A stretch of DNA of 64,000 bases, taken from contig JAFZIP010000007.1 of assembly GCA_017554325.1 (NCBI GenBank), forward strand, positions 8,976 to 72,975, read 5' to 3'. A program made the position numbers and the translations under genes. Shown here piece by piece: positions 1 to 64,000 of the stretch. This DNA comes from Bacteroidales bacterium (GTDB lineage: Bacteria > Bacteroidota > Bacteroidia > Bacteroidales > WCHB1-69). The notes beneath the pieces are model-generated. The model was not told the DNA's origin and made no database searches. It saw nothing but the letters and a program-made list of their open reading frames with translations. The stretch's first letter is position 1. Each line of letters starts with the position of its first letter.

Positions 1-788
1 GCTAATTTGTTGTAACTGTCGAAATCCATTTCATAGCCGATACCCAATTTCAAGTTGGCGGGCAGGAACTCACGACGGTTGGTACCGCTGGAGTAACGCA
101 TCTTGCTACCCAAGTTGGAGATGTTCAAACCGGCGCGCAGGGTGCTGTTTTCCAAACCCTTTGCACGGAAATCCTGTTGGTAGAACAAGGAGATGTCGGC
201 GGCACCTGCCATGCCCGGCTTGGTCTCCTGACCATCCACAAATTGACCTAATGTCAAGTTGGAATATATAAAACGGGGTGTCATGGCGATGGACAACTCG
301 TCAATCAGCTTACGGCTATAGGTGAAGTCAATGGAAAACTCGTTAGGGTTGTAATCTACGCCCGTGATACCGTCTTCGGTGAAGATGATAGAACCCAAGT
401 TGAAATAGCGGAGTGAGAAACCGATAGCGTCCATATCAGTAGGACGGTAATATCCTGCCAGATAGGCTAAATTAATTCCGTCATCCAAATGAAGGTTGTG
501 CAACCACGGACTATAAGACACACTGATGCCGAAGATGTTGTCGTTGAAAACATACTTGGCCGGGTTATAAGCCTGGGAGTTGACGTCAGCTGAGGTGGCG
601 GCACCCATGTCGCCCAATGCTCCCGCACGGGAGTCCGGGGCTATCTGAAGAAACGGCACTGCCGTGGTGATGGTGTTTAGCCTGTTTCCATATTTATCAT
701 AGAGATTTTGTCCGGTAGCCGACTGGGCATTGACAGATGATGCAAGAATCATGATAAACACGGGAAGAAGGATAAGTGCTTTTTTCAT
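1..788 (-). CDS. porV: T9SS outer-membrane shuttle protein PorV (3' part runs off the window start)
   Basis: Translated by hand from ATG at 788: MKKALILLPVFIMILASSVNAQ...NTITTAVPFLQIAPDSRAGALGDMGAATSADVNSQAYNPAKY, the PorV N-terminal signature; lies directly downstream of porU. Confidence 0.9.
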   Translation of the reverse strand, partial: MKKALILLPVFIMILASSVNAQSATGQNLYDKYGNRLNTITTAVPFLQIAPDSRAGALGDMGAATSADVNSQAYNPAKYVFNDNIFGISVSYSPWLHNLHLDDGINLAYLAGYYRPTDMDAIGFSLRYFNLGSIIFTEDGITGVDYNPNEFSIDFTYSRKLIDELSIAMTPRFIYSNLTLGQFVDGQETKPGMAGAADISLFYQQDFRAKGLENSTLRAGLNISNLGSKMRYSSGTNRREFLPANLKLGIGYEMDFDSYNKL

Positions 789-874
789 AAGTTTTTAAAG
801 GTTATGTTTTACGATCTGTATAAAATCAATTTTTAATAATCGAAAATTGGAAACGATGAATTTGGAATATTATT

Positions 875-3800
875 TTACAAGATCACTAATTTTTCGATTT
901 TTTCTGCAATTTCATTGTTTTGATTGCGGACACGTACCTTATACATATAAACTCCCTTTCCGATTTTGTCGCCATAGTCGTCCAGCCCGTCCCAAGGAAT
1001 GCCCTGGCTGCGGTTGCCCTCCATGTATTGGGATGTGCTGATGGTTTTGACCAGCTTTCCGGAAATGGTGTAGATCTGGACCAGGATGTCGAACATGCCG
1101 CCGTTCTGGTTCTGCTCGAAGAAGAACTCCGTGTGCGTAGTGAACGGGTTGGGGTAGTTGAGCACGTGGCTCAGCTCCAGCTTCTGGTCTGAGAGTACTT
1201 CAAACGCTAGCTCACTCTCGGAGGGATTGTTGTTGATGTCCCACGCGCGCACCTTGATTTTGTGCATGCCCACCGGCAGATCGGAAAGGCTGTAGCGAAC
1301 TGTGCCCATGTTGAAACTGTCTTTCTCCGTTTCGTAATAGTCGTTGAGGTTGATCTGGCCTTCGGTGGCATCGTCCAGGATGGCGACAAGGTCATGGCCG
1401 ATGCCGTTGCCCGTGGTGTTGATGCCGTAGTTGTCCTTGATTTTCGCAATCAGCGTGGGATTGGGGTTCACGATACCGCCATCGACAAAATTCTCGTCGT
1501 TCATGTACAACTCAATAGTAGGGCCCTCTTTGTCCTGCACGCCGTTGGTGTCGGTGCCGCCGATGATGAAGTCGGAAAATGCGCCGGTGGCGTCAGAACC
1601 CGTGCTGCGGGCATAATAGCTGATCTTGCCGTTGCCAAAGCTGTAGTCGATATCCTTGGGTACATAGAAAGTGAAAGTGTAATGACCGTTCCTGACGGAA
1701 CAGTTACCCTTGAACAGCACGCTTTTCTGTATCTCGAATTCGTAGGGCTCGCAGTTGGGATCGTTGGCCAATGTGGAGGTTTTTACCTTTTTGTCATATA
1801 CGGATGGAAATACCGAACCGTTGAAGTTGCTCAGTGTCTGCATGTTCTGGTCAACCACCCGGCCGCTTATGGTTACCTTGGACAGGGCCCGGATGGTGTC
1901 GCTGTGCTCTGCCACCGCATGATGGTTGATGGAGTCCGTGACCAATGAGTAGGTGGGGAATGCGAATGGCATGGAGGGATCGCCTAACATCACGAACATG
2001 GCCAGGTCGCTTCTGGAACCGCCAGCGTCATTCTTGGCCAACATGTTTATCTCTCCGACCGTAGGATATTGGTTGGATTCGTTGTTGAACAGGATGGAGA
2101 AGATCTTCTTTCCGAAATTGTAATTCGGTATCGACCATGCTTCGCGGGAGGCGGACAATACTGCACACGCTCCTCCTTGGTTGTTTTGGAGGGCCAGCTC
2201 CGCCGGCGAAAGAGCGGGCCGGTCATAGTAGGAGAAGGTGCACGACAAGGAAAGCAAGAGGGGCATGTTGTATTTGTTGCTCCAACGGCTGATGTCGGAG
2301 TTCTCCAATACGCGCTCCGCCGCCCATCCGTCTTTTCCACTGTGCCCGACGTAGGTCATCATCAGACATCCCCGGTTCATCCGGTTGTTGATGGCTGTGG
2401 TTGCGTCGGGATATCGCTGCCCACCAGCATTGGAAACCTGCTGGAATGCATCCAGGTATATCTTGTCAAAGTTGATGTTGGCGTCGTTGTTGGAGATGAT
2501 ATCATAGAAGCTCTCACAGCTTTGGACAAATTCGTCTTGCTCGTCGTCGGCCACAAAAGCCATCATGTTGCGCCAGTCCCCGAAATTGGAAATCTGAGAT
2601 GCCCCTTCCGCTAACAGATTCTTGCGCTCGGTATAGATGATGCTCTTGTCCACAGCGGTGGTGGCTTGTGCGACGGTGGAACAGGGGAATCTCCCGATGG
2701 CGATGTCAAACAATTTACCTATCGAGTCTGCTCCCTCGTTGTCGTCCAGCAGACCTAAATTGTCGTCGTTGGAATAGCTAAGCTCCGTAATGTAGTCCGT
2801 TGCATAACATTGGTAATTCGGAACGAAAATCTGAGTTCCCTCGTTTCTTCCCCGGAAATCGTAAGAAGGACGCCCCACCAGAAGCAGGTACTTGGGGTAG
2901 GCCTTGTCGGTGCGGTCGTAGATCATCTTCACAAAGTCGCGGATGGCCATGGGGTCCAGTGAGCCGCTGGAGAACTCGTTATATACTTGCTCGGTGGTGA
3001 CCACCTTGACGGAAAGGCCGTTGTTTTTGGTTCTGAAATCGGCGAGTCTCTGAGCCTGGGCCAGAAAGTCGGGATGGCTGACAATCACCAGATCCACTTG
3101 GTTGGTGGCGTGCAGGTTCTGGTTGGAGACAGCGCCGGATGGGGTTATGGAGAGGTAGGAAGAACCGTCAAATGCGTAGAATTGTCGGATTTTTTCGGTA
3201 CTTACTTTGAAAGAGGCCGTTCCGTTGTTTTCGGTCAGCGCGTAGCGTACGGTCTGCCCAGGGTCCGTGACATCCCACACGTAGGTGCTCCCGCTCGCGC
3301 CTACAATGTTGAACTGCGTGACGCGCCCAGCCCCGGCAGTGGCAGGATTGCAGAATCCGAACTGCGCCGAATGCATCTTCAATGTGCAGGGCACCTCAAT
3401 CTCAATCCAGTTCAGATAGGCGGAAGATGTGGTCATCGGCTTGTTGAAGGTCAGCGATACGGTCAAGTTGTCGCGGTCGGGCGTGAAACTGAAATCACCC
3501 TTGTTCAGCGTGGCCATGCTGGCACCGCCGATGGGCGTGATGAAAACCTGTCCCACCTGTGCCCCGTTGACTTCAATGCCCATCTGTGCGTAGCTGTTGG
3601 TAACACCGGCTGTGGCCACGGAAATTCGCGAGACCGACTGCTTCTGACCTGGCACTTGGAAGGAGTATGCCCGCTGGGTGGTGACATCAAACAGGTCGCC
3701 GAACCAGTCTTTGCCGGAACTGCTGAGATTATAGATATCTACATCGTAAAAGTCGAAGTGCGTGTAGTCGCTGGCGGTCTGGTTGGCCTGCAAAGAGGTG

Positions 3801-4702
3801 TTGTTCACCGTCTGGACCCGTTTTTTCTCTCCAACGCCCGGGGTGCAGGTGATGAAATAATAGGAGGAGTCGGAGTAGATGTTGTTGCGGTGAGTGAAAC
3901 GCCCGGCGGCGGAATCATAATATACTGTATGGGGTGATTCGCCGAAAAAGATAAAGTAGTCGCCGGCGTCAAACGAGTTGTCGCCGCCGTCCACCATCAT
4001 GACGGGCAATTCCCTGAGATCGTCGGTGCGGGGCACGGAGTTGCTCTCGGGCAGCATCTTTCCGCCGTTGCCGAACAGCGCAATCTGGCTGGATACAATG
4101 GGCGTGCTCATGCCCAGCGCCTTCAGGTCGTTGTAGGTGACCTTGTAGATGCCAGTCTGGGTCAAGGAAAACTTGTACCATTGCCCGGAAGCCAAGACCG
4201 ATTGGTTTGTGTATGATTTTGAACTCTTGGTTGTCAACGGGTTACGTCCTTCAATGCTGACAGTGAGCGCGACCACACGACTGCACTGGCTCGCGCTGGT
4301 GCGGACGACGGGCACAAAGGTGAGCAGCGCGTACGGCTTGCTGCGTTCGTAAGCGGAGGAAACCTCGACGTGCAGCTCAGAAGGCGTGTTCTCGGGCACC
4401 AGCAACAGGTCATGCGCACTCATCGGTTCATACTGCACACCGGTGACCGTGACTGTATATTCGGAGAAAAAATTATCAACAGGAATTTTTTCATAAAAAG
4501 TGGGCAGCTTGCCGTTTTCTTCCCGATAAATAGCCCCATCAAAATGCAAAAATTCAAGGGTGATGTCTTCTGAAATAGGGTAGGTCCGATTGTCAGTCCA
4601 TGACAAGTTGATATTTTTTTGAATTTTTTGAGCCTGTATATCAATGACTTGAAAAAATAATACGCAAAAAATGCAAAGGAGTACCCAAGATTTATTTTTC
4701 AT
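875..4702 (-). CDS. porU: Type IX secretion system sortase PorU (peptidase C25 family)
   Basis: SVLASGQWYKF...GIYKVTY motif, C25 domain with YVGHSG (His) and SLSC (Cys), C-terminal CTD (NYPNPF...KIEKLVIL); start set at ATG 4702 (MKNKSW, signal peptide). Confidence 0.93.
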   Translation of the reverse strand: MKNKSWVLLCIFCVLFFQVIDIQAQKIQKNINLSWTDNRTYPISEDITLEFLHFDGAIYREENGKLPTFYEKIPVDNFFSEYTVTVTGVQYEPMSAHDLLLVPENTPSELHVEVSSAYERSKPYALLTFVPVVRTSASQCSRVVALTVSIEGRNPLTTKSSKSYTNQSVLASGQWYKFSLTQTGIYKVTYNDLKALGMSTPIVSSQIALFGNGGKMLPESNSVPRTDDLRELPVMMVDGGDNSFDAGDYFIFFGESPHTVYYDSAAGRFTHRNNIYSDSSYYFITCTPGVGEKKRVQTVNNTSLQANQTASDYTHFDFYDVDIYNLSSSGKDWFGDLFDVTTQRAYSFQVPGQKQSVSRISVATAGVTNSYAQMGIEVNGAQVGQVFITPIGGASMATLNKGDFSFTPDRDNLTVSLTFNKPMTTSSAYLNWIEIEVPCTLKMHSAQFGFCNPATAGAGRVTQFNIVGASGSTYVWDVTDPGQTVRYALTENNGTASFKVSTEKIRQFYAFDGSSYLSITPSGAVSNQNLHATNQVDLVIVSHPDFLAQAQRLADFRTKNNGLSVKVVTTEQVYNEFSSGSLDPMAIRDFVKMIYDRTDKAYPKYLLLVGRPSYDFRGRNEGTQIFVPNYQCYATDYITELSYSNDDNLGLLDDNEGADSIGKLFDIAIGRFPCSTVAQATTAVDKSIIYTERKNLLAEGASQISNFGDWRNMMAFVADDEQDEFVQSCESFYDIISNNDANINFDKIYLDAFQQVSNAGGQRYPDATTAINNRMNRGCLMMTYVGHSGKDGWAAERVLENSDISRWSNKYNMPLLLSLSCTFSYYDRPALSPAELALQNNQGGACAVLSASREAWSIPNYNFGKKIFSILFNNESNQYPTVGEINMLAKNDAGGSRSDLAMFVMLGDPSMPFAFPTYSLVTDSINHHAVAEHSDTIRALSKVTISGRVVDQNMQTLSNFNGSVFPSVYDKKVKTSTLANDPNCEPYEFEIQKSVLFKGNCSVRNGHYTFTFYVPKDIDYSFGNGKISYYARSTGSDATGAFSDFIIGGTDTNGVQDKEGPTIELYMNDENFVDGGIVNPNPTLIAKIKDNYGINTTGNGIGHDLVAILDDATEGQINLNDYYETEKDSFNMGTVRYSLSDLPVGMHKIKVRAWDINNNPSESELAFEVLSDQKLELSHVLNYPNPFTTHTEFFFEQNQNGGMFDILVQIYTISGKLVKTISTSQYMEGNRSQGIPWDGLDDYGDKIGKGVYMYKVRVRNQNNEIAEKIEKLVIL

Positions 4703-4813
4703 TTGACGTTTTTTTAGAAAATGCAAATATCATACAATTTTGCTAACGAAAATTCGTTTGGAATATTGCAGTTACAAAAATTGGAAGAAAAAAGAGATAA
4801 TAAAATAATTTTG

Positions 4814-4821
4814 TATCTTTG
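4814..4821 (+). promoter_or_regulatory. Bacteroidota sigma-A -7 element (TATCTTTG) for porP-gldJ
   Basis: Exact TAnnTTTG match 20 nt upstream of ATG 4842. Confidence 0.65.
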
Positions 4822-4841
4822 CCCGCTTAAAAATAAAGACT

Positions 4842-5912
4842 ATGCATAAACGTATTTTTATATTGCTGACAGCGGTGATGGCCTTTGCCTGCATGAGAGT
4901 GGACGCACAGGATGCGTTGTTCTCCCAGTTCTACGCAAATCCGTTATATTTGAATCCGGCGATGGCGGGAACGAATGTCTGCCCCCGTATTTCCCTGAAC
5001 TGGCGAGACCAGTGGCCGAACCTGGCGGGTAACTATATGACGACCACCGCGTCTTTCGATGAGCATTTTGACAAAATTTACGGCGGTGTGGGTATCATCC
5101 TCATGCACGACCGTGCCGGTGCTGGAAGCGGTTACCTCAACACCTCCACCATCAGCCCCATGTACTCACTGAAAATCAAAATCGCCAAGAAATTCAATAT
5201 CCGCATGGCTGTGCAGGTGGATTTTCAAGACAAGTATCTGAACTGGACAGACCTGACGTTCCCCGACATGATTGACCCGAGATACGGTTTTGTCTATCAA
5301 ACCAACGAGATTCAACCGGGCAACCTCCACCGCTGGAGAGCTGGCTTCTCTGCCGGTTTCTTGGGCTACACCCCGCATCTCTATTTCGGCTTCGCCGCCC
5401 ACCATTTTGTGTCTTTTGCTTTGGACGGACAAGCTGATAGTTTCCTTGAAAACAGTTACGCTGAAACCTACGATGTGCTTCCTGTCAAGTGGACCGCTCA
5501 CATTGGTGCCCATTTCGACCTCAAACGCAAGAGCAAAATCGAGACTAACTTCGGCGACATCTCCATGAGCCCTAACTTCGTCTATCAACATCAGAGATAT
5601 TTCAACTATTTCAACTTCGGTCTCTACATGAACTTCTATCCTTTCACCATCGGTGCTTGGTATAGACTGTCTCCTGCCTATACTATCAAGGACGAAGCGA
5701 ACAACGTCATGGGCAAGATCAACAATTCCGACGCTTTCATCCTGATGGCAGGCTTGGAATACAAGTGGATCAAGTTTGGCTACTCTTATGACATCACCCT
5801 CGGACCGCTGAAGAGCGAAACCGGCGGTGCACACGAGCTTTCCCTCCAATTCCTGCTCCCGTGTCCTGAGAAACACAAATCTATCAAGGACCTCAAGTGT
5901 CCGTCCTTCTAA
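4842..5912 (+). CDS. PorP/SprF family T9SS membrane protein
   Basis: AQDALFSQFYANPLYLNPAMAG N-terminus, RDQW motif, FGYSYD...GGAHELSL and C-terminal CPSF, all typical of PorP/SprF. Confidence 0.9.
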   Translation: MHKRIFILLTAVMAFACMRVDAQDALFSQFYANPLYLNPAMAGTNVCPRISLNWRDQWPNLAGNYMTTTASFDEHFDKIYGGVGIILMHDRAGAGSGYLNTSTISPMYSLKIKIAKKFNIRMAVQVDFQDKYLNWTDLTFPDMIDPRYGFVYQTNEIQPGNLHRWRAGFSAGFLGYTPHLYFGFAAHHFVSFALDGQADSFLENSYAETYDVLPVKWTAHIGAHFDLKRKSKIETNFGDISMSPNFVYQHQRYFNYFNFGLYMNFYPFTIGAWYRLSPAYTIKDEANNVMGKINNSDAFILMAGLEYKWIKFGYSYDITLGPLKSETGGAHELSLQFLLPCPEKHKSIKDLKCPSF

Positions 5913-5958
5913 ATCACGAAAATAATATTTTAATACCGATTATAAATAACATCCAAAA

Positions 5959-7446
5959 ATGAATAAAGCAACAAAACTTACAGGTCTGTTTTTGACAATG
6001 GCTCTTATGGTCATGGTATCCTCTTGTAAAAAGGAGGCTTCCCCTACCACAGGCTGGAATTACAACGATGCTAAGAACGGCGGCTTTGAAGTGGCTCCGT
6101 TTGAAGAGCAGGAAACCGGCCCCGGCCTCGTGTTCATCGAAGGTGGTACTTTCGTCATGGGTGCCATGGAAGAGGATGTGATGAAAGACTGGAACAATTC
6201 TCCGCGCCGCGTCTCCGTGGCTTCTTTCTACATGGACGAATGCGAGATTTCCAATCTCGACTACCGCGAATACCTCTACTGGCTGGAGCGCGTGTTCATC
6301 CCTCAGGATTTGAAAGTGGTCTATGATAACGCCATGCCTGATGAGAATGTGTGGCGTGAACGTCTGGGCTACAATGAGCCTGATGTGGACTACTACTTCC
6401 GTCACCCGGCTTACAACAAGTACCCTGTGGTGGGCGTCAGCTGGCTGCAAGCCACTAATTATGCCGCATGGCGTACCGACCGTGTCAATGAGAAGATCCT
6501 TGCCGACCGTGGCTATGTGGAGTATTCCGAGACCCCGACCGCCGAAGGTTATTTCAACACCGACGCTTACCTGACCTACGAGACTTACGAGGCTGAAGGC
6601 GAGAAACGTCTCCGCTATATCTCCTCTGGCGAATACCGCAACGTGAAAATGGAAGACGGTATCCTCCTGCCCAAGTACAGACTCCCGACCGAAGCTGAAT
6701 GGGAGTATGCCGCTCTTGGCTTAGTGGGCAACACCCTCAACGAGCGCGTGCTCGAACGTAAAGTCTATCCTTGGAACGGCCAGCAACTCCGTACCGAAGA
6801 GAAGAGATACTATGGTGACCTGATGACCAACGTGCGTCGTGGCCGCGGCGACCTTATGGGTGTCGCTACTGCCCTCAACGATGCCGGCTTCAAGACCAAA
6901 GAAGTTAAGTCCGACTGGCCGAACGACTACGGCTTGTACCAAATGGCTGGTAACGTGGCAGAATGGGTGATGGATGTCTATAGACAAGGCTCTCACGACG
7001 ATGTGTCTGAGTTCAACCCGTTCCGTGGTAACTATTTCGAGACCAAGAAACTGCTCGAAGACGGTACTGTGGCCGAGCGTGACAGCGTGGGTAAAATCCC
7101 CATGGTTCCCGTGTCCGACTTCAAGAACGACAGACGTCGCAACTACCGTGCTGCTGACAACAAGAACTACTTGGATGGCGACTGGCAGTCTCTGTACGAT
7201 ATGGATAGCTGGAAAACCGCTACCACCAACACCGAGGCAACCGACCAGATGTACCGCAAGTTGGATGACAACTACGCATTCTCCCTGGTTAGCGACCATG
7301 CCCGCGTCTATAAGGGCGGTTCCTGGAGAGACATCCCGTATTGGTCAGCCCCTGGTTCCAGACGTTACCTGGACGAAGACGAGGCAACCGACTATATCGG
7401 ATTCCGCTGTGCAATGGCTCGCGTGGGCACTCAGACCAAAAGATAA
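5959..7446 (+). CDS. gldJ: Gliding motility lipoprotein GldJ (FGE-sulfatase/SUMF1 fold)
   Basis: Lipobox VSSC; SPTTGWNYND..GGF..QETGPGLVFIEGGTFVMG..DVMKDWNN; RLPTEAEWEYAA; GFRCAM; divergent from porU-porV as in Flavobacterium. Confidence 0.82.
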   Translation: MNKATKLTGLFLTMALMVMVSSCKKEASPTTGWNYNDAKNGGFEVAPFEEQETGPGLVFIEGGTFVMGAMEEDVMKDWNNSPRRVSVASFYMDECEISNLDYREYLYWLERVFIPQDLKVVYDNAMPDENVWRERLGYNEPDVDYYFRHPAYNKYPVVGVSWLQATNYAAWRTDRVNEKILADRGYVEYSETPTAEGYFNTDAYLTYETYEAEGEKRLRYISSGEYRNVKMEDGILLPKYRLPTEAEWEYAALGLVGNTLNERVLERKVYPWNGQQLRTEEKRYYGDLMTNVRRGRGDLMGVATALNDAGFKTKEVKSDWPNDYGLYQMAGNVAEWVMDVYRQGSHDDVSEFNPFRGNYFETKKLLEDGTVAERDSVGKIPMVPVSDFKNDRRRNYRAADNKNYLDGDWQSLYDMDSWKTATTNTEATDQMYRKLDDNYAFSLVSDHARVYKGGSWRDIPYWSAPGSRRYLDEDEATDYIGFRCAMARVGTQTKR

Positions 7447-7462
7447 GTTTGGTGCTTGATAC

Positions 7463-7495
7463 AAAAAAAGGCAACTCATCGAGTTGCCTTTTTTT
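7463..7495. terminator. Bidirectional intrinsic terminator
   Basis: A7-GGCAACTC-ATC-GAGTTGCC-T7 between convergent gldJ and the META gene. Confidence 0.85.
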
Positions 7496-7514
7496 ATGCT
7501 TTGTCTGTCAGGAT

Positions 7515-7979
7515 TTATTCGGCGTTTTGCTCAGTTGGCTTCAGCCGGATGCCCGAATCTTCAAACCGCATGATTTCCTGTTTGCCGGAATACAATATTA
7601 ATATATTGTCAGAAATCTCGTAGCGGTTCAATTCTTTCTTGATAGCCTTCATCATGGCGCGTTCCACGCGCATCTGCTGGCAGAGTTTCTTGGTGGCACC
7701 CTTGTAGGTGAGCTCCAATTTCTGCTTTTTCTGAAAATAGTCACCGAAGAAGGTGTTGCACCCGAAGTTGCCGGTGAAGGAACCGTCGTCGTTGAAGACG
7801 ATGTAGGGCTTTTCAACGTATGCAGTACTGTCCAATGTCTCACCCTCGATGGATATCAGGTTCCACTGCACGAGGCGCAAGGGCGTGTTGTTGCTCTCCG
7901 CCATTTTCTTCGAGGAGTGACATTGGGTGAATACAAGTGTCAAAGAGGCCACTAGCATAATGGTAAATCTACGTTTCAT
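7515..7979 (-). CDS. META domain (HslJ-like) protein
   Basis: WNLISIEG...FTGNFGCNTFFGDY...ATKKLC motif; N-terminal signal/lipoprotein-like peptide. Confidence 0.85.
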   Translation of the reverse strand: MKRRFTIMLVASLTLVFTQCHSSKKMAESNNTPLRLVQWNLISIEGETLDSTAYVEKPYIVFNDDGSFTGNFGCNTFFGDYFQKKQKLELTYKGATKKLCQQMRVERAMMKAIKKELNRYEISDNILILYSGKQEIMRFEDSGIRLKPTEQNAE

Positions 7980-8598
7980 TGGGAATGTTTTTATCGGATG
8001 AATGATATTGTTCGTTGATTTGTTCGATGAAAGTCAGAATCTCGTCGCGGCCCTTGCCTGTTTCTGCCGAAGATAGCATCATGTAGGGCATCTCTTCCCA
8101 CGACTCGGCGAGCTTGTTCTTGAAGCGTTGCACGTTGCCTTGCACTTTGTTGGCCGATAGTTTGTCGGTTTTGGTGAAGATGATGGCGAAAGGCACCCCG
8201 TCTTCACCGAGACTATTGATGAAGTCCAGGTCGATTTTCTGGGGCTCCAGTCGGGAATCTACCAGTACGAACACGACTTGCAGGTTTTCGCGGAGCAGCA
8301 GGTAATCGCGGATCATCTTCGTCCATTTTTCGCGCATGGTTTTGGAAATGCTGGCATAGCCATATCCGGGCAGATCCACCAGATACCAGTTCTGGTTGAT
8401 GAGAAAATGATTGATGGTCTGTGTCTTGCCGGGCTTGGAGGAAGTCTTGGCCAGCTTGCTGTTGCGTACCAGCATGTTGATGAGCGAGGACTTGCCCACG
8501 TTGGAGCGGCCGATGAACGCATATTCGGGGAGATGAGCTGCCGGACATTTCTTCCAGTCCGTCACGCTCTGCATGAATTGGGCACTTTTGATTGTCAT
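7969..8598 (-). CDS. yihA: Ribosome biogenesis GTPase YihA/EngB
   Basis: PEYAFIGRSNVGKSSLIN, KTSSKPGKT, DLPGYGYA, TKTDK. Confidence 0.95.
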   Translation of the reverse strand: MTIKSAQFMQSVTDWKKCPAAHLPEYAFIGRSNVGKSSLINMLVRNSKLAKTSSKPGKTQTINHFLINQNWYLVDLPGYGYASISKTMREKWTKMIRDYLLLRENLQVVFVLVDSRLEPQKIDLDFINSLGEDGVPFAIIFTKTDKLSANKVQGNVQRFKNKLAESWEEMPYMMLSSAETGKGRDEILTFIEQINEQYHSSDKNIPNET

Positions 8599-8602
8599 GT
8601 CG

Positions 8603-9904
8603 TTATTTGCGGGCCAACCATTCGTTGGGGTTAAGGTTGCTGTTGTTCTTCCAGACTTCGAAATGCAATTCGTAGGTATTGGAAGAGGTGTTTTTCGCGA
8701 TAGTGCCGATGTTCTGTTTGGTCGTCACCTTGGAGCCTTTCTTCACGCTCACGGAGGAGAGGTTCTGATAGACGGTGATGTATTCGCCGTGGCGGATCAT
8801 CACCACCTTGGTGCCCATGATGTCCATGATGGCGGTCACTTCGCCCTCAAACACGGCACGTGCTGCTGCGCCGGCATCCACCATGATGTCAATGCCGTGG
8901 TTGTCAACCATCACTGACGGCACGTCAGGGTGGGGGTAGTGCCCGAAGTCGCTCACTTTGGCACCCTTCACCACAGGCCAAGGTAGGCGGCCCTTGTTGT
9001 TGATGAACGAATTGTTGAGGGTCTGTTCTTCAGGGGTGAGCGCCACGGTGGCGGTGCTGCGCGGGTTGGTAGTCGTATTGCTTTTACTGGCAGTGGAGGT
9101 TCCGCTACTTGCCGACTTTCCTTTGTTGGCATTGGCGCGCTTGGCGTTGGCTGCGGCCACTTCGGCGGCGATGGCATTCTTGATGGCCGCGTCTATGTCG
9201 CGACGCTTCTGCTGCTTGGCCTTCAGCTCCGCGCTCAGCTGCGCCGACTGCTTCTTCAGCTGCTCGGCATTCTTTGTCTTGTTGCGCCGGTCAATCTCCA
9301 ATTGCTTGATTTCGGTCTCTTTGCCCGACAGTAGTTTCAACTTGGCCTCTTTCAGGGCGACAATCTCCTCGTTCTTGGTTTTGAGTTCCTGTTGGGTCTT
9401 GGAAATCTTCTCCGACTGGCTGCGCACATTCTGCGAGAAGACAGAATAATACCGCATCCTGCGGAACATCTGCGAGAAGTCGTCGGCAGCCAGGATAAAA
9501 GTCACCTTGTCCATCAGCCGGCGGTGGCGGTATGCCATATAAACCACTTGGGCATAGTCGGCCTTCATGTAGTCCAGCTTCTTCTGCAAATTCTGGATGA
9601 GCTCTTGGTTCAGGGCCTGTTGCTGCTCCATCTGCATGATCTCGTCATTCAGGGCGGTGATCAGTTTCTCACGATTGTTGATCTGCTGTCGCAGGACTGC
9701 GATCTGTTGCAGGGAAGCCTTCTGGTTCTTTTCTGTCTTCTTGAGCAGATTCTGGGTGTTGGCAATCTCTTGCTCCAACTTCTGTTTGTCCTTCTTCAGC
9801 TGGCTGCTGCTCTTGCTTTGGGCAGAGGCACTACCGATCAGCAACCCCAAGAAGAGGATGACGGTGAGCAGTCGGGATGCAAGAAAAGGAATACGTTGCT
9901 GCAT
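8603..9904 (-). CDS. Murein hydrolase activator EnvC family (coiled coil plus degenerate M23 domain)
   Basis: Signal peptide, long coiled coil, NKGRLPWPV, NHGIDI, LHFEVW; start set at MQQRIP. Confidence 0.85.
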   Translation of the reverse strand: MQQRIPFLASRLLTVILFLGLLIGSASAQSKSSSQLKKDKQKLEQEIANTQNLLKKTEKNQKASLQQIAVLRQQINNREKLITALNDEIMQMEQQQALNQELIQNLQKKLDYMKADYAQVVYMAYRHRRLMDKVTFILAADDFSQMFRRMRYYSVFSQNVRSQSEKISKTQQELKTKNEEIVALKEAKLKLLSGKETEIKQLEIDRRNKTKNAEQLKKQSAQLSAELKAKQQKRRDIDAAIKNAIAAEVAAANAKRANANKGKSASSGTSTASKSNTTTNPRSTATVALTPEEQTLNNSFINNKGRLPWPVVKGAKVSDFGHYPHPDVPSVMVDNHGIDIMVDAGAAARAVFEGEVTAIMDIMGTKVVMIRHGEYITVYQNLSSVSVKKGSKVTTKQNIGTIAKNTSSNTYELHFEVWKNNSNLNPNEWLARK

Positions 9905-10032
9905 GAAGATAGTTTTAAGCATGCAAAAATACAACGGGACGCCCTATGTTTTTAGTACGTCCCGAGATATTTATAAACTGCAAAAAGTTAATCACCAGTT
10001 TCGATTATCGATTATCGATGAACGCTTATTAA

Positions 10033-10090
10033 TAATCTCCTAATCTTCTAATCTCTAATCTCTCAACTCTAAACTCTAAACTCTCAACTA
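10033..10090. repeat. Degenerate 8-/7-mer tandem repeat (TAATCTCC / TAAACTC)
   Basis: taatctcc taatcttc taatctc taatctc tcaactc taaactc taaactc tcaacta; a nearby tcgatta x3 at 10001-10021. Confidence 0.85.
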
Positions 10091-10092
10091 TC

Positions 10093-10941
10093 CTATAATT
10101 GGCTGTACGCCGGCGAGAAAGTATCGCCTTGGCGGATGTCGCCAGTGTGAATGCCCTTCTTAAGCCATTTGGCACGCTGCGCGGAGGTGCCGTGGTTGAA
10201 TGACTCGGGCACCGTGTAGCCCTGAGCCCTCTTCTGGAGGTAGTCGTCACCGATCTTGGAGGCCACGTTCAAACCTTCCTCAATGTCGCCGTCTTCGAGG
10301 GAGTTGAACATCTTGTTGTCGTTATAGGCCCACACACCGGCGTAGAAATCGGCCTGCAGCTCCAGGCGCACGCTGATCTGGTTGCTCTCGGTCTTGCTCA
10401 CCTGGCTCATCTTCTGATGCGCCTGCTGAAGGGTTCCGAGCAGGTATTGCACGTGGTGCCCTACCTCGTGCGCGATGACGTACGCGTAGGCGAAGTCACC
10501 ATCCGCACCCAACTGCTCCTTCATGCTGCTGAAAAACGACAGATCGATATAGACTGTCTGGTCGGCGGAGCAGTAGAAAGGACCGGTGGAGGAACTGGCG
10601 TTGCCGCAGCCCGACTGCACACTGCCGCTGAACATCACCAACTTCGGCGGGATGTACTCTCTGCCCATCTTTTTGAATTCCTCGTTCCAGACATCTTCTG
10701 TGCCGGCGAGAATCTTCTTGGTGAAGGTGGCCAGTTCCTCCTCCTCAGCCGTGGGCGTGTATTCGGTTTGCGCCCCGCCGTTCATCTGGTTCACGGTCTG
10801 GAGCACCTCCGACGGGTTACGGCCCATCAGCAGGGCGATAAGGCCGACAATAATAGTGCCGCCAATGCCTAAGCCAATACCTACTTTCTTGCCTCGGCGG
10901 TCTTCCACATTCGTACTTTCTCTTCTTCCTTCTAGATTCAT
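10093..10941 (-). CDS. Neutral zinc metallopeptidase (YpfJ family)
   Basis: GRRESTNVEDRR, GPFYC, YVIAHEVGHHVQ (HExxH), ELQADFYAG, HGTSAQR. Confidence 0.92.
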   Translation of the reverse strand: MNLEGRRESTNVEDRRGKKVGIGLGIGGTIIVGLIALLMGRNPSEVLQTVNQMNGGAQTEYTPTAEEEELATFTKKILAGTEDVWNEEFKKMGREYIPPKLVMFSGSVQSGCGNASSSTGPFYCSADQTVYIDLSFFSSMKEQLGADGDFAYAYVIAHEVGHHVQYLLGTLQQAHQKMSQVSKTESNQISVRLELQADFYAGVWAYNDNKMFNSLEDGDIEEGLNVASKIGDDYLQKRAQGYTVPESFNHGTSAQRAKWLKKGIHTGDIRQGDTFSPAYSQL

Positions 10942-11050
10942 AGTAGATGTTTTTTAATAACAGGCAGCAAAGATACAAAAAGATGTTGGGTTTGATTAAA
11001 GTCACATCAGATTTTGATATTTTTGCAGCCTAGAATAAAAAATATATAAC

Positions 11051-11989
11051 ATGCAGAAAAAGAATAACATAAAGAATGAATTGGTGGCATATTTGCTGCT
11101 GACGGTGGGCAGTTTGCTCTTTGCCGTCGGAGATGTGATGTTTGTGAACCCCTATTTGCTGGCACCGGGAGGCACTTACGGTCTTTCCAACGTGCTCAAT
11201 ACGGTTTGGCCTTGGAAAATCAGCTACTATGCCATCTGTATGGATATTCCGCTCTTGCTTATCGGCACTTGGATTCTCGGACCCAAGTTTGGCGTGAAAA
11301 CAGTGGTCTCCACCATCCTGATTTTCGCATTCACATGGGTGCTGGAAACGACCTGGGGCTACAATCCCGTTATCCATGAAGGTATTGTGGAAGAAGCAAT
11401 GCACAATTATGTCCAGATTCCGCACAGCGACCTGTTTTTCATCCCAGACTATTTCCTGAACACCGTAGTGGGTGGTGTGATTTACGGCATCGCTATTGGT
11501 CTGATTTTCAAGTCGGGAGCAACCTCCGGAGGCAGTGACATCATCTCCATGATTATCCATAAATACACTAAGATTTCTCTCGGCACGCTGGTGCTCATCG
11601 TCGATTCCTGCATCACCCTCACGACGCTTATCGCCTTTAAGCAGATTCGCCTGCCCATCTATTCCATCATCCTGATCGCTATCGAAAGCAAAGTGATCGA
11701 CCTGATTGTGGACGGTATCAAGTCGTATAAAACAGTTTTCATCGTCACGGAAAATATTGAGGAGGTGCGCAATTTCATCATCAATGACATGAAGCGCGGT
11801 GGCACCACCTTTGCCGGCACTGGCTTGTATCAGGGCGCCCAGCGCAAGATGATTTACGTGACCCTCGACCGCTCGGACCTCATCAAGCTCAAATCCAACC
11901 TCCGCTTTTTGGATCCCCATGCCTTTGTGAACGTTATCGAGAGTTCTGAAATTATGGGCTTGGGCTTCAAGGCCCTGCCCGAAGAGTAG
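11051..11989 (+). CDS. YitT family membrane protein
   Basis: LAPGGTYG, GATSGGSDII, RGGT, DPHAFV; multiple TM segments. Confidence 0.88.
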   Translation: MQKKNNIKNELVAYLLLTVGSLLFAVGDVMFVNPYLLAPGGTYGLSNVLNTVWPWKISYYAICMDIPLLLIGTWILGPKFGVKTVVSTILIFAFTWVLETTWGYNPVIHEGIVEEAMHNYVQIPHSDLFFIPDYFLNTVVGGVIYGIAIGLIFKSGATSGGSDIISMIIHKYTKISLGTLVLIVDSCITLTTLIAFKQIRLPIYSIILIAIESKVIDLIVDGIKSYKTVFIVTENIEEVRNFIINDMKRGGTTFAGTGLYQGAQRKMIYVTLDRSDLIKLKSNLRFLDPHAFVNVIESSEIMGLGFKALPEE

Positions 11990-12033
11990 AGTTTTTTTAT
12001 TACTTTTGCATACCGAAAAAATCACCTTTGAAT

Positions 12034-15000
12034 ATGCGCAACGTACGAATTTTCGTTGAAAAGAAACAGGGCTTTGATGTAGAAGCCATCAGCCTGAAAG
12101 ACACCCTCAACCGTAATTTCAACCTTCAGATCCGCAGTCTCCGCCTGTTGGTGGTGTACGACATCTTCAATGTGGACGACACCCTATTGCAGCGGGCTAC
12201 CGTGGGCGTGCTGTCGGAGCCGGTGGTGGACACCATTACCGAAAACTTTCCGCTGGACGGCCTCACCTATCTGGCAGTGGAATACCTGCCCGGGCAGTTC
12301 GACCAGCGTGCCGACAGCGCCATGCAGTGCTTCTCGCTGCTTGACCCGAAAACGGAAGTGGTGATCAAAAGCGCTAAACTGTATGTGTTTGACGGGAACC
12401 TGACACCGGAGCAGTTTGCGCAGATCAAAAAATATTGCATCAACGAGGTGGAGGCGCGCGAGAAGGATATGAGTCAGCTGGCCCTGACCGAGAACCCCGA
12501 CGTGCAGGATGTGTGCATTTACGACGGTTTCAGAGAATGGCCTGCCGAGAAAATGGAGAACTTTCGCCAGAAGATGGGCTTGGCTATGTCGGCCGAAGAC
12601 ATCCTTTTCATTCAGGATTATTTCAAAAATGAGGAGAAAAGAGATCCTTCCGATACGGAAATCAAGTTGCTGGATACCTATTGGAGCGACCATTGCCGCC
12701 ACACGACTTTTGAGACGGAGTTGACGAAAATCACCTTCACGCCGTCCAAGTTCCAGCATCAGCTACAGGCCGCCTACGACCAGTATCTGGCCATGCGGAA
12801 AGAGCTGTACGGCGACCGCGAGAAGCCGCAGACGCTGATGGACATGGCGTGCATCAACGGCAAGTACGAGCGCAAGGCGGGTAATCTGGACGATATGGAG
12901 GTTTCAGAGGAGAACAACGCGTGCAGCATCCACATCAACGTGGAGGTGGACGGCAAAACGGAGCCTTGGCTGCTGATGTTCAAGAACGAGACCCACAATC
13001 ATCCCACGGAGATTGAGCCCTTCGGTGGCGCGGCCACGTGCGTGGGCGGTGCCATCCGCGATCCTCTGAGCGGGCGCAGCTACGTCTATCAAGCGCTGCG
13101 CGTGACGGGCGCGGGCGACATCAACGCGCCGATGAGCGCGACGATGGAGGGCAAGCTGCCCCAGTCCGTGATCTCCAAGCAAGCCGCTGCAGGCTATTCA
13201 TCCTACGGCAACCAAATCGGCCTCGCCACGACGCACGTGCGCGAGATTTATCACGATAATTACAAGGCCAAGCGCCTCGAAATCGGCGCGGTGGTGGGCG
13301 CTGCTCCGGTGGATCACGTGCGCCGCGAGCGCCCGGCTCCGGGAGACGTCATCATCATGTTCGGTGGCCGTACCGGCCGCGACGGCATTGGCGGTGCCAC
13401 GGGCTCATCCAAGGAACACAACGAGAAATCCTTGGACACTTGCGCTGCCGAAGTGCAGAAGGGCAATGCGCCAGAAGAACGCAAGATACAGCACCTCTTC
13501 CGTCGCCCCGAAGTGACGCGCCTCATCAAGAAGTCCAACGACTTTGGCGCGGGTGGCGTGAGCGTGGCTATCGGCGAGCTGGCCGACGGCCTTGAAATAG
13601 ACTTGGATTCTGTACGTACCAAATACAAAGGCCTCAACGGCACCGAAGTCGCCATCAGCGAGTCGCAGGAGCGTATGAGTGTGGTGGTGGACAAAAAAGA
13701 CGTGGAGACCTTCTTCGAATATTGTCGCCAGGAGAACATCGAGGCCAACATCATTGCCCATGTTACCGATAACAACCGCCTGACCATGACATGGCGCGGC
13801 AAGACCATCGTGGATCTCAGCCGCGACTTCATCAACACCAATGGCGTGCGCCAGAAAACCGAGGCTGTGGTGAACGAGATTCCCGACAATGTGCTGGAAT
13901 CCCAACCCGTTACGGGCAATACCATGCAGGAAAAGATGCTCAGCTGCCTCACCAATCCCAACGTGGCTTCGCAGAAGGGTCTCATCGAGATGTTCGACGC
14001 CACTATCGGCGCAACAACCGTGCTGATGCCCTTCGGCGGCAAACGCCAGCTTACGGAAACGCAGGCTTCGGTGCAGAAGCTGCCCGTACTGCACGGCCAC
14101 ACCAACACCGCCAGCGTGATGGCATTCGGATACAACCCTTACATCGCCATGCGCTCCCCGTTCCACGCGGCCATATTCGCCATTCTGGAATCTATGTCCA
14201 AGGTGGTGGCTGCTGGCGCCGACTATCGCAAGCTGCGCTTCACGTTCCAGGAGTATTTCGAAAAGATGGGCCACGAGCCGAGCCGCTGGGGCAAGCCCTG
14301 CGCGGCCATGCTCGGTTGCGTGTGGATGCTCAATCAGTTCAGATTGGCCGCGCTGGGCGGCAAGGACTCCATGAGCGGCACGTTCAAGAACCTCAACGTC
14401 CCGCCTACATTCGTTTCTTTCAACATCGCTACAGAGAATGCTGGAAATATTATTTCTCCGGAATTCAAGCAAAAAGGGAATTATATCTACTTTATCCAGA
14501 ATAAGATTGAAAACTGCCTGCCCGATGTGGAGCGCACGAAACGCGTCTTCAATTTTGTTCATGAACATACACTCAACAGAACCATTGTTTCTGCTTTCAC
14601 GCTGCAATACGGCGGTATCGCCGAGGCGCTGGCCAAGATGAGCTTCGGCAACGATTTGGGCTTCAACGTGAACACCGACCTCAATCTCTTCGATTACGGC
14701 TACGGCAGCTTCGTGGTGGAATCCACACAAAAGCTGGACGCTGAGTTTGCCATTGAATTGGGTGTGGTGGATGACCAATTTGTTATCAACGGAGAGAAAA
14801 TCGACAAAGAGGCCTGCCTGAAGGCTTGGCGCGGCGTCTATTTCAACCTCTATCCCGATATGGCGGCCAACGAAACAGAATCCACAGGTTCGGAATTTGC
14901 CGTCAATAGCAAGTGCCAGCCCGTGGACAAGAGCCCTGTTAAGGTGGACAAACCCAAGGTTATCCTACCGGTGTTCCCGGGCACGAACTGCGACTACGAT

Positions 15001-15747
15001 ACGGCCAAGGCGTTTGAGGATGCCGGTGCCGAGGCGCGCATTTTTGTGCTCCGTAACCTCAATGAGAAGGAAATTAACGATTCTCTGAACGAACTGGCAG
15101 CGGCTATCCGCGAATCGCAAATATTGGCGCTCAGCGGCGGTTTCAGCTCCGGCGACGAGCCCGACGGCAGTGGCAAGTTCATCGCTACGGTACTCAACAA
15201 TGCGCAAGTGAAGGCTGCCGTTAACGACCTGCTGGCCCGCAAGGGACTGGTACTCGGCATTTGCAACGGCTTCCAAGCCCTTGTGAAATCCGGTTTGCTG
15301 CCCTTCGGAAGACTGGGCGACATTACCCCCGAATCCCCGACGCTATACCGCAACAACATCAATCGCCACATCTCGCGCATCGTGCGCACGCGCATCTCCA
15401 CGGTAGCCTCTCCGTGGCTCACCTCCTTCCAGGTGGGCGACGTGCACAGCATCGCGGTCAGCCACGGCGAGGGCAAATTTGTGGTGAACAAAGAGCTGGC
15501 CAAAGAGCTCTTTGAAAACGGCCAGGTGGCCTTCCAGTACTGCGATGAAGCGGGCAACGTGAGCATGAATCCGCTCGACAACCCCAACGGTTCGTCCTAC
15601 GCTATCGAAGGCATCGTCTCACCCGACGGCCTCATCCTCGGCAAAATGGGCCACAGCGAGCGCAAAGGCGAAAACCTCTACAAAAACATCGACGGCAACA
15701 AATTCCAGGACATCTTTAAAAACGCTGTAGAATACTTTAAGAATTGA
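12034..15747 (+). CDS. purL: Phosphoribosylformylglycinamidine synthase (single chain, clade II type)
   Basis: DTYWSDHCRHTTF, FKNETHNHPTEIEPFGGAATC, DFGAGG, glutaminase domain PGTNCD/GICNGFQ/GKMGHSER. Confidence 0.96.
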   Translation: MRNVRIFVEKKQGFDVEAISLKDTLNRNFNLQIRSLRLLVVYDIFNVDDTLLQRATVGVLSEPVVDTITENFPLDGLTYLAVEYLPGQFDQRADSAMQCFSLLDPKTEVVIKSAKLYVFDGNLTPEQFAQIKKYCINEVEAREKDMSQLALTENPDVQDVCIYDGFREWPAEKMENFRQKMGLAMSAEDILFIQDYFKNEEKRDPSDTEIKLLDTYWSDHCRHTTFETELTKITFTPSKFQHQLQAAYDQYLAMRKELYGDREKPQTLMDMACINGKYERKAGNLDDMEVSEENNACSIHINVEVDGKTEPWLLMFKNETHNHPTEIEPFGGAATCVGGAIRDPLSGRSYVYQALRVTGAGDINAPMSATMEGKLPQSVISKQAAAGYSSYGNQIGLATTHVREIYHDNYKAKRLEIGAVVGAAPVDHVRRERPAPGDVIIMFGGRTGRDGIGGATGSSKEHNEKSLDTCAAEVQKGNAPEERKIQHLFRRPEVTRLIKKSNDFGAGGVSVAIGELADGLEIDLDSVRTKYKGLNGTEVAISESQERMSVVVDKKDVETFFEYCRQENIEANIIAHVTDNNRLTMTWRGKTIVDLSRDFINTNGVRQKTEAVVNEIPDNVLESQPVTGNTMQEKMLSCLTNPNVASQKGLIEMFDATIGATTVLMPFGGKRQLTETQASVQKLPVLHGHTNTASVMAFGYNPYIAMRSPFHAAIFAILESMSKVVAAGADYRKLRFTFQEYFEKMGHEPSRWGKPCAAMLGCVWMLNQFRLAALGGKDSMSGTFKNLNVPPTFVSFNIATENAGNIISPEFKQKGNYIYFIQNKIENCLPDVERTKRVFNFVHEHTLNRTIVSAFTLQYGGIAEALAKMSFGNDLGFNVNTDLNLFDYGYGSFVVESTQKLDAEFAIELGVVDDQFVINGEKIDKEACLKAWRGVYFNLYPDMAANETESTGSEFAVNSKCQPVDKSPVKVDKPKVILPVFPGTNCDYDTAKAFEDAGAEARIFVLRNLNEKEINDSLNELAAAIRESQILALSGGFSSGDEPDGSGKFIATVLNNAQVKAAVNDLLARKGLVLGICNGFQALVKSGLLPFGRLGDITPESPTLYRNNINRHISRIVRTRISTVASPWLTSFQVGDVHSIAVSHGEGKFVVNKELAKELFENGQVAFQYCDEAGNVSMNPLDNPNGSSYAIEGIVSPDGLILGKMGHSERKGENLYKNIDGNKFQDIFKNAVEYFKN

Positions 15748-15752
15748 AAATT

Positions 15753-15793
15753 CCCCTTCTATTTTAGAAGGGGTGGCCGAAGGCCGGGGTAGT
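15753..15793. repeat. REP-like palindromic element after purL
   Basis: CCCCTTCTA-TTT-TAGAAGGGG hairpin followed by GGCC-GAA-GGCC and GGGGTAGT. Confidence 0.55.
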
Positions 15794-15822
15794 AATATCG
15801 AATTCAATTATCAATACCAAAT

Positions 15823-16431
15823 ATGCCCAAAATCGAACTCTCAGTAGCGGACATCCATGCGGCCCAGCATCCTTCGGAGGCCTTCTCCTTGATTCTGAAA
15901 GAAAAGGAGGGCGACCGCTATGTGCCTATCATCATCGGGATGAGCGAGGCGCGGGCGATTCTGGTGGAGCTGAACCAGTCGCACACCCAACGCCCCCTGA
16001 CACACGAGTTGTTTGCTTCGATGTGCGATAACTTGGGCTGCCGGCTTACGGAGGTCGATATTGTGCATTATGAGAACGGAGTCTATTTCGCCGATATGTT
16101 GATAATGCGGTCTGACAACACAATCTTTACCATTGATGCACGGCCCTCGGATGCTATTGCATTAGCCTTGAAGGCGGAAGTCCCATTCTACATGGATAGC
16201 GATATTTTCAACGCCAATTGTTTGGTGGATCGGGAGGAAGAGGAAGAAGAAACGTTTAATCCGGCCCAAACGCTTGCCGATACGCAGGAAATACGCCCTG
16301 ATGCTTATATCGAGCAAAAACTACTGGAAATGAGTACGCAGGAACTGCAGAGCCTGCTGGATGGCGCCGTGGAGAGCGAGGATTTTGAATTAGCTTCCAA
16401 AATCCAGGAGGAACTGAATCGAAGGAAGTAA
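15823..16431 (+). CDS. Bifunctional nuclease family (DUF151) protein with C-terminal UVR motif
   Basis: PIIIGMSEA, RPLTHEL, IDARPSDAIALA; AVESEDFELASKIQEEL. Confidence 0.9.
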   Translation: MPKIELSVADIHAAQHPSEAFSLILKEKEGDRYVPIIIGMSEARAILVELNQSHTQRPLTHELFASMCDNLGCRLTEVDIVHYENGVYFADMLIMRSDNTIFTIDARPSDAIALALKAEVPFYMDSDIFNANCLVDREEEEEETFNPAQTLADTQEIRPDAYIEQKLLEMSTQELQSLLDGAVESEDFELASKIQEELNRRK

Positions 16432-16440
16432 TTTTGGGAT

Positions 16441-16535
16441 TGTCCCTTTGGGATATATCTTTTCTGGCTCTGCTTATTGCCGAAAAGGGTCTCGAAGAGA
16501 CCACATTCTATTAACCTCAGACTGCAGTCTGGGGT
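16441..16535. repeat. REP-like multi-palindrome element between convergent genes
   Basis: TGTCCC-TTT-GGGATA; GGTCTC-GAA-GAGACC (16488-16502); ACCTCAGACTGCAGTCTGGGGT (16514-16535); GTCTCGAAGAGAC recurs at 48336. Confidence 0.6.
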
Positions 16536-16542
16536 GGTAAGT

Positions 16543-17373
16543 CTACCGGAATCTCCCAGTTTCCACATCAAAGTGTACGATGTTGCCGTACCCGCAACGC
16601 TGTAATTCCGCCATAGCCTCATCGGCATACAAACTCAATTCTTCCGCCTTGTGCGCATCGGTGCTGATGACGACGGGGATGTCTAATTTTCGGGCTTTCA
16701 TCAATATCTCTGAAGAAGGATAGAAAGCGTCGCAACGCTTTTTGTAAAGACCTCTAGTATTGATCTCCATCACCACATCATGTCGGTGTATGAGTTGAAT
16801 GGCTTTGTCAACCAATGTCTTATACCAACTTTCATCTTCCTGGAAGAAACGGTGCTGGTTGTGCATCTTGATTTTATCCACGTGGGCGATGATATCCAAC
16901 TGCTGGGTCTCCAACATCTCAAAAGTCTGCTCCCAGAAAGTGGTCACCGCCACTTTGATGTTGCCGTCAAAAAGCTGGGCGAGGCCGTTGTCGTAGATGT
17001 CGCGGTCGTGGCCGTCGATGAACCAGAGCTGGTCGTTGTTGTGGGGACGCACCAAGTGCACGCCGCCGATAATGTAGTCGAGATTGTATTGTTGCTTGAA
17101 AGTCTCAAACGGGGTGGACATTCCGGGGATAAAATCGCATTCCAAGGCTTTTAACAGCTTTACGGAAGTGCGGGCCTGCAATTGGTCAATCTCACGGCAA
17201 TACTCGGGAATTTGAGCCTCTTTGATGCCAAATTCGTTCTCAAAGGGTACGGGCGCGTGAGAGGAGAATCCCAATTGGCTGAAATGCAGTCGTTCGGCTT
17301 CGGCTACAAAAGCGTCCAACGGATCTTTGCCGTCGCAATAGGTGCAGTGGGTGTGGTAGTTGGTGTTCATCAT
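16543..17373 (-). CDS. PHP-family histidinol phosphatase (HisJ-like)
   Basis: NYHTHCTYCDG, GFSSHAP, DYIIGGVH, IIAHVD, EINT, STDAH. Confidence 0.88.
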   Translation of the reverse strand: MMNTNYHTHCTYCDGKDPLDAFVAEAERLHFSQLGFSSHAPVPFENEFGIKEAQIPEYCREIDQLQARTSVKLLKALECDFIPGMSTPFETFKQQYNLDYIIGGVHLVRPHNNDQLWFIDGHDRDIYDNGLAQLFDGNIKVAVTTFWEQTFEMLETQQLDIIAHVDKIKMHNQHRFFQEDESWYKTLVDKAIQLIHRHDVVMEINTRGLYKKRCDAFYPSSEILMKARKLDIPVVISTDAHKAEELSLYADEAMAELQRCGYGNIVHFDVETGRFR

Positions 17374-17374
17374 G

Positions 17375-18670
17375 CTATCTGTGGTAAAGGCTGTCCACGA
17401 ATTGGAGAATCTGGTCGCATTTGCCCGTATGGGCGCGGTTGTAGAAATTGCTCAGGAAGACGATCTGGAGGCCATCGGACGGGCGGTACATCCACACGTT
17501 GTGATAGCCGTCCCACAAGCCACCGTGATAGATTACAAAGCCGCTTTTTTCTTTCTCTTCCATACGGACTCCATAACCGTAGCTCTCTTTGGGATAGATG
17601 CCATTATTCAGCTTGTTCTGAGCGCGGGTGGCCTCGTCAACCCATTCCTTGGGCAGTATCTTATGTTGGATGTAGTAGGCGTTGGTCCATTTGATGAGGT
17701 CTTCGGCAGAGGCATAGACACCCTTGTCGCCGAGGATGCCGTTGAGCCGGTCGTACTGGGCCAGCGCGCCGCTTCGCCAGTGTCCCCGTGTTACAGGCAC
17801 TTTCGACATGCACGCCATGGGGTAGGCAATCACGTACTCCTGCCCCTTCTCTGCCGGATCATGCTGCAGCAAGTCCACAGGAGATATGCCTACAATCTCC
17901 GTGAAGAAGCGTGTGTTCTCCATGCCGGCTGGTTCCCACAGGTTGGTGCGCACGTAATGCTCAAACGAATCGCCGGTCACGTCGGATACGATGGCGGCCA
18001 GCAGGGCGTAGTTGGTGTTCACGTACTTGAAGCCGGCGCCACGCACGAACATGCGCGGGAAACGCTGCTGCCCCAGCACCTGGACCAACTGGTCGTTGTC
18101 AATGAAAAACGTGGTGTCGTAAATGTTGAAATCAAAGGTGAAGTACTCCGGAATGCCGGAAGTGTGGGTTAGCAGTTGCTTGATGGTGACGTTTTTGTAC
18201 GGGATGCTGGGGAAGAAACGACATAATGAGTCCGTGAGCTTGATCTTGCCTTCATAGCACAGCTTCAATATGGCTGCGGCGGTAAACTGCTTGGATACGG
18301 AAGCCAGGTCGAACAGCGTGTTCATCGTCATCCGGTTGTCTTCGCGCTTGCGCAGTCGGGCAAGGTCGTTGTAGGTGAGGGTGTCGTAACCCGTGGCCTC
18401 GCGGAACAGTTGCAGGTAACCGCAGGCTCTCTCCAGCAGGATGGTGTCGTGCCGCGCAATGATCAACGTGCCGTTCAGCCGGTTGCAAGTGCTGTCAATG
18501 TAGTGCGCCAGTTCCCGCACAAACGGGGACGTGCTGTCTGCCCGGACAATCGGATTGTCCCGCCGGCACTGCTTGTCCCTGACCGCATTGGCCTTGGTAC
18601 AGCCCATAGCCATCAAGCCCATCAAGCTCACCAAAACCGCCAGAAACAACCAGCTAACCAATCTTCTCAT
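17375..18670 (-). CDS. Serine hydrolase, beta-lactamase/PBP-like family lipoprotein
   Basis: Lipobox AMGC; SxxK (ASVSKQF), LLTHTSG, YxN (YVNTNY), HGG. Confidence 0.85.
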   Translation of the reverse strand: MRRLVSWLFLAVLVSLMGLMAMGCTKANAVRDKQCRRDNPIVRADSTSPFVRELAHYIDSTCNRLNGTLIIARHDTILLERACGYLQLFREATGYDTLTYNDLARLRKREDNRMTMNTLFDLASVSKQFTAAAILKLCYEGKIKLTDSLCRFFPSIPYKNVTIKQLLTHTSGIPEYFTFDFNIYDTTFFIDNDQLVQVLGQQRFPRMFVRGAGFKYVNTNYALLAAIVSDVTGDSFEHYVRTNLWEPAGMENTRFFTEIVGISPVDLLQHDPAEKGQEYVIAYPMACMSKVPVTRGHWRSGALAQYDRLNGILGDKGVYASAEDLIKWTNAYYIQHKILPKEWVDEATRAQNKLNNGIYPKESYGYGVRMEEKEKSGFVIYHGGLWDGYHNVWMYRPSDGLQIVFLSNFYNRAHTGKCDQILQFVDSLYHR

Positions 18671-18717
18671 AATCTCCTAATCTCCTAATCTTCTAATCTC
18701 CTAATCTCCTAATCTCT
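18670..18717. repeat. Six tandem octamers TAATCTCC
   Basis: taatctcc taatctcc taatcttc taatctcc taatctcc taatctct, filling the gap between rho and the serine hydrolase gene. Confidence 0.9.
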
Positions 18718-18725
18718 CATCTCCC

Positions 18726-20501
18726 CTAGCTATTCATCGCACTCAAAAACTCCTCATTGTCCTTCGTATCCTCCATATTCTCCTTGATAAAGGTCATGGC
18801 TTCGATAGTGGTCATGTCGGCAATGTGGTTGCGCAGGATCCAGACTTTCTGGAGGGTGGCAGGCGACTGCAGGAGGTCGTCGCGGCGCGTGCTGGAGGCC
18901 ACGAGGTCAACAGCCGGATAGATGCGCTTGTTGGAGAGCTTGCGGTCTAGTTGCAACTCCATGTTTCCGGTACCCTTGAACTCCTCGAAGATCACCTCGT
19001 CCATGCGGGATCCAGTGTCGATGAGGGCGGTGGAGATAATGGTGAGTGAACCGCCGTTTTCCACGTTACGGGCGGCGCCGAAGAAGCGTTTGGGCTTTTG
19101 CAAAGCGTTGGCTTCCACGCCGCCGGAAAGCACCTTGCCGGATGCCGGTGCGATGGTGTTGAACGCACGCGCCAGACGCGTGATGGAGTCCAACAGGATG
19201 CACACGTCATGGCCGCATTCCACCATGCGTTTGGCTTTTTCCAGTACCATGTTGGCAATTTTCACGTGTCGCTCGGCGGGTTCGTCGAAGGTGGAAGAGA
19301 TAACCTCCGCATTCACGCTGCGCTGCATGTCTGTGACCTCCTCGGGACGCTCGTCAATGAGCAGCACGATAAGGTAGATTTCCGGATGGTTGTACGCGAT
19401 GGCGTTGGCCACATCTTTCAGCAATACCGTCTTACCCGTTTTGGGCTGGGCCACGATTAAGCCGCGCTGGCCTTTGCCGATGGGCGCGAACAGGTCGATG
19501 ACGCGCGTGGAGATGTTGCAGCCCGGATGACCCGTCAGGTTGATTTTTTCGTCCGGGAACATCGGCGTAAGGTAGTCGAACGGAATACGGTCGCGGATAT
19601 CCTCGGGATTGCAGCCGTTGATCTTCTCCACCTTCGTCAGCGGGAAGTATTTCTCACCGGCTTTCGGCGGACGGATCTGGCCATATATGGTGTCGCCGTT
19701 CTTCAAGCCGAACAGCTTGATCTGCGACATGGAAACGTAAATGTCGTCGGGAGAGGTGAGGTAGTTGTAGTCGGAGGAACGCAGGAAACCGCAGTTGTCG
19801 CTGGTGATTTCCAATACGCCTTCGGCGGATACCGCACCGTCGTATTGCGAGTCGGCCAGTATGCGCATCTGCTCTTCAAGGAATAGCTCTTCTTGGGTCT
19901 TGGCAGGTGCGGGTGGGGTAGTGGCCTTCTGCTCGGCAGGCTTGGATTGATTATCGGGTTTATTATGTTTGTCTTGCTTTTTCTGCTTGAAATTGCCTTT
20001 TGGATTGTTGTTCTCGTGGTTGGCTGGCTTGGATTCTTGCTCCGTGGCCTCGGTTTTTTCCACGGCTTCTTCTTTTACCTCCGTTTCATTGGGCTCTACA
20101 ACAGGGGCGACCTCCGGCAAGGGGTTCTTTCTGGGACGACCGCGTTTTTTCTTGACGGGAACTTCGGGCTCAGCCACTAAACTTTGATCTGTTCTTGCCT
20201 CTTGCTGGACATTCTCCACGGGAGCGGCTGCGGGTTCCTCTGTTTTTTTCTTGCGACCGCGTTTGGGTTTCTCGGCAGGCGCAATGGGATTGGCCATCAT
20301 CACCACTTCCTCTTGTACGGAAGGGGGTGTGACAACCTCGTTCACCGGCTGCTCGTGACGCTCTTTGATGAACACCACAGGTTTCTTTTCCGGCAATACT
20401 ACTTTTTCAGTGACTTTGTTTTGGTTTGAAGAGCCTGCGGGTATAGGTTTTGCAGTACTAATTCTTCGTCTCTTAGGTCTATTTTCAACGGACTCTGACA
20501 T
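18726..20501 (-). CDS. rho: Transcription termination factor Rho with long N-terminal disordered region
   Basis: [63 protein letters not shown]. Confidence 0.97.
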
Positions 20502-20630
20502 TGTTTTAAGAATTTGTAGAATAGGATTTTCTTGCTATATGTGGAGAAACACCCGAAGAGGATAAGGACAGGTTGTTGTTCCTCCTGCAAAAGACGCGCA
20601 AAGATACATTTTTTTTTAAAAGTTTGGAAT

Positions 20631-20664
20631 AAAAAAAAATGGCTGCGTTTCCGCAGCCATTTTT
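20631..20664 (-). terminator. Intrinsic terminator downstream of the giant surface-protein gene
   Basis: AAAATGGCTGCG-TTTC(C)-GCAGCCATTTT with an A9 run (U-tract on the minus strand). Confidence 0.8.
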
Positions 20665-20683
20665 CGTATATGGAGTATTTATA

Positions 20684-23600
20684 TTACTCGTTTTTTATTT
20701 TCTCTTTCACGCAACGGACGCTGAAAGCGTGGTTCGGTGAGCTATCCAAAATCTGCCACATGTAGCAGTTACAGTCAGCCATGAAGGTTCTGGGTTGTGC
20801 GCTACCAGTAAGGTCGGCACTCCAGAAGTAGGCGTTACCGAGGATGTTCTCGAAACGTGCTCTATCGCTGTTGTAAGCGCCGCCCGGCAGGATGGAGAAG
20901 TTGGTGCTGTTGTTACCACCGCCATCCAACCAGTATTCGCGAGCACGGAGTTCGTTCATGTCAATACCTTCCATGGTGAGGTAGTGTTCAGGAGCAGGCA
21001 TGAACCAACCCTCAGGGCAGATACCTTCCACGTGGCCGAACTCGTTGACGGTCGGCATGGTGTTGGAACCTTCAGCTATGCCCATGCAGGAGTACCAGGA
21101 GTAGAGACGACCGAAAGTGTTGGCTGTGTTTTCAGTGTTCGGGAACTCGTTGCTTACATAGACCATTGCCTTGGCTACCGGTGTGCCGTCTGCATAGTTC
21201 TGAGTCTTCAGATTCTCACGCATCCAGCAGTTCCAGCCCATTCTCACAGTGTGGTATTCATTGCCGTCAACGTCGGTGACGTAGAAATGATCCTCGTCGC
21301 CGCAAGGAGGAAGTTCGAAGGTGAGAACCTGCTCTTTGCTGTGGGTGTTGCCGCACATATCCACAACGTCCCATATAATGGTGGCGCTCAAGTCCGTGAT
21401 GCTGTTGACAGGAATCTTGTTGCCTGTAATGCCGCGGATAATGATGGTATCGATATGAACCTCAGGTACAACTTCACCATTGTGCATCAGGTCGGGTTTT
21501 TGCACCGAATCGATAAGTATAAAGTTGTCACCATAGTTGAGCACATAGTGGCTTTCATTGAGACGCAGGGTGTCTGCTTCGAATTTATAGACCACAATGT
21601 CCATGGAATCCACTGTTGTACAACCGTTCTGGTTGACCATGATGTAATGACGTGCGGAATGTTTGGCTTCTTCTGCCACGTAGTTCAGCGTGTCCTCATT
21701 GCCCAGAACGTAATCTTTGGTGTACCACTTGATGCGGTCTTCCTCATTAATCTGGAAGAAGTTGCAACCGGTGGTATCTACCACAAACTGCATATCGGCG
21801 CCCTCGCACACCGTGTCTTTGCCGATGGTCTGCTGGAAGGTCGGTACTCTACGAACCGTGATGGAACCGTCTTTTCTTACGTTGGCCTGAGAACAACGGG
21901 AGTCAGGATTAGCCACAATTCTGTAGCCGGCGAAACCACCTTCAGACATACGTCCAGTGATTTTGATGGTATCTACTTGATTGCCGGTGGTTTTGGTGTC
22001 TGTCAAACCCTCGTGGTCGGTCAGCCAAGTGAAGTTGTAGCTGGTGGCGTTTGCAATGAGCAACTCATTGTTGACCGTATCGTGACCGCAAATACCCATG
22101 TTGAGTTCACCTTGGGTGATGGTGATGGTCGGGTTCTTCACCACTTCCACGTTGAACGGACCCCATACAGAGTCACACATGGTGGTCTGTTCCACTGCCA
22201 CGATCTTATAGATGGAAGATTGAGTCGGGGTTTTGGTAAGGGTGGTGCTACCTTCAAAAGCGGTAGTGTCATTGGCGGTTTCATCCACCACATAGAACTT
22301 GAAGTAGTTGTCATCGCCCTGGCAGGTGAAGGTCACGTCGTTGCCTTCGCATACGTAGGTCTCGTTGCAGTACTGTGCATAGCCATCCAATTGTGCACGT
22401 ACTGGACGGTCACCCAAAATCATCACGTTATCTACGGTGATGTAGCTGGGCAGATATTTGGAACCTGAGAATGTACCACAAGATTGTGTGCTACCTGGAT
22501 TACCGCCAATGAATTCAACTTTCAAATAGACCACCTCATGATCGAGTGTGTTGGCTGTGGAGAAATTCAAAGTTTGAGAGGCCCAATTGGTTGAAGTGAT
22601 GTTGGCAGTACCAATAGTGTTGTAATTGTCTGTTTCGTTGAATTTGTACGAATATCTCACTTGGTTGAAAGCCTGAGCATTGTTGGTGGAAGCATTCTCA
22701 CGCTTATAATCAAACATTAATCTCAGATTTTCGTAATCGTACGGATTCAATTTAATCTCGAAGTAAGCACCACTAAAATCATCATAAGAAGCTGAAATAC
22801 GATAACCACTGCATCCACTTGCCAAGTTAGGCCAGCGTAAAGCTCCGTTGTTCGAAGATCCGGAATAGCAATAGTCGCTTGATGGTGCTTTACCTGTAAC
22901 AGTTGCAAATGGAGGTACATTAGAGGCTCCCTCCACCATGAATGAACTTCCCTCCGTCTTTGCACCGCAGGCAGGAACATAATTTGTGATACCATTATCC
23001 ATGGGCCATGCAGCCAGTATGACATCATCTTCATCAACAAGCGTCTGGCGGACACTGCTCGTGATTAACGTAAGACGGTAAATACTGTCGCAGCCCGTAG
23101 AACATTTCCACGTTGGGTCTGAGGTGTAATAGGTAATACCCTCTTCCGTGGGGGTGATGTCAAAACCGTACATGTTGTATGTCTCACCCAAACAGATATG
23201 GGCCACCACAGTGGTATCAAATGCCTTGAGTACATCCAAAATTAAGGTAATAACACTGTCGCATTGATTCTCGGTGGTGGGAATACTCAATTGACAAGTA
23301 TGAGTGCCGGGGGTACGCATCTCTTCAGCAGTAGGCGTAACAATGAACATACCGTCCACATATTGGCAGTCATCGGTAAATGTGATGTTGGAAACATGAT
23401 CTATCTCGTTGGAACAAACATAACCGTGACGGACAAGGTCCAAACGATAAGCTGGTACAATACCATGAACATTTAACGTTGCAGACTGTCCGCAAGGATC
23501 GCTACCTACGCTAACTTTATATTGATAATCACCCGCTTGAACCTCGTTATCTACTAAGACATTGGATGTTTCATCCAAAACTGTACTTGTACCACCTACA

Positions 23601-26600
23601 ATTCTCTCCCATTTGTACACGATGGGTGTAGTGACATGAGGATTGACATTGGTGTTGGTGTAAGGAGGAGTGGCAACTAATGTGAGAGACTGGTTTGTAC
23701 AAGCTTCTGTTTCACCATCTAATTCCAATTCGTTAAGCTGAGTTCCTGAGATGCAGAGGTTGTCAATCAAGAAATAATTGGTATAAGCTGATAGTCCAAC
23801 GGCTTCGGATTTTTTTGCACCGCTAAAAACGAATTTCAAAAACACATTGTCGGCATTTTCTATTGCAAAGGAAGATTGCGCTGAAAGATTCACCTCATAA
23901 CTACCGTAAGTTCTTTCTTGTTCTAACAATTCAATGGATAAAATAGGCAAGTCTGTGTAGTGAGTTCCATCTACGCTGTAAGAAATCTGGACAGTGGTGA
24001 ATCCATGGTCGTTACTGCTCCATGTATCCACAAGCCCAACTTGAAAATGTGTTCTATCTACTCCATAATCAAATTTCAATTTCACATTGCCATATCCGGA
24101 AGTGCTGGTTTTTACTAAAATATTCTTTCCGTTATTCATGTTCAATGTGCCACCTAAAAGACTAGTAGTATATGTTCCGTTGATCAAGCCAAGTGAACTA
24201 CCGCTTCCAGATATCAAACTTGAACTGCTGCTTAAGTTGTCATCAGCTCTATTGGAGCCATTCCATCCGCTATAGGTAATCTGTGAGCCAGAGACAGAAC
24301 CGGCAACATCAGCACTAATCGGAGAAGAAACGCTGCTGAAAGTGGTCCAGCCGGCAATCAGCGATTCGTTCTCTTCAAAACCGAACTGGTTCCACTCGTG
24401 TACGTACAGATTCAAGGTTACCACACTGTCGCAACCGGTCACAGTCTGCAGGGTTCGGGTGTAACTGCCGCTCTCGCTGAAGCTGTAGCTATTTCCCATC
24501 TGGTCGCTAATGGTGTAACTGCCGCCGCAAATGGTTTGGTTATCAGTCACGGCATATTTAGGATTCACTTGGATGCTGCCGTCAAAGAAATTGGGGGCGG
24601 CGCAAACTGTGGTGTCATTTGGAAGCAATGCTACATGGTAGGTAAAGGTTCCGGTCTCAGTGGGGTTGCCGGCAATAGTTGTGAAACCGTTTGCGTTCGT
24701 CACCGTCACACCAGCAGGCTGGTGTGGATCAAACGTCACCTGAGGAGTACAGTCGCCGGAATGTTTGAATGAAACAGCAACCATGGCGCTGTTCTGGCAA
24801 ACATCCTGATTCAGATCCAAAACGTCATTCTCAAGGCTGAGGTGGGCGGTGTAGGTGATAGTGAGCATAACAGGTACGCGGGCACCCAAACAGCCGTTGT
24901 CCGGGTTGAATTGGGCCACGTAGTAGGTGAAGACATCCTCATCGGCGAGTGATGCGGTTGGAGCTTCAATGGTATCCGTAGAAGTGGCATCTGCATACCA
25001 ATATAACTCGTAACTCGGATCGGTGGTGGTCACCATGGTGGTAAAAGCCGTGTCAACGCTGTTAGGCGCAGGACATATAGGCGCATAATCGCTTACAATA
25101 GGAATAGGCAATTCAATGATGCTCAACGTAGTAGGGCCGCTGGTGGCTTCGCAACCTTGTGCATTGCTGATTTTGGTTCTGTATTGCACATCGCCAGTTA
25201 CCACGAAGTTACCGGCCGTTATCTCGTTGCCTGTGGTATTGCTGCTGTAGGTGGCTTGAGAAGCGGCTGTATCTACCCAATCAGTAGTAGCATCTCCACC
25301 AGCAGGCAGGAATTCCCAAGTGTAAGTGTAGCTGCCCACTCCACCTTGAATGGTACCAGCCTCCATCGTGACTTCACTGTTGGGGCAGATAGGTCCATTA
25401 GCGCCAATGTTGGGAGCTCCGATAGTGGGAGCGTCCACCACGGTGATGTCAGTGGTGTCTGTGGAGATTACACACTCCGGCAAACCAAAGTAGGTCAAAT
25501 TCAGATAGAAATTGTAGTTGCCGTCATAGTAGATGTTCAGACGCATCGTATCTCCATGCATGTCCGGAACTTGACTGAAATTGATGCCATCATCAGACGT
25601 CAGCCATTTAAATGTAGGATAGATATAATCTTGGTCAATATTATCAAGTTCAAAATTGTCGCTTCCGATCACTAATTTTCCGCCTTCGCATAATTGGGTG
25701 TAGTTGGCGGAAATGGTAGGATTATAATTGCTTAAATCAACCACGACAACGGTATCCTCGCCAGCAGAAACTACCGGTACGGCGCAGTCGGCTATCGTGA
25801 CATAGCGTTTGAAAACGTAAGTGCCGGCGGCCAGGTTTTGTGCGGTGTAGGATGCGGAATTGCTGTTGTCAATAGTGGTTTCTTCGCCTCCGTCCTTGCT
25901 GAATTTCCAAATGTAGGTTACAGTACTGGCACTGTATTCCGGTTCTGCTTCCGTTGCATTTTCAATCGTAATGGAGGCTGTTGTACAGGCGTATTGGCTG
26001 CCAGAGGTAATGGCGCCGGGAGTGTTCAAACCCCTTACCTTAACTGAATAAGTTCCTCCGGAGATCACAGTCTGGCTATTGGCGGTGATGTAACGGTGGA
26101 ACTGGTAGGTGCCCATTTGGTTGAGCGTCATGTCTCCTTGGTTCAATGTGGCCGAGGTGGCATTAGGGACAGCTTGCCAATTGCCATTGTTGAAGGCGTA
26201 TTCCCAAGAATAGACGACATCTCCCACAGCTGCGGTTTCTTCCGTGACACTATAATCGCCGCAGGGGTCTATAGTTTCTGTAATGGTTGTAATGGCACCA
26301 GCGTAAGCCCAGTGTGCGTAGAGGGTAACATTGCTGGTGGAGGTGCATGGGTCATCGGCAGTCACTTGCGTGCCGCCTGTGGCCTCTGTAAACCAGCCAA
26401 GGAAAATGTAACCTTCTCCACGACTGGGAGTTGTCAGATCGTTTCCGTATGTGTTGTAATAAAGCACATCAAAAGTTTCAGCAGCAGGAGCACCTATGTA
26501 GTTCAAATCCAAAGATACGGTAAGGGTGAGAATTTCGTATGTGATGGTGATTTTGCCGTTGCCACCACTACTTCCATCGGTAGTCCCAATGTTCCAGCAG

Positions 26601-27199
26601 CTTCTCGCTGCACCATTACCTCCATTACCAGCTCCATTAGCACCTGTGCCACCAGTACCTGCAGTGTAAGAACCTCCAACGCCTAAAGTTGGGTTAGTCA
26701 CCGTACATTTTCCTCCCTGACTTCCAGAGGTGTTAGTTGTCCCTTGAGAAGCAGTTCCGCCCGCACCTCCAGATTTTTCTCCTTTGCCTGTTTGTGATTG
26801 GCCACCTTTTCCACCCCCTGCATTAGCTAATGTGGATCCGTTATAAGTAACCTTACTGTCGCCACCATTAGAGCCAGAACCTCCTCCAGTACCTACTTGA
26901 ATAGTTACAGTGCGGACTGATTCTGTGGCTTTTTCAGTTGTGTTTTTGCAATAAGCACCGCCACCGCCACCAGACCCGGCTCCGTGCCTATTAGCTGATG
27001 CTGTCGCTGCGCCGCCGCCGCCACCAGCACCCCAGGCTTCGACATTTGTTATTTTCCATGTACCATCGGGCAAATTCCAAGTTTGGCTGGAAGTAAACTC
27101 CTGAGTTTTAGTCTCAGTGTTTTGGTTCTGCGCCCGTGCGACACCCGTTAGCAGGCAACACAGAATCGCAGTCAAGGTTAAGGTTAAAAAATGTTTCAT
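20684..27199 (-). CDS. 2171-aa secreted multidomain surface protein: Gly-rich domain, InlB B-repeat, Ig-like repeats, two jelly-roll-like modules, C-terminal Fib_succ_major (FISUMP) domain
   Basis: Signal peptide ending ARA-Q; EAWGAGGGGG...SGGGGGAY; GYIFLGWFTEATGG...TLYAHW; GCDSVVTLNL motifs; DVDGNEYHTVRMGWNCWMRENLK...GRLYSW...GICPEGW...FSVRCVKE. Confidence 0.8.
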   Translation of the reverse strand: MKHFLTLTLTAILCCLLTGVARAQNQNTETKTQEFTSSQTWNLPDGTWKITNVEAWGAGGGGGAATASANRHGAGSGGGGGAYCKNTTEKATESVRTVTIQVGTGGGSGSNGGDSKVTYNGSTLANAGGGKGGQSQTGKGEKSGGAGGTASQGTTNTSGSQGGKCTVTNPTLGVGGSYTAGTGGTGANGAGNGGNGAARSCWNIGTTDGSSGGNGKITITYEILTLTVSLDLNYIGAPAAETFDVLYYNTYGNDLTTPSRGEGYIFLGWFTEATGGTQVTADDPCTSTSNVTLYAHWAYAGAITTITETIDPCGDYSVTEETAAVGDVVYSWEYAFNNGNWQAVPNATSATLNQGDMTLNQMGTYQFHRYITANSQTVISGGTYSVKVRGLNTPGAITSGSQYACTTASITIENATEAEPEYSASTVTYIWKFSKDGGEETTIDNSNSASYTAQNLAAGTYVFKRYVTIADCAVPVVSAGEDTVVVVDLSNYNPTISANYTQLCEGGKLVIGSDNFELDNIDQDYIYPTFKWLTSDDGINFSQVPDMHGDTMRLNIYYDGNYNFYLNLTYFGLPECVISTDTTDITVVDAPTIGAPNIGANGPICPNSEVTMEAGTIQGGVGSYTYTWEFLPAGGDATTDWVDTAASQATYSSNTTGNEITAGNFVVTGDVQYRTKISNAQGCEATSGPTTLSIIELPIPIVSDYAPICPAPNSVDTAFTTMVTTTDPSYELYWYADATSTDTIEAPTASLADEDVFTYYVAQFNPDNGCLGARVPVMLTITYTAHLSLENDVLDLNQDVCQNSAMVAVSFKHSGDCTPQVTFDPHQPAGVTVTNANGFTTIAGNPTETGTFTYHVALLPNDTTVCAAPNFFDGSIQVNPKYAVTDNQTICGGSYTISDQMGNSYSFSESGSYTRTLQTVTGCDSVVTLNLYVHEWNQFGFEENESLIAGWTTFSSVSSPISADVAGSVSGSQITYSGWNGSNRADDNLSSSSSLISGSGSSLGLINGTYTTSLLGGTLNMNNGKNILVKTSTSGYGNVKLKFDYGVDRTHFQVGLVDTWSSNDHGFTTVQISYSVDGTHYTDLPILSIELLEQERTYGSYEVNLSAQSSFAIENADNVFLKFVFSGAKKSEAVGLSAYTNYFLIDNLCISGTQLNELELDGETEACTNQSLTLVATPPYTNTNVNPHVTTPIVYKWERIVGGTSTVLDETSNVLVDNEVQAGDYQYKVSVGSDPCGQSATLNVHGIVPAYRLDLVRHGYVCSNEIDHVSNITFTDDCQYVDGMFIVTPTAEEMRTPGTHTCQLSIPTTENQCDSVITLILDVLKAFDTTVVAHICLGETYNMYGFDITPTEEGITYYTSDPTWKCSTGCDSIYRLTLITSSVRQTLVDEDDVILAAWPMDNGITNYVPACGAKTEGSSFMVEGASNVPPFATVTGKAPSSDYCYSGSSNNGALRWPNLASGCSGYRISASYDDFSGAYFEIKLNPYDYENLRLMFDYKRENASTNNAQAFNQVRYSYKFNETDNYNTIGTANITSTNWASQTLNFSTANTLDHEVVYLKVEFIGGNPGSTQSCGTFSGSKYLPSYITVDNVMILGDRPVRAQLDGYAQYCNETYVCEGNDVTFTCQGDDNYFKFYVVDETANDTTAFEGSTTLTKTPTQSSIYKIVAVEQTTMCDSVWGPFNVEVVKNPTITITQGELNMGICGHDTVNNELLIANATSYNFTWLTDHEGLTDTKTTGNQVDTIKITGRMSEGGFAGYRIVANPDSRCSQANVRKDGSITVRRVPTFQQTIGKDTVCEGADMQFVVDTTGCNFFQINEEDRIKWYTKDYVLGNEDTLNYVAEEAKHSARHYIMVNQNGCTTVDSMDIVVYKFEADTLRLNESHYVLNYGDNFILIDSVQKPDLMHNGEVVPEVHIDTIIIRGITGNKIPVNSITDLSATIIWDVVDMCGNTHSKEQVLTFELPPCGDEDHFYVTDVDGNEYHTVRMGWNCWMRENLKTQNYADGTPVAKAMVYVSNEFPNTENTANTFGRLYSWYSCMGIAEGSNTMPTVNEFGHVEGICPEGWFMPAPEHYLTMEGIDMNELRAREYWLDGGGNNSTNFSILPGGAYNSDRARFENILGNAYFWSADLTGSAQPRTFMADCNCYMWQILDSSPNHAFSVRCVKEKIKNE

Positions 27200-27464
27200 A
27201 GAAGTTTTAGTTTATTTATTATTTTTTTGAATTTTTATCGTATGTTTTTTTACAAATCTAACAATTAACCTGCAAAAATAGCATTTTTTTACATGAAAAA
27301 CACATCTTTGTAAAATTTTTTATTTTATTATTTAATTTTCAATGAATTATAATTAATGAAGAAAGTGGATGTGAGAATTCGTATGATTGCACTTCGGAGT
27401 GCTCTGTGTGCGGAAGAATATGCCGCATGAGTGGGGAAATGTTAACCCACCAGTTGGGGACATA

Positions 27465-27550
27465 AAAAAAAGCACTCGTAAATTTCTTCGCAAGTGCTTC
27501 ATGTTTTGCGCTCCCTCAAGGAATTGAACCTTGGACCCTCTGATTAACAG
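27465..27550 (-). repeat. att-like direct repeat: 3' half of tRNA-Asn (from the anticodon loop) plus terminator
   Basis: 84/86 identical to 28901-28986. Confidence 0.93.
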
Positions 27551-27563
27551 GCTATCGTTAAAA

Positions 27564-28049
27564 TTACAAATTCAACATCCCGAATTTTTGGGTGTAGGGA
27601 ATGTGAATATCGGTGAAGTCAAACGAGACTTTTCCGTTGTCTTTCAGAATGTCATACATTCGTCGGCTTGCCGTGTCAGAGGTCAAGTAGTATGAAGCGG
27701 ATTCGCATTGCGCCTGTATGAGGAGTTTGACATCGTTTTGAATAATAATACGGGCATCCACCTCTAACACGCCCTTTGATTTTGCTTCATACAGTATCTT
27801 CGCACTTTCACCCGATTTGCTGGCATGATATGCGTTGAATGGAGAGAGGAGAATGTTTCGGAGCGGGAGGTTTTGTATGCTATCTTTCACGCAAAATTCA
27901 GCAACGGCTATGGTACTCATCCGCATAATGTAATCGCGTTCAAGAAAATATTGGAAATAACCAAGTGCATTGTTATGCAGGTCGTTGGTTTCGTCAAGCA
28001 GGCGAATCACAAACCCCGTGTCACAAAAAACTATTTTGTCATCCTTCAT
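27564..28049 (-). CDS. PIN-domain (VapC-like) nuclease
   Basis: Acidic quartet: VFCDTG, STIAVAEF, QNDVKL, LTSD; overlaps the upstream gene by 11 bp. Confidence 0.8.
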   Translation of the reverse strand: MKDDKIVFCDTGFVIRLLDETNDLHNNALGYFQYFLERDYIMRMSTIAVAEFCVKDSIQNLPLRNILLSPFNAYHASKSGESAKILYEAKSKGVLEVDARIIIQNDVKLLIQAQCESASYYLTSDTASRRMYDILKDNGKVSFDFTDIHIPYTQKFGMLNL

Positions 28050-28821
28050 AATTCCCTCCTCTTATTTCATGCAAGTATTCGTCCACATCCACACCCGACC
28101 ATATCGGCGTGGAAGCCTCAATCTTTTGTTTCAAATAGTCCATATCAAATTTTGGCTCAAACTCAATCAGTTCCTTCAACTTGAGCGAGGAACTGTCAAT
28201 TGCACCAGTGACAATGTTCTGCTTTGCAACCGCAACAACTCCATATCTCCTGTACAACGGGTTGCCTGGATAGTTTGCAAGATACTCTTTGTCGGCATCT
28301 ATTTTCACCGCACCGTCCTTGGTGTCCAAATGTATGTTGGACTTGTTTTTGCCTCCCGCATCGATAAGTGTGCCGTAATAATAGACCTCGGCATCCACCC
28401 ACAGACTCTCGGTGCGTCGAAGTTCTGTATCCGGGGCGATTCTTACCACTGATTGTTTATTTTCAGAGGAATGTATGTCTAAAGAAAGATTGTTTTGGAC
28501 GGCAAACCGCTGAAAATTCTCGAATGCAACCGCCGTTTTGGGTTCAAGGGCATCCAATGGGTTGGTTGTTGACAGCATCAATGTGAGAATGGAGGCGAAC
28601 TCAACTGCCTTTTGCTTACTGACGGTGAAAATATTCTTCACAGAGCCGTTCTCAACGTGAAAGGTGGCGACAGGACGGTCTTTTTTCTTGTCAAGGTCAA
28701 GCATGGCGGAAGCATACTCCAACACATCACGCATAAGAGTTATATCGTAATTGTCGGGAGTGAGCGGCTCTGCACCATACTTGCCGTCTATGTGTATAAT
28801 GACCTGCCCTTGGTTTTCCAT
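28039..28821 (-). CDS. Uncharacterised 260-aa protein coupled to the PIN gene (putative antitoxin/sensor)
   Basis: Start set at MENQGQ (28821), 20 nt below a TATTTTTG -7 element; stop overlaps the PIN start; C-terminus WSGVDVDEYLHEIRGG. Confidence 0.75.
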   Translation of the reverse strand: MENQGQVIIHIDGKYGAEPLTPDNYDITLMRDVLEYASAMLDLDKKKDRPVATFHVENGSVKNIFTVSKQKAVEFASILTLMLSTTNPLDALEPKTAVAFENFQRFAVQNNLSLDIHSSENKQSVVRIAPDTELRRTESLWVDAEVYYYGTLIDAGGKNKSNIHLDTKDGAVKIDADKEYLANYPGNPLYRRYGVVAVAKQNIVTGAIDSSSLKLKELIEFEPKFDMDYLKQKIEASTPIWSGVDVDEYLHEIRGGNYEG

Positions 28822-28842
28822 TCCTTTTGTTTTTTCAGAATG

Positions 28843-28850
28843 CAAAAATA
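28843..28850 (-). promoter_or_regulatory. -7 promoter element (TATTTTTG) inside the islet
   Basis: caaaaata on the plus strand, 22-29 nt upstream of ATG 28821. Confidence 0.55.
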
Positions 28851-28900
28851 CAACTTTTCTTGATATCCTCACTACACCTCTCCTCCTCAATGAGCCAAAC

Positions 28901-28935
28901 AAAAAAAGCACTCGCAAATTTCTTCGCAAGTGCTT
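28901..28935 (-). terminator. tRNA-Asn terminator (second copy at 27465-27499)
   Basis: AAGCACTTGCG...GCGAGTGCTTTTTTT on the minus strand. Confidence 0.7.
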
Positions 28936-28944
28936 CATGTTTTG

Positions 28945-29018
28945 CGCTCCCTCAAGGACTTGAACCTTGGACCCTCTGATTAACAGTCAGATGCTCTAAC
29001 CAACTGAGCTAAGGAAGC
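28945..29018 (-). tRNA. tRNA-Asn (GTT)
   Basis: GCTTCCTTAGCTCAGTTGGTTAGAGCATCTGACTGTTAATCAGAGGGTCCAAGGTTCAAGTCCTTGAGGGAGCG; cloverleaf folds; CCA not encoded. Confidence 0.97.
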
Positions 29019-29172
29019 GGATGTTTAACCGCTTTGGTTAACGGCTGCAAAAATACATTTTTTTTAATATGATTCAATACTTTTGAAAAAAAAATTATTT
29101 TTGCAAAAAATTATCTCCGTAACTATTGCCTAATCGTTTTAAAGTCAATTATATAATAATCATCATCCCATT

Positions 29173-30036
29173 ATGATAACCCGCAAGCAGGTTTTCACCG
29201 AGATCAAAAACTACTTTTTCATCACCATCGGTTTGGCCATTTTTGTGCTCGGATGGTCCGCATTCATGACTCCTTTCAAAGTTACGGGCGGCGGCGTGGC
29301 CGGCATCGCCTCCATCCTCTACTTCGCCACAGGCATCCCCATCGGCTTCACCACCTTTGCCCTGAACGCCATCCTTATCGCCATCGCCTGGAGGGTCCTC
29401 GGACCGAAGTTCTGCATCAATTCGCTGATTTGCACCGTAATCATATCTGTTTTCTTCTATATCGGCCAGCAAATCTTTACAAAACCTCTCGTGGATGACA
29501 TGTTCATGAGTGTCATCATAGGTGCCTCTCTGGGCGCACTCGGCGCAGGTATCTCCATCAACTGGGGCGGCAATACCGGTGGCCTCGACATCGTCGCACT
29601 CATGGTGGGCAAGTACCGCAACATCTCCTACGGCAAGGTAAACATGATGGCCAACCTCCTCATCGTCGGCTCCTCGTTCTTCATCCTCATGGATGTGCAG
29701 AAACTCGTCTATAGCTTCGTGGTGCTCTTTGTAGGTATGTTGGTGGCCGACACGGTGATCGACGGTTTCCACCAGACCTACCAGTTTATGGTTTTTTCCA
29801 AGAAGAATGACGAGATATCCCATCGCATTAACCAGGAACTGCACCGCGGAGCCACATTCCTGAAAGGTTATGGCTCCTACAACCGCCAGGAGAACGACGT
29901 CCTCCTGATTATCGCCCATCGCTCTGACAAGGTTCGGGTCACCCGCATCATCAAAGAGATCGACAGCACCGCATTCGTCACCATTACCAAAACCTCCAGC
30001 GTCTTCGGCAAAAACTTCGACACGTTGAAATTATAA
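29173..30036 (+). CDS. YitT family membrane protein (second paralogue)
   Basis: TGGGVAGIAS, GGNTGGLDIVA, RGATFLKGYG, IDSTAFV. Confidence 0.88.
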   Translation: MITRKQVFTEIKNYFFITIGLAIFVLGWSAFMTPFKVTGGGVAGIASILYFATGIPIGFTTFALNAILIAIAWRVLGPKFCINSLICTVIISVFFYIGQQIFTKPLVDDMFMSVIIGASLGALGAGISINWGGNTGGLDIVALMVGKYRNISYGKVNMMANLLIVGSSFFILMDVQKLVYSFVVLFVGMLVADTVIDGFHQTYQFMVFSKKNDEISHRINQELHRGATFLKGYGSYNRQENDVLLIIAHRSDKVRVTRIIKEIDSTAFVTITKTSSVFGKNFDTLKL

Positions 30037-30068
30037 GCCATTAGCCGTTATATTAGCCAATACCACCA

Positions 30069-30121
30069 GTTCATGGTTCATAGTCATCGTTCAAAGTTCA
30101 TAGTCATCGTTCATCGTCATT
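30069..30121. repeat. Degenerate 7/6-mer tandem repeat (GTTCATA/GTCATC)
   Basis: gttcatg gttcata gtcatc gttcaaa gttcata gtcatc gttcatc gtcatt, between yitT and ispE. Confidence 0.8.
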
Positions 30122-30137
30122 CTCAAATTTCCTCCCC

Positions 30138-30908
30138 ATGCCCACATCCCTCGTCAATTGCAAAATCAACCTCGGTCTGAACATCATCCGCAAACGCGCG
30201 GATGGATACCACGACCTGCAAACCGTATTCTATCCGGTGGATTATTTCACGGACCATATTTCGTTAGAGTATGCGTCTCAGGATTTTGAATTCGTCTGCC
30301 GCAGTGCGCAGGATGTGGGTCCGGATGAGGACAACCTTTGTGTCAAGGCGTTCCGCCTGTTGCAGCGCGATTACGGCATACAAGGTGTGCGGTTGACACT
30401 GGACAAGCACATTCCCACGGGCGCGGGTTTGGGCGGGGGCTCCGCCGATGCGGCTTTTACGCTCAAGTTGCTGGCTAAACACTTCAATCTGCCCGTTGAC
30501 AATCAGACCCTGAAACACTATGCCGCGCAACTGGGCAGCGATGTTCCCTTTTTTATCGACAACACTCCCGTCTATGCCACAGGTCGCGGTGAGATCATGA
30601 CCCCGGTTGACCTGGATTTGTCGCTATACAATATATATATAGTAAAACCTGACATTTCTGTCTCCACGCGCGAGGCATACGCAGGCGTGCGCCCGCATGA
30701 GGCGGACCTCAATTTTGCCGACATTGTGCGCGATGTGCCTGTACATGAGTGGAAAAACTATCTTTTCAATGATTTTGAAGCGTCGGTTTTCCAATTGCAT
30801 CCGCAATTGGAAGGCATCAAACAGAAATTCTATGACGACGGGGCTTTATACGCTGCCATGTCGGGCAGCGGTTCGGCCGTTTTCGGCATCTTCCCTAAAG
30901 GAATCTAA
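30138..30908 (+). CDS. ispE: 4-diphosphocytidyl-2-C-methyl-D-erythritol kinase
   Basis: KINLGLNI..KRADGYHDLQTVF, KHIPTGAGLGGGSADAA, LGSDVPFF, MSGSGSAVF. Confidence 0.95.
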   Translation: MPTSLVNCKINLGLNIIRKRADGYHDLQTVFYPVDYFTDHISLEYASQDFEFVCRSAQDVGPDEDNLCVKAFRLLQRDYGIQGVRLTLDKHIPTGAGLGGGSADAAFTLKLLAKHFNLPVDNQTLKHYAAQLGSDVPFFIDNTPVYATGRGEIMTPVDLDLSLYNIYIVKPDISVSTREAYAGVRPHEADLNFADIVRDVPVHEWKNYLFNDFEASVFQLHPQLEGIKQKFYDDGALYAAMSGSGSAVFGIFPKGI

Positions 30909-31402
30909 TACTTCAAAATCAGGAAAATTGCCAATTCTGATGCCAGCACGGCGCACAAACAGAGCCAGTGCCAACCTTTTGCCTTGTTTGTATATACGAA
31001 ATGCTTGTTCAGCGTATAGTTGAGCAGACCGACCGGAATGGCCATCAGCGTGAGGTTCAGGTAGTTGTTGCGACTGCCCAGATGCTGCAGCAGGGCGATG
31101 CCGCCTATGTTCAGCAGATAGGTGAATGTGGTTACCAGAAGAAATCTGAAAAACAGCCTGTTTTTCTTGTTCTTGAAAACGAGTATGCCATACGTCTTGA
31201 AATTGAACAGGATGCTGACGATGGTGGCCAGGAAATTGGACACGATGTAGGCATGGTTGAGTTTCAGAAGATGTTCGAAAATGTAAAGAAACAGGTAGTT
31301 GATGAACAACCCAAAGAGCGTGTTCAGGATGGCCGTGAGGATAAACCTGATGAATTGAGGCGTGAATATCTTAACAATAAGTACCTTGAGTTTCTCTATC
31401 AT
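30905..31402 (-). CDS. GtrA family membrane protein
   Basis: QFIRFILTAILNT, NFKTYGILVF, NYTLNKHFVY; 4-5 TM segments. Confidence 0.8.
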   Translation of the reverse strand: MIEKLKVLIVKIFTPQFIRFILTAILNTLFGLFINYLFLYIFEHLLKLNHAYIVSNFLATIVSILFNFKTYGILVFKNKKNRLFFRFLLVTTFTYLLNIGGIALLQHLGSRNNYLNLTLMAIPVGLLNYTLNKHFVYTNKAKGWHWLCLCAVLASELAIFLILKY

Positions 31403-31456
31403 CTCAAAAAATAGTGAGCGGCAAAGATACAAAAAAGGAATTACAAAGAGCGTCCT

Positions 31457-34279
31457 TTATCTTATTACGGTGATGGTGCCGTGATAATCAACGGTTTTCA
31501 CTTTCCCTTTATAATAAAATGTGTAGTAATATACGCCGTCGCTGAGCTGGGAAGCGTCGAAATATTGCGTTCCCCTGACAATCTCCCCGTTAACCGCGTA
31601 GGTGTCGTAGTTTTTGGCATGATAAACCATCTTGCCCCAGCGATCATAGATGTACAGCTCGTTGGACCGATATTCGTCGGGATCCTCCGGGTTGTAATTG
31701 ATGTTCAGATTCTGGATGGCAAAGCAGTCGTTGGACCCGTCGCCGTTGGGCGTGATGACATTCGGGAAGATAAGGTCATCCTCAATCACCACCGTGTGCG
31801 TGATGCTGCTGGAACACCCGAAGCTGCTGATGAGGCTCAAGGTGACATTGTAATCTCCCCACGAAGCGTAGGTGTGGTCGGGCGAAAAAGCCGCCGTGTC
31901 GGAACTGCCGTCGCCGAAATCCCATCGGAGCTTGATGTCGCCGCTTTCCACAAAGGTGGAATCGGCATAATTGTGGAAATGGATGAGGCCGTTGCTTTCG
32001 CTGTACAAGGAGATTTCTGGTTCGGAAACAAATTCAGCCAAGGGTTGATGGTATATGTGCAGGCAATTCCATTTAAAGAGGGAGTCGTAGCAGCCTTCGG
32101 GGGTGTGAACTCGCAGGCCTACGGTGTAGGTTCCTGGCTCCTCAATGGTGATCACCGGGTTTTTGTTGGGCGAGGCGTAGGCCAAAGATCCATCTTCGTG
32201 TAATATCATCCATTCGTACAGGTAGTCAGGGTTTTCAACGGTGGTCTCGTCAAACAAACGGACCGTGGCGGGCGCGCAACCGGTGGTGTCTGCCATGCGG
32301 AAATCCGCATGGGGCACTTCCAGCACACTCAGATGGATAGTGTCGCTGCCATAGCAGGTCAGGTTGTTGGTACTGTCCGTGGTGGCTATGAAAACCGTGT
32401 AGGTCCCCGCCGATGCCACTTGGATGTCGGGGGACTCGTCGCCCGTGTTCCATACGTAAGTGGTATTGGGCTCGTTGTAGTTGCTGGCAATCACGGTCCG
32501 GTCGCCATAGCAGATATGGAAGTCCTCCCCTAAATCGGGCTTGGGCGACTGCACCACATGGAGCGGGACTATCGTGTCGTAAACGCAACCAAAATCATCC
32601 ACCACCACGGCTGTATAGTTGATATCTCCAGATTCCTCAGGTACGATATACATGCTGCTGGCTCCGGGGCCCACCAGATAGGTGGTGTCCACGTGCACGG
32701 CGTACGACCAGTTCTGCGGCAGCAGATGCGGATCCAGCGCAATCTCCCATTCGTGCAGGTATCCGTTGTCGTTGGTCCACAAATCCTGTATTTCAATGTA
32801 CCAACTGCCGTTCAGCGGGCAGCCTACCATGCCTGCAAAACTCTGGTTGGGATGGTAGATTTGCGTCATGTTGGCCACATCGCTGGAGTCTATCACGTAT
32901 GAGTAGCTGCCATCGTCCCACATGGGGTTATATATATAATGAATGTTGGCCGGTTCGTAGCAATAGCCGTATGTGCCGCCAGCGTACTGATACCCTAATG
33001 TGGTGTTGTTGGACCAGACATAGTTCCAGGCTTCGCCCATGGGGTTTTGGGCAGGGTTGCAGCTGGTCACCTCTTGCAACCGGTTGGCACGTCCCAGATT
33101 TGTTCTGAAATAGTGGGAGATGCCGCCCCATCCGTCGTTCTGGTAGTCGGGCACGATGCGGCATGAACTGCCATTCGGGCAGAACAGCTTGATACGGATG
33201 TCCTCAATGGCCGAATGCTCCATCTTGATGCGTACAAAGAGGATGTCGTTGGCGTTGGTGATGGTGGCAGTGGGCGCAAAGGAGGTGAAGTTGACGTATG
33301 AACGGTAATAGTAGCCGTAAGGTGGACAGCTGATGCCGTCGGGCAGGAACACCGTGTCGGTGACTCCAAGAGAGGTGATTTGCTCGCTGCCGACAGAATC
33401 CAACTGCAAACTCGATATCTGGTCATAACCCACGCTCAGGTCCAGCTGCTGGCCCGTGCAGATGGGGGGCAACTGGCTGATGTCGCGGATCGGGTTTTTC
33501 GACGTGCGCACACGGAAGGTGATAGGAATCAATGACAGGCATTGCGATTGGTCGGCAGCACTGATGGACACGTCGTATCCTCTGCCAGGCGTGAAATAGT
33601 AGTTCACGGAATTGCCACCGATGCTGTCGATCTCTTCCAAATCAAAATCCCAAAGGAAAGTCGTGGTGTTGTCCGACTGATGATAGCTGAAATCATTGTC
33701 CGGATATTCGCCACGCACGCTGAAATGGAAGGTGTCGTAAGGGCATACGTCCACGTAATAATAGCCGTCCTCGGGGTCTATGTGGGGCAGATGGGAACAG
33801 TTGGCCGAGTCGATGTGGAGCGTTATGCGTTGGCAGGGCGCGATGCAGCTGGTGCGGATCTCGAAACCGGAGCCCTCTCCGGAAGCGTCGGAGATAAACT
33901 GCAAAGTGATGGCTCCTGTGGTGTTCTGGATGGTGGCAGCATAGCGGAATGTGCCCGTGGGATCGTAGTTGTCGTTGTTGATCTTGTGGAGCACCGGTCC
34001 GCTGGTGCCCACGCCGTCGTAGATGGTCAACGTGTCGGAGGCATCAATGTCCAAGTCGGTGATCTCCACCATGACACAGCCGTTGTTGGGGTCGTTGGAC
34101 AGGATGGTGAGCGTCTCGTTGACATTGGGCGCGTAGTTGCCGGTAAGACCGCCATCGTCGTAAATTAATATATTGCAATTGGTTACGGAGGCTTGCGAAC
34201 CCATCAGAACGGTGGTTTGGCCCCTAAGCACCATTATGCTGACACACAATATGAAAATAAAAAATAGAAATCTTTTCAT
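31457..34279 (-). CDS. T9SS type B CTD (CHU_C/gliding-associated C-terminal domain) protein with CUB-like and PKD domains
   Basis: Signal peptide; YDDGG..GNY..DTLTIYDG..LQFISD (CUB-like); WDFGDG (PKD); FPNVITPNGDGSND...IYDRWG...DGVYYY...GTITVIR. Confidence 0.87.
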   Translation of the reverse strand: MKRFLFFIFILCVSIMVLRGQTTVLMGSQASVTNCNILIYDDGGLTGNYAPNVNETLTILSNDPNNGCVMVEITDLDIDASDTLTIYDGVGTSGPVLHKINNDNYDPTGTFRYAATIQNTTGAITLQFISDASGEGSGFEIRTSCIAPCQRITLHIDSANCSHLPHIDPEDGYYYVDVCPYDTFHFSVRGEYPDNDFSYHQSDNTTTFLWDFDLEEIDSIGGNSVNYYFTPGRGYDVSISAADQSQCLSLIPITFRVRTSKNPIRDISQLPPICTGQQLDLSVGYDQISSLQLDSVGSEQITSLGVTDTVFLPDGISCPPYGYYYRSYVNFTSFAPTATITNANDILFVRIKMEHSAIEDIRIKLFCPNGSSCRIVPDYQNDGWGGISHYFRTNLGRANRLQEVTSCNPAQNPMGEAWNYVWSNNTTLGYQYAGGTYGYCYEPANIHYIYNPMWDDGSYSYVIDSSDVANMTQIYHPNQSFAGMVGCPLNGSWYIEIQDLWTNDNGYLHEWEIALDPHLLPQNWSYAVHVDTTYLVGPGASSMYIVPEESGDINYTAVVVDDFGCVYDTIVPLHVVQSPKPDLGEDFHICYGDRTVIASNYNEPNTTYVWNTGDESPDIQVASAGTYTVFIATTDSTNNLTCYGSDTIHLSVLEVPHADFRMADTTGCAPATVRLFDETTVENPDYLYEWMILHEDGSLAYASPNKNPVITIEEPGTYTVGLRVHTPEGCYDSLFKWNCLHIYHQPLAEFVSEPEISLYSESNGLIHFHNYADSTFVESGDIKLRWDFGDGSSDTAAFSPDHTYASWGDYNVTLSLISSFGCSSSITHTVVIEDDLIFPNVITPNGDGSNDCFAIQNLNINYNPEDPDEYRSNELYIYDRWGKMVYHAKNYDTYAVNGEIVRGTQYFDASQLSDGVYYYTFYYKGKVKTVDYHGTITVIR

Positions 34280-34462
34280 AATGCAAGGGATTATTGTCGT
34301 CTGCAAAATTAATAAAAAATATGTACTACATAATGTATGTCGTGTTTTCGGTACAAAATGTTACGAAAAAAACAGACGCTGTTCTATGGTGAAAATAAAT
34401 ATGTTGGATATGAAGTTGTGATATTAAAAAAATCATATATTTGCAGCCCAAAATTTCAAACG

Positions 34463-35017
34463 ATGGATATAAGGGACTTAAAGGAACAATTTAAGCTTCG
34501 GCTATCCGGAGTTGAAGACGGAACATATTGTTATTCAATAGAATGCAATAAAGAGTTCTTTGAATTGGCTGAAATCTCCGATGTGCGCGACGGCAATTTG
34601 CATTTGCGGGTTGAAATGGAGAAAACTGAGAAATTGGTGGTGCTGAACTGCCATTTCGAGGGTGAGGTGATTGCGCCGTGCGACCGTTGCCTTCTGCCGG
34701 TATCCATTCCGATGGATTTCGACACGCGCTTGATTGTGAAGCTCGTGCCCATGGTGGAAGAGGGAGAGAATGATGACGATGACGACATCTGGGTGATGGA
34801 TGAGAATACATACGAGCTGGATATTTTCCACTATGTGTATGAATCCATCTTCCTGGAGTTGCCACACCGGATTGTTCACGAGGACGATGAGAACGGAAAC
34901 CCGACCTGTGATCCCGAGGTGATGCACAAGCTGGAGGAGATGGAGAAAGCCAAGGCGGAGAAAGAAAAAGAAATGGATCCGAGATGGGAAGCGTTGAAGA
35001 ATCTTAAATTAGATTAG
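34463..35017 (+). CDS. DUF177/YceD family protein
   Basis: CDRCL, C-terminal DPRWEALKNLK, directly upstream of rpmF. Confidence 0.9.
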   Translation: MDIRDLKEQFKLRLSGVEDGTYCYSIECNKEFFELAEISDVRDGNLHLRVEMEKTEKLVVLNCHFEGEVIAPCDRCLLPVSIPMDFDTRLIVKLVPMVEEGENDDDDDIWVMDENTYELDIFHYVYESIFLELPHRIVHEDDENGNPTCDPEVMHKLEEMEKAKAEKEKEMDPRWEALKNLKLD

Positions 35018-35038
35018 TAACTATAAAATTTAGATATT

Positions 35039-35227
35039 ATGCCAAATCCTAAAAGAAGACACTCAGCAATGAGAAGAGATAAGAGAAGAGCTCATGATTT
35101 TATCACTGCTCCTCAGTTGACGACTTGCAGCCATTGTGGTGCCCCCATCCTGACACATCGTATTTGTCCGGAATGCGGTTACTACAGAGGCAAACAAGCC
35201 ATCGAAGTCAGCGGTGCCGCTCAGTAA
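35039..35227 (+). CDS. rpmF: 50S ribosomal protein L32 (zinc-binding C+ type)
   Basis: MPNPKRRHS..RRDKRRAH, CSHC...HRICPECGYYRG. Confidence 0.96.
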   Translation: MPNPKRRHSAMRRDKRRAHDFITAPQLTTCSHCGAPILTHRICPECGYYRGKQAIEVSGAAQ

Positions 35228-35298
35228 GCACACCCTGCGTTTTTTTTACTTAAGGTTAGATGACATAAGCAATTATGCCATCTTTTTCTGTTTATAAT

Positions 35299-35871
35299 AT
35301 GGAGATAATTTTTGCTACACACAACCAGCACAAGACTCAGGAGGCGAGAGCTATTCTGGGTGATAATTGGACGTTGAAGAATCTGCACGACATCGGCTGT
35401 GAGGAGGAGATTCCCGAGACTGCCGACACACTTCCGGGCAATGCCCTGCAAAAAGCCCAGTATGTGGTTGACCACTTCCACACCAACTGCTTTGCCGATG
35501 ACACTGGGTTGGAAATCGAGGCTTTGGACGGTCGCCCGGGCGTCTATTCCGCTCGATATGCCGGCGAACATTGCACCTATCAAGACAATGTGAACAAAGT
35601 GCTGGAGGAGATGCAAGGCATGACCAACCGCAAAGCCTGCTTCAAAACGGTGATAGCTTTGATCTTGGACGGTGAAACACACATGTTTGAAGGTCGGGTA
35701 GATGGCACCATCATTGAGGCACCGCGCGGTACATCGGGCTTTGGCTACGATCCGGTGTTTGTTCCCGACGGCTATGACCAGACTTTCGCGGAGATGGGCG
35801 ATGAGTTGAAAAACAGCATCAGCCACCGCGCACGCGCCATGCAGAAACTGATGGAGTTTCTGAAAAAATAA
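35299..35871 (+). CDS. rdgB: Non-canonical purine NTP pyrophosphatase (RdgB/Ham1)
   Basis: FATHNQHK, ADDTGLEIEALDGRPGVYSARYAG, GFGYDPVF, KNSISHR. Confidence 0.95.
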   Translation: MEIIFATHNQHKTQEARAILGDNWTLKNLHDIGCEEEIPETADTLPGNALQKAQYVVDHFHTNCFADDTGLEIEALDGRPGVYSARYAGEHCTYQDNVNKVLEEMQGMTNRKACFKTVIALILDGETHMFEGRVDGTIIEAPRGTSGFGYDPVFVPDGYDQTFAEMGDELKNSISHRARAMQKLMEFLKK

Positions 35872-35882
35872 CCTGCGGTTCC

Positions 35883-36260
35883 TTAATCGATCTCTTTCTT
35901 GATTTTCAGCAGCATCTCCTTGATTTCGGTCAGGGATGCGATAATGGCGGCATTGTCGGCCTCTTTGATGAGGTTGCCCTTGATGGCATCGCGGGCACCT
36001 TGCAGCGTGTAGCCCTTCACCTTGGTGAGATAGTGAATCGTGCGGATGAGGGAGATGTCGTTTTTGGAGAAGAAGCGGTCGCCCTTTTTGTTCTTGCGCG
36101 GCTTCAGCACATCGAATTCCTTCTCCCAGAAACGGAGCGTGGAGGCGGGCAGATTGAAAATTTCGCAGGTCTCGCCCATGCTGTAGTAAATTTTCTCCTT
36201 GGAATCAAACGATTCCGGCAGCGGCATGTAGCCACTGCTGTCAGTCATCTCTTCATTCAT
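35883..36260 (-). CDS. MerR family transcriptional regulator
   Basis: KIYYSMGE..STLRFWEKEF..PRKNKKGDRFF..GYTLQGA; start overlaps the smpB stop. Confidence 0.88.
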   Translation of the reverse strand: MNEEMTDSSGYMPLPESFDSKEKIYYSMGETCEIFNLPASTLRFWEKEFDVLKPRKNKKGDRFFSKNDISLIRTIHYLTKVKGYTLQGARDAIKGNLIKEADNAAIIASLTEIKEMLLKIKKEID

Positions 36261-36721
36261 TATTCATCCTCCATCTGTTTTCTGCGACGCTCATCTTTCT
36301 CCTTGATGCTTTCGCGTTTGTCATATAATTTCTTTCCCTTGGCCAGGGAGATGTCTAATTTGGCATACCCGTTTTCGTTGATCCACAGCAGGGTGGGCAC
36401 GATGGTGAAACCGCGCTCGTTGAGCTTGCTCAGCAGCTTGCGTATCTCCTTTTTGGTGAGTAGCAGCTTGCGGTCACGTTTGGGCTGATGGTTGTTGTAG
36501 CTGCCGTTCGCGTACTCGCTGATGTGCATGTTGTGCACCCACAACTCGTTCTGGATGAAAGAACAATACGCGTCAGTGATGTTGGCCTTTCCCGCACGTA
36601 TCGACTTGATCTCTGTGCCGGTGAGCACAATGCCGGCTGTGTATGAAGTGAGTAGAAAGTACTGGTAATCAGCCTTCCTGTTCTTGATTTCTATCTGTGA
36701 TGGTTTGGTGTTCTTGCTCAT
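36260..36721 (-). CDS. smpB: SsrA-binding protein SmpB
   Basis: [40 protein letters not shown]. Confidence 0.96.
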
Positions 36722-36833
36722 AACTTCAACGATTTGCAAAAGTACAAAAAATGCGATAAGAATGTTGCCTGATGGCGTGCGGAATTGGGAAATATTGTGT
36801 ACTTTTGCTCCATTCTTTTGAATCCTCTCTGCT

Positions 36834-37448
36834 ATGCCAAAAATCACCCGAATCGTCCTCACTGGCGGCCCTTGCGCCGGCAAATCCACTATTCTCAAAC
36901 GGATACAAAACAAATACACTAACCTGGGTTACGCAGTCTTCACCCTGCCTGAGTCTGCTACGCTCTTCATCGAGGCAGGTGCAGATTTCCTGACCAAAGA
37001 TGCTGATCTCTCGTTTACCACTGAATCCAACAAGCTGCAGTTCCAAATGGTCATGGAAGACTGTATCACGCGGATTGCCGCTGCCGGCGACAAGCCTGCC
37101 CTGCTGGTCTGCGACCGGGGCACGATGGATACGGCGGCCTATATGGACCACGATGTGTGGCAGCACGTGATGGATGCGGTGGGAGGGACCACCGAAAGCC
37201 TTCGCGACAAACGCTACGAGGCAGTGCTCCACATCTGCACTGCCGCCAAAGGCGCCGAGCAGTTCTACACCCGCCAGAATAACAACTGCCGCTCCGAATC
37301 CCTCGAACTGGCCCGCGTGGTGGACGACAACCTCATCGCCGCATGGAAAGGACATCCCGTGCTGCGCATTATCAACGCAGAACTCTGCTTCGAGGACAAA
37401 ATCGACCATGTGCTGCGCGTAATTGATGAGATTATCGGTGCAAAATAG
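36834..37448 (+). CDS. AAA_28-like P-loop NTPase/kinase
   Basis: [37 protein letters not shown]...R.E. Confidence 0.8.
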
Positions 37449-37511
37449 ATGTGAATGATGGTTGAATTGCTTTCCAACCAGACCTGAATTAGAAACCAAA
37501 TATTGAATGTA

Positions 37512-38000
37512 ATGAAGAATATCAGTATGATCGCCGCCGTGGGCGAGAATCTCGAACTCGGGTATAAAAACCAGTTGCTCTGCCATCTGCCAGTCGATCT
37601 CAAGCATTTCAAGGAGATTACCTCTGGTCATGCGGTCATGATGGGCGACCGAACCTGGGAATCTTTGCCGAAAAAACCGCTTCCCAACAGAAGAAATATC
37701 GTGATCACTCTGGATGATGTTACGTTTCCAGACTGTGAAACGGTGCATTCCATTGAAGATGCGCTCGCGCTGGTACAGGATGAAGAGGAGGCTTTTGTGA
37801 TGGGTGGGGCTACCATGTATCGCCTTTTTTTACCATACGCTGATAAACTTTATCTCACCAGAATAGTCTCCGCCTTCACCGCTGACGTTTATTTTCCGGC
37901 AATAAATGAAGAGGAATGGACGTTAACGGACAGTGAATTTGTCCCGAAAGACGAGAAAAACCAATTCGATTTGTATTTTCAAACCTTAATCAGAAAGTAA
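37512..38000 (+). CDS. folA: Dihydrofolate reductase
   Basis: ISMIAAV, DLKHFKEITSGHAVMMG.RTWESLP.KPLPNRRNIV, GGA, DVYFP. Confidence 0.94.
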   Translation: MKNISMIAAVGENLELGYKNQLLCHLPVDLKHFKEITSGHAVMMGDRTWESLPKKPLPNRRNIVITLDDVTFPDCETVHSIEDALALVQDEEEAFVMGGATMYRLFLPYADKLYLTRIVSAFTADVYFPAINEEEWTLTDSEFVPKDEKNQFDLYFQTLIRK

Positions 38001-38001
38001 G

Positions 38002-38556
38002 ATGATGAAAAAGATTGCAATGTTCGCGACTTTGCTGGTGATTGTAGCCGTCGCATACGCCCAGAAACCTTCCCAACTTCCGGTCCCAGATCTTCCTATC
38101 GACGAGCGGACCAATTTGGTGACATACCAGGATGTGGTGAAACAGGAAGGCACGCCCCAAGTGCTTTACGACAGAGCCATGGCATGGGTGAAAAAATACT
38201 ATAAAAACACAGCTGAGGTTGTCAAGGTGTCCGATGCTGATAAGTGTGTGATTGAGATGCGGTCCAGCGTCCGTATCTTTTCCAAGCAGAAGGATGGCAC
38301 CATGATGCAGAAGAACATAGTTTATTACACTTTCAAGCTCGAATGCCGGGAAGGGCGTTATCGCTACACCATCACAAACTTCAATGAGAAGGCAGCCGCC
38401 GCAGCTCCCATTGAGAACTGGTTCAAGACCGACAGCCCGTATTGGTCCCCGTCTCAGTACGAATGGCTGAATCAGATTGATGAGCAGATCAAGAAGCTGA
38501 TTAATTCGCTGGAAGAGGGGATGTTGCCACCAGAAGTCTTCGAAGATGAATGGTAG
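38002..38556 (+). CDS. DUF4468-like exported protein
   Basis: Signal peptide; VTYQDVV...LYDRAMAW...YTFKLECREGRYRYTITNF. Confidence 0.65.
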   Translation: MMKKIAMFATLLVIVAVAYAQKPSQLPVPDLPIDERTNLVTYQDVVKQEGTPQVLYDRAMAWVKKYYKNTAEVVKVSDADKCVIEMRSSVRIFSKQKDGTMMQKNIVYYTFKLECREGRYRYTITNFNEKAAAAAPIENWFKTDSPYWSPSQYEWLNQIDEQIKKLINSLEEGMLPPEVFEDEW

Positions 38557-39289
38557 AATATCAGGATTGATATTGCTGGTTTTGCTATGTGCAGCCTGTC
38601 AGGACCCCACAGGTACAGTCAGGTTGCATTTTACGTTTTCTGTAGATGGAGATGAGCTGCAGCAGGACACGATATTGTATCAGAATGCTGCAGGTAACCG
38701 TTATGAGGTCACGGAGGCTCAATATTTTATTTCAAATGTGATTTTGACGATGTCGGATGGCACGCAGTATGCGATAAAGTCCGACAAGTGTGCCCATTAT
38801 GTGGATGCGGACATACCGGGTACATTGGTTTGGCTGCCCAATGATGCGCTGCCTGTGGGCACGTACACATCCGTGTCTTTTGTGTTCGGCCTGGCTCCGG
38901 AGCTCAATGTCACGCATGCCTACACGGATGCGCCGGAGAACAACATGAGCTGGCCCGTAGTGCTCGGCGGTGGCTACCACTACATGAAAATCAATGGCCG
39001 CTGGCTCGCCCCGGACGGGACCACCCACCCGTTCAACTTGCACTCAGGCCGTGTGCTGACCGCCGAAGGTGACACGCTCGAGCATTCGTTCACAGTGACT
39101 TTGCCCTTGTCCCAAAAGACCCTTCCAAAGGATGGCGTCATGGACATCGCATTGGATATGAATGTGAATCGATGGTTCACCTCTCCTCATGTTTTCGATT
39201 TCAATGAGTATGGGGGTAGCATTATGCAGAATGCCGAGGCCCAAGATGTGCTGGAAACCAACGGTTGGGATGTGTTTCAAGTGAAATAA
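38546..39289 (+). CDS. MbnP-like lipoprotein
   Basis: Lipobox CAAC; YQNAAGNRY, YFISNV, FVFGL, MSWP...GGGYHYMKING. Confidence 0.7.
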   Translation: MNGRISGLILLVLLCAACQDPTGTVRLHFTFSVDGDELQQDTILYQNAAGNRYEVTEAQYFISNVILTMSDGTQYAIKSDKCAHYVDADIPGTLVWLPNDALPVGTYTSVSFVFGLAPELNVTHAYTDAPENNMSWPVVLGGGYHYMKINGRWLAPDGTTHPFNLHSGRVLTAEGDTLEHSFTVTLPLSQKTLPKDGVMDIALDMNVNRWFTSPHVFDFNEYGGSIMQNAEAQDVLETNGWDVFQVK

Positions 39290-39316
39290 AAAAGGGGAAC
39301 ATCAAGTTCCCCTTTT
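39288..39316. terminator. Bidirectional intrinsic terminator
   Basis: AAAAAAGGGGAAC-ATCAA-GTTCCCCTTTT between convergent genes. Confidence 0.85.
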
Positions 39317-39338
39317 CTAATATTGAAAATATTCAGTC

Positions 39339-40025
39339 TTACATTCTGAAGGTGACAGGCACCTGATAGAAGCAGCGTACGGGCTTGCCCATGTTCTTGC
39401 CGGGTTTCCATTTCGGCATGGCCATGATACCACGAACAGCCTCCTTGTCGCAGTCGGGATACAACGGAACTTTCACTTTGGCGTTGCTCACGCGGCCGTC
39501 ACGTTCAACCACAAACTCTACCAAAACTGTACCTGTGATACCATTGTTGCGGGCTACTTCAGGATACTGGATCTCTTTGGAAAGGAAAGAGTTCAGAGCT
39601 TCCATACCGCCAGGGTATTCAGGCATTTCTTCCGTGAAATATACAGGAGGTGCGGTCTCGGTCTCATCTTCCACAACTTCTACCACTTCGTCAATTTCGG
39701 CAATGGCCTCGTCTTCAAACACATCCTGGCCGAAATCGAAATCCGTGCTCACCTTGATGTTGTCTTCCACGATGTTCAGCACCACAGCCTGTTGCTGTTG
39801 CGGCTGCTCTGGTGGCGGGGGAGGGGTTTGGTCGGTGGCAATGACATCCTCATCTTTCACTTCAATGAAGTCGTCATCGGTGATGGTGAATGCAGGAGCC
39901 TTGTCCTCATTGGCAAAAAGCTCAAAGCCTGCATAAACCAAGCCTAATACAACTACGAAACCCAATAAGAGAAACAGAGTTCTCTTGTTTTCCAGGTTTC
40001 CTTTGTCGGTTTTCTTCGTAATCAT
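39339..40025 (-). CDS. tonB: Energy transducer TonB
   Basis: N-terminal TM, PPPPPEQP, MPEYPGG, YPEVA, FVVERDG, WKPG. Confidence 0.92.
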   Translation of the reverse strand: MITKKTDKGNLENKRTLFLLLGFVVVLGLVYAGFELFANEDKAPAFTITDDDFIEVKDEDVIATDQTPPPPPEQPQQQQAVVLNIVEDNIKVSTDFDFGQDVFEDEAIAEIDEVVEVVEDETETAPPVYFTEEMPEYPGGMEALNSFLSKEIQYPEVARNNGITGTVLVEFVVERDGRVSNAKVKVPLYPDCDKEAVRGIMAMPKWKPGKNMGKPVRCFYQVPVTFRM

Positions 40026-40142
40026 AATTATGATGATTTATAAGGTTATTACTCTTAACATAATTAGCACGGCAAAAGTACTATTTTTTTTCTAAAAATT
40101 GTAACGTGATATGGTAAAAAAATATTGTGCTTTTTTATTTTT

Positions 40143-41207
40143 TTAAACAAAATAAACAGCGCCCCCGCAATTGTCTTGTTTTGCACCTGTTACACTCGCC
40201 AAGCAATTCTTTTCACTCAACAAACGCAATATACCCAAAAAGGCAAAAACCAGTGCTTCCTTGAAATTGACGGTGAGCGTGTCCGGAACTATAATTTCAC
40301 TTCCCCAGCCTTCTTGAATCTTCTGAATCAGGAATTTGTTGTGAGCGCCCCCGCCCGTAGCCAATACGTTTTTTCCGGTAGAGGGCAGAACGTGGGCAAT
40401 CTGCTCGGATATGTGCAGCACCAAGGTGTGGAGTATGTCTGCTGCAGAAAAATTCTTTTCAAAGTCTTGAAGCAGCGGCAAAAACTGTTGCTCAAACCAC
40501 TCTTTACCCAAGGATTTTGGATAAGACTGATTGTAATATTCTAACTGATTGAGTTGCCGTAGAAGTTCGGGGATGGCTTGCCCGTCGCGGGCTATGTTGC
40601 CGTCCTCGTCGTATGGTTTGCCCAGGAGATTGGCCATACGATTCAGGGCCATGTTGCATGGCGAAATGTCGAAGGCCACTCGCTTGTCCCCATCCTGAAA
40701 GGATATGTTGCAGAACCCGCCAAGATTGAGACAGGCATCATACTGGCCGAATAGCAAGGCATCGCCGATAGGGACCAATGGCGCGCCTTGGCCGCCCAAC
40801 GCCACATCCACAGTGCGGAAATCGCAAACGGTTGTGATGCCTGTGCGGGCCGCGATAACGGCTCCGCTGCCAATCTGCGTGGTAAGCCCCTGTGCGGGCT
40901 GGTGAAAAACCGTGTGTCCGTGAGAGGCGATGAAGTCCGGCTTGCCTTCATGGCCGATCCATTCATTGATATTCTCGGCAATCAGCGCACCCAAGTCCAC
41001 ATCTAACTGTGCGTAATCCAATGCGGACATCAGGGTGGCATTGGCTAGCCGTTCTTGGAATGCTGGCTCGTAAGGTATTGTGCAGGCTTTTTCAATGCGG
41101 TATTCCCAGCCATTAGCTTTTTTTTCGAAGGAACACCAAGCCAAGTCCAGTCCATCCAACGAGGTTCCGGACATCACGCCTATGCCGCTGCGGTAGGTTT
41201 TGCTCAT
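40143..41207 (-). CDS. anmK: Anhydro-N-acetylmuramic acid kinase
   Basis: GVMSGTSLDGLD, SHGHTVFH, DVALGGQGAPLVP, GGGAHN, KEA. Confidence 0.95.
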   Translation of the reverse strand: MSKTYRSGIGVMSGTSLDGLDLAWCSFEKKANGWEYRIEKACTIPYEPAFQERLANATLMSALDYAQLDVDLGALIAENINEWIGHEGKPDFIASHGHTVFHQPAQGLTTQIGSGAVIAARTGITTVCDFRTVDVALGGQGAPLVPIGDALLFGQYDACLNLGGFCNISFQDGDKRVAFDISPCNMALNRMANLLGKPYDEDGNIARDGQAIPELLRQLNQLEYYNQSYPKSLGKEWFEQQFLPLLQDFEKNFSAADILHTLVLHISEQIAHVLPSTGKNVLATGGGAHNKFLIQKIQEGWGSEIIVPDTLTVNFKEALVFAFLGILRLLSEKNCLASVTGAKQDNCGGAVYFV

Positions 41208-42460
41208 TGCAACAACGCGCTTAACTTGTCCAAATGCATACTGTTCGATCCTTTGATCAGAATCAAGGAATCTGTGATGGGTTGAGCTTTTAGTGCTTCG
41301 TTGAGCGCGTCAGCGTCAGGGTATCGATATTCCGGCTGGTGGGCGCTGAACTCAGAACCAACAAAGATGGCATCCAAATGCAGTGTCTCGCACAATTGTA
41401 TGATTTTCAGATGCTCCTCGCGGCTTACGGGGCCCAGTTCGCGCATGTCGCCCAAGATGGCAAGCTTGCGGGGATGGTCTAGTTTGGCGAGGTTTCGTAC
41501 TGCAGCCTCCATGCTGGTAGGGTTGGCGTTGTAATAGTCTGAAATAATGACGTTGGTGCCGATTTTGTTCACTTGCGAACGGTGGTTGGAAGGCTCGTAC
41601 TGGCCTAATGCTTCGGCAATCTGCTCATCGCTAACACCAAAATATTGTCCCACAGCTGCTGCGGCCAGGAAATTGTAAATGTTGTAGCTGCCTGTCAGAT
41701 GTGTTTCCGTCTCGTGTCCTGCCACGCGTATGCGCAGGTAGGGCGACATGTTCACGATATTGTCTTCGCCGCCTTCAGCATAATAGACTACTTTGTCATA
41801 CTCCAGCCCGTCGCGTAGCTTCTGGTCGTTGATGTTGACGAAAAGGGTGCCGTGGTCATGGATGACGGAACGATAAAGCGCTTTTTTTGTGTGGATGATT
41901 TCCGCTTCGGAGCCGAAACCTTCAATGTGGGCTTTCCCTACATTGGTGACGAGTCCGTAGTTGGGTCGCGCGATGGCGCACAGGTCGGCAATCTCGCCCG
42001 GATGGTTGGCACCCATCTCTACAATGGCAATTTCATCTGATAGCTTAATCGAAAGCAATGTCAGTGGAACGCCGATGTGGTTGTTGAGGTTGCCTCTGGT
42101 GTAAGCGGTGCGGTATTTTTGAGCCAATACGGTGGAAACCAACTCTTTGGTGGTGGTCTTGCCGTTGGTGCCTGTTATGCCGATGACGGGGATGGTAAGC
42201 TGTTGCCGATGGTAGGCGGCCAGTTGCTGCAGCGTCTCCAGACTGTTCTCCACCACTATGCAGCGCGGATTGTCCGCCAAAGTCCTGTTCTCGGTGATGA
42301 CACACGCCGCGCCCTGCTCCAGTGCTGACAAGGCAAACTGGTTGCCGTCGAAACGCTCGCCCTTGAGACATACGAATATACTGTCAGGGACGATGTTACG
42401 TGTGTCGGTGCAGATCTGCGGATGTGATAGATATTGCGCGTAGATATGTTTTATATCCAT
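41204..42460 (-). CDS. murF: UDP-MurNAc-tripeptide--D-Ala-D-Ala ligase
   Basis: DTR, GITGTNGKTTTKE, GNLNNHIGVPLTLL, EMGANH, DYYNANPTSM, LGDMRELG. Confidence 0.95.
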   Translation of the reverse strand: MDIKHIYAQYLSHPQICTDTRNIVPDSIFVCLKGERFDGNQFALSALEQGAACVITENRTLADNPRCIVVENSLETLQQLAAYHRQQLTIPVIGITGTNGKTTTKELVSTVLAQKYRTAYTRGNLNNHIGVPLTLLSIKLSDEIAIVEMGANHPGEIADLCAIARPNYGLVTNVGKAHIEGFGSEAEIIHTKKALYRSVIHDHGTLFVNINDQKLRDGLEYDKVVYYAEGGEDNIVNMSPYLRIRVAGHETETHLTGSYNIYNFLAAAAVGQYFGVSDEQIAEALGQYEPSNHRSQVNKIGTNVIISDYYNANPTSMEAAVRNLAKLDHPRKLAILGDMRELGPVSREEHLKIIQLCETLHLDAIFVGSEFSAHQPEYRYPDADALNEALKAQPITDSLILIKGSNSMHLDKLSALLQ

Positions 42461-42486
42461 TTTATTCAGGCACTTTCAGAAATACT

Positions 42487-43296
42487 TTAGTAGATGAACG
42501 GAAATACTCTCTTCAGCTTCTTGGCTTCCATCTCAGGACCGAACTCGGTCTTGTACCGTTTGTAGAGGGCATGGGCGCGTGGCACCAGATTGGCAAATGT
42601 CCAGATGAAGAACACGAGCCCGGACAAAGACCACGTGAGAATGGCGAATCCTAACCATTCGGTGAGCTCTCCAAGATAGTTGGCGCTGGTGACATACTCG
42701 AACATGAAGCCCTTCGGCAGATAGTGTTTGTTGTCATCGTCGTTCTTACGCAAGTGACGGATGATATAGTCGGAACGCAGGTTGATGTAGAAACCGATGA
42801 AGAAAAGGCACACACCGATGATAAACTGTGGTGATTTCAGCCAAGCAAGGTCTGTGTAGGACAGGCCAAGAACGTGGTAGTTGCAGTTGAATGATTCGAA
42901 AAAGATCCAATAACCCTGCATCATGGCATTCAGGATGTTGAAAGCAATACCCATGAACATCACGGACAGTGACATCTGGCTCTTCTTTCCTTTCATTATC
43001 CATGGAAAAATCAGAGATCTCTGGAAATAATGTATCTCAAAAATGAGCAAAAAGACCATGGGCACTATTTCAAACCGGTGCGGGGAACAGAGCCAGATGA
43101 TGATCATGGCCAAGAAAATGGGAAACTCCATGATAAACCAGGCCAGTTTGTTGTTGATGGTCTTACCCCAAGTTTTTTTTGTGAAAGCACCGTAACTGGC
43201 ATCGACAAAATACAGAGAGATGAAAACCACGGCAGCAATGCCAATCATCACATATAAATATATGTAAAAAGCGGAGGATAAAATTTCTGCACTCAT
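42487..43296 (-). CDS. 3-oxo-5-alpha-steroid 4-dehydrogenase (steroid 5-alpha-reductase family)
   Basis: YG..., AWFIMEFP, HYFQRS, SD.IIR.LR, F.YVTSANYLGELTEWLG, NLVPRA, PFIY. Confidence 0.85.
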   Translation of the reverse strand: MSAEILSSAFYIYLYVMIGIAAVVFISLYFVDASYGAFTKKTWGKTINNKLAWFIMEFPIFLAMIIIWLCSPHRFEIVPMVFLLIFEIHYFQRSLIFPWIMKGKKSQMSLSVMFMGIAFNILNAMMQGYWIFFESFNCNYHVLGLSYTDLAWLKSPQFIIGVCLFFIGFYINLRSDYIIRHLRKNDDDNKHYLPKGFMFEYVTSANYLGELTEWLGFAILTWSLSGLVFFIWTFANLVPRAHALYKRYKTEFGPEMEAKKLKRVFPFIY

Positions 43297-43315
43297 AATG
43301 AAAAAAAATAGAGAG

Positions 43316-45139
43316 TTAGTAAATGTAAATTTCCATTGGCATTCTGGCCTGCACGCCCTCTTGGCTCATCAGTTGCTCCAGTCCTTCGTAAGTGAAGTAG
43401 AGACGCCCCAATTTGGCTCTCAAAGCAGCATTCACCTCATCTTCTTGACTAAATATCATCGTGAACCAGTCTTGCTGTTTGGGATAATAGGCTAAAGAGT
43501 AGTTTGAAATATTGGCCAGTTGAGCAGCTTTGGTGATGGCGTCGTTCAGGGATCCGAGCTTGTCCACAAGCCCGATCTTGATGGCATCCGCACCGGCCCA
43601 CACGCGGCCTTGCCCGATGCTATCTACCTGTGCCACGGTCATTTTACGACCATCCGCCACACGTTTGGTGAAGGTGGCATAGATGTCTTCCACCGAGTTC
43701 TTCATCACGGCCAGCTCGGTTTCGTCCAAAGGGCGGAAACCAGTGCCATAATCCGCATGATTGTTGGTTTTCACACCGTCAATGGTAATGCCTAATTTGT
43801 TCTTGAGGGTGTTCTGGAAAGACGGGATCATGCCGAATACGCCGATAGAACCGGTCAGTGTATTGGGTTGAGCGATGATATAATTGGAATTGCAGGCGAT
43901 GTAATAACCGCCGGAAGCCGCGTAGTCGCCCATGGAGGTGACCACCACCTTGCCAGCTTTCTTGGCATTCTCAATCTCTTTCCAGATGTTCTCAGATGCC
44001 AAAGCACTTCCTCCAGGAGAGTTGATTCTCAATACGATAGCCTTTACATCCTTGTCCTTATAAGCTTTTTTGAATTCTTTGATAAAGCTTTCGGAATAGA
44101 TGCCGCGGCTGTTGTCGCCTTTGCCATCGTTGATCTGCCCCACGGCATACACGACTGCAATCTTTTCAGAAGCTTTTTTGTTGCTGTTCTGGATGGTTTT
44201 TTTGTATTTGTCAATGGTGACGATGTTGAGATTGTCGTCCTCGCTGATGTTGAGTTTGGATTTCAGCATTTTTTCGATGTCGCAAGGATATCCGAGTTGA
44301 TCTACCAGCTTCAATCTCAAGGCATCCTTGGGCATGGCGCATAGCAGATTGTCCGCGATGGCGTTCAGACTGTCGGCCGGAATGTTGCGAGAGGCGGAGA
44401 TGTCGCTGATGAACACATTCCATAACGTGTTGGTCAGCAGAGTCAGCTGCTCGCGATTGGCCTCGCTCATCTTATCCAGAACATACGGCTCAACCGCACT
44501 CTTGAATTGTCCATGGCGTACCACTTGCACATCTACATCCAGTTTGTCGATGAGACCTTTGTAGAACATGATTTGCATGGCGTAACCTTTGAAATCCAAG
44601 GAACCAACAGGATTGAGGATGATTTTGTCGGCCACAGATGCCAGATAATAGCCGTTTTGGGCGAACACATCGCTGTAGGCGTAAATGAACTTGCCGGATT
44701 TCTTGAATTCAAGCAGAGCATCGTGAATCTCCTTAACGGTCGCGGGAGAGGCGGACACAGTGGCGGAGTTGATATAGATGCCTTTGATTTTGGGATCGGA
44801 TGCGGCATTCTTGATGGAGGCCAGAATATCGTCCAGTCCGATTTGTGCGTTGTAGGAGTTGAACTTGTCAAACGGAGATTCGACAGCCCGTTCGGCTACC
44901 CCTTGGGTCAGATTGATTTTCAGAATGCTGTTGTCTTTAACACTTACACTCTCCAAGTTTGCGGAGGATAATGTGGAAATCATACTGATAAGTATCCATG
45001 TGTACAACGTAGAAACCACTACAATGGAAAAGAAGAATCCCAGCATGGATCCAAGTACTACCCGCCAGAATTTCCTTGCGCGGGATTCCGGTTTGACTGT
45101 AATAGGCTGGAGTTGATTGTTTAATTCGTTGTCATTCAT
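43316..45139 (-). CDS. sppA: Signal peptide peptidase SppA (67K type)
   Basis: YYLASVAD, FKSAVEP, LRINSPGGSALAS, SMGDYAASGGYY, TGSIGVFG, GRVWAG. Confidence 0.94.
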   Translation of the reverse strand: MNDNELNNQLQPITVKPESRARKFWRVVLGSMLGFFFSIVVVSTLYTWILISMISTLSSANLESVSVKDNSILKINLTQGVAERAVESPFDKFNSYNAQIGLDDILASIKNAASDPKIKGIYINSATVSASPATVKEIHDALLEFKKSGKFIYAYSDVFAQNGYYLASVADKIILNPVGSLDFKGYAMQIMFYKGLIDKLDVDVQVVRHGQFKSAVEPYVLDKMSEANREQLTLLTNTLWNVFISDISASRNIPADSLNAIADNLLCAMPKDALRLKLVDQLGYPCDIEKMLKSKLNISEDDNLNIVTIDKYKKTIQNSNKKASEKIAVVYAVGQINDGKGDNSRGIYSESFIKEFKKAYKDKDVKAIVLRINSPGGSALASENIWKEIENAKKAGKVVVTSMGDYAASGGYYIACNSNYIIAQPNTLTGSIGVFGMIPSFQNTLKNKLGITIDGVKTNNHADYGTGFRPLDETELAVMKNSVEDIYATFTKRVADGRKMTVAQVDSIGQGRVWAGADAIKIGLVDKLGSLNDAITKAAQLANISNYSLAYYPKQQDWFTMIFSQEDEVNAALRAKLGRLYFTYEGLEQLMSQEGVQARMPMEIYIY

Positions 45140-45158
45140 ATTGATAAGATTTAATAAT

Positions 45159-46436
45159 TTATCTGAAGAAATGTCTGAGTTTGCTCCTGCAACCGCCTTT
45201 GAAGAAGGAGATATATTCCATAAAAACATCTGTGGCGTTGTCAAGTTTCGGCAGTCCGAATTGTGTGCCAATGTTGGAGAACAGTTTGATATTGTTCACG
45301 GCAATAGGGCAGGTGGCGTCGGCCTTGCTGGTGTGTGCGGCGCGCGCCGAATCGGTGAAAGTGCCGTCGCATTCCTCAGGCATTGATGCCGGCAAAATCA
45401 GATCGAAGGCTTCAGGCTTGTCGTCCCAATATGCAGTTTGCAGCACACTCCAGGAGCAATGTTTTGCGGTCTCCATGATGTCTTGGGGGGTATCTGCGCC
45501 CGTGGCGTTGAACAGATAGCACTGGTCAAAGTCGTGGGTGGCGATGTGTGTGGATAGGTCAAGGCTGGCCGTGTGCGCGGGCTGGCCGTACAGTTCCTCC
45601 ATCAGTTGGCGATTACCGTCGTCAAAAGGCTCCCCGCCGACACAGATGTCTGGAAACAAGCCCATGTCGAACAGCCCTTGCGAGTTCAGTTCGGCCTTCA
45701 GACAGAGGAATCCGGAGGATGGCTTGGCTTGGATGTCCAGTAACATACACAGGTTTTCAAGCTCTATTACGCCGCGTTTGTCCAGAAAACGTTCCCACAT
45801 CACAAACACGGGCGCTTCGTCACGCAGCAGTTGTTCCGCAAACGCCCGAATTTCTTCTTCGGTCAGTTGGTTGGAAGCCAGCAGCTGTGTGCCATCATCC
45901 ATCAGGATTTGCTTCTTGTATGCTTCGAAATTTTTTCCCAATCCTTGCACGTAAATGCCTTTGGCCAGGTCGTTGCGCAGGATATACTGGTTGATGCAGC
46001 GGAAGAAGTCGCCGAAATTCCGGATGTTGAGGTGCCCCGGCGTGTTGAAATCATATCGCGAGGTGTTGGGACAAGCTTCCATGATCTCCAAAGCTGTCTT
46101 TTGTGAAAGAGCATTGGATTGTGGGTCAAGGAGCGTGTAAAATTTTCCTGCACCAAACAACTCGGCAAAGGGCACGATGTCGTTCTTGTCGATGAAAAAA
46201 GAGGTCCCTCGTTTGTAGTAATCAAAGGAGCCGATGGCGTTGGTGCGTAAGCCTGTGCGAGCAACACGTTGAATAAGATACAACTCTTCGTTGGAATAAT
46301 CGCCGGAGGCCATGACCAAGGTGCGGTTGTTGTCCGTCAGTTTGCTGTGTGCAGCAATCTGTTCGTAAGCTTCTTCGAACGAGATGGTCTGGAATTGTCC
46401 GTCGGTTTTGAGAAGAGGTTGTAGAAGTCTGTGCAT
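45159..46436 (-). CDS. Divergent molybdopterin-oxidoreductase-fold (NuoG/FdhF C-terminal-like) protein lacking the Fe-S domain
   Basis: RLLQPLLKTDGQFQTISFEEA...SNEELYLIQRVAR...TNAI; NSQGLFDMG; DLILPASMPEECDGTFT. Confidence 0.6.
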   Translation of the reverse strand: MHRLLQPLLKTDGQFQTISFEEAYEQIAAHSKLTDNNRTLVMASGDYSNEELYLIQRVARTGLRTNAIGSFDYYKRGTSFFIDKNDIVPFAELFGAGKFYTLLDPQSNALSQKTALEIMEACPNTSRYDFNTPGHLNIRNFGDFFRCINQYILRNDLAKGIYVQGLGKNFEAYKKQILMDDGTQLLASNQLTEEEIRAFAEQLLRDEAPVFVMWERFLDKRGVIELENLCMLLDIQAKPSSGFLCLKAELNSQGLFDMGLFPDICVGGEPFDDGNRQLMEELYGQPAHTASLDLSTHIATHDFDQCYLFNATGADTPQDIMETAKHCSWSVLQTAYWDDKPEAFDLILPASMPEECDGTFTDSARAAHTSKADATCPIAVNNIKLFSNIGTQFGLPKLDNATDVFMEYISFFKGGCRSKLRHFFR

Positions 46437-46439
46437 AGG

Positions 46440-47186
46440 CTATTTTTTTTGCGTCAAAGCCTGGAAAATCTCTTCCATGCCCAAGGCGTTCAGTTCGGAG
46501 GCGTGTTTCAGGCCAAGTTTCTCGGCTATGGTAGGTAGTTCGCGCACCTGCGCGTCAGCTACCAGTTTGCCTTTGTTGATGATGATGACATGGTCGCACA
46601 TGGCCTGCACTTCCTGCATGATATGGGTGGAAAGCAACACAGTGCGGTTTTTGCCATAAGAGCGGATGAGTTCGCGTATCTCGATGAGTTGGTTTGGATC
46701 CAAACCGGTGGTGGGCTCGTCAAGAATCAGCACTTCAGGGTCATGGATGAGTGCTTGCGCGATGCCCACACGCTGCTTGAAGCCGCGCGACAGAGCCCCG
46801 ATTTTTTTGTGTTCCTCGGGTGTGAGCCCTGTCTTCTCTATAATGTTGGCCACCTTGCTCTTAACGTCTGACAAATGGTGCACGCCTGCGATGAACTCCA
46901 GAAACTCTTTCACATACATGTCATAATAAAGCGGGTTGGCCTCGGAAAGATAACCGATTCTCTTTCTTAATTCCAATGAATCTTTCCAGATGTCCAGACC
47001 GCAAACCGATACTTTTCCCTGGGTGGGTGGGATTAGGCAAGTGATGATTTTCATCATGGTGGTCTTGCCGGCACCGTTGGGCCCTAAGAATCCTACAATC
47101 TCACCTTTTTTGGCTTCGAAACTAACGTCATCCAAGGCGTATTGTTCGCCAAAGACCTTCGTAACATGTTCTACTAATATAGACAT
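46440..47186 (-). CDS. gldA: ABC transporter ATP-binding protein, GldA-like
   Basis: MSILVEHVTKVFGEQYALD, GPNGAGKTT, NPLYYDMYVKE, KKIGALSRGFKQRVG, DEPTTGLDPNQLIEIR, STHIMQEV. Confidence 0.75.
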   Translation of the reverse strand: MSILVEHVTKVFGEQYALDDVSFEAKKGEIVGFLGPNGAGKTTMMKIITCLIPPTQGKVSVCGLDIWKDSLELRKRIGYLSEANPLYYDMYVKEFLEFIAGVHHLSDVKSKVANIIEKTGLTPEEHKKIGALSRGFKQRVGIAQALIHDPEVLILDEPTTGLDPNQLIEIRELIRSYGKNRTVLLSTHIMQEVQAMCDHVIIINKGKLVADAQVRELPTIAEKLGLKHASELNALGMEEIFQALTQKK

Positions 47187-47283
47187 TTTACAATATTTTT
47201 TTAAAGCGGCAAAGATATAAAAAAATGGTGGTAGTAGTGCAGAAAAAATCTTTATCTTTGCCTCGTTTTTAAACCATGACAAA

Positions 47284-48315
47284 ATGAAAAGGCGTATCAT
47301 CTTATCTGTTTATGCCCTGTTGGGCTTTGTTTATCCGAATGCAATAGCGCAACGCGACTCTTGCATGGTCGCATTTTACAATGTTGAAAACCTGTTTCAC
47401 CCTTCCGACGACTCGCTCACCCGCGATGACGACTTCACACCCGAAGGTCTGTACCACTGGAGTTACAAGAAGTACAACAAGAAGATTGCCAATGTGGCCA
47501 AGGTGCTGATTGCCATGGGCGAGGGCAGTCCTCCGGCGCTCGTGGGTCTGGCCGAAATCGAGAATGAGCGAGTGCTCAAAGACCTCTGCTACCGATCGCC
47601 GCTCTGTGCTTATGGTTACCGCTATGTGCACCATGACTCGCCAGACCGCCGTGGTGTTGATGTAGCCTTGCTCTATCGCGACAGCTTGACCGTCATCCTC
47701 CGTGAGCACAAGGTGCCCGTTGTCTTCCCCTTTGAACCCCAAACCCGCAACCGTGACCTGCTCTACGCACTTGTGCGTTTCCCCTGCGGCGACTCCTTAC
47801 ACATCCTCGTCAACCACTGGACTTCGCGCTTCGGCGGCTATGCGGCCACCATTCCGAAGCGCAACTATTACGCAGATGTGGCCCGTAGGGTAGTGGATTC
47901 CGTGCTGTCAGACAATCCTGCCTCCAATATCCTGCTGATGGGCGATTTCAATGATTATGCCACGGACGAAAGCATGGAAAAGCATCTTCGCGCCCGAAGA
48001 TATAGCCCTAGTAACATAGAGGACACACTCTTCAATCTGATGTACCATTTTGTAAACCAGAACAATGTCGGCTCCCACAAACATGAGGATTTCTGGGGCT
48101 GCCTTGACCAAATCATCGTGTCGCGTGGACTGCTTTTTGATCAAAATCGGCTTCACATTGCAGGACATTGCCCTCACATCTTTCAAGCTCCTTTTTTGCT
48201 GGTGCCAGATGAGAAGTATGGCGGCGTAAAAACCTATCGCACCTTCCTTGGCCCGCGCTACATAGGCGGTTATGCTGACCATCTGCCGGTATATGTGCTG
48301 CTCCGGTGCAATTAA
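47284..48315 (+). CDS. Exported endonuclease/exonuclease/phosphatase family protein
   Basis: FYNVENLF, GLAEIEN, DRRGVDVALLY, NHW.SR, MGDFND, LDQIIVS, GYADHLPV. Confidence 0.9.
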   Translation: MKRRIILSVYALLGFVYPNAIAQRDSCMVAFYNVENLFHPSDDSLTRDDDFTPEGLYHWSYKKYNKKIANVAKVLIAMGEGSPPALVGLAEIENERVLKDLCYRSPLCAYGYRYVHHDSPDRRGVDVALLYRDSLTVILREHKVPVVFPFEPQTRNRDLLYALVRFPCGDSLHILVNHWTSRFGGYAATIPKRNYYADVARRVVDSVLSDNPASNILLMGDFNDYATDESMEKHLRARRYSPSNIEDTLFNLMYHFVNQNNVGSHKHEDFWGCLDQIIVSRGLLFDQNRLHIAGHCPHIFQAPFLLVPDEKYGGVKTYRTFLGPRYIGGYADHLPVYVLLRCN

Positions 48316-48335
48316 AAAGTAAGTTTTCCTTGAAA

Positions 48336-48484
48336 GTCTCGAAGAGACGACCTGCACGAAGTGCAATTAACCCCGCACAAGCGACGTAGTCGCGCAGTGT
48401 GTGGGTGTAAAAGAGGCAAAAATGCCGTCTGAGAGTGAAATGTCCCGCACAAGCGACGTAGTCGCGCAGTGTGTGGGTGTAAAA
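48336..48484. repeat. REP-like element with two identical 41-bp palindromic units
   Basis: CCCGCACAAGCGACGTAGTCGCGCAGTGTGTGGGTGTAAAA at 48372-48412 and 48444-48484, preceded by GTCTC-GAA-GAGAC and TGCAC-GAA-GTGCA. Confidence 0.85.
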
Positions 48485-48491
48485 AGCTGTC

Positions 48492-49067
48492 TTATAGTAT
48501 CACCCCATACACCAATCCTCCCACGACTCCGCTCAACACAATTAGCAAAATGGGACTGACTTTGAACTTGAGGGAGACGACGAACACGGCGGCGAAAATG
48601 CTGATGCTTACCCACAATTGCGGTCCCGCATGGCCAAATGTGTCGGGCGTGACCATCAACAGAGCCGCCGCCGCGATAAGCCCCACAATGACCAGACGGA
48701 GCCAAGACATGGCGGCGGCGATGATCGGGTTGTCTTTATGCTTCATGAGAAAGCGGCTTACGATGAGCATGAGTATGACAGGCACGAGAATGACCGAAAG
48801 GGAAGCAATGAGCGCCCCTACAATACCCAACCATTCGGAGTAGCCGGCGTTCACGATGGCCGTGTAGCCAGTATAAGTTGCTGTGTTGATGCCGACGGGC
48901 CCTGGCGTGATTTGCGAGGTGGCCACGATATCCGCGAACTCCTGGCTCGTGAGCCACCCCTGCTTCTCCACCACTTCATTCTGGATGAGTGCGATAGCGG
49001 CCAGTCCCCCGCCGAAAGTGAAGGCTCCGATTTTCAGGAAAGTCAAAAACAACCGCAGAAATATCAT
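48492..49067 (-). CDS. Short-chain chromate transporter (CHR) subunit
   Basis: FLKIGAFTFGGG, SQITPGPVGIN.AT. Confidence 0.9.
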   Translation of the reverse strand: MIFLRLFLTFLKIGAFTFGGGLAAIALIQNEVVEKQGWLTSQEFADIVATSQITPGPVGINTATYTGYTAIVNAGYSEWLGIVGALIASLSVILVPVILMLIVSRFLMKHKDNPIIAAAMSWLRLVIVGLIAAAALLMVTPDTFGHAGPQLWVSISIFAAVFVVSLKFKVSPILLIVLSGVVGGLVYGVIL

Positions 49068-49615
49068 ACCCCCTCCTTTCTTTGCTCTTTATAGTGCCCG
49101 TATATGATTCCGGCAGCGAGCGTGACGAGTATAATCCAGATAGGCGAAATGCCCAACAGGTAGATGAGTCCGGCGGCAACAATCGGAACCCAGCAGTTGC
49201 GCCAGCGGATGCCAGCAGTTTTGGCCATGTTGAACACTGGTGCCGCGATGAGAGCCACTACGGCGGGACGAATGCCCTTGAAGATGGCCTCGAAAACGTC
49301 ATTGTCTTTCAAAAACCGGAAACAGGTGGCAATGCAGAGGATGATGACAATGGGGATGGCGATGTTGCCGATGATGGCGGCCAAGCTGCCCCGGAAACCG
49401 CGAAGCCGGTAACCTACATTCGTGGCCATGTTGACAGCAAAGATGCCAGGCATGGCCTGCGACACCGCTAAGATATCCATGAATGCTTCTCTGTCAATCC
49501 ATTGGCGACGATTCACAAGCTCCTGCTCCATCAGCGGTATCATGGCGTACCCGCCCCCAATGGTAAAGGTCCCGATTTTGAAAAACGACCAGAAAAGTTC
49601 ACGTAACCTTGGCAT
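49064..49615 (-). CDS. Short-chain chromate transporter (CHR) subunit
   Basis: FFKIGTFTIGGGYAM, SQAMPG, GIRPAVVALI; 4-bp overlap with the partner gene. Confidence 0.9.
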   Translation of the reverse strand: MPRLRELFWSFFKIGTFTIGGGYAMIPLMEQELVNRRQWIDREAFMDILAVSQAMPGIFAVNMATNVGYRLRGFRGSLAAIIGNIAIPIVIILCIATCFRFLKDNDVFEAIFKGIRPAVVALIAAPVFNMAKTAGIRWRNCWVPIVAAGLIYLLGISPIWIILVTLAAGIIYGHYKEQRKEGV

Positions 49616-49698
49616 GTCTTGAATTTGCCTGCAAAAATAGTATTTATTCACGAGATGAATCCTCAAATCGGCCGAAAGTGTTATTTTTGCCGACCATT

Positions 49699-51270
49699 AT
49701 GATACAGTTAAAACTCTCCAATATCCGAATCCCCGTTTCAGCAAACCCGAATGTGAAAAATGCGGTTTGCCAGCAGTACCACATCCGTCACGAGGATGTC
49801 CAGGCCTTCCGCGTGCTCCGTCAGGCTATTGATGCCCGCAAGAAAAACAAGGTGATGTACGATTACCAGGTGGCCGTTACCTTGCCCGACAGCTATGCCT
49901 CTCTTCTGGAAAAAGATGGCGTTTCGCAATTGAAACCTTCTGTGGAAGTGGAATATCCCCTGTGGAAAGACGACCTCCGCCCCGTGGTGGTCGGCTTCGG
50001 GCCCTCTGGCATGTTCGCCGCCCTGTATCTGGCCCGGTGCCAAGCCAAACCCATCATTTTGGAGAGAGGCGGCAAAATCGAGGACCGCAAACGCGCTGTG
50101 GCCGACTTCATGTACACCAAAACACTCAACCCTAACTCCAATGTGCAGTTTGGAGAGGGTGGGGCAGGCACATTCTCCGATGGCAAGCTGAACACCAATG
50201 TACATAGCGAGTACAATGATTTTGTACTCAAGGAATTTCACAAGCACGGTGCCCACGAGGATGTCACCTACATGCAGAACCCGCATGTGGGGACCGATTA
50301 TCTGGAGAAAGTGGTCCGGAATATGCGTCTGGAGATTGAATCCTTGGGTGGAGAGTTCCATTTCAATACGACATTTACTGATTTTCATCGGGAGGGGGGT
50401 GTGATAGAGCTGGTTTGTGCTCCGGAGCTCAGAATTCGCACCCATCATGTTTTGTTGGGATTAGGCCACTCGGCCCGCGATACCATCAAGCAACTCCACA
50501 AGCGGGGTATGGCCATGGAGGCCAAGCCGTTTTCCATGGGTGTGCGCATTGAGCACCAGCAGCGACGCATCAACCGGATGCAATATGGCGAGGCGGCGCG
50601 GATTCTGCCGCCGGCCTCCTACAAGGGCGTGGTCCATCTGCCCGAGCGGAGCGTCTATACCTTCTGCATGTGCCCCGGCGGTACGGTCATGGCCTCCGCC
50701 AGCGAGCCCAACACTATCGTGACCAACGGCATGAGTGAGCGCAACCGCGACAAGGCCAACTCCAATAGCGCCCTATTGGTGAATGTTAACCCAGAAGACT
50801 ATCTGAAGGACAGTCCGTTGGATGGACTGGACTATCAAGAAAAATACGAACGGCTGGCTTTCGAAGTGACTGGTGATTACCGTGCACCCGGCAACTTGGT
50901 GGGCGAGTTCCTGCAAGACAAAGTGGCGCAGATGTACCGTAGTGTAAAGCCCTCCTATCCGCACGGCGTGGCGTTTTGCGACCTCCGTCGCTGTCTGCCC
51001 GATTATGTGGTGGACTCTCTGCGCAAGGCGTTGCCGCTCTTCGACCGCAAGATGCCCGGGTTTGCCGACCCCGACGCAGTGCTCACGGGCGTGGAAACGC
51101 GCTCTTCATCACCTGTGCGCATGGTGCGCGGTGAGGACCGTGTCTGTTCGCTGCCCGGCTTCTACCCCATCGGCGAGGGCGCAGGTTACGCAGGCGGTAT
51201 CATGAGCGCCGCCATCGATGGTCTGAAAACGGCCATGTTTCTATTATCTTTGCCAGAGTTGAAATGTTAG
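49699..51270 (+). CDS. Uncharacterised FAD-dependent dehydrogenase
   Basis: VVGFGPSG, SNVQFGEGGAGTFSDGKL, GHSARDT, YTFCMCPGG, GVETRSSSPVR, GEGAGYAGGIMSAA. Confidence 0.9.
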   Translation: MIQLKLSNIRIPVSANPNVKNAVCQQYHIRHEDVQAFRVLRQAIDARKKNKVMYDYQVAVTLPDSYASLLEKDGVSQLKPSVEVEYPLWKDDLRPVVVGFGPSGMFAALYLARCQAKPIILERGGKIEDRKRAVADFMYTKTLNPNSNVQFGEGGAGTFSDGKLNTNVHSEYNDFVLKEFHKHGAHEDVTYMQNPHVGTDYLEKVVRNMRLEIESLGGEFHFNTTFTDFHREGGVIELVCAPELRIRTHHVLLGLGHSARDTIKQLHKRGMAMEAKPFSMGVRIEHQQRRINRMQYGEAARILPPASYKGVVHLPERSVYTFCMCPGGTVMASASEPNTIVTNGMSERNRDKANSNSALLVNVNPEDYLKDSPLDGLDYQEKYERLAFEVTGDYRAPGNLVGEFLQDKVAQMYRSVKPSYPHGVAFCDLRRCLPDYVVDSLRKALPLFDRKMPGFADPDAVLTGVETRSSSPVRMVRGEDRVCSLPGFYPIGEGAGYAGGIMSAAIDGLKTAMFLLSLPELKC

Positions 51271-51312
51271 CTTCGGCATCGGGATTTTTTTGTAATTTTG
51301 GCATCTTGTTAA

Positions 51313-51335
51313 ATAAGGATAATTATTTTCCTTAT
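51313..51335. promoter_or_regulatory. 11-1-11 palindrome with Fur-box-like core upstream of the TonB-dependent receptor
   Basis: ATAAGGATAAT-T-ATTTTCCTTAT, just downstream of TAATTTTG (51293-51300). Confidence 0.45.
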
Positions 51336-51401
51336 GGTGTTGTATCTTGTTAATATTTAACGATATATATTTCTTTGATATCCTATTGCAACATTTTGAT
51401 T

Positions 51402-54400
51402 ATGACTTATATTTTACGATTTTTTAACGAAAACAACAGAAATAGAACTGGATTGTCGGCCATCATGCTGGCATTTTGCTTCTTGATGACTACTTTTTCG
51501 CTGACGGCGCAGATCACCACCTCTTCCATATCGGGGAATGTCAGTGATGGTAAGAACCCTATCCCGAACGCGGTGGTCACTGTGGTGCACGGTCCCACTG
51601 GAACGAACTATTATGTTTTCTCTAATGAGAGGGGTAACTTTATTATCAATAATGTTTTAGTGGGCGGTCCATACACGGTTCGAGTGGAACGTCTCAATTT
51701 CCAGACTGCAATAGTACACGATGTCGTGGCCCCTATTGGTGAGACCGTAGTTGTAAATGTGGAATTGGCCCGTACCTCACAGCGGATTGAGGAGATTACC
51801 ATCTTCGGTGACGGAGAGAAATCCTCCATGAATATCAACCGCTCGGGCGCCGGTATCCTCATCAACAGCAGCGAAATCGTGACGGTGCCTTCCGTGAGTC
51901 GCAGCTTATACGATATGTTGAGATATACTCCGCAGGGTCTGATAACGGAAGGCGGTGCAGCGTTCGGTGGTGCCAACTATCGGGGATCCTTTGTTACTGT
52001 GGACGGGGCTTCATTCAACAACGCTTTTGGCATCGGTTCGAGCCTGCCCGCTGGCGGCACCCCGATTTCCCTTGAGGCTATCGACCAGGTCAGTGTCAAC
52101 CTAACACCCTACAACGTCCGCCACAGCGGCTTCCAGGGCGGTGCCATCAACATGGTTACCAAACATGGTACAAACAAATGGCATGGATCTGTTTATAATT
52201 ACTTTACTAATGATGATTTGCAAGGGAAACGAGTTGGTGATGACTGGTTGGCCGTTCCGTTTACCCTCAACAATACCATTGGTGTCACGCTAGAGGGTCC
52301 CATCGTCAAAGACAAGCTTTTCTTCTTTGTCAATGGAGAATACGTGGTGAGTCATGATGCCGGCTCCGATGTCTTGTCCCGCACGGATGAGAGTCAATCT
52401 TACGGTGGCAGCACCGGTTACAATCGCCCTACCACAGGTCAAATGGATGCTATACAACAATTTCTTGTTGACAAATACGGTTATGATCCAGGACGTTACG
52501 AGTACTATACGGTGAAAACTCCCGATTTCAGGGCTTTTGCACGTCTTGACTGGAGAATCAACGATTACAATCTGTTTAACATCCGTTTATCACACACACA
52601 CGTCTCCACACCTCACCCTGCGGCCAGCTCTTTCAACCCATTGGGAGGAAGCAACATTACACTTCTGTCTAACGGGGAACTCTATACGGTGAACCGCGAC
52701 AATGCTGGACGTAACTCGCAATATGCGATGCCGTTTGAATCGGCCAACTATTGCCAGAAACAGAATTTTACATCCTTGGTAGCGGAGCTCAACAGTCATG
52801 TGCTGAACGGACAAGGCAATAATATGGCCCGAATCACTTGGTCATTGCAAAATGAGCCTCGCACTTTCGTGGGTGGATACTTTCCGACCGTTGATATTTT
52901 GGAGCCATATACTGCCGCTGACGGCAGCACGCAGTTAGCCCTGTTCACAACGTTTGGCCCGGACCCGTTCACCTATAACAATCTTCGCCGCGTTAACACC
53001 ATCACGCTCACAGATGAATTCAACTACAAAAAAGGCATCCACAATATCATGACTGGTGCGCAGTTTGAATGGAATCGTATTGTCAACGGCTTCATGCAAG
53101 GCGGTGCTGGCTGGTACGTCTATGATTCCTGGCAGTCATTTCTCGCAGATGTAAACGGCGAGGAAGGTGCCGGACCTTCATTGTTCATGATCACCCATGC
53201 CAATTCAGACAATCCAACAGAGCAGGTCTTTCCAACTTTCAACCACTCCCAGATTTCCATTTACGCTCAAGATGACATGGAATTCAGCAAGTTTTTCAAA
53301 CTCACGGTCGGTCTCCGCTTGGAGACACCCTTTATTCGTTTACGTTATGGTAATCGCAATATCGAGTTTGATCAAATTGCGGCTGCGAATCCGAACAGCT
53401 CTTTTGCTGGATTCAGCACCGCCGACGTGCCCAATTTCGACTGCCACATCTCCCCGCGTGTCGGTTTCAACTGGGATATCACACACAAGCGTAAAGTCAT
53501 TCTTCGTGGCGGGACAGGCCTTTTCACGGGCCGTATTCCTAACGTATGGTTGGTGAGTGCTGCGGGTAACTCAAATTGCCTGCAATACCAATACATCGCC
53601 AATCTGGAAACAGGCCAGGACGTTGTGAACTTCGACCCCAATCTTTCGAATATCATAAACAGCGTCCACCATGGTCAGGTGTACAGTCAGACCAGTCTTC
53701 CTGCACCTACCAATGCCACCATTTTGGCAAAGGATCTGCACATGCCTACCAGTTGGAAATCCTCCCTGGCCTTGGACTTTGTGATTCCTGGCGACATCAA
53801 GGCCACTTTGGAGGCTGTCTATTCTTTTAACTTCAACGAAGTGTATGCCAAGGTGTTAGGTTATAAAGAAGACGGTACGGTATCGCTTCCTGGAGAACCC
53901 AATGCCCGTACCAACTACGCAAGCGAAGGCATTACCAACAGTGATGGCTCTTACATGAGCGGATACTATCTCTACAACGAGAAAAAACTGCACGGACAGT
54001 ACTTCTCCCTTACCGCTCAGCTGACCAAAGAGTTTCGTTTTGGTCTGAATTTGATGGCGGCTTACACATTAAGCAGTGCAATGACAATTTCCGACGGAAT
54101 TAGTGACCAAGTCTCCAGTTTGGCAAATACTGCCAGTGTGAATGGCAGCAACAGCCCAGAACTCGGGCTTACAGGCTATGTCGCGCCTCACCGTGTGATT
54201 GCCTCCATTGGATACAACATCAAGGAAGGTCCACACACGGCTACGCGGCTCGGTCTTTTTTACGAAGGCTTGAACATGGGAATCTATAATGTGAACTATC
54301 GTTCCCACCGCTCTTACCTCATTGACTATGCCAGTGGAATGAACAGTTTGCAGTTGATGTATATCCCCACCACCGAAGAACTGGCAGCTATGCCATTCGT

Positions 54401-54773
54401 TTCCGAGGAGAATCGCAATGCTTTCGAAGAGTTCATCAGCAACGACAATTATTTATGCAAGCACAGAGGCGAATATTCAATCCGCAACGGCGGTAAGGCA
54501 CCTTGGGTGAACCGCATCAATTTCAAGGTGGCGCAGGAGATATACTTCAACATCAAAGGTCGCAAGCAGACCATCGACGTTGGAGTCGATTTCAATAATC
54601 TGGGCAATCTTTTCTGCAGTAAATGGGGCGCTTACAAAGTGTTGGACAACGAAGTGGTGTTGAAATATGACAACCAAAACGGGAAATACACTTTCACTCC
54701 GTCAACGTGGTCGCTTTACAACAACTTGTCGAACACGTGGCAGATTCTGCTGCATTTTAAATATGCGTTTTAA
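51402..54773 (+). CDS. TonB-dependent receptor, Oar-like, with N-terminal carboxypeptidase-regulatory-like domain
   Basis: AQITTSSISG, HGPTGTNY, VGGPYTV, DGASFNNAFG, PISLEAI, GGAINMVTKHGTN, SPRVGFNWD, C-terminal aromatic KYAF. Confidence 0.9.
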   Translation: MTYILRFFNENNRNRTGLSAIMLAFCFLMTTFSLTAQITTSSISGNVSDGKNPIPNAVVTVVHGPTGTNYYVFSNERGNFIINNVLVGGPYTVRVERLNFQTAIVHDVVAPIGETVVVNVELARTSQRIEEITIFGDGEKSSMNINRSGAGILINSSEIVTVPSVSRSLYDMLRYTPQGLITEGGAAFGGANYRGSFVTVDGASFNNAFGIGSSLPAGGTPISLEAIDQVSVNLTPYNVRHSGFQGGAINMVTKHGTNKWHGSVYNYFTNDDLQGKRVGDDWLAVPFTLNNTIGVTLEGPIVKDKLFFFVNGEYVVSHDAGSDVLSRTDESQSYGGSTGYNRPTTGQMDAIQQFLVDKYGYDPGRYEYYTVKTPDFRAFARLDWRINDYNLFNIRLSHTHVSTPHPAASSFNPLGGSNITLLSNGELYTVNRDNAGRNSQYAMPFESANYCQKQNFTSLVAELNSHVLNGQGNNMARITWSLQNEPRTFVGGYFPTVDILEPYTAADGSTQLALFTTFGPDPFTYNNLRRVNTITLTDEFNYKKGIHNIMTGAQFEWNRIVNGFMQGGAGWYVYDSWQSFLADVNGEEGAGPSLFMITHANSDNPTEQVFPTFNHSQISIYAQDDMEFSKFFKLTVGLRLETPFIRLRYGNRNIEFDQIAAANPNSSFAGFSTADVPNFDCHISPRVGFNWDITHKRKVILRGGTGLFTGRIPNVWLVSAAGNSNCLQYQYIANLETGQDVVNFDPNLSNIINSVHHGQVYSQTSLPAPTNATILAKDLHMPTSWKSSLALDFVIPGDIKATLEAVYSFNFNEVYAKVLGYKEDGTVSLPGEPNARTNYASEGITNSDGSYMSGYYLYNEKKLHGQYFSLTAQLTKEFRFGLNLMAAYTLSSAMTISDGISDQVSSLANTASVNGSNSPELGLTGYVAPHRVIASIGYNIKEGPHTATRLGLFYEGLNMGIYNVNYRSHRSYLIDYASGMNSLQLMYIPTTEELAAMPFVSEENRNAFEEFISNDNYLCKHRGEYSIRNGGKAPWVNRINFKVAQEIYFNIKGRKQTIDVGVDFNNLGNLFCSKWGAYKVLDNEVVLKYDNQNGKYTFTPSTWSLYNNLSNTWQILLHFKYAF

Positions 54774-54776
54774 TTC

Positions 54777-55607
54777 CTATTTCGGTACCAGCGCAACCCT
54801 GAATCCACAATCCTCGTATCGGGAGTAGATACTGCCGCGATCGCGGTTGGCACAGCGTTGATAAGGAGCTGCATAGTTCCAGCTGCCGCCCCGCTGTACA
54901 CGATATGCTGTTTCTTGGTCGTTCAAAGGATTATTCCAATCCTTGTTCTCCGCATAGTAGTTTTCATCGAACCAATCCTGACACCATTCCCAAACGTTTC
55001 CGCTCATGTCGAACAACCCCAGCTCGTTCGCAGTCTTTATGCGGACATCGTGGGTGCGTTCGTTGCTGTTGCTATAAAACCATGCAACTTGTTTCAGGTC
55101 ATTGCCACCTGAATAGCTGGTGCCCGCGCTTTTGCGACCACCACGGGCGGCATACTCCCATTGAGCCTCGGTCGGCAGTGCGAAACGATAGCCTTGCGGC
55201 AGATCGGCAGCGAGAAACTTGTTGAGGCGGTTTACAAATCGCTGGCACTCTGCCCAACTTACCCGCTCCACGGGAAGCCAGTTGCCTTTCCAATAGCTCG
55301 GATTGTTGTCCCGACCCATCACCGCCATCCACAGGGCTTGGGTTACCTCCGTTTCTTCCATGTAGAAATCCGGCAAAGACACTGTGTGGTTGGGAATTTC
55401 ACGAGCTTTACAGCTGTCATCCCTCTCAGCAGTGCAGCCTAATTGCATGTCCCCGCCTTTCACAAACACCATTCTTAACGGAATGTCGTTCACGTGAAAT
55501 ACGCGACAGACTGGATCTTGAGCTTGTGCAGACAACGTACATGAAATTATTGCGGCAAGAAGCCACAAAGCAATGTTTTTCTTTGGTGTTTTTGATATCA
55601 GTTTCAT
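54777..55607 (-). CDS. Exported formylglycine-generating enzyme family (SUMF1/FGE-sulfatase) protein
   Basis: MVFVKGG, ETEVTQALW, LPTEAQWEYAARGG, NELGLFDMSGNVWEWC, RGGSW, GFRVAL. Confidence 0.9.
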   Translation of the reverse strand: MKLISKTPKKNIALWLLAAIISCTLSAQAQDPVCRVFHVNDIPLRMVFVKGGDMQLGCTAERDDSCKAREIPNHTVSLPDFYMEETEVTQALWMAVMGRDNNPSYWKGNWLPVERVSWAECQRFVNRLNKFLAADLPQGYRFALPTEAQWEYAARGGRKSAGTSYSGGNDLKQVAWFYSNSNERTHDVRIKTANELGLFDMSGNVWEWCQDWFDENYYAENKDWNNPLNDQETAYRVQRGGSWNYAAPYQRCANRDRGSIYSRYEDCGFRVALVPK

Positions 55608-55834
55608 CGAATTTCAGATAGGCTTGTTTTGAACAAAAAAAGCAGTGCATTCTGCCACTGTTAATCAAGGCAGTCAAAGCTTTTTTCCCAAGTTTGCAAA
55701 GATACTAAATTTATTGATTCCGAATGCCGAAACTAGCCTTTGAAACCTTGTTTGTTGAGATGCTGGGGCATTACCTCGCGGAACCCATTTTTTTACTATC
55801 TTTGCAACCTTGAAAGTCAATCCGTTAACTATTT

Positions 55835-56575
55835 ATGAGTGAATTTATTAGAGGTATCAAGAAAGGTTTTCCCATCTGTTTGGGTTACATACCTGTCTCT
55901 TTTACCTTCGGATTGATTGCCGTGAAGATGGGTTTCAATCCCGTGGAGGCCACGATCATCTCACTCACCAACATGGCTTCGGCGGGCCAGTTTGCCGGCA
56001 TACGACTCATCGAGGGCGGCGCTCCATACATTGAACTGGTGATTACTACCTTTGTCATCAACCTGCGCTATATGCTGATGTCGCTTTCGCTTTCCCAGAA
56101 AGTGGCTTCCGACATGCCCTTCTACAAACGTGCCATCATGGCTTTCTGCATTACCGATGAGGTCTTTGCCTTGGCCTCCATGGAAAAAGAAGACGTGAGT
56201 TTCCCATTCTTCGGCGGCCTGATGGCCACCCCGATTTTCGGATGGACGCTGGGAACTTGCCTCGGCGCAGTGGCTTCCAGTCTGCTTTCTCCCATGTTGC
56301 AGGGCTGCTTCGGCATCGCCCTGTACTGCATGTTCATCGCCATCATCATCCCGCCGGCGCGCCAGGGACGGAAAGTGGCTGTCGCGGTTATCGTTTCCGC
56401 ATTGCTCTCTTGTCTGTTCAAATATGTGCCGGGTATCGATGTGCTGTCCAAGAATGGCGGTGGCGGCTGGGCCATTATCATCTCCGCCATCCTCGGTGCG
56501 GCTATCTGCGCCTCCATCAAGGAGGTGAAGAGATTCCGTAGAAGAAATGTTCAGGAAGGAGGTGCCCATGTGTAG
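55835..56575 (+). CDS. azlC: AzlC family branched-chain amino acid exporter
   Basis: PICLGYIPVSFTFG, AGQFAG, INLRY.LMS, ITDEVFA. Confidence 0.9.
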   Translation: MSEFIRGIKKGFPICLGYIPVSFTFGLIAVKMGFNPVEATIISLTNMASAGQFAGIRLIEGGAPYIELVITTFVINLRYMLMSLSLSQKVASDMPFYKRAIMAFCITDEVFALASMEKEDVSFPFFGGLMATPIFGWTLGTCLGAVASSLLSPMLQGCFGIALYCMFIAIIIPPARQGRKVAVAVIVSALLSCLFKYVPGIDVLSKNGGGGWAIIISAILGAAICASIKEVKRFRRRNVQEGGAHV

Positions 56576-56912
56576 TATGCAGAATATTGCCATCTGTATG
56601 GTGATTATGGCGCTCACCACCTACCTTATCCGCCTCATTCCCATCGGGTTTGTGCGGAAAAAACTGGAAAATGAATGGATTAAGGACTTTCTGTTCTACA
56701 TCCCGTTCTGTGTACTCTCGGCCATGACCTTCCCCGATGTGCTCTATTCCACCACACCGACAGGTGCAACCACGCCGCATTTCGCCTCCGCTGCTATTGC
56801 AACTATGGTGGCGATTGTGATGGCTTGGAAAAATAGGGGATTGGTACGGGTGGCCTTGGTGGCCGTGCTCGTGGCTGTAATCGTGGAACTGTTGCTGCCG
56901 GTTATATTCTGA
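56568..56912 (+). CDS. azlD: AzlD domain protein
   Basis: MALTTYLIRLIP, FLFYIP.CVLSAMTFP; overlaps the azlC stop. Confidence 0.85.
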   Translation: MCSMQNIAICMVIMALTTYLIRLIPIGFVRKKLENEWIKDFLFYIPFCVLSAMTFPDVLYSTTPTGATTPHFASAAIATMVAIVMAWKNRGLVRVALVAVLVAVIVELLLPVIF

Positions 56913-56914
56913 TC

Positions 56915-57739
56915 CTACATTTCAGGCAGCATGGCGAAAATCAGCTTTACCATGTTCGGACCGGCTGTGTTGGCAGCTTGCAGCACTTCTTCGTGCGTGG
57001 CTTCCATCACCTGTCCCACAATGCCCAAGTCGGTGATGACCGACAAAGCGAAGATTTCAATACCTCTGTGATGCGCCATGATGGCCTCCGGCACAGTGGA
57101 CATGCCCACTGCGTCGGCACCCATGATGTGGAACATCTTGTATTCAGCCGGAGTCTCGAAGCAAGGGCCGGTCACACCCATATACACGCCCTCCTGCAAG
57201 TGTACACCAGTCTCCTTGGCTTTCTTGTAGGCCAATTTGATAAGACGGTGGGAATAGACTTCGCTCATGTTGGGGAATCGCGGTCCCAATGTGTCGTCGT
57301 TGGGCCCTAACAGAGGATTGTCGCCGAACATGTTGATATGGTCCTTGATGATCATGATGTCGCCTACCTTGAAGGTGGGGTTCATGCCGCCGGCAGCGTT
57401 GGAAAGGATAATGCATTTCACACCCAATCCACTCAAAATCTGCTGAGGATAAGTCACTACACTCATCGGATAGCCTTCGTAATAGTGCATCCGACCGTTG
57501 AAGACCATCACTTCCGTGTTGTTCAGCTTCCCGAAAATCAAAGTGCCTTTGTGCCCCTTGACTGTTGAAACGGGAAAATTGGGTATTTCCGTGTAAGGGA
57601 TTTCATCGGTGATTTCGACAGATTGGGTAAGCCCGCCTAAGCCGGACCCCAGTACGATGGCTACTTTGGGATGAATACTTGTTTTGCTTTTTAAATACGA
57701 AACAGTCTCTTCAATCTTCTTTTTTCTCTCTTCTAACAT
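56915..57739 (-). CDS. punA: Purine-nucleoside phosphorylase (trimeric type)
   Basis: IVLGSGLG, STVKGHKG, GRMHYYEG, NAAGG, GPCFETPAE, DAVGMSTVPE. Confidence 0.94.
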   Translation of the reverse strand: MLEERKKKIEETVSYLKSKTSIHPKVAIVLGSGLGGLTQSVEITDEIPYTEIPNFPVSTVKGHKGTLIFGKLNNTEVMVFNGRMHYYEGYPMSVVTYPQQILSGLGVKCIILSNAAGGMNPTFKVGDIMIIKDHINMFGDNPLLGPNDDTLGPRFPNMSEVYSHRLIKLAYKKAKETGVHLQEGVYMGVTGPCFETPAEYKMFHIMGADAVGMSTVPEAIMAHHRGIEIFALSVITDLGIVGQVMEATHEEVLQAANTAGPNMVKLIFAMLPEM

Positions 57740-58781
57740 GGTCTTCTAAGATGTTTATGAATGTAGTATTCTCTTCTTCCGTTAAAAATTCCACCTCAAT
57801 AGGGATGATGAAAACTGGCAGCAAAGATAATGAATTTTTAATGTGGCTGTATTGCAGTCGCATCCAGTCTTTTTCGGTGGTGAATAGAACGCTGTTATGC
57901 TTGAAATATTTTTTCAGGCTTTCAATTTCAGATATGGTATAACGATGATGATCTTGGAATTTGAAATGCCGTTCGATGTGGTAGGTCTTTTGCAGATGGT
58001 CCAGTAATGGCTGAGAACGGGCGATGCCGGTGAGTAGCATTATCTCAGTGTTAACATCAATAGTGAGATCTTTGGCTGGTTGCGTCACAGGTTCGGGTTC
58101 CCCATATTGGTAGCGAGTGAAGAATAGTGGTTGGTTATCGCTGATGCAGAGTCGCTTGCGCCAAAGGTCACGATCGACATGCTCGTCAGTGACTTTGGTG
58201 ACCACAACCAGGTTGGCATCACGGACCGCCGAAGGAAATTCGCGCAATCGCCCGGCTGGTAGCGGGTAGTCCTTGAAATAGGGCCGCTCGTATTCCGTCA
58301 GGATCATCTTCAGGGTGGGGGAGACGGACAGATGCTGGTATGCATCGTCCATCACGATGACGTCGGTCTCAGGTGCGTATGCCAGCATTTTCTCAATACC
58401 GTCTTTGCGGTCTTCATCGACTGCCAAGGGCAAGTTGGGTAATCGCTGGTGCAGCAGCATCGGCTCGTCACCGATAAGCTCAGCAGTGAGCAGCTCTTCA
58501 GGTGTGGTATTGGCGAGAATGTAGCCCTTGCTGATACGCCCGTAACCTCTGCTGAGCATGGCCACTTGGTGGTTCTTCGACAAAGTGCGCGTGATGAATT
58601 CGGCGTGCGGGGTTTTGCCGGTGCCGCCGATGGCGATGTTGCCCACGCAGACCACAGGAATCTCAGGTTTGTACGACTTCAAAAAGCCTCGGTTATACAA
58701 TTTACGCCGAAGCCACGCCACCCCGCCGAAAATCCAGGCGAGGGGATACAATATCCGCCGTACTCTCAAGGGTTTACTCAT
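57711..58781 (-). CDS. lpxK: Tetraacyldisaccharide 4'-kinase
   Basis: VGNIAIGGTGKTP, LSRGYGR, GDEP, DDAYQH, LPAGRLRE, GIAR, TTEKD. Confidence 0.95.
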   Translation of the reverse strand: MSKPLRVRRILYPLAWIFGGVAWLRRKLYNRGFLKSYKPEIPVVCVGNIAIGGTGKTPHAEFITRTLSKNHQVAMLSRGYGRISKGYILANTTPEELLTAELIGDEPMLLHQRLPNLPLAVDEDRKDGIEKMLAYAPETDVIVMDDAYQHLSVSPTLKMILTEYERPYFKDYPLPAGRLREFPSAVRDANLVVVTKVTDEHVDRDLWRKRLCISDNQPLFFTRYQYGEPEPVTQPAKDLTIDVNTEIMLLTGIARSQPLLDHLQKTYHIERHFKFQDHHRYTISEIESLKKYFKHNSVLFTTEKDWMRLQYSHIKNSLSLLPVFIIPIEVEFLTEEENTTFINILEDHVRREKKED

Positions 58782-59793
58782 GTTCAGCCTGCTGTTCTGC
58801 CTTTTGCGCCAGCCGCTCCTCCTTGCGCTTCTGCTCGTAGGCGGCCTGCTTGTCTTCGTACTCCTCGTAGCTCTTGATGATCTTGGTCACCAGATGGTGA
58901 CGCACCACATCCTTGGTGTCCATGTAAATGAAATCAATACCCGGAATCTTGCTCAAGATGCGGTCGGCCTGCAGCAATCCCGATTGCTGGTTTTTGGGCA
59001 GGTCAATCTGCGTGATATCGCCGGTAATGAAAAATTTGGCGTTTTTGCCCATACGGGTGAGGAACATTTTCAGCTGCGCAGAGGTGGCATTTTGTGCCTC
59101 GTCGAGGATGACGTAGGCATTGTCGAGCGTGCGCCCGCGCATGAAAGCCAGCGGAGCAATCTCGATAACCTTATCTTCCATGTAGGACATCAACTTTTGC
59201 ATGGGGATCATGTCCCACAGTGCATCGTACAACGGTTGAAGGTACGGGTCCAGCTTGTCACGCAGGTCGCCGGGCAGGAATCCTAGGTTTTCGCCTGCTT
59301 CAACGGCGGGCCTCGTCAGGATAATACGACGAACTTGCTTGTTTTTCAAAGCCTTGACGGCTAATGCTACGGCTGTGTAGGTCTTCCCCGTGCCCGCAGG
59401 ACCGATGGCAAACACCATGTCGTTTTTGTTGGCACTTTCCACCATCTTCTTTTGATTGGGTGTGATGGCTTTGATGATCTTGCCCTCGCGGCCGTGCACG
59501 ATGACATTGCTGCCGTTGTCGTCCAATCGGTAAAAACTGTCGTCCTCCATTGCGGTGATGTTGAGGATGTCGGTCTCGGTGAGCTTTCCGTATTGCTCCA
59601 AATGGGCGGTCAGCAGGTGTATGCGTTCTTCGAAGTTCTCCACTTCGTGGTCCTCTCCCGCCACTTTTATCTCATTGCCCCGCGCCACAATCTTGAGTTT
59701 CGGGAAAATGTGCGTGAGCAAGTCTATGTTGGCATTATGGCTGCCGTACAATCCGACAACCATTGAAGGTTCAATAGTGATTGTTTTTTCCAT
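58774..59793 (-). CDS. phoH: PhoH family protein
   Basis: GPAGTGKTY, RIILTRPAVEAGENLGFLPGD, APLAFMRGRTL, DEAQN. Confidence 0.94.
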   Translation of the reverse strand: MEKTITIEPSMVVGLYGSHNANIDLLTHIFPKLKIVARGNEIKVAGEDHEVENFEERIHLLTAHLEQYGKLTETDILNITAMEDDSFYRLDDNGSNVIVHGREGKIIKAITPNQKKMVESANKNDMVFAIGPAGTGKTYTAVALAVKALKNKQVRRIILTRPAVEAGENLGFLPGDLRDKLDPYLQPLYDALWDMIPMQKLMSYMEDKVIEIAPLAFMRGRTLDNAYVILDEAQNATSAQLKMFLTRMGKNAKFFITGDITQIDLPKNQQSGLLQADRILSKIPGIDFIYMDTKDVVRHHLVTKIIKSYEEYEDKQAAYEQKRKEERLAQKAEQQAEHE

Positions 59794-59796
59794 GGG

Positions 59797-60705
59797 TTAT
59801 TGTATGACAAGATAATCTAATGGGTTGATGGGGAAACCGTTATACCACAATTCAAAATGAAGGTGTGCGGTTTTTGACTCTGTTGCGCCAGTATTGCCCA
59901 TGAGGGCTATGGGACTTCCGGCGGATACACGGTCGCCGATACGCTTCAATACTCGACTGTTCCGCTTGTATATGGAAGTGAGGTTGCCAGGGTGCTGAAC
60001 TACGATGAAATGACCGTCGTTGGCGTTGTAACCCGCGAAAATGACAACTCCGTCCGCGACGCAGCAGACGGTGCTGTTCAGTTGCCCCCTGATATCGATG
60101 CCATAATGGTTTTCATCAGGACTGAAGAGCCGGCATACGGCACCGAAGGCGGGAGGGTAAATGGATAGGTTGGAAATTTTGGCTTGATCGATGCCAGGTG
60201 TGCTCGCCGTGTTGTTCTTTTGCACGCGCCCTAAAATCATCTCAGCCTCCTCAAGTATCTTGTGGCTTTGTCGGACACGCAAACTGTCGCGTTTCTTTGC
60301 ATGCACCTGAGGCGTGGCGGCGGCATTGCTGTCCATCTCGTTGGCAGTGGGTACTCTCCCGTTGGCCATCGCAATATAATTGTCCATGAACTGCTGATTA
60401 TACTCAATGGCCTTCTCCAAAGAGTCGATTTTGGCTGCGGCCTGCTTGTACTGCTTGTAGTCCTTGTTGGAAGTATAACCGGGAATATAGACCCGCAACG
60501 GAGTGAATGCAATGAGGAGCGTGGTGAGCACAATTACCACAAAGGCAGCGATGATGACGACCACCGTAGCTTTCTGTATCGTGATGTGACGTACCTCCAG
60601 ACGTTGCTCCAGCGTCTCCTCATTGGAGAAAACCAGACGATACCTCGTCTTCCAATTCTTCACCACGATACCCCAGATGTGTTTTAGCTTCTGTAGCTTC
60701 CCCAT
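59797..60705 (-). CDS. M23 family metallopeptidase
   Basis: TM segment, FTPLRVYIPGY, HYGID, HLHFELW. Confidence 0.88.
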   Translation of the reverse strand: MGKLQKLKHIWGIVVKNWKTRYRLVFSNEETLEQRLEVRHITIQKATVVVIIAAFVVIVLTTLLIAFTPLRVYIPGYTSNKDYKQYKQAAAKIDSLEKAIEYNQQFMDNYIAMANGRVPTANEMDSNAAATPQVHAKKRDSLRVRQSHKILEEAEMILGRVQKNNTASTPGIDQAKISNLSIYPPAFGAVCRLFSPDENHYGIDIRGQLNSTVCCVADGVVIFAGYNANDGHFIVVQHPGNLTSIYKRNSRVLKRIGDRVSAGSPIALMGNTGATESKTAHLHFELWYNGFPINPLDYLVIQ

Positions 60706-60878
60706 GTTCTATGTTCGTACTTCATTGAAATTCGGTGCAAAAGTAATAAAAAATAGGCTTGGAACGCGTTCAATCCCATTCTTCTGCCGAATTTTGAAAA
60801 AACACAGAAATGTAAAAAAAGTGGATTGTTTGAAAAAAAACATTATCTTTGGACCCTTAATAATTAAAACCTAATATT

Positions 60879-61331
60879 ATGAACGAATCTAATGTTAATG
60901 TAAGTTTCTTCAGATTTGAAGATTTGAGAATTTATGCAAAGGCCATGGACTATATTACATGGCTCTATTCTGAGATTGAAATGATGACCGATGGTAGTGC
61001 GGTAAACGTGCTGAAAGAATCCTTCTTGAAATCGGCACAGAATATCGCACTCAACACTGCAGAAGGCTCCTCACGAAGCAAGACGCAGTTCCTCTATTAT
61101 TTGAAAATGGCCAAAAGCTCTGTCCGTGAGTGTGTGGTCTATACGGAAATCATGTCTCGCAAGCATCTGATGGGCGAAGAGTCTGTGAACTATTCCCGTA
61201 ACCAGTTGATGGAGCTTACCAAGATGATAGGATCCCTCATTGCTTCTCTCCAGAGAAGCGCGGGTGCCCTCGGTCGCGAGGACAAAGATGACGATCCGTT
61301 TGTCCCGATGGGTGATATCAGCAATTTCTAA
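60879..61331 (+). CDS. Four helix bundle protein (23S rRNA-IVS/bAvd-like family)
   Basis: FRFEDLRIYAKA...SAQNIALNTAEGSSR...QFLYYLKMAKSSVREC; TATCTTTG -7 element at 60844. Confidence 0.82.
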   Translation: MNESNVNVSFFRFEDLRIYAKAMDYITWLYSEIEMMTDGSAVNVLKESFLKSAQNIALNTAEGSSRSKTQFLYYLKMAKSSVRECVVYTEIMSRKHLMGEESVNYSRNQLMELTKMIGSLIASLQRSAGALGREDKDDDPFVPMGDISNF

Positions 61332-61416
61332 TTGTTTTTCAAGGGAATCGAACTAAGGATATTTTATGTAAATATCCTTTTTTTGTATCTTTGCAGCCTT
61401 TAAAAACTCTGAACGA

Positions 61417-63504
61417 ATGCTGACAAATACAAAGAGATATATAGGTCTGTTACTTCTGCTTTGTTTATCCGTCTCCCTGTTTGCAGAGCCTGTCGGCGGA
61501 AAACAACTTGTGTCCGCTGCTGTGAATGCTTTCAGACAGAAAAGTGTGTGTGAACAGGAACTCAAGGATTGCCATTTTGTGACCGACGGATCCGACACCC
61601 TGCTGCTGGTAGTGAATTTTTCCAAGGGTTTTATCGTGTTATCAGCAGACGATGCTGTTATTCCAGTGTTGGCGTATTCCTTGGACCAGCAGTTTTATAT
61701 GGATGATGCTGCTCCGGCGGCCCTGTTGTGGTTGGAATCCTATACAGAACAAATCAAATACGCGCGTGCGCATGGCGCAACCCCATCGTCAAAGGTGGCT
61801 CAGGCATGGGCGTCCCTGAATACAACCTCCGAAGCTAAAGACCAAACCGCTCAAAGCGTCGCTCCCCTGTTGACGGCTCTTTGGAATCAGACTAAATATT
61901 ATAATGCTTATTCCCCACACGATGTGAATGCACCTTCTGGCTATGACCAACGAACGCCAAACGGTTGCGTTGCCGTGGCAATGGCCATGATTATGTATTA
62001 CTACCGCTACCCGTTGCATGGTTCGGGCTACCATACCAATTATACAGATTACGGCAACTTTTATGTGAATTTCGCACAACAAACATATTGTTATGAAGCA
62101 ATGACAGATCAGTTGACCCATTTTAACAATGAAGTGGCTAAATTGATATTCCATTGTGCCACAGCTGTCGATATGATGTATGGGGCTAATGGATCAGGTG
62201 CCTATTCTGAAAATGTACCCGGTGCAATTGCCTCATATTTCGGTTATTCTTCAGATTGCCAATTGCTACATCGTTACGATTATTCGTTGGCCCAGTGGAA
62301 GAACTTAATAAAAGAGGATTTGAATGCAAAAAGGCCTTTGTACTATGCTGGACATAACGAAGAAGGTGGCCATGCTTTTGTGTGCGACGGCTATGAAAAC
62401 GACGATTACTACCATTTTAATTTCGGATGGGGTGGCAGTTCCAATGGTTACTATGTTTTGACCGCAAGCGATAGCGATTCCAATGTGATAAATGGTTTTC
62501 AGCATTCCCAACGGGTTATCAGATATATCTATCCCAGGGATGAAAACTACCCGTACTTATGCGCTAATCATGAAATCCATTGTTCGGACGGCACGATTGA
62601 AGATGGCAGCGGCCCTTCGGATTATCAGAATAATTCGGATTGCATGTATGTTCTCACCGAAGGTGATGCATATCGATTTATGATTAAAATCAAATCGTTT
62701 GAAACTCAGCAAAATCATGACTCTTTGAGCTTCTGGGATGGGCATCCTGACCAAGGCAATCTTTTGTTGACGCTCTCAGGAACGGTGGTGCCGGGAACCA
62801 CCTATTACTTTGATTCGGACAGTCTGTATATCACATTCAGAACCGATGATTCTGTGACAGCATCCGGATGGCGTTTGGATTTCAGAATGGCCAGACATGA
62901 GAACTTCTGTCATAATGATTTGATTCAGCAGTATCACGGTACGCTGACCGACGGAAGCGGTCCGAGTTCGTACAAATACAATGCTAATTGCAGTTGGCGA
63001 CTCTATCTGCCTCATGCTTCATTGATCAATTTCACCATATCCGAATTGGATATTGCAGCAGGCGACAGACTTGCATTTTATGATTGGTCCCTCCCCGATA
63101 GGCCACAAATTGCGCTTTTTGAGGAAAATGACACCCCGCGGGACTTGTTGTTTTTCAGCAATTATGTGTTCATTGAATTGGTAACTGACAATTATTTGTG
63201 CGGCGATGGCTTTGAGTTGTCGTGGATTACGGATTACTCTCCAGACGGCATAGAGGAGATGGGCGAAGATGAAATAGCAGTTTATCCTAATCCGGCATAT
63301 TCCAATATCCATGTCCGTATTCCCGCTCACTTAAATGAAGCAGTGGTTCGGTTATATGATGTCACTGGACGCGTCGTAATTGCAGAGAAGAATTTAGGTG
63401 ATGTTATTGATGTGAATATCAGTAATTTACCGAATGGATTCTATACGTTGATGGTCCAAGATGGTTCAGTCATCTACAAGAAAAAAATAGTTGTTCAGCA
63501 CTAA
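61417..63504 (+). CDS. C10 (streptopain-like) cysteine peptidase with prodomain, two CUB-like domains and T9SS type A CTD
   Basis: GFIVLSADD (prodomain), WNQ, GCVAVAMA (Cys), GHAFVCDG (His), HFNFGWGG; DGSG..Y.NN..C repeats; VYPNPA...KKIVVQH. Confidence 0.9.
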   Translation: MLTNTKRYIGLLLLLCLSVSLFAEPVGGKQLVSAAVNAFRQKSVCEQELKDCHFVTDGSDTLLLVVNFSKGFIVLSADDAVIPVLAYSLDQQFYMDDAAPAALLWLESYTEQIKYARAHGATPSSKVAQAWASLNTTSEAKDQTAQSVAPLLTALWNQTKYYNAYSPHDVNAPSGYDQRTPNGCVAVAMAMIMYYYRYPLHGSGYHTNYTDYGNFYVNFAQQTYCYEAMTDQLTHFNNEVAKLIFHCATAVDMMYGANGSGAYSENVPGAIASYFGYSSDCQLLHRYDYSLAQWKNLIKEDLNAKRPLYYAGHNEEGGHAFVCDGYENDDYYHFNFGWGGSSNGYYVLTASDSDSNVINGFQHSQRVIRYIYPRDENYPYLCANHEIHCSDGTIEDGSGPSDYQNNSDCMYVLTEGDAYRFMIKIKSFETQQNHDSLSFWDGHPDQGNLLLTLSGTVVPGTTYYFDSDSLYITFRTDDSVTASGWRLDFRMARHENFCHNDLIQQYHGTLTDGSGPSSYKYNANCSWRLYLPHASLINFTISELDIAAGDRLAFYDWSLPDRPQIALFEENDTPRDLLFFSNYVFIELVTDNYLCGDGFELSWITDYSPDGIEEMGEDEIAVYPNPAYSNIHVRIPAHLNEAVVRLYDVTGRVVIAEKNLGDVIDVNISNLPNGFYTLMVQDGSVIYKKKIVVQH

Positions 63505-63574
63505 GTCGCTTAAACATTCTGAATAGTCTTTCGTCTTATGGGTGTTTTTTATTCACCATCAAAAACACAAAGAG

Positions 63575-64000
63575 ATGAAAAAGAATGTGATCCTGTCGTT
63601 GATGCTCTGTGTTGGAAGTTTGATCATCACAGATGCTATGGCCCAGGCGCCTGCACGGCAAACTGCTCCCAGCAGTAGTAGAACTCAAACTACATCAGTC
63701 AGCTCCCAGGCAAATCGCCAAATGCACAAGGGAGACGTTCAACTTAATAAGGCTAACAACAGTTATCAGAAAGCTCAGTCGTCAACAGCGGCTCGTCCTG
63801 CTTCGACTGCACGCCCTGCGACCGCAAGTTCTCGCCCGGCCACTACTACTTCCAACAGAACAGCTACAACGGCAAGACCTGCCACGTCTGCTACGACGAC
63901 CAGACCTGCCAGCAGTTCCACGGTGAATAATAGTGCCGCCAATAGAACAAACACGTCGGTGTCTTCCAGTTCAGCACGTCCTGCAGCCACCTCTTCTGCA
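63575..64000 (+). CDS. Exported Ser/Thr/Ala/Arg-rich low-complexity protein (partial, runs off the window end)
   Basis: Translated by hand: MKKNVILSLMLCVGSLIITDAMA-QAPARQ...ARPAST ARPAT RPAT RPAS; open to the window end. Confidence 0.75.
   Translation, partial: MKKNVILSLMLCVGSLIITDAMAQAPARQTAPSSSRTQTTSVSSQANRQMHKGDVQLNKANNSYQKAQSSTAARPASTARPATASSRPATTTSNRTATTARPATSATTTRPASSSTVNNSAANRTNTSVSSSSARPAATSSA

Follow-up and report, generated by a model that had tools for sequence, protein, structure and literature searches.

How does a stretch of DNA with two genes and no recombinase come to lie between two copies of the 3' half of a tRNA gene? The question is raised by a 1,350-nt islet beside a tRNA-Asn gene in a Bacteroidales genome (lineage WCHB1-69; G000 in our set, a 21-contig assembly), which we analysed within a window of 64,000 nucleotides (positions 8,976 to 72,975 of contig JAFZIP010000007.1). 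The features of the locus are collected in Table 1.

Table 1. Features of the tRNA-Asn locus, in window coordinates
Feature	Positions	Strand	Evidence
tRNA-Asn(GTT), intact	28944..29018	-	ARAGORN on the window
Proximal repeat, attL-like: tRNA nt 33-75 and 43-nt trailer (terminator hairpin, T run)	28901..28986	-	Repeat search, relatives' alignment, terminator scan
Unique spacer, proximal terminator to start of cassette homology	28870..28900	-	Homology of other cassette copies stops at 28859-28869
TATTTTTG, Bacteroidetes-type -7 promoter-like motif upstream of ORF-A	28843..28850	-	Sequence; alignment of four copies
ORF-A, 260 aa, uncharacterised Bacteroidota family, putative antitoxin or regulator	28039..28821	-	ORF list, alignment, AlphaFold model
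ORF-B, 161 aa, PIN/VapC-fold nuclease, putative toxin	27564..28049	-	Alignment A2, model, Foldseek
ORF-B stop to distal repeat, 13 nt	27551..27563	-	Alignment with other copies
Distal repeat, attR-like: displaced tRNA-Asn 3' half and terminator	27465..27550	-	Repeat search, relatives' alignment
Flank beyond distal repeat, homologous to DNA after the single tRNA-Asn terminator in G011	27414..27464	-	Alignment to G011

The repeats and the empty site

The islet is bounded by a direct repeat of 86 nt, 98% identical between its two copies, which start 1436 nt apart and differ at two positions (27479/28915 and 27523/28959). The 5' boundary of the repeat, read from the sequence, lies at CTGTTAATC, on base 1 of the anticodon loop, and the repeat continues through the rest of the tRNA into the trailer. 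Such a repeat is far beyond chance, and a search of the whole genome returned these two copies only; the assembly has a single Asn tRNA gene among its 44 tRNAs (ARAGORN). Re-analysis recovered the same repeat that the sequence-only reading had described, from the anticodon loop through the terminator and with two mismatches, and also the two overlapping ORFs that it had placed between the copies, both on the minus strand and overlapping by 11 nt.

At both mismatch positions the proximal copy has the states common to relatives, and the distal copy has a derived state, once in the T loop and once in the terminator stem. In the proximal copy a terminator scan picked up a hairpin with a trailing T run at 28936-28905 (minus strand); it reported none in the distal copy, where a G-to-A change affects the closing pair of the stem. 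The derived state of both mismatches in the distal copy would fit the decay of a non-functional copy; it does not thereby tell which copy came with the element. The core blocks of both repeats are intact and their first 27 nt are identical, and the 43-nt trailers each differ from that of the sister species G011 at about 4 positions.

In G011 the block is present once, without cargo and with synteny on both sides; of 40 relatives, G011 alone allowed alignment of the two flanks side by side. Since this relative has the same flanks, one copy and no cargo, the islet is, judged by sequence comparison, a real insertion relative to an empty site, of the kind that the sequence-only reading had proposed to look for among relatives.

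tRNA-Asn as an integration site in the genus

Of 54 further genomes of the genus, at least 6 (G003, G009, G010, G043, G046 and G049) contain displaced tRNA-Asn 3' halves. The contigs of G003 and G009 begin at the displaced half, and in the four others the left junction can be read: identity begins exactly at CTGTTAATC in G010, G043 and G049, and 6 nt earlier in G046. Tyrosine integrases with Phage_integrase and/or SAM-like domains lie beside the junctions of G046 (418 aa), G010 (420 aa) and G049 (402 aa), the first two being 59% identical, so that an integrase and differing cargo are seen together in 3 of the 6 genomes. The cargo includes a defence island of about 24 kb in G046 (D12 methylases, GmrSD, PLD, WYL, Schlafen/AlbA_2 and RmuC), and AAA_21/RloB genes lie at the G043 junction. 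Because the junctions of other genomes share the start point and come with integrases and different cargo, the tRNA-Asn site can be taken as a recurrent integrase hotspot in the genus. This agrees with the earlier suggestions that crossover in the anticodon loop is a mode of tyrosine-integrase insertion, the same point being used repeatedly by integrase-bearing islands, and that the site may be a swappable defence hotspot, the cargo held there by other genomes being different and largely of defence type. Williams 2002 is reportedly the source for the anticodon-loop sublocation of tRNA islands.

The duplication of the terminator along with the tRNA half, which had been pointed out for the islet, recurs in the genus: a terminator follows the regenerated tRNA at every proximal junction examined, and therefore the combination of terminator and tRNA half is a general design here. 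Paired ACTAACA motifs, candidate arm sites for the integrase, accompany attL and attR at constant distances in G046 and G010. The motif follows attL in G046 and G043 and is missing at the proximal islet junction; comparison with the G046, G010 and G043 junctions found it beside neither copy of the islet. The candidate arm motifs of the islet thus seem to have been lost, and the islet may no longer be mobilisable. The flank beyond the distal repeat (27414..27464) bears a degenerate likeness to the ACTAACA-bearing arm that adjoins attL in the integrase islands of G046 and G043, and the single site of G011 resembles an old attL, with ACTAACA at +94. In the assembly of G049 there is a fold-back at the tRNA-Asn repeat.

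That G049 fold-back, together with the G003 and G009 contigs that start at the repeat and the division of G000 itself into 21 contigs, could suggest a repeat-induced misjoin in a metagenome-assembled genome. We consider such an artefact highly improbable, given that two mismatches separate the copies, that the DNA between them is coding and unique, and that all of this lies on a single contig, syntenic on either side. Weak support against it also comes from runs of other studies, which contain fractions of 0.89 and 0.78 of the words sampled from a 1.9-kb stretch over both junctions; 20 runs matched the junction-spanning stretch, all as assembled contigs.

An insertion driven by homology, or otherwise independent of an integrase, has more in its favour. 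Here RecA would have recombined (Campbell type) a circular or linear cassette DNA that bore the 86-nt segment of this lineage, or a local duplication would have been followed by capture of the cassette, the loop boundary being inherited from an older junction. The lineage-specific trailer in both copies, about 4 positions away from that of G011, and the lack of arm motifs beside the proximal copy are consistent with such a course, and the attL-like appearance of the G011 site would mean that the 86-nt unit pre-existed as resident sequence. Against it, the 5' boundary of the repeat matches, to the base, junctions linked to integrases in at least three other genomes, a source molecule carrying both cassette and block was not found in any collection searched, and a further, unexplained prior step is needed to put the 86 nt beside the cassette. 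On balance we regard this origin as unlikely. An RNA-mediated origin, with the repeat as a 3' tRNA-half transcript from anticodon loop to terminator, was also considered and set aside, integrase-linked junctions at the same base offering the simpler account; VapC toxins cut tRNA anticodon loops.

Integrases of the host genome

The islet encodes two ORFs only, and neither contains a recombinase domain in Pfam, NCBIfam, PADLOC or PHROGs, as had been stated from the sequence alone. That reading had also proposed to look elsewhere in the genome for a tyrosine integrase linked to this att core. G000 has four PF00589 loci: two are Xer-like, and the others lie at tRNA-Ser and tRNA-Leu. The only match of the G046 integrase in this genome is to one of the Xer-like loci and is weak (E 8.8e-5). 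In the tRNA-Leu and tRNA-Ser regions BLASTP with the island integrases returned nothing, and no integrase of the G046/G010 (tRNA-Asn) type was found in G000. Traces of an older, larger island were sought by mapping the distal flanks of relatives to G000, and the matches were scattered over other contigs.

Spread and 3' truncation of the cassette

The two-gene cassette is present in 6 of 55 genomes of the genus. It is 90-91% identical to the copies in G005 and G002, whereas the region of the neighbouring YitT gene in these genomes is only 69-71% identical to that of G000, and its GC content (0.43-0.47) is below that of the flanking genes (0.50-0.53). This high identity amid divergent neighbours, the patchy presence and the lower GC indicate that the cassette is foreign and horizontally mobile among species. 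The copies in G005, G002 and G003 have in common a 3' region of about 60-100 nt past ORF-B, which is cut short in the window, the cut falling at a TTAA[C/A]AGG microhomology (7/8) with the anticodon loop. The spacer on the other side is peculiar to this genome: a 34-nt pattern (28867-28900), allowing up to 3 mismatches, matched only G000 itself among the 55 genomes. Among the 6 genomes with displaced halves, none has an intact ORF-A; the remnant in G003 is on another contig.

These observations bear on whether the islet could be a functional minimal satellite, that is, a mobile CIME with usable attL and attR, moved by the tRNA-Asn integrase of a co-resident or incoming element. In the CIME concept, developed for streptococcal ICE/IME systems and set out in part of PMC5704250, att sites are kept and integration genes are lost, and CIME-ICE tandems are reported there to transfer. 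Transfer of this kind would agree with the intact core blocks and identical first 27 nt, with the circulation in the genus of integrases that use the same exact point and with the clear horizontal mobility of the cassette. However, no tRNA-Asn sequence lies beside the cassette in 26 metagenome loci or at the copies and remnants in G005, G002, G003 and G065, and 0 of 17 other cassette copies have a flanking repeat longer than 14 nt. A unit with these junctions was seen in G000 only, its spacer being unique among the 55 genomes, the cognate integrase is absent from G000, and the paired ACTAACA motifs of G046 and G010 are missing beside both copies. We thus judge a working satellite unlikely. The sequence-only reading had left the choice between a minimal cassette mobilised in trans and a reduced island; the first is not supported and the second is favoured, because the other cassette copies lack tRNA-Asn flanks, the 3' end is cut, and arm motifs and a cognate integrase are absent.

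The two-gene pair and its predicted complex

The start of ORF-A was placed at the methionine of MENQ by alignment A1 of its relatives, which led us to reject a longer ORF-A beginning inside the repeat. In the alignment of four copies, the upstream motif TATTTTTG is kept in the other cassette copies. The -7 promoter consensus of Bacteroidetes is TAnnTTTG, which TATTTTTG fits, and the motif may be a promoter; of the earlier claim that the genes have a -7 promoter of their own, the presence of the motif stood, and the promoter itself is putative.

ORF-A has no family match in Pfam, NCBIfam, PADLOC or PHROGs, and a sequence-profile search of the PDB gave no match for either ORF. Its relatives form 312 clusters, and in the protein atlas it falls into unnamed Bacteroidota clusters only. 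The AlphaFold model (pLDDT 82.6) has an OB fold at residues 142-225 (VIA Z 7-8.7, middling) and two further alpha/beta modules; Foldseek returned no match to it at E<=1e-3. For ORF-B the model (pLDDT 93.8) gave 42 PDB matches at the same threshold; VapC toxins and archaeal PIN proteins stand at the top, and the best E to VapC is 2.3e-6. In alignment A2 (25 sequences) D10, E51 and D125 of its acidic quartet are invariant and D106 is at least 90% conserved. ORF-B does not reach the threshold of the Pfam PIN model and matches nothing in Pfam, NCBIfam, PADLOC or PHROGs, and among the 91 relatives listed only one carries PF01850. With PADLOC-DB 2.0 models at E<=0.1, neither protein matched any of the described defence families.

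The pairing of ORF-A and ORF-B is conserved across Bacteroidota: the two-gene family has 486 relatives among species-representative genomes, and in 72 of the 80 best loci of these a PIN partner lies directly downstream, with 4 more partial. Restriction, GmrSD and BREX genes are often found in the neighbourhood. The predicted complex of the two proteins scored 0.82 against 0.00 for the best control; this mark was attained for 116 solved complexes out of 157 and for 2 mismatched pairs out of 215, in a calibration that is only rough, our own alignments having been used as input. Three runs agreed in at least 93% of contacts, with a partner pLDDT of at least 85, and the predicted interface takes in residues adjoining D10, E51, D106 and D125. 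According to these models, the C-terminal tail of ORF-A is predicted to cover the acidic site of the PIN nuclease. The PIN fold, the acidic quartet, the gene overlap, the conserved pairing and the predicted complex lead us to infer a VapBC-like toxin-antitoxin or defence module, with putative toxicity and neutralisation.

In 4 of the 80 GTDB loci, as in the window, a tRNA gene on the same strand precedes the pair by 211-369 nt, so that first place in the cargo, adjoining attL, is plausible; no tRNA duplication was found in the surrounding DNA examined at the 5 GTDB loci that have a tRNA gene close by. A bolder proposal would be that the two genes form a defence or addiction module not described before, in which an OB-fold sensor-antitoxin restrains the PIN nuclease, that the pair is the habitual first cargo next to attL in tRNA islands of Bacteroidota, and that it persists here as a minimal element, flanked by att sites and self-stabilising, which could be picked up by accretion and moved by an incoming element with a tRNA-Asn integrase. 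We hold this to be distinctly unlikely.

A model for the origin of the islet

The best explanation, to which we give a probability of roughly 0.55, is that the islet is a decayed, CIME-like integrative island in which a toxin-antitoxin pair survives. A tRNA-Asn-specific tyrosine integrase of the family common in the genus would have inserted an island by recombination in the anticodon loop. With an attachment site made of the tRNA 3' half and terminator, the element would have restored the sole tRNA-Asn gene and pushed the resident half aside. The integrase and the remaining cargo would later have been deleted, and a distal deletion would have joined a pseudo-core in the 3' untranslated region of the cassette to the attR core; this last step is suggested by the missing shared 3' region and the microhomology at the junction. 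What remains would be the module of PIN nuclease ORF-B and OB-fold ORF-A, the latter masking the nuclease site with its C-terminus. Addictive toxin-antitoxin pairs resist loss, and the pair may have outlasted the integrase in this way; it would now be read from its own promoter, with transcription ending at the displaced tRNA terminator.

Several points count against decay from an island or add to its demands. A tRNA-Asn island with the cassette was not seen, nor was an integrase-bearing intermediate found for the lineage. Near-identical repeats that run through a lineage-specific terminator call for a close donor, gene conversion or a homology-driven event, and a proximal junction without ACTAACA requires that a second deletion or a different attachment site be assumed.

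Relation to known elements

tRNA-gene islands formed by tyrosine integrases, with the anticodon loop as one sublocation, are described in part of the Islander database paper (PMC4383910). The islet has their organisation, with a regenerated tRNA at one end and a displaced 3' fragment at the other forming a direct repeat, a crossover at the anticodon loop, a relative in which the site is unoccupied, and sibling islands with integrases. Unlike them, it is only 1.35 kb long and has no integrase, and its repeat runs 43 nt past the tRNA through the terminator in near-identical copies. It resembles a CIME in sitting at a site used by related integrating elements, with signs of accretion (successive integrations) at the locus. 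Integration and transfer genes are absent, the truncated 3' region fits deletion, and an ancestral form was not found, so that descent from an ICE or IME is hypothetical. From the streptococcal cases it differs in phylum and integrase family. Most likely the islet is a remnant of an ordinary kind, and its cargo is of mild interest. As such it would offer a clean, small example of tRNA-island decay in which the integrase has gone and the att repeats and a toxin-antitoxin pair have stayed; for comparison there are the empty site and complete sibling islands at the same nucleotide. The locus also points to tRNA-Asn as a hotspot of variable defence cargo in this gut Bacteroidales group.

VapBC antitoxins are typically small proteins with an N-terminal DNA-binding domain (AbrB, RHH, PHD or HTH). 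The pair resembles VapBC in the PIN fold of ORF-B with its four conserved acidic residues, in the overlapping partner gene upstream, in the C-terminal segment of ORF-A predicted over the active site and in its frequent location in islands. It departs from VapBC in the size and build of ORF-A, which has 260 aa, an OB fold with two alpha/beta modules and no DNA-binding antitoxin domain in Pfam, and in that neither protein reaches a Pfam, NCBIfam or PADLOC model. The two genes represent a widespread, unannotated family that joins a PIN nuclease to a large OB-fold partner and is a reasonable toxin-antitoxin or anti-phage candidate.

The islet as an insertion at tRNA-Asn

Two 86-nt direct repeats, differing at two positions and 1,436 nt apart, bound the islet, the proximal (attL-like) copy including the 3' half of the intact tRNA-Asn gene and the distal (attR-like) copy a displaced half. 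This 86-nt block occurs in the genome bearing the window (G000) in these two copies only, and the assembly holds a single Asn tRNA among its 44 tRNA genes. In the tRNA orientation each block begins at tRNA nt 33, the base that opens the anticodon loop (CTGTTAATC), and comprises 43 nt up to the tRNA 3' end and a 43-nt trailer with a hairpin and then a T run; the terminator scan scored this hairpin in the proximal copy. The 1,350 nt between the repeats contain two minus-strand ORFs overlapping by 11 nt (ORF-A and ORF-B, the cassette), with a TATTTTTG motif upstream. The sequence-only reading therefore described the repeats, their anticodon-loop start, the terminator, the two ORFs and the promoter-like motif accurately, and its repeat coordinates agree with ours.

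A search of 40 relatives gave one same-genus genome, G011, aligning to both flanks, where the corresponding DNA forms one unbroken segment with a single block copy. Collinearity holds on a wider scale, at 87-91% identity on the YitT/IspE side and 73-79% on the side of a putative 2,171-aa surface protein. With a single block between collinear flanks, G011 shows the unoccupied site, which the earlier reading had envisaged in relatives, and the islet is an insertion; an assembly artefact as the source of the duplication is very improbable.

Coordinates of the features discussed (plain numbers refer to the window, L-numbers to extracted loci)
Feature	Location	Strand	Remark
tRNA-Asn(GTT)	28944-29018	minus	sole tRNA gene of the window
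Proximal repeat copy	28901-28986
Distal repeat copy	27465-27550
ORF-A	28039-28821	minus	260 aa
ORF-B	27564-28049	minus	161 aa
Segments joined in G011	26934-27550 and 28901-30030
2,171-aa ORF	20684-27199	minus	glycine-rich N-terminal region; directly downstream of islet
G046 island	L019:2679-15001 and L020:1-12059		between tRNA-Asn and displaced half
Inverted tRNA-Asn half, G049	L021:5939-5981		end of contig C92
Serine recombinase, G002	L016:1684-2313		adjoining cassette
Serine recombinase, G010	L023:5968-6630		inside tRNA-Asn island
Serine recombinase, G046	L019:6198-6854		inside tRNA-Asn island
tRNA-Leu(CAG) region, G000	L035:9294-12161		contig C19
tRNA-Ser(CGA) region, G000	L036:1821-3268		contig C21

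tRNA-Asn as an integration hotspot in the genus

With tRNA-Asn and its trailer as query against the full set of 55 genus genomes, we found displaced tRNA-Asn 3' halves in at least six of the 54 others (G010, G003, G046, G043, G009 and G049). Identity sets in exactly at CTGTTAATC in G010, G043 and G049; in G046 it already starts 6 nt before that point, and in G003 and G009 the contig begins at the displaced half. Tyrosine integrases adjoin the junctions of G046 (418 aa), G010 (420 aa) and G049 (402 aa), the first two being 59% identical. In G046 about 24 kb separate tRNA-Asn from the displaced half, encoding two D12 methylases, GmrSD, a PLD nuclease, WYL/WCX and Schlafen/AlbA_2 proteins, RmuC, an AAA ATPase, an ion-transport protein, a resolvase and the 418-aa integrase, together with several ORFs lacking a Pfam match; the junction genes of G043 are AAA_21/RloB and AAA_14/DUF4143. 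These recurrent displaced halves, integrases and differing cargo mark tRNA-Asn as a hotspot whose cargo changes and is largely of defence type, as the suggestion of a swappable defence site had anticipated. A terminator hairpin of related type lies 3' of every proximal junction examined, and the supply of a regenerated tRNA together with a terminator, first noticed in the islet, is a general feature here.

An inverted tRNA-Asn half in G049, whose flanking sequence repeats that of the proximal junction exactly, resembles a fold-back of the assembly at this repeat. Small serine recombinases (209-220 aa, Resolvase and HTH domains, 57-79% mutual identity) were observed in G002, G010 and G046.

The cargo proteins

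ORF-B had no match in the family libraries. Its model (pLDDT 93.8) has 42 PDB matches at E ≤ 1e-3, with VapC toxins and archaeal PIN proteins foremost, and D10, E51, D106 and D125 are conserved in the alignment of its relatives. ORF-A is a member of a Bacteroidota family that lacks annotation (312 clusters in one search, 486 relatives among species-representative genomes), and its model (pLDDT 82.6) shows an OB fold at residues 142-225 with SSB-, RPA- and Stn1-like matches of middling level (Z 7-8.7). A PIN partner lies directly 3' of the ORF-A relative in 72 of the 80 best GTDB loci, with a partial one in four more.

The predicted ORF-A/ORF-B complex scored 0.82 against 0.00 for the best control. 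Of 157 solved complexes 116 attained this mark, as did 2 of 215 mismatched pairs; the calibration holds only roughly because our own alignments were used. Agreement in contacts among the three runs was 93% or more, with a partner pLDDT of at least 85. In the predicted interface, residues 220-255 of ORF-A and some of its OB domain face ORF-B residues around the four acidic positions. The pair is predicted to follow the logic of VapB-VapC, differing in its atypical, large partner, ORF-A.

Spread and contexts of the cassette

ORF-A is found in six of the 55 genus genomes, intact in G000, G005 and G002, as a 44%-identical relative in G061 and as deletion remnants in G065 and G003. Cassette DNA of G005 and G002 is 91% and 90% identical to that of G000, whereas the YitT gene regions reach just 71% and 69%, which indicates horizontal transfer. 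No genus copy outside G000 lies at tRNA-Asn. Across 26 metagenome loci the homology always covers about 28859 to 27561, with tRNA-Asn-like DNA beside the cassette in none, and flanking repeats longer than 14 nt were absent around the 17 copies checked. Frequent neighbours are type I and type IIG restriction genes, GmrSD, BrxL, AAA_15/21 ATPases, a Cas3-like helicase and HNH nucleases; housekeeping genes sometimes adjoin it. By plain count, 4 of 80 GTDB loci have a same-strand tRNA gene (Arg, Ser twice, Leu/Gly) 211-369 nt upstream of the pair, and no tRNA duplication was found within the locus DNA examined. The cassette moves, but apparently not as an att-flanked unit.

Decayed copies were seen at L066, L058, L062 and L068/L015. 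An identical internal deletion, joining approximately 28754 to 28434, recurs in G065 and two metagenome contigs, while the G003 remnant keeps only the promoter and ORF-A start fused to the ORF-B end. The cassette in G005 (L017) and the remnant in G003 (L015) each sit within a few kb of a dnaK-like gene, in variable DNA that may be another hotspot. In G005 a ResIII helicase and an HNH nuclease are among the neighbours; in G003 the assignments of dnaK, an HsdS restriction subunit and AddAB-like genes come from reading translations.

Junction anatomy and candidate arm sites

Homology 3' of the ORF-B stop continues for 60-100 nt in G005, G002 and G003, and in G000 ends 13 nt past the stop, at the block. 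At this distal join the other copies read TTAAAAGG against TTAACAGG of the anticodon loop in G000, a 7-of-8 microhomology that could have served as a pseudo-site or in a microhomology deletion. A spacer of ~31 nt between proximal terminator and promoter was found, among the genus genomes, only in G000. At both repeat mismatches it is the distal copy that has the derived state; its proximal counterpart agrees in the T loop with every relative, and in the terminator stem with G011. The trailer states common to both G000 copies differ from G011 at about four positions, which dates the duplication, or the latest homogenisation of the copies, to after the separation of G000 and G011. A homology-driven origin of the duplication would fit this lineage-specific trailer but is at odds with the base-exact boundary, and we regard it as rather unlikely.

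Pairs of ACTAACA occur at +95/+107 from the block start in the G046 attL and at -136/-124 in the attR of both G046 and G010, with single motifs at +99 in the G043 attL and at +94 after the lone G011 site. Neither repeat of G000 has the motif next to it, the distal flank having only a degenerate version. We infer that these motifs are candidate arm-type integrase sites and that the trailer in the G011/G000 lineage already came from an older element of the tRNA-Asn integrase family, which would account for the near identity of the half-tRNA and terminator that a second element, related to it, carried in.

Recombinases and history of the islet

Family-library searches gave no recombinase domain in ORF-A or ORF-B. 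G000, 98% complete, has four PF00589 loci, two short and Xer-like, one by tRNA-Ser and one by tRNA-Leu with a resolvase. The search of G000 for a tyrosine integrase of this att core, proposed by the sequence-only reading, yielded none of the tRNA-Asn island type: the G046 integrase had a single weak, Xer-like match, and BLASTP of the island integrases against the tRNA-Leu and tRNA-Ser integrase regions gave no match. That reading had left open a minimal cassette mobilised in trans or a reduced island. Copy contexts, arm motifs and integrase content all fail to support a still-mobile minimal satellite, which is unlikely, and the reduced island is favoured.

The simplest history, with a probability of roughly 0.55, is that the islet is a decayed CIME-like island. 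A member of the integrase family would have integrated at tRNA-Asn carrying the cassette next to attL, the remainder of the element would have been deleted up to the attR core, and the putative toxin-antitoxin pair would have been retained because its loss was selected against. No intermediate form between full island and islet was found. The decayed-island reading fits the published idea of CIMEs (PMC5704250) and, among tRNA islands, the class centred on the anticodon (PMC4383910).

Two other G000 regions contain integrase-type genes beside tRNA genes. The region on C19 is a second island start, in which a 455-aa integrase, a 106-aa ORF and a 213-aa resolvase come after tRNA-Leu(CAG), the resolvase being 58-65% identical to those of G010, G046 (both in tRNA-Asn islands) and G002. 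On C21, a 404-aa ORF at the third of the PF00589 loci directly follows tRNA-Ser(CGA), with large ORFs beyond it, a region that may be a prophage or an island.
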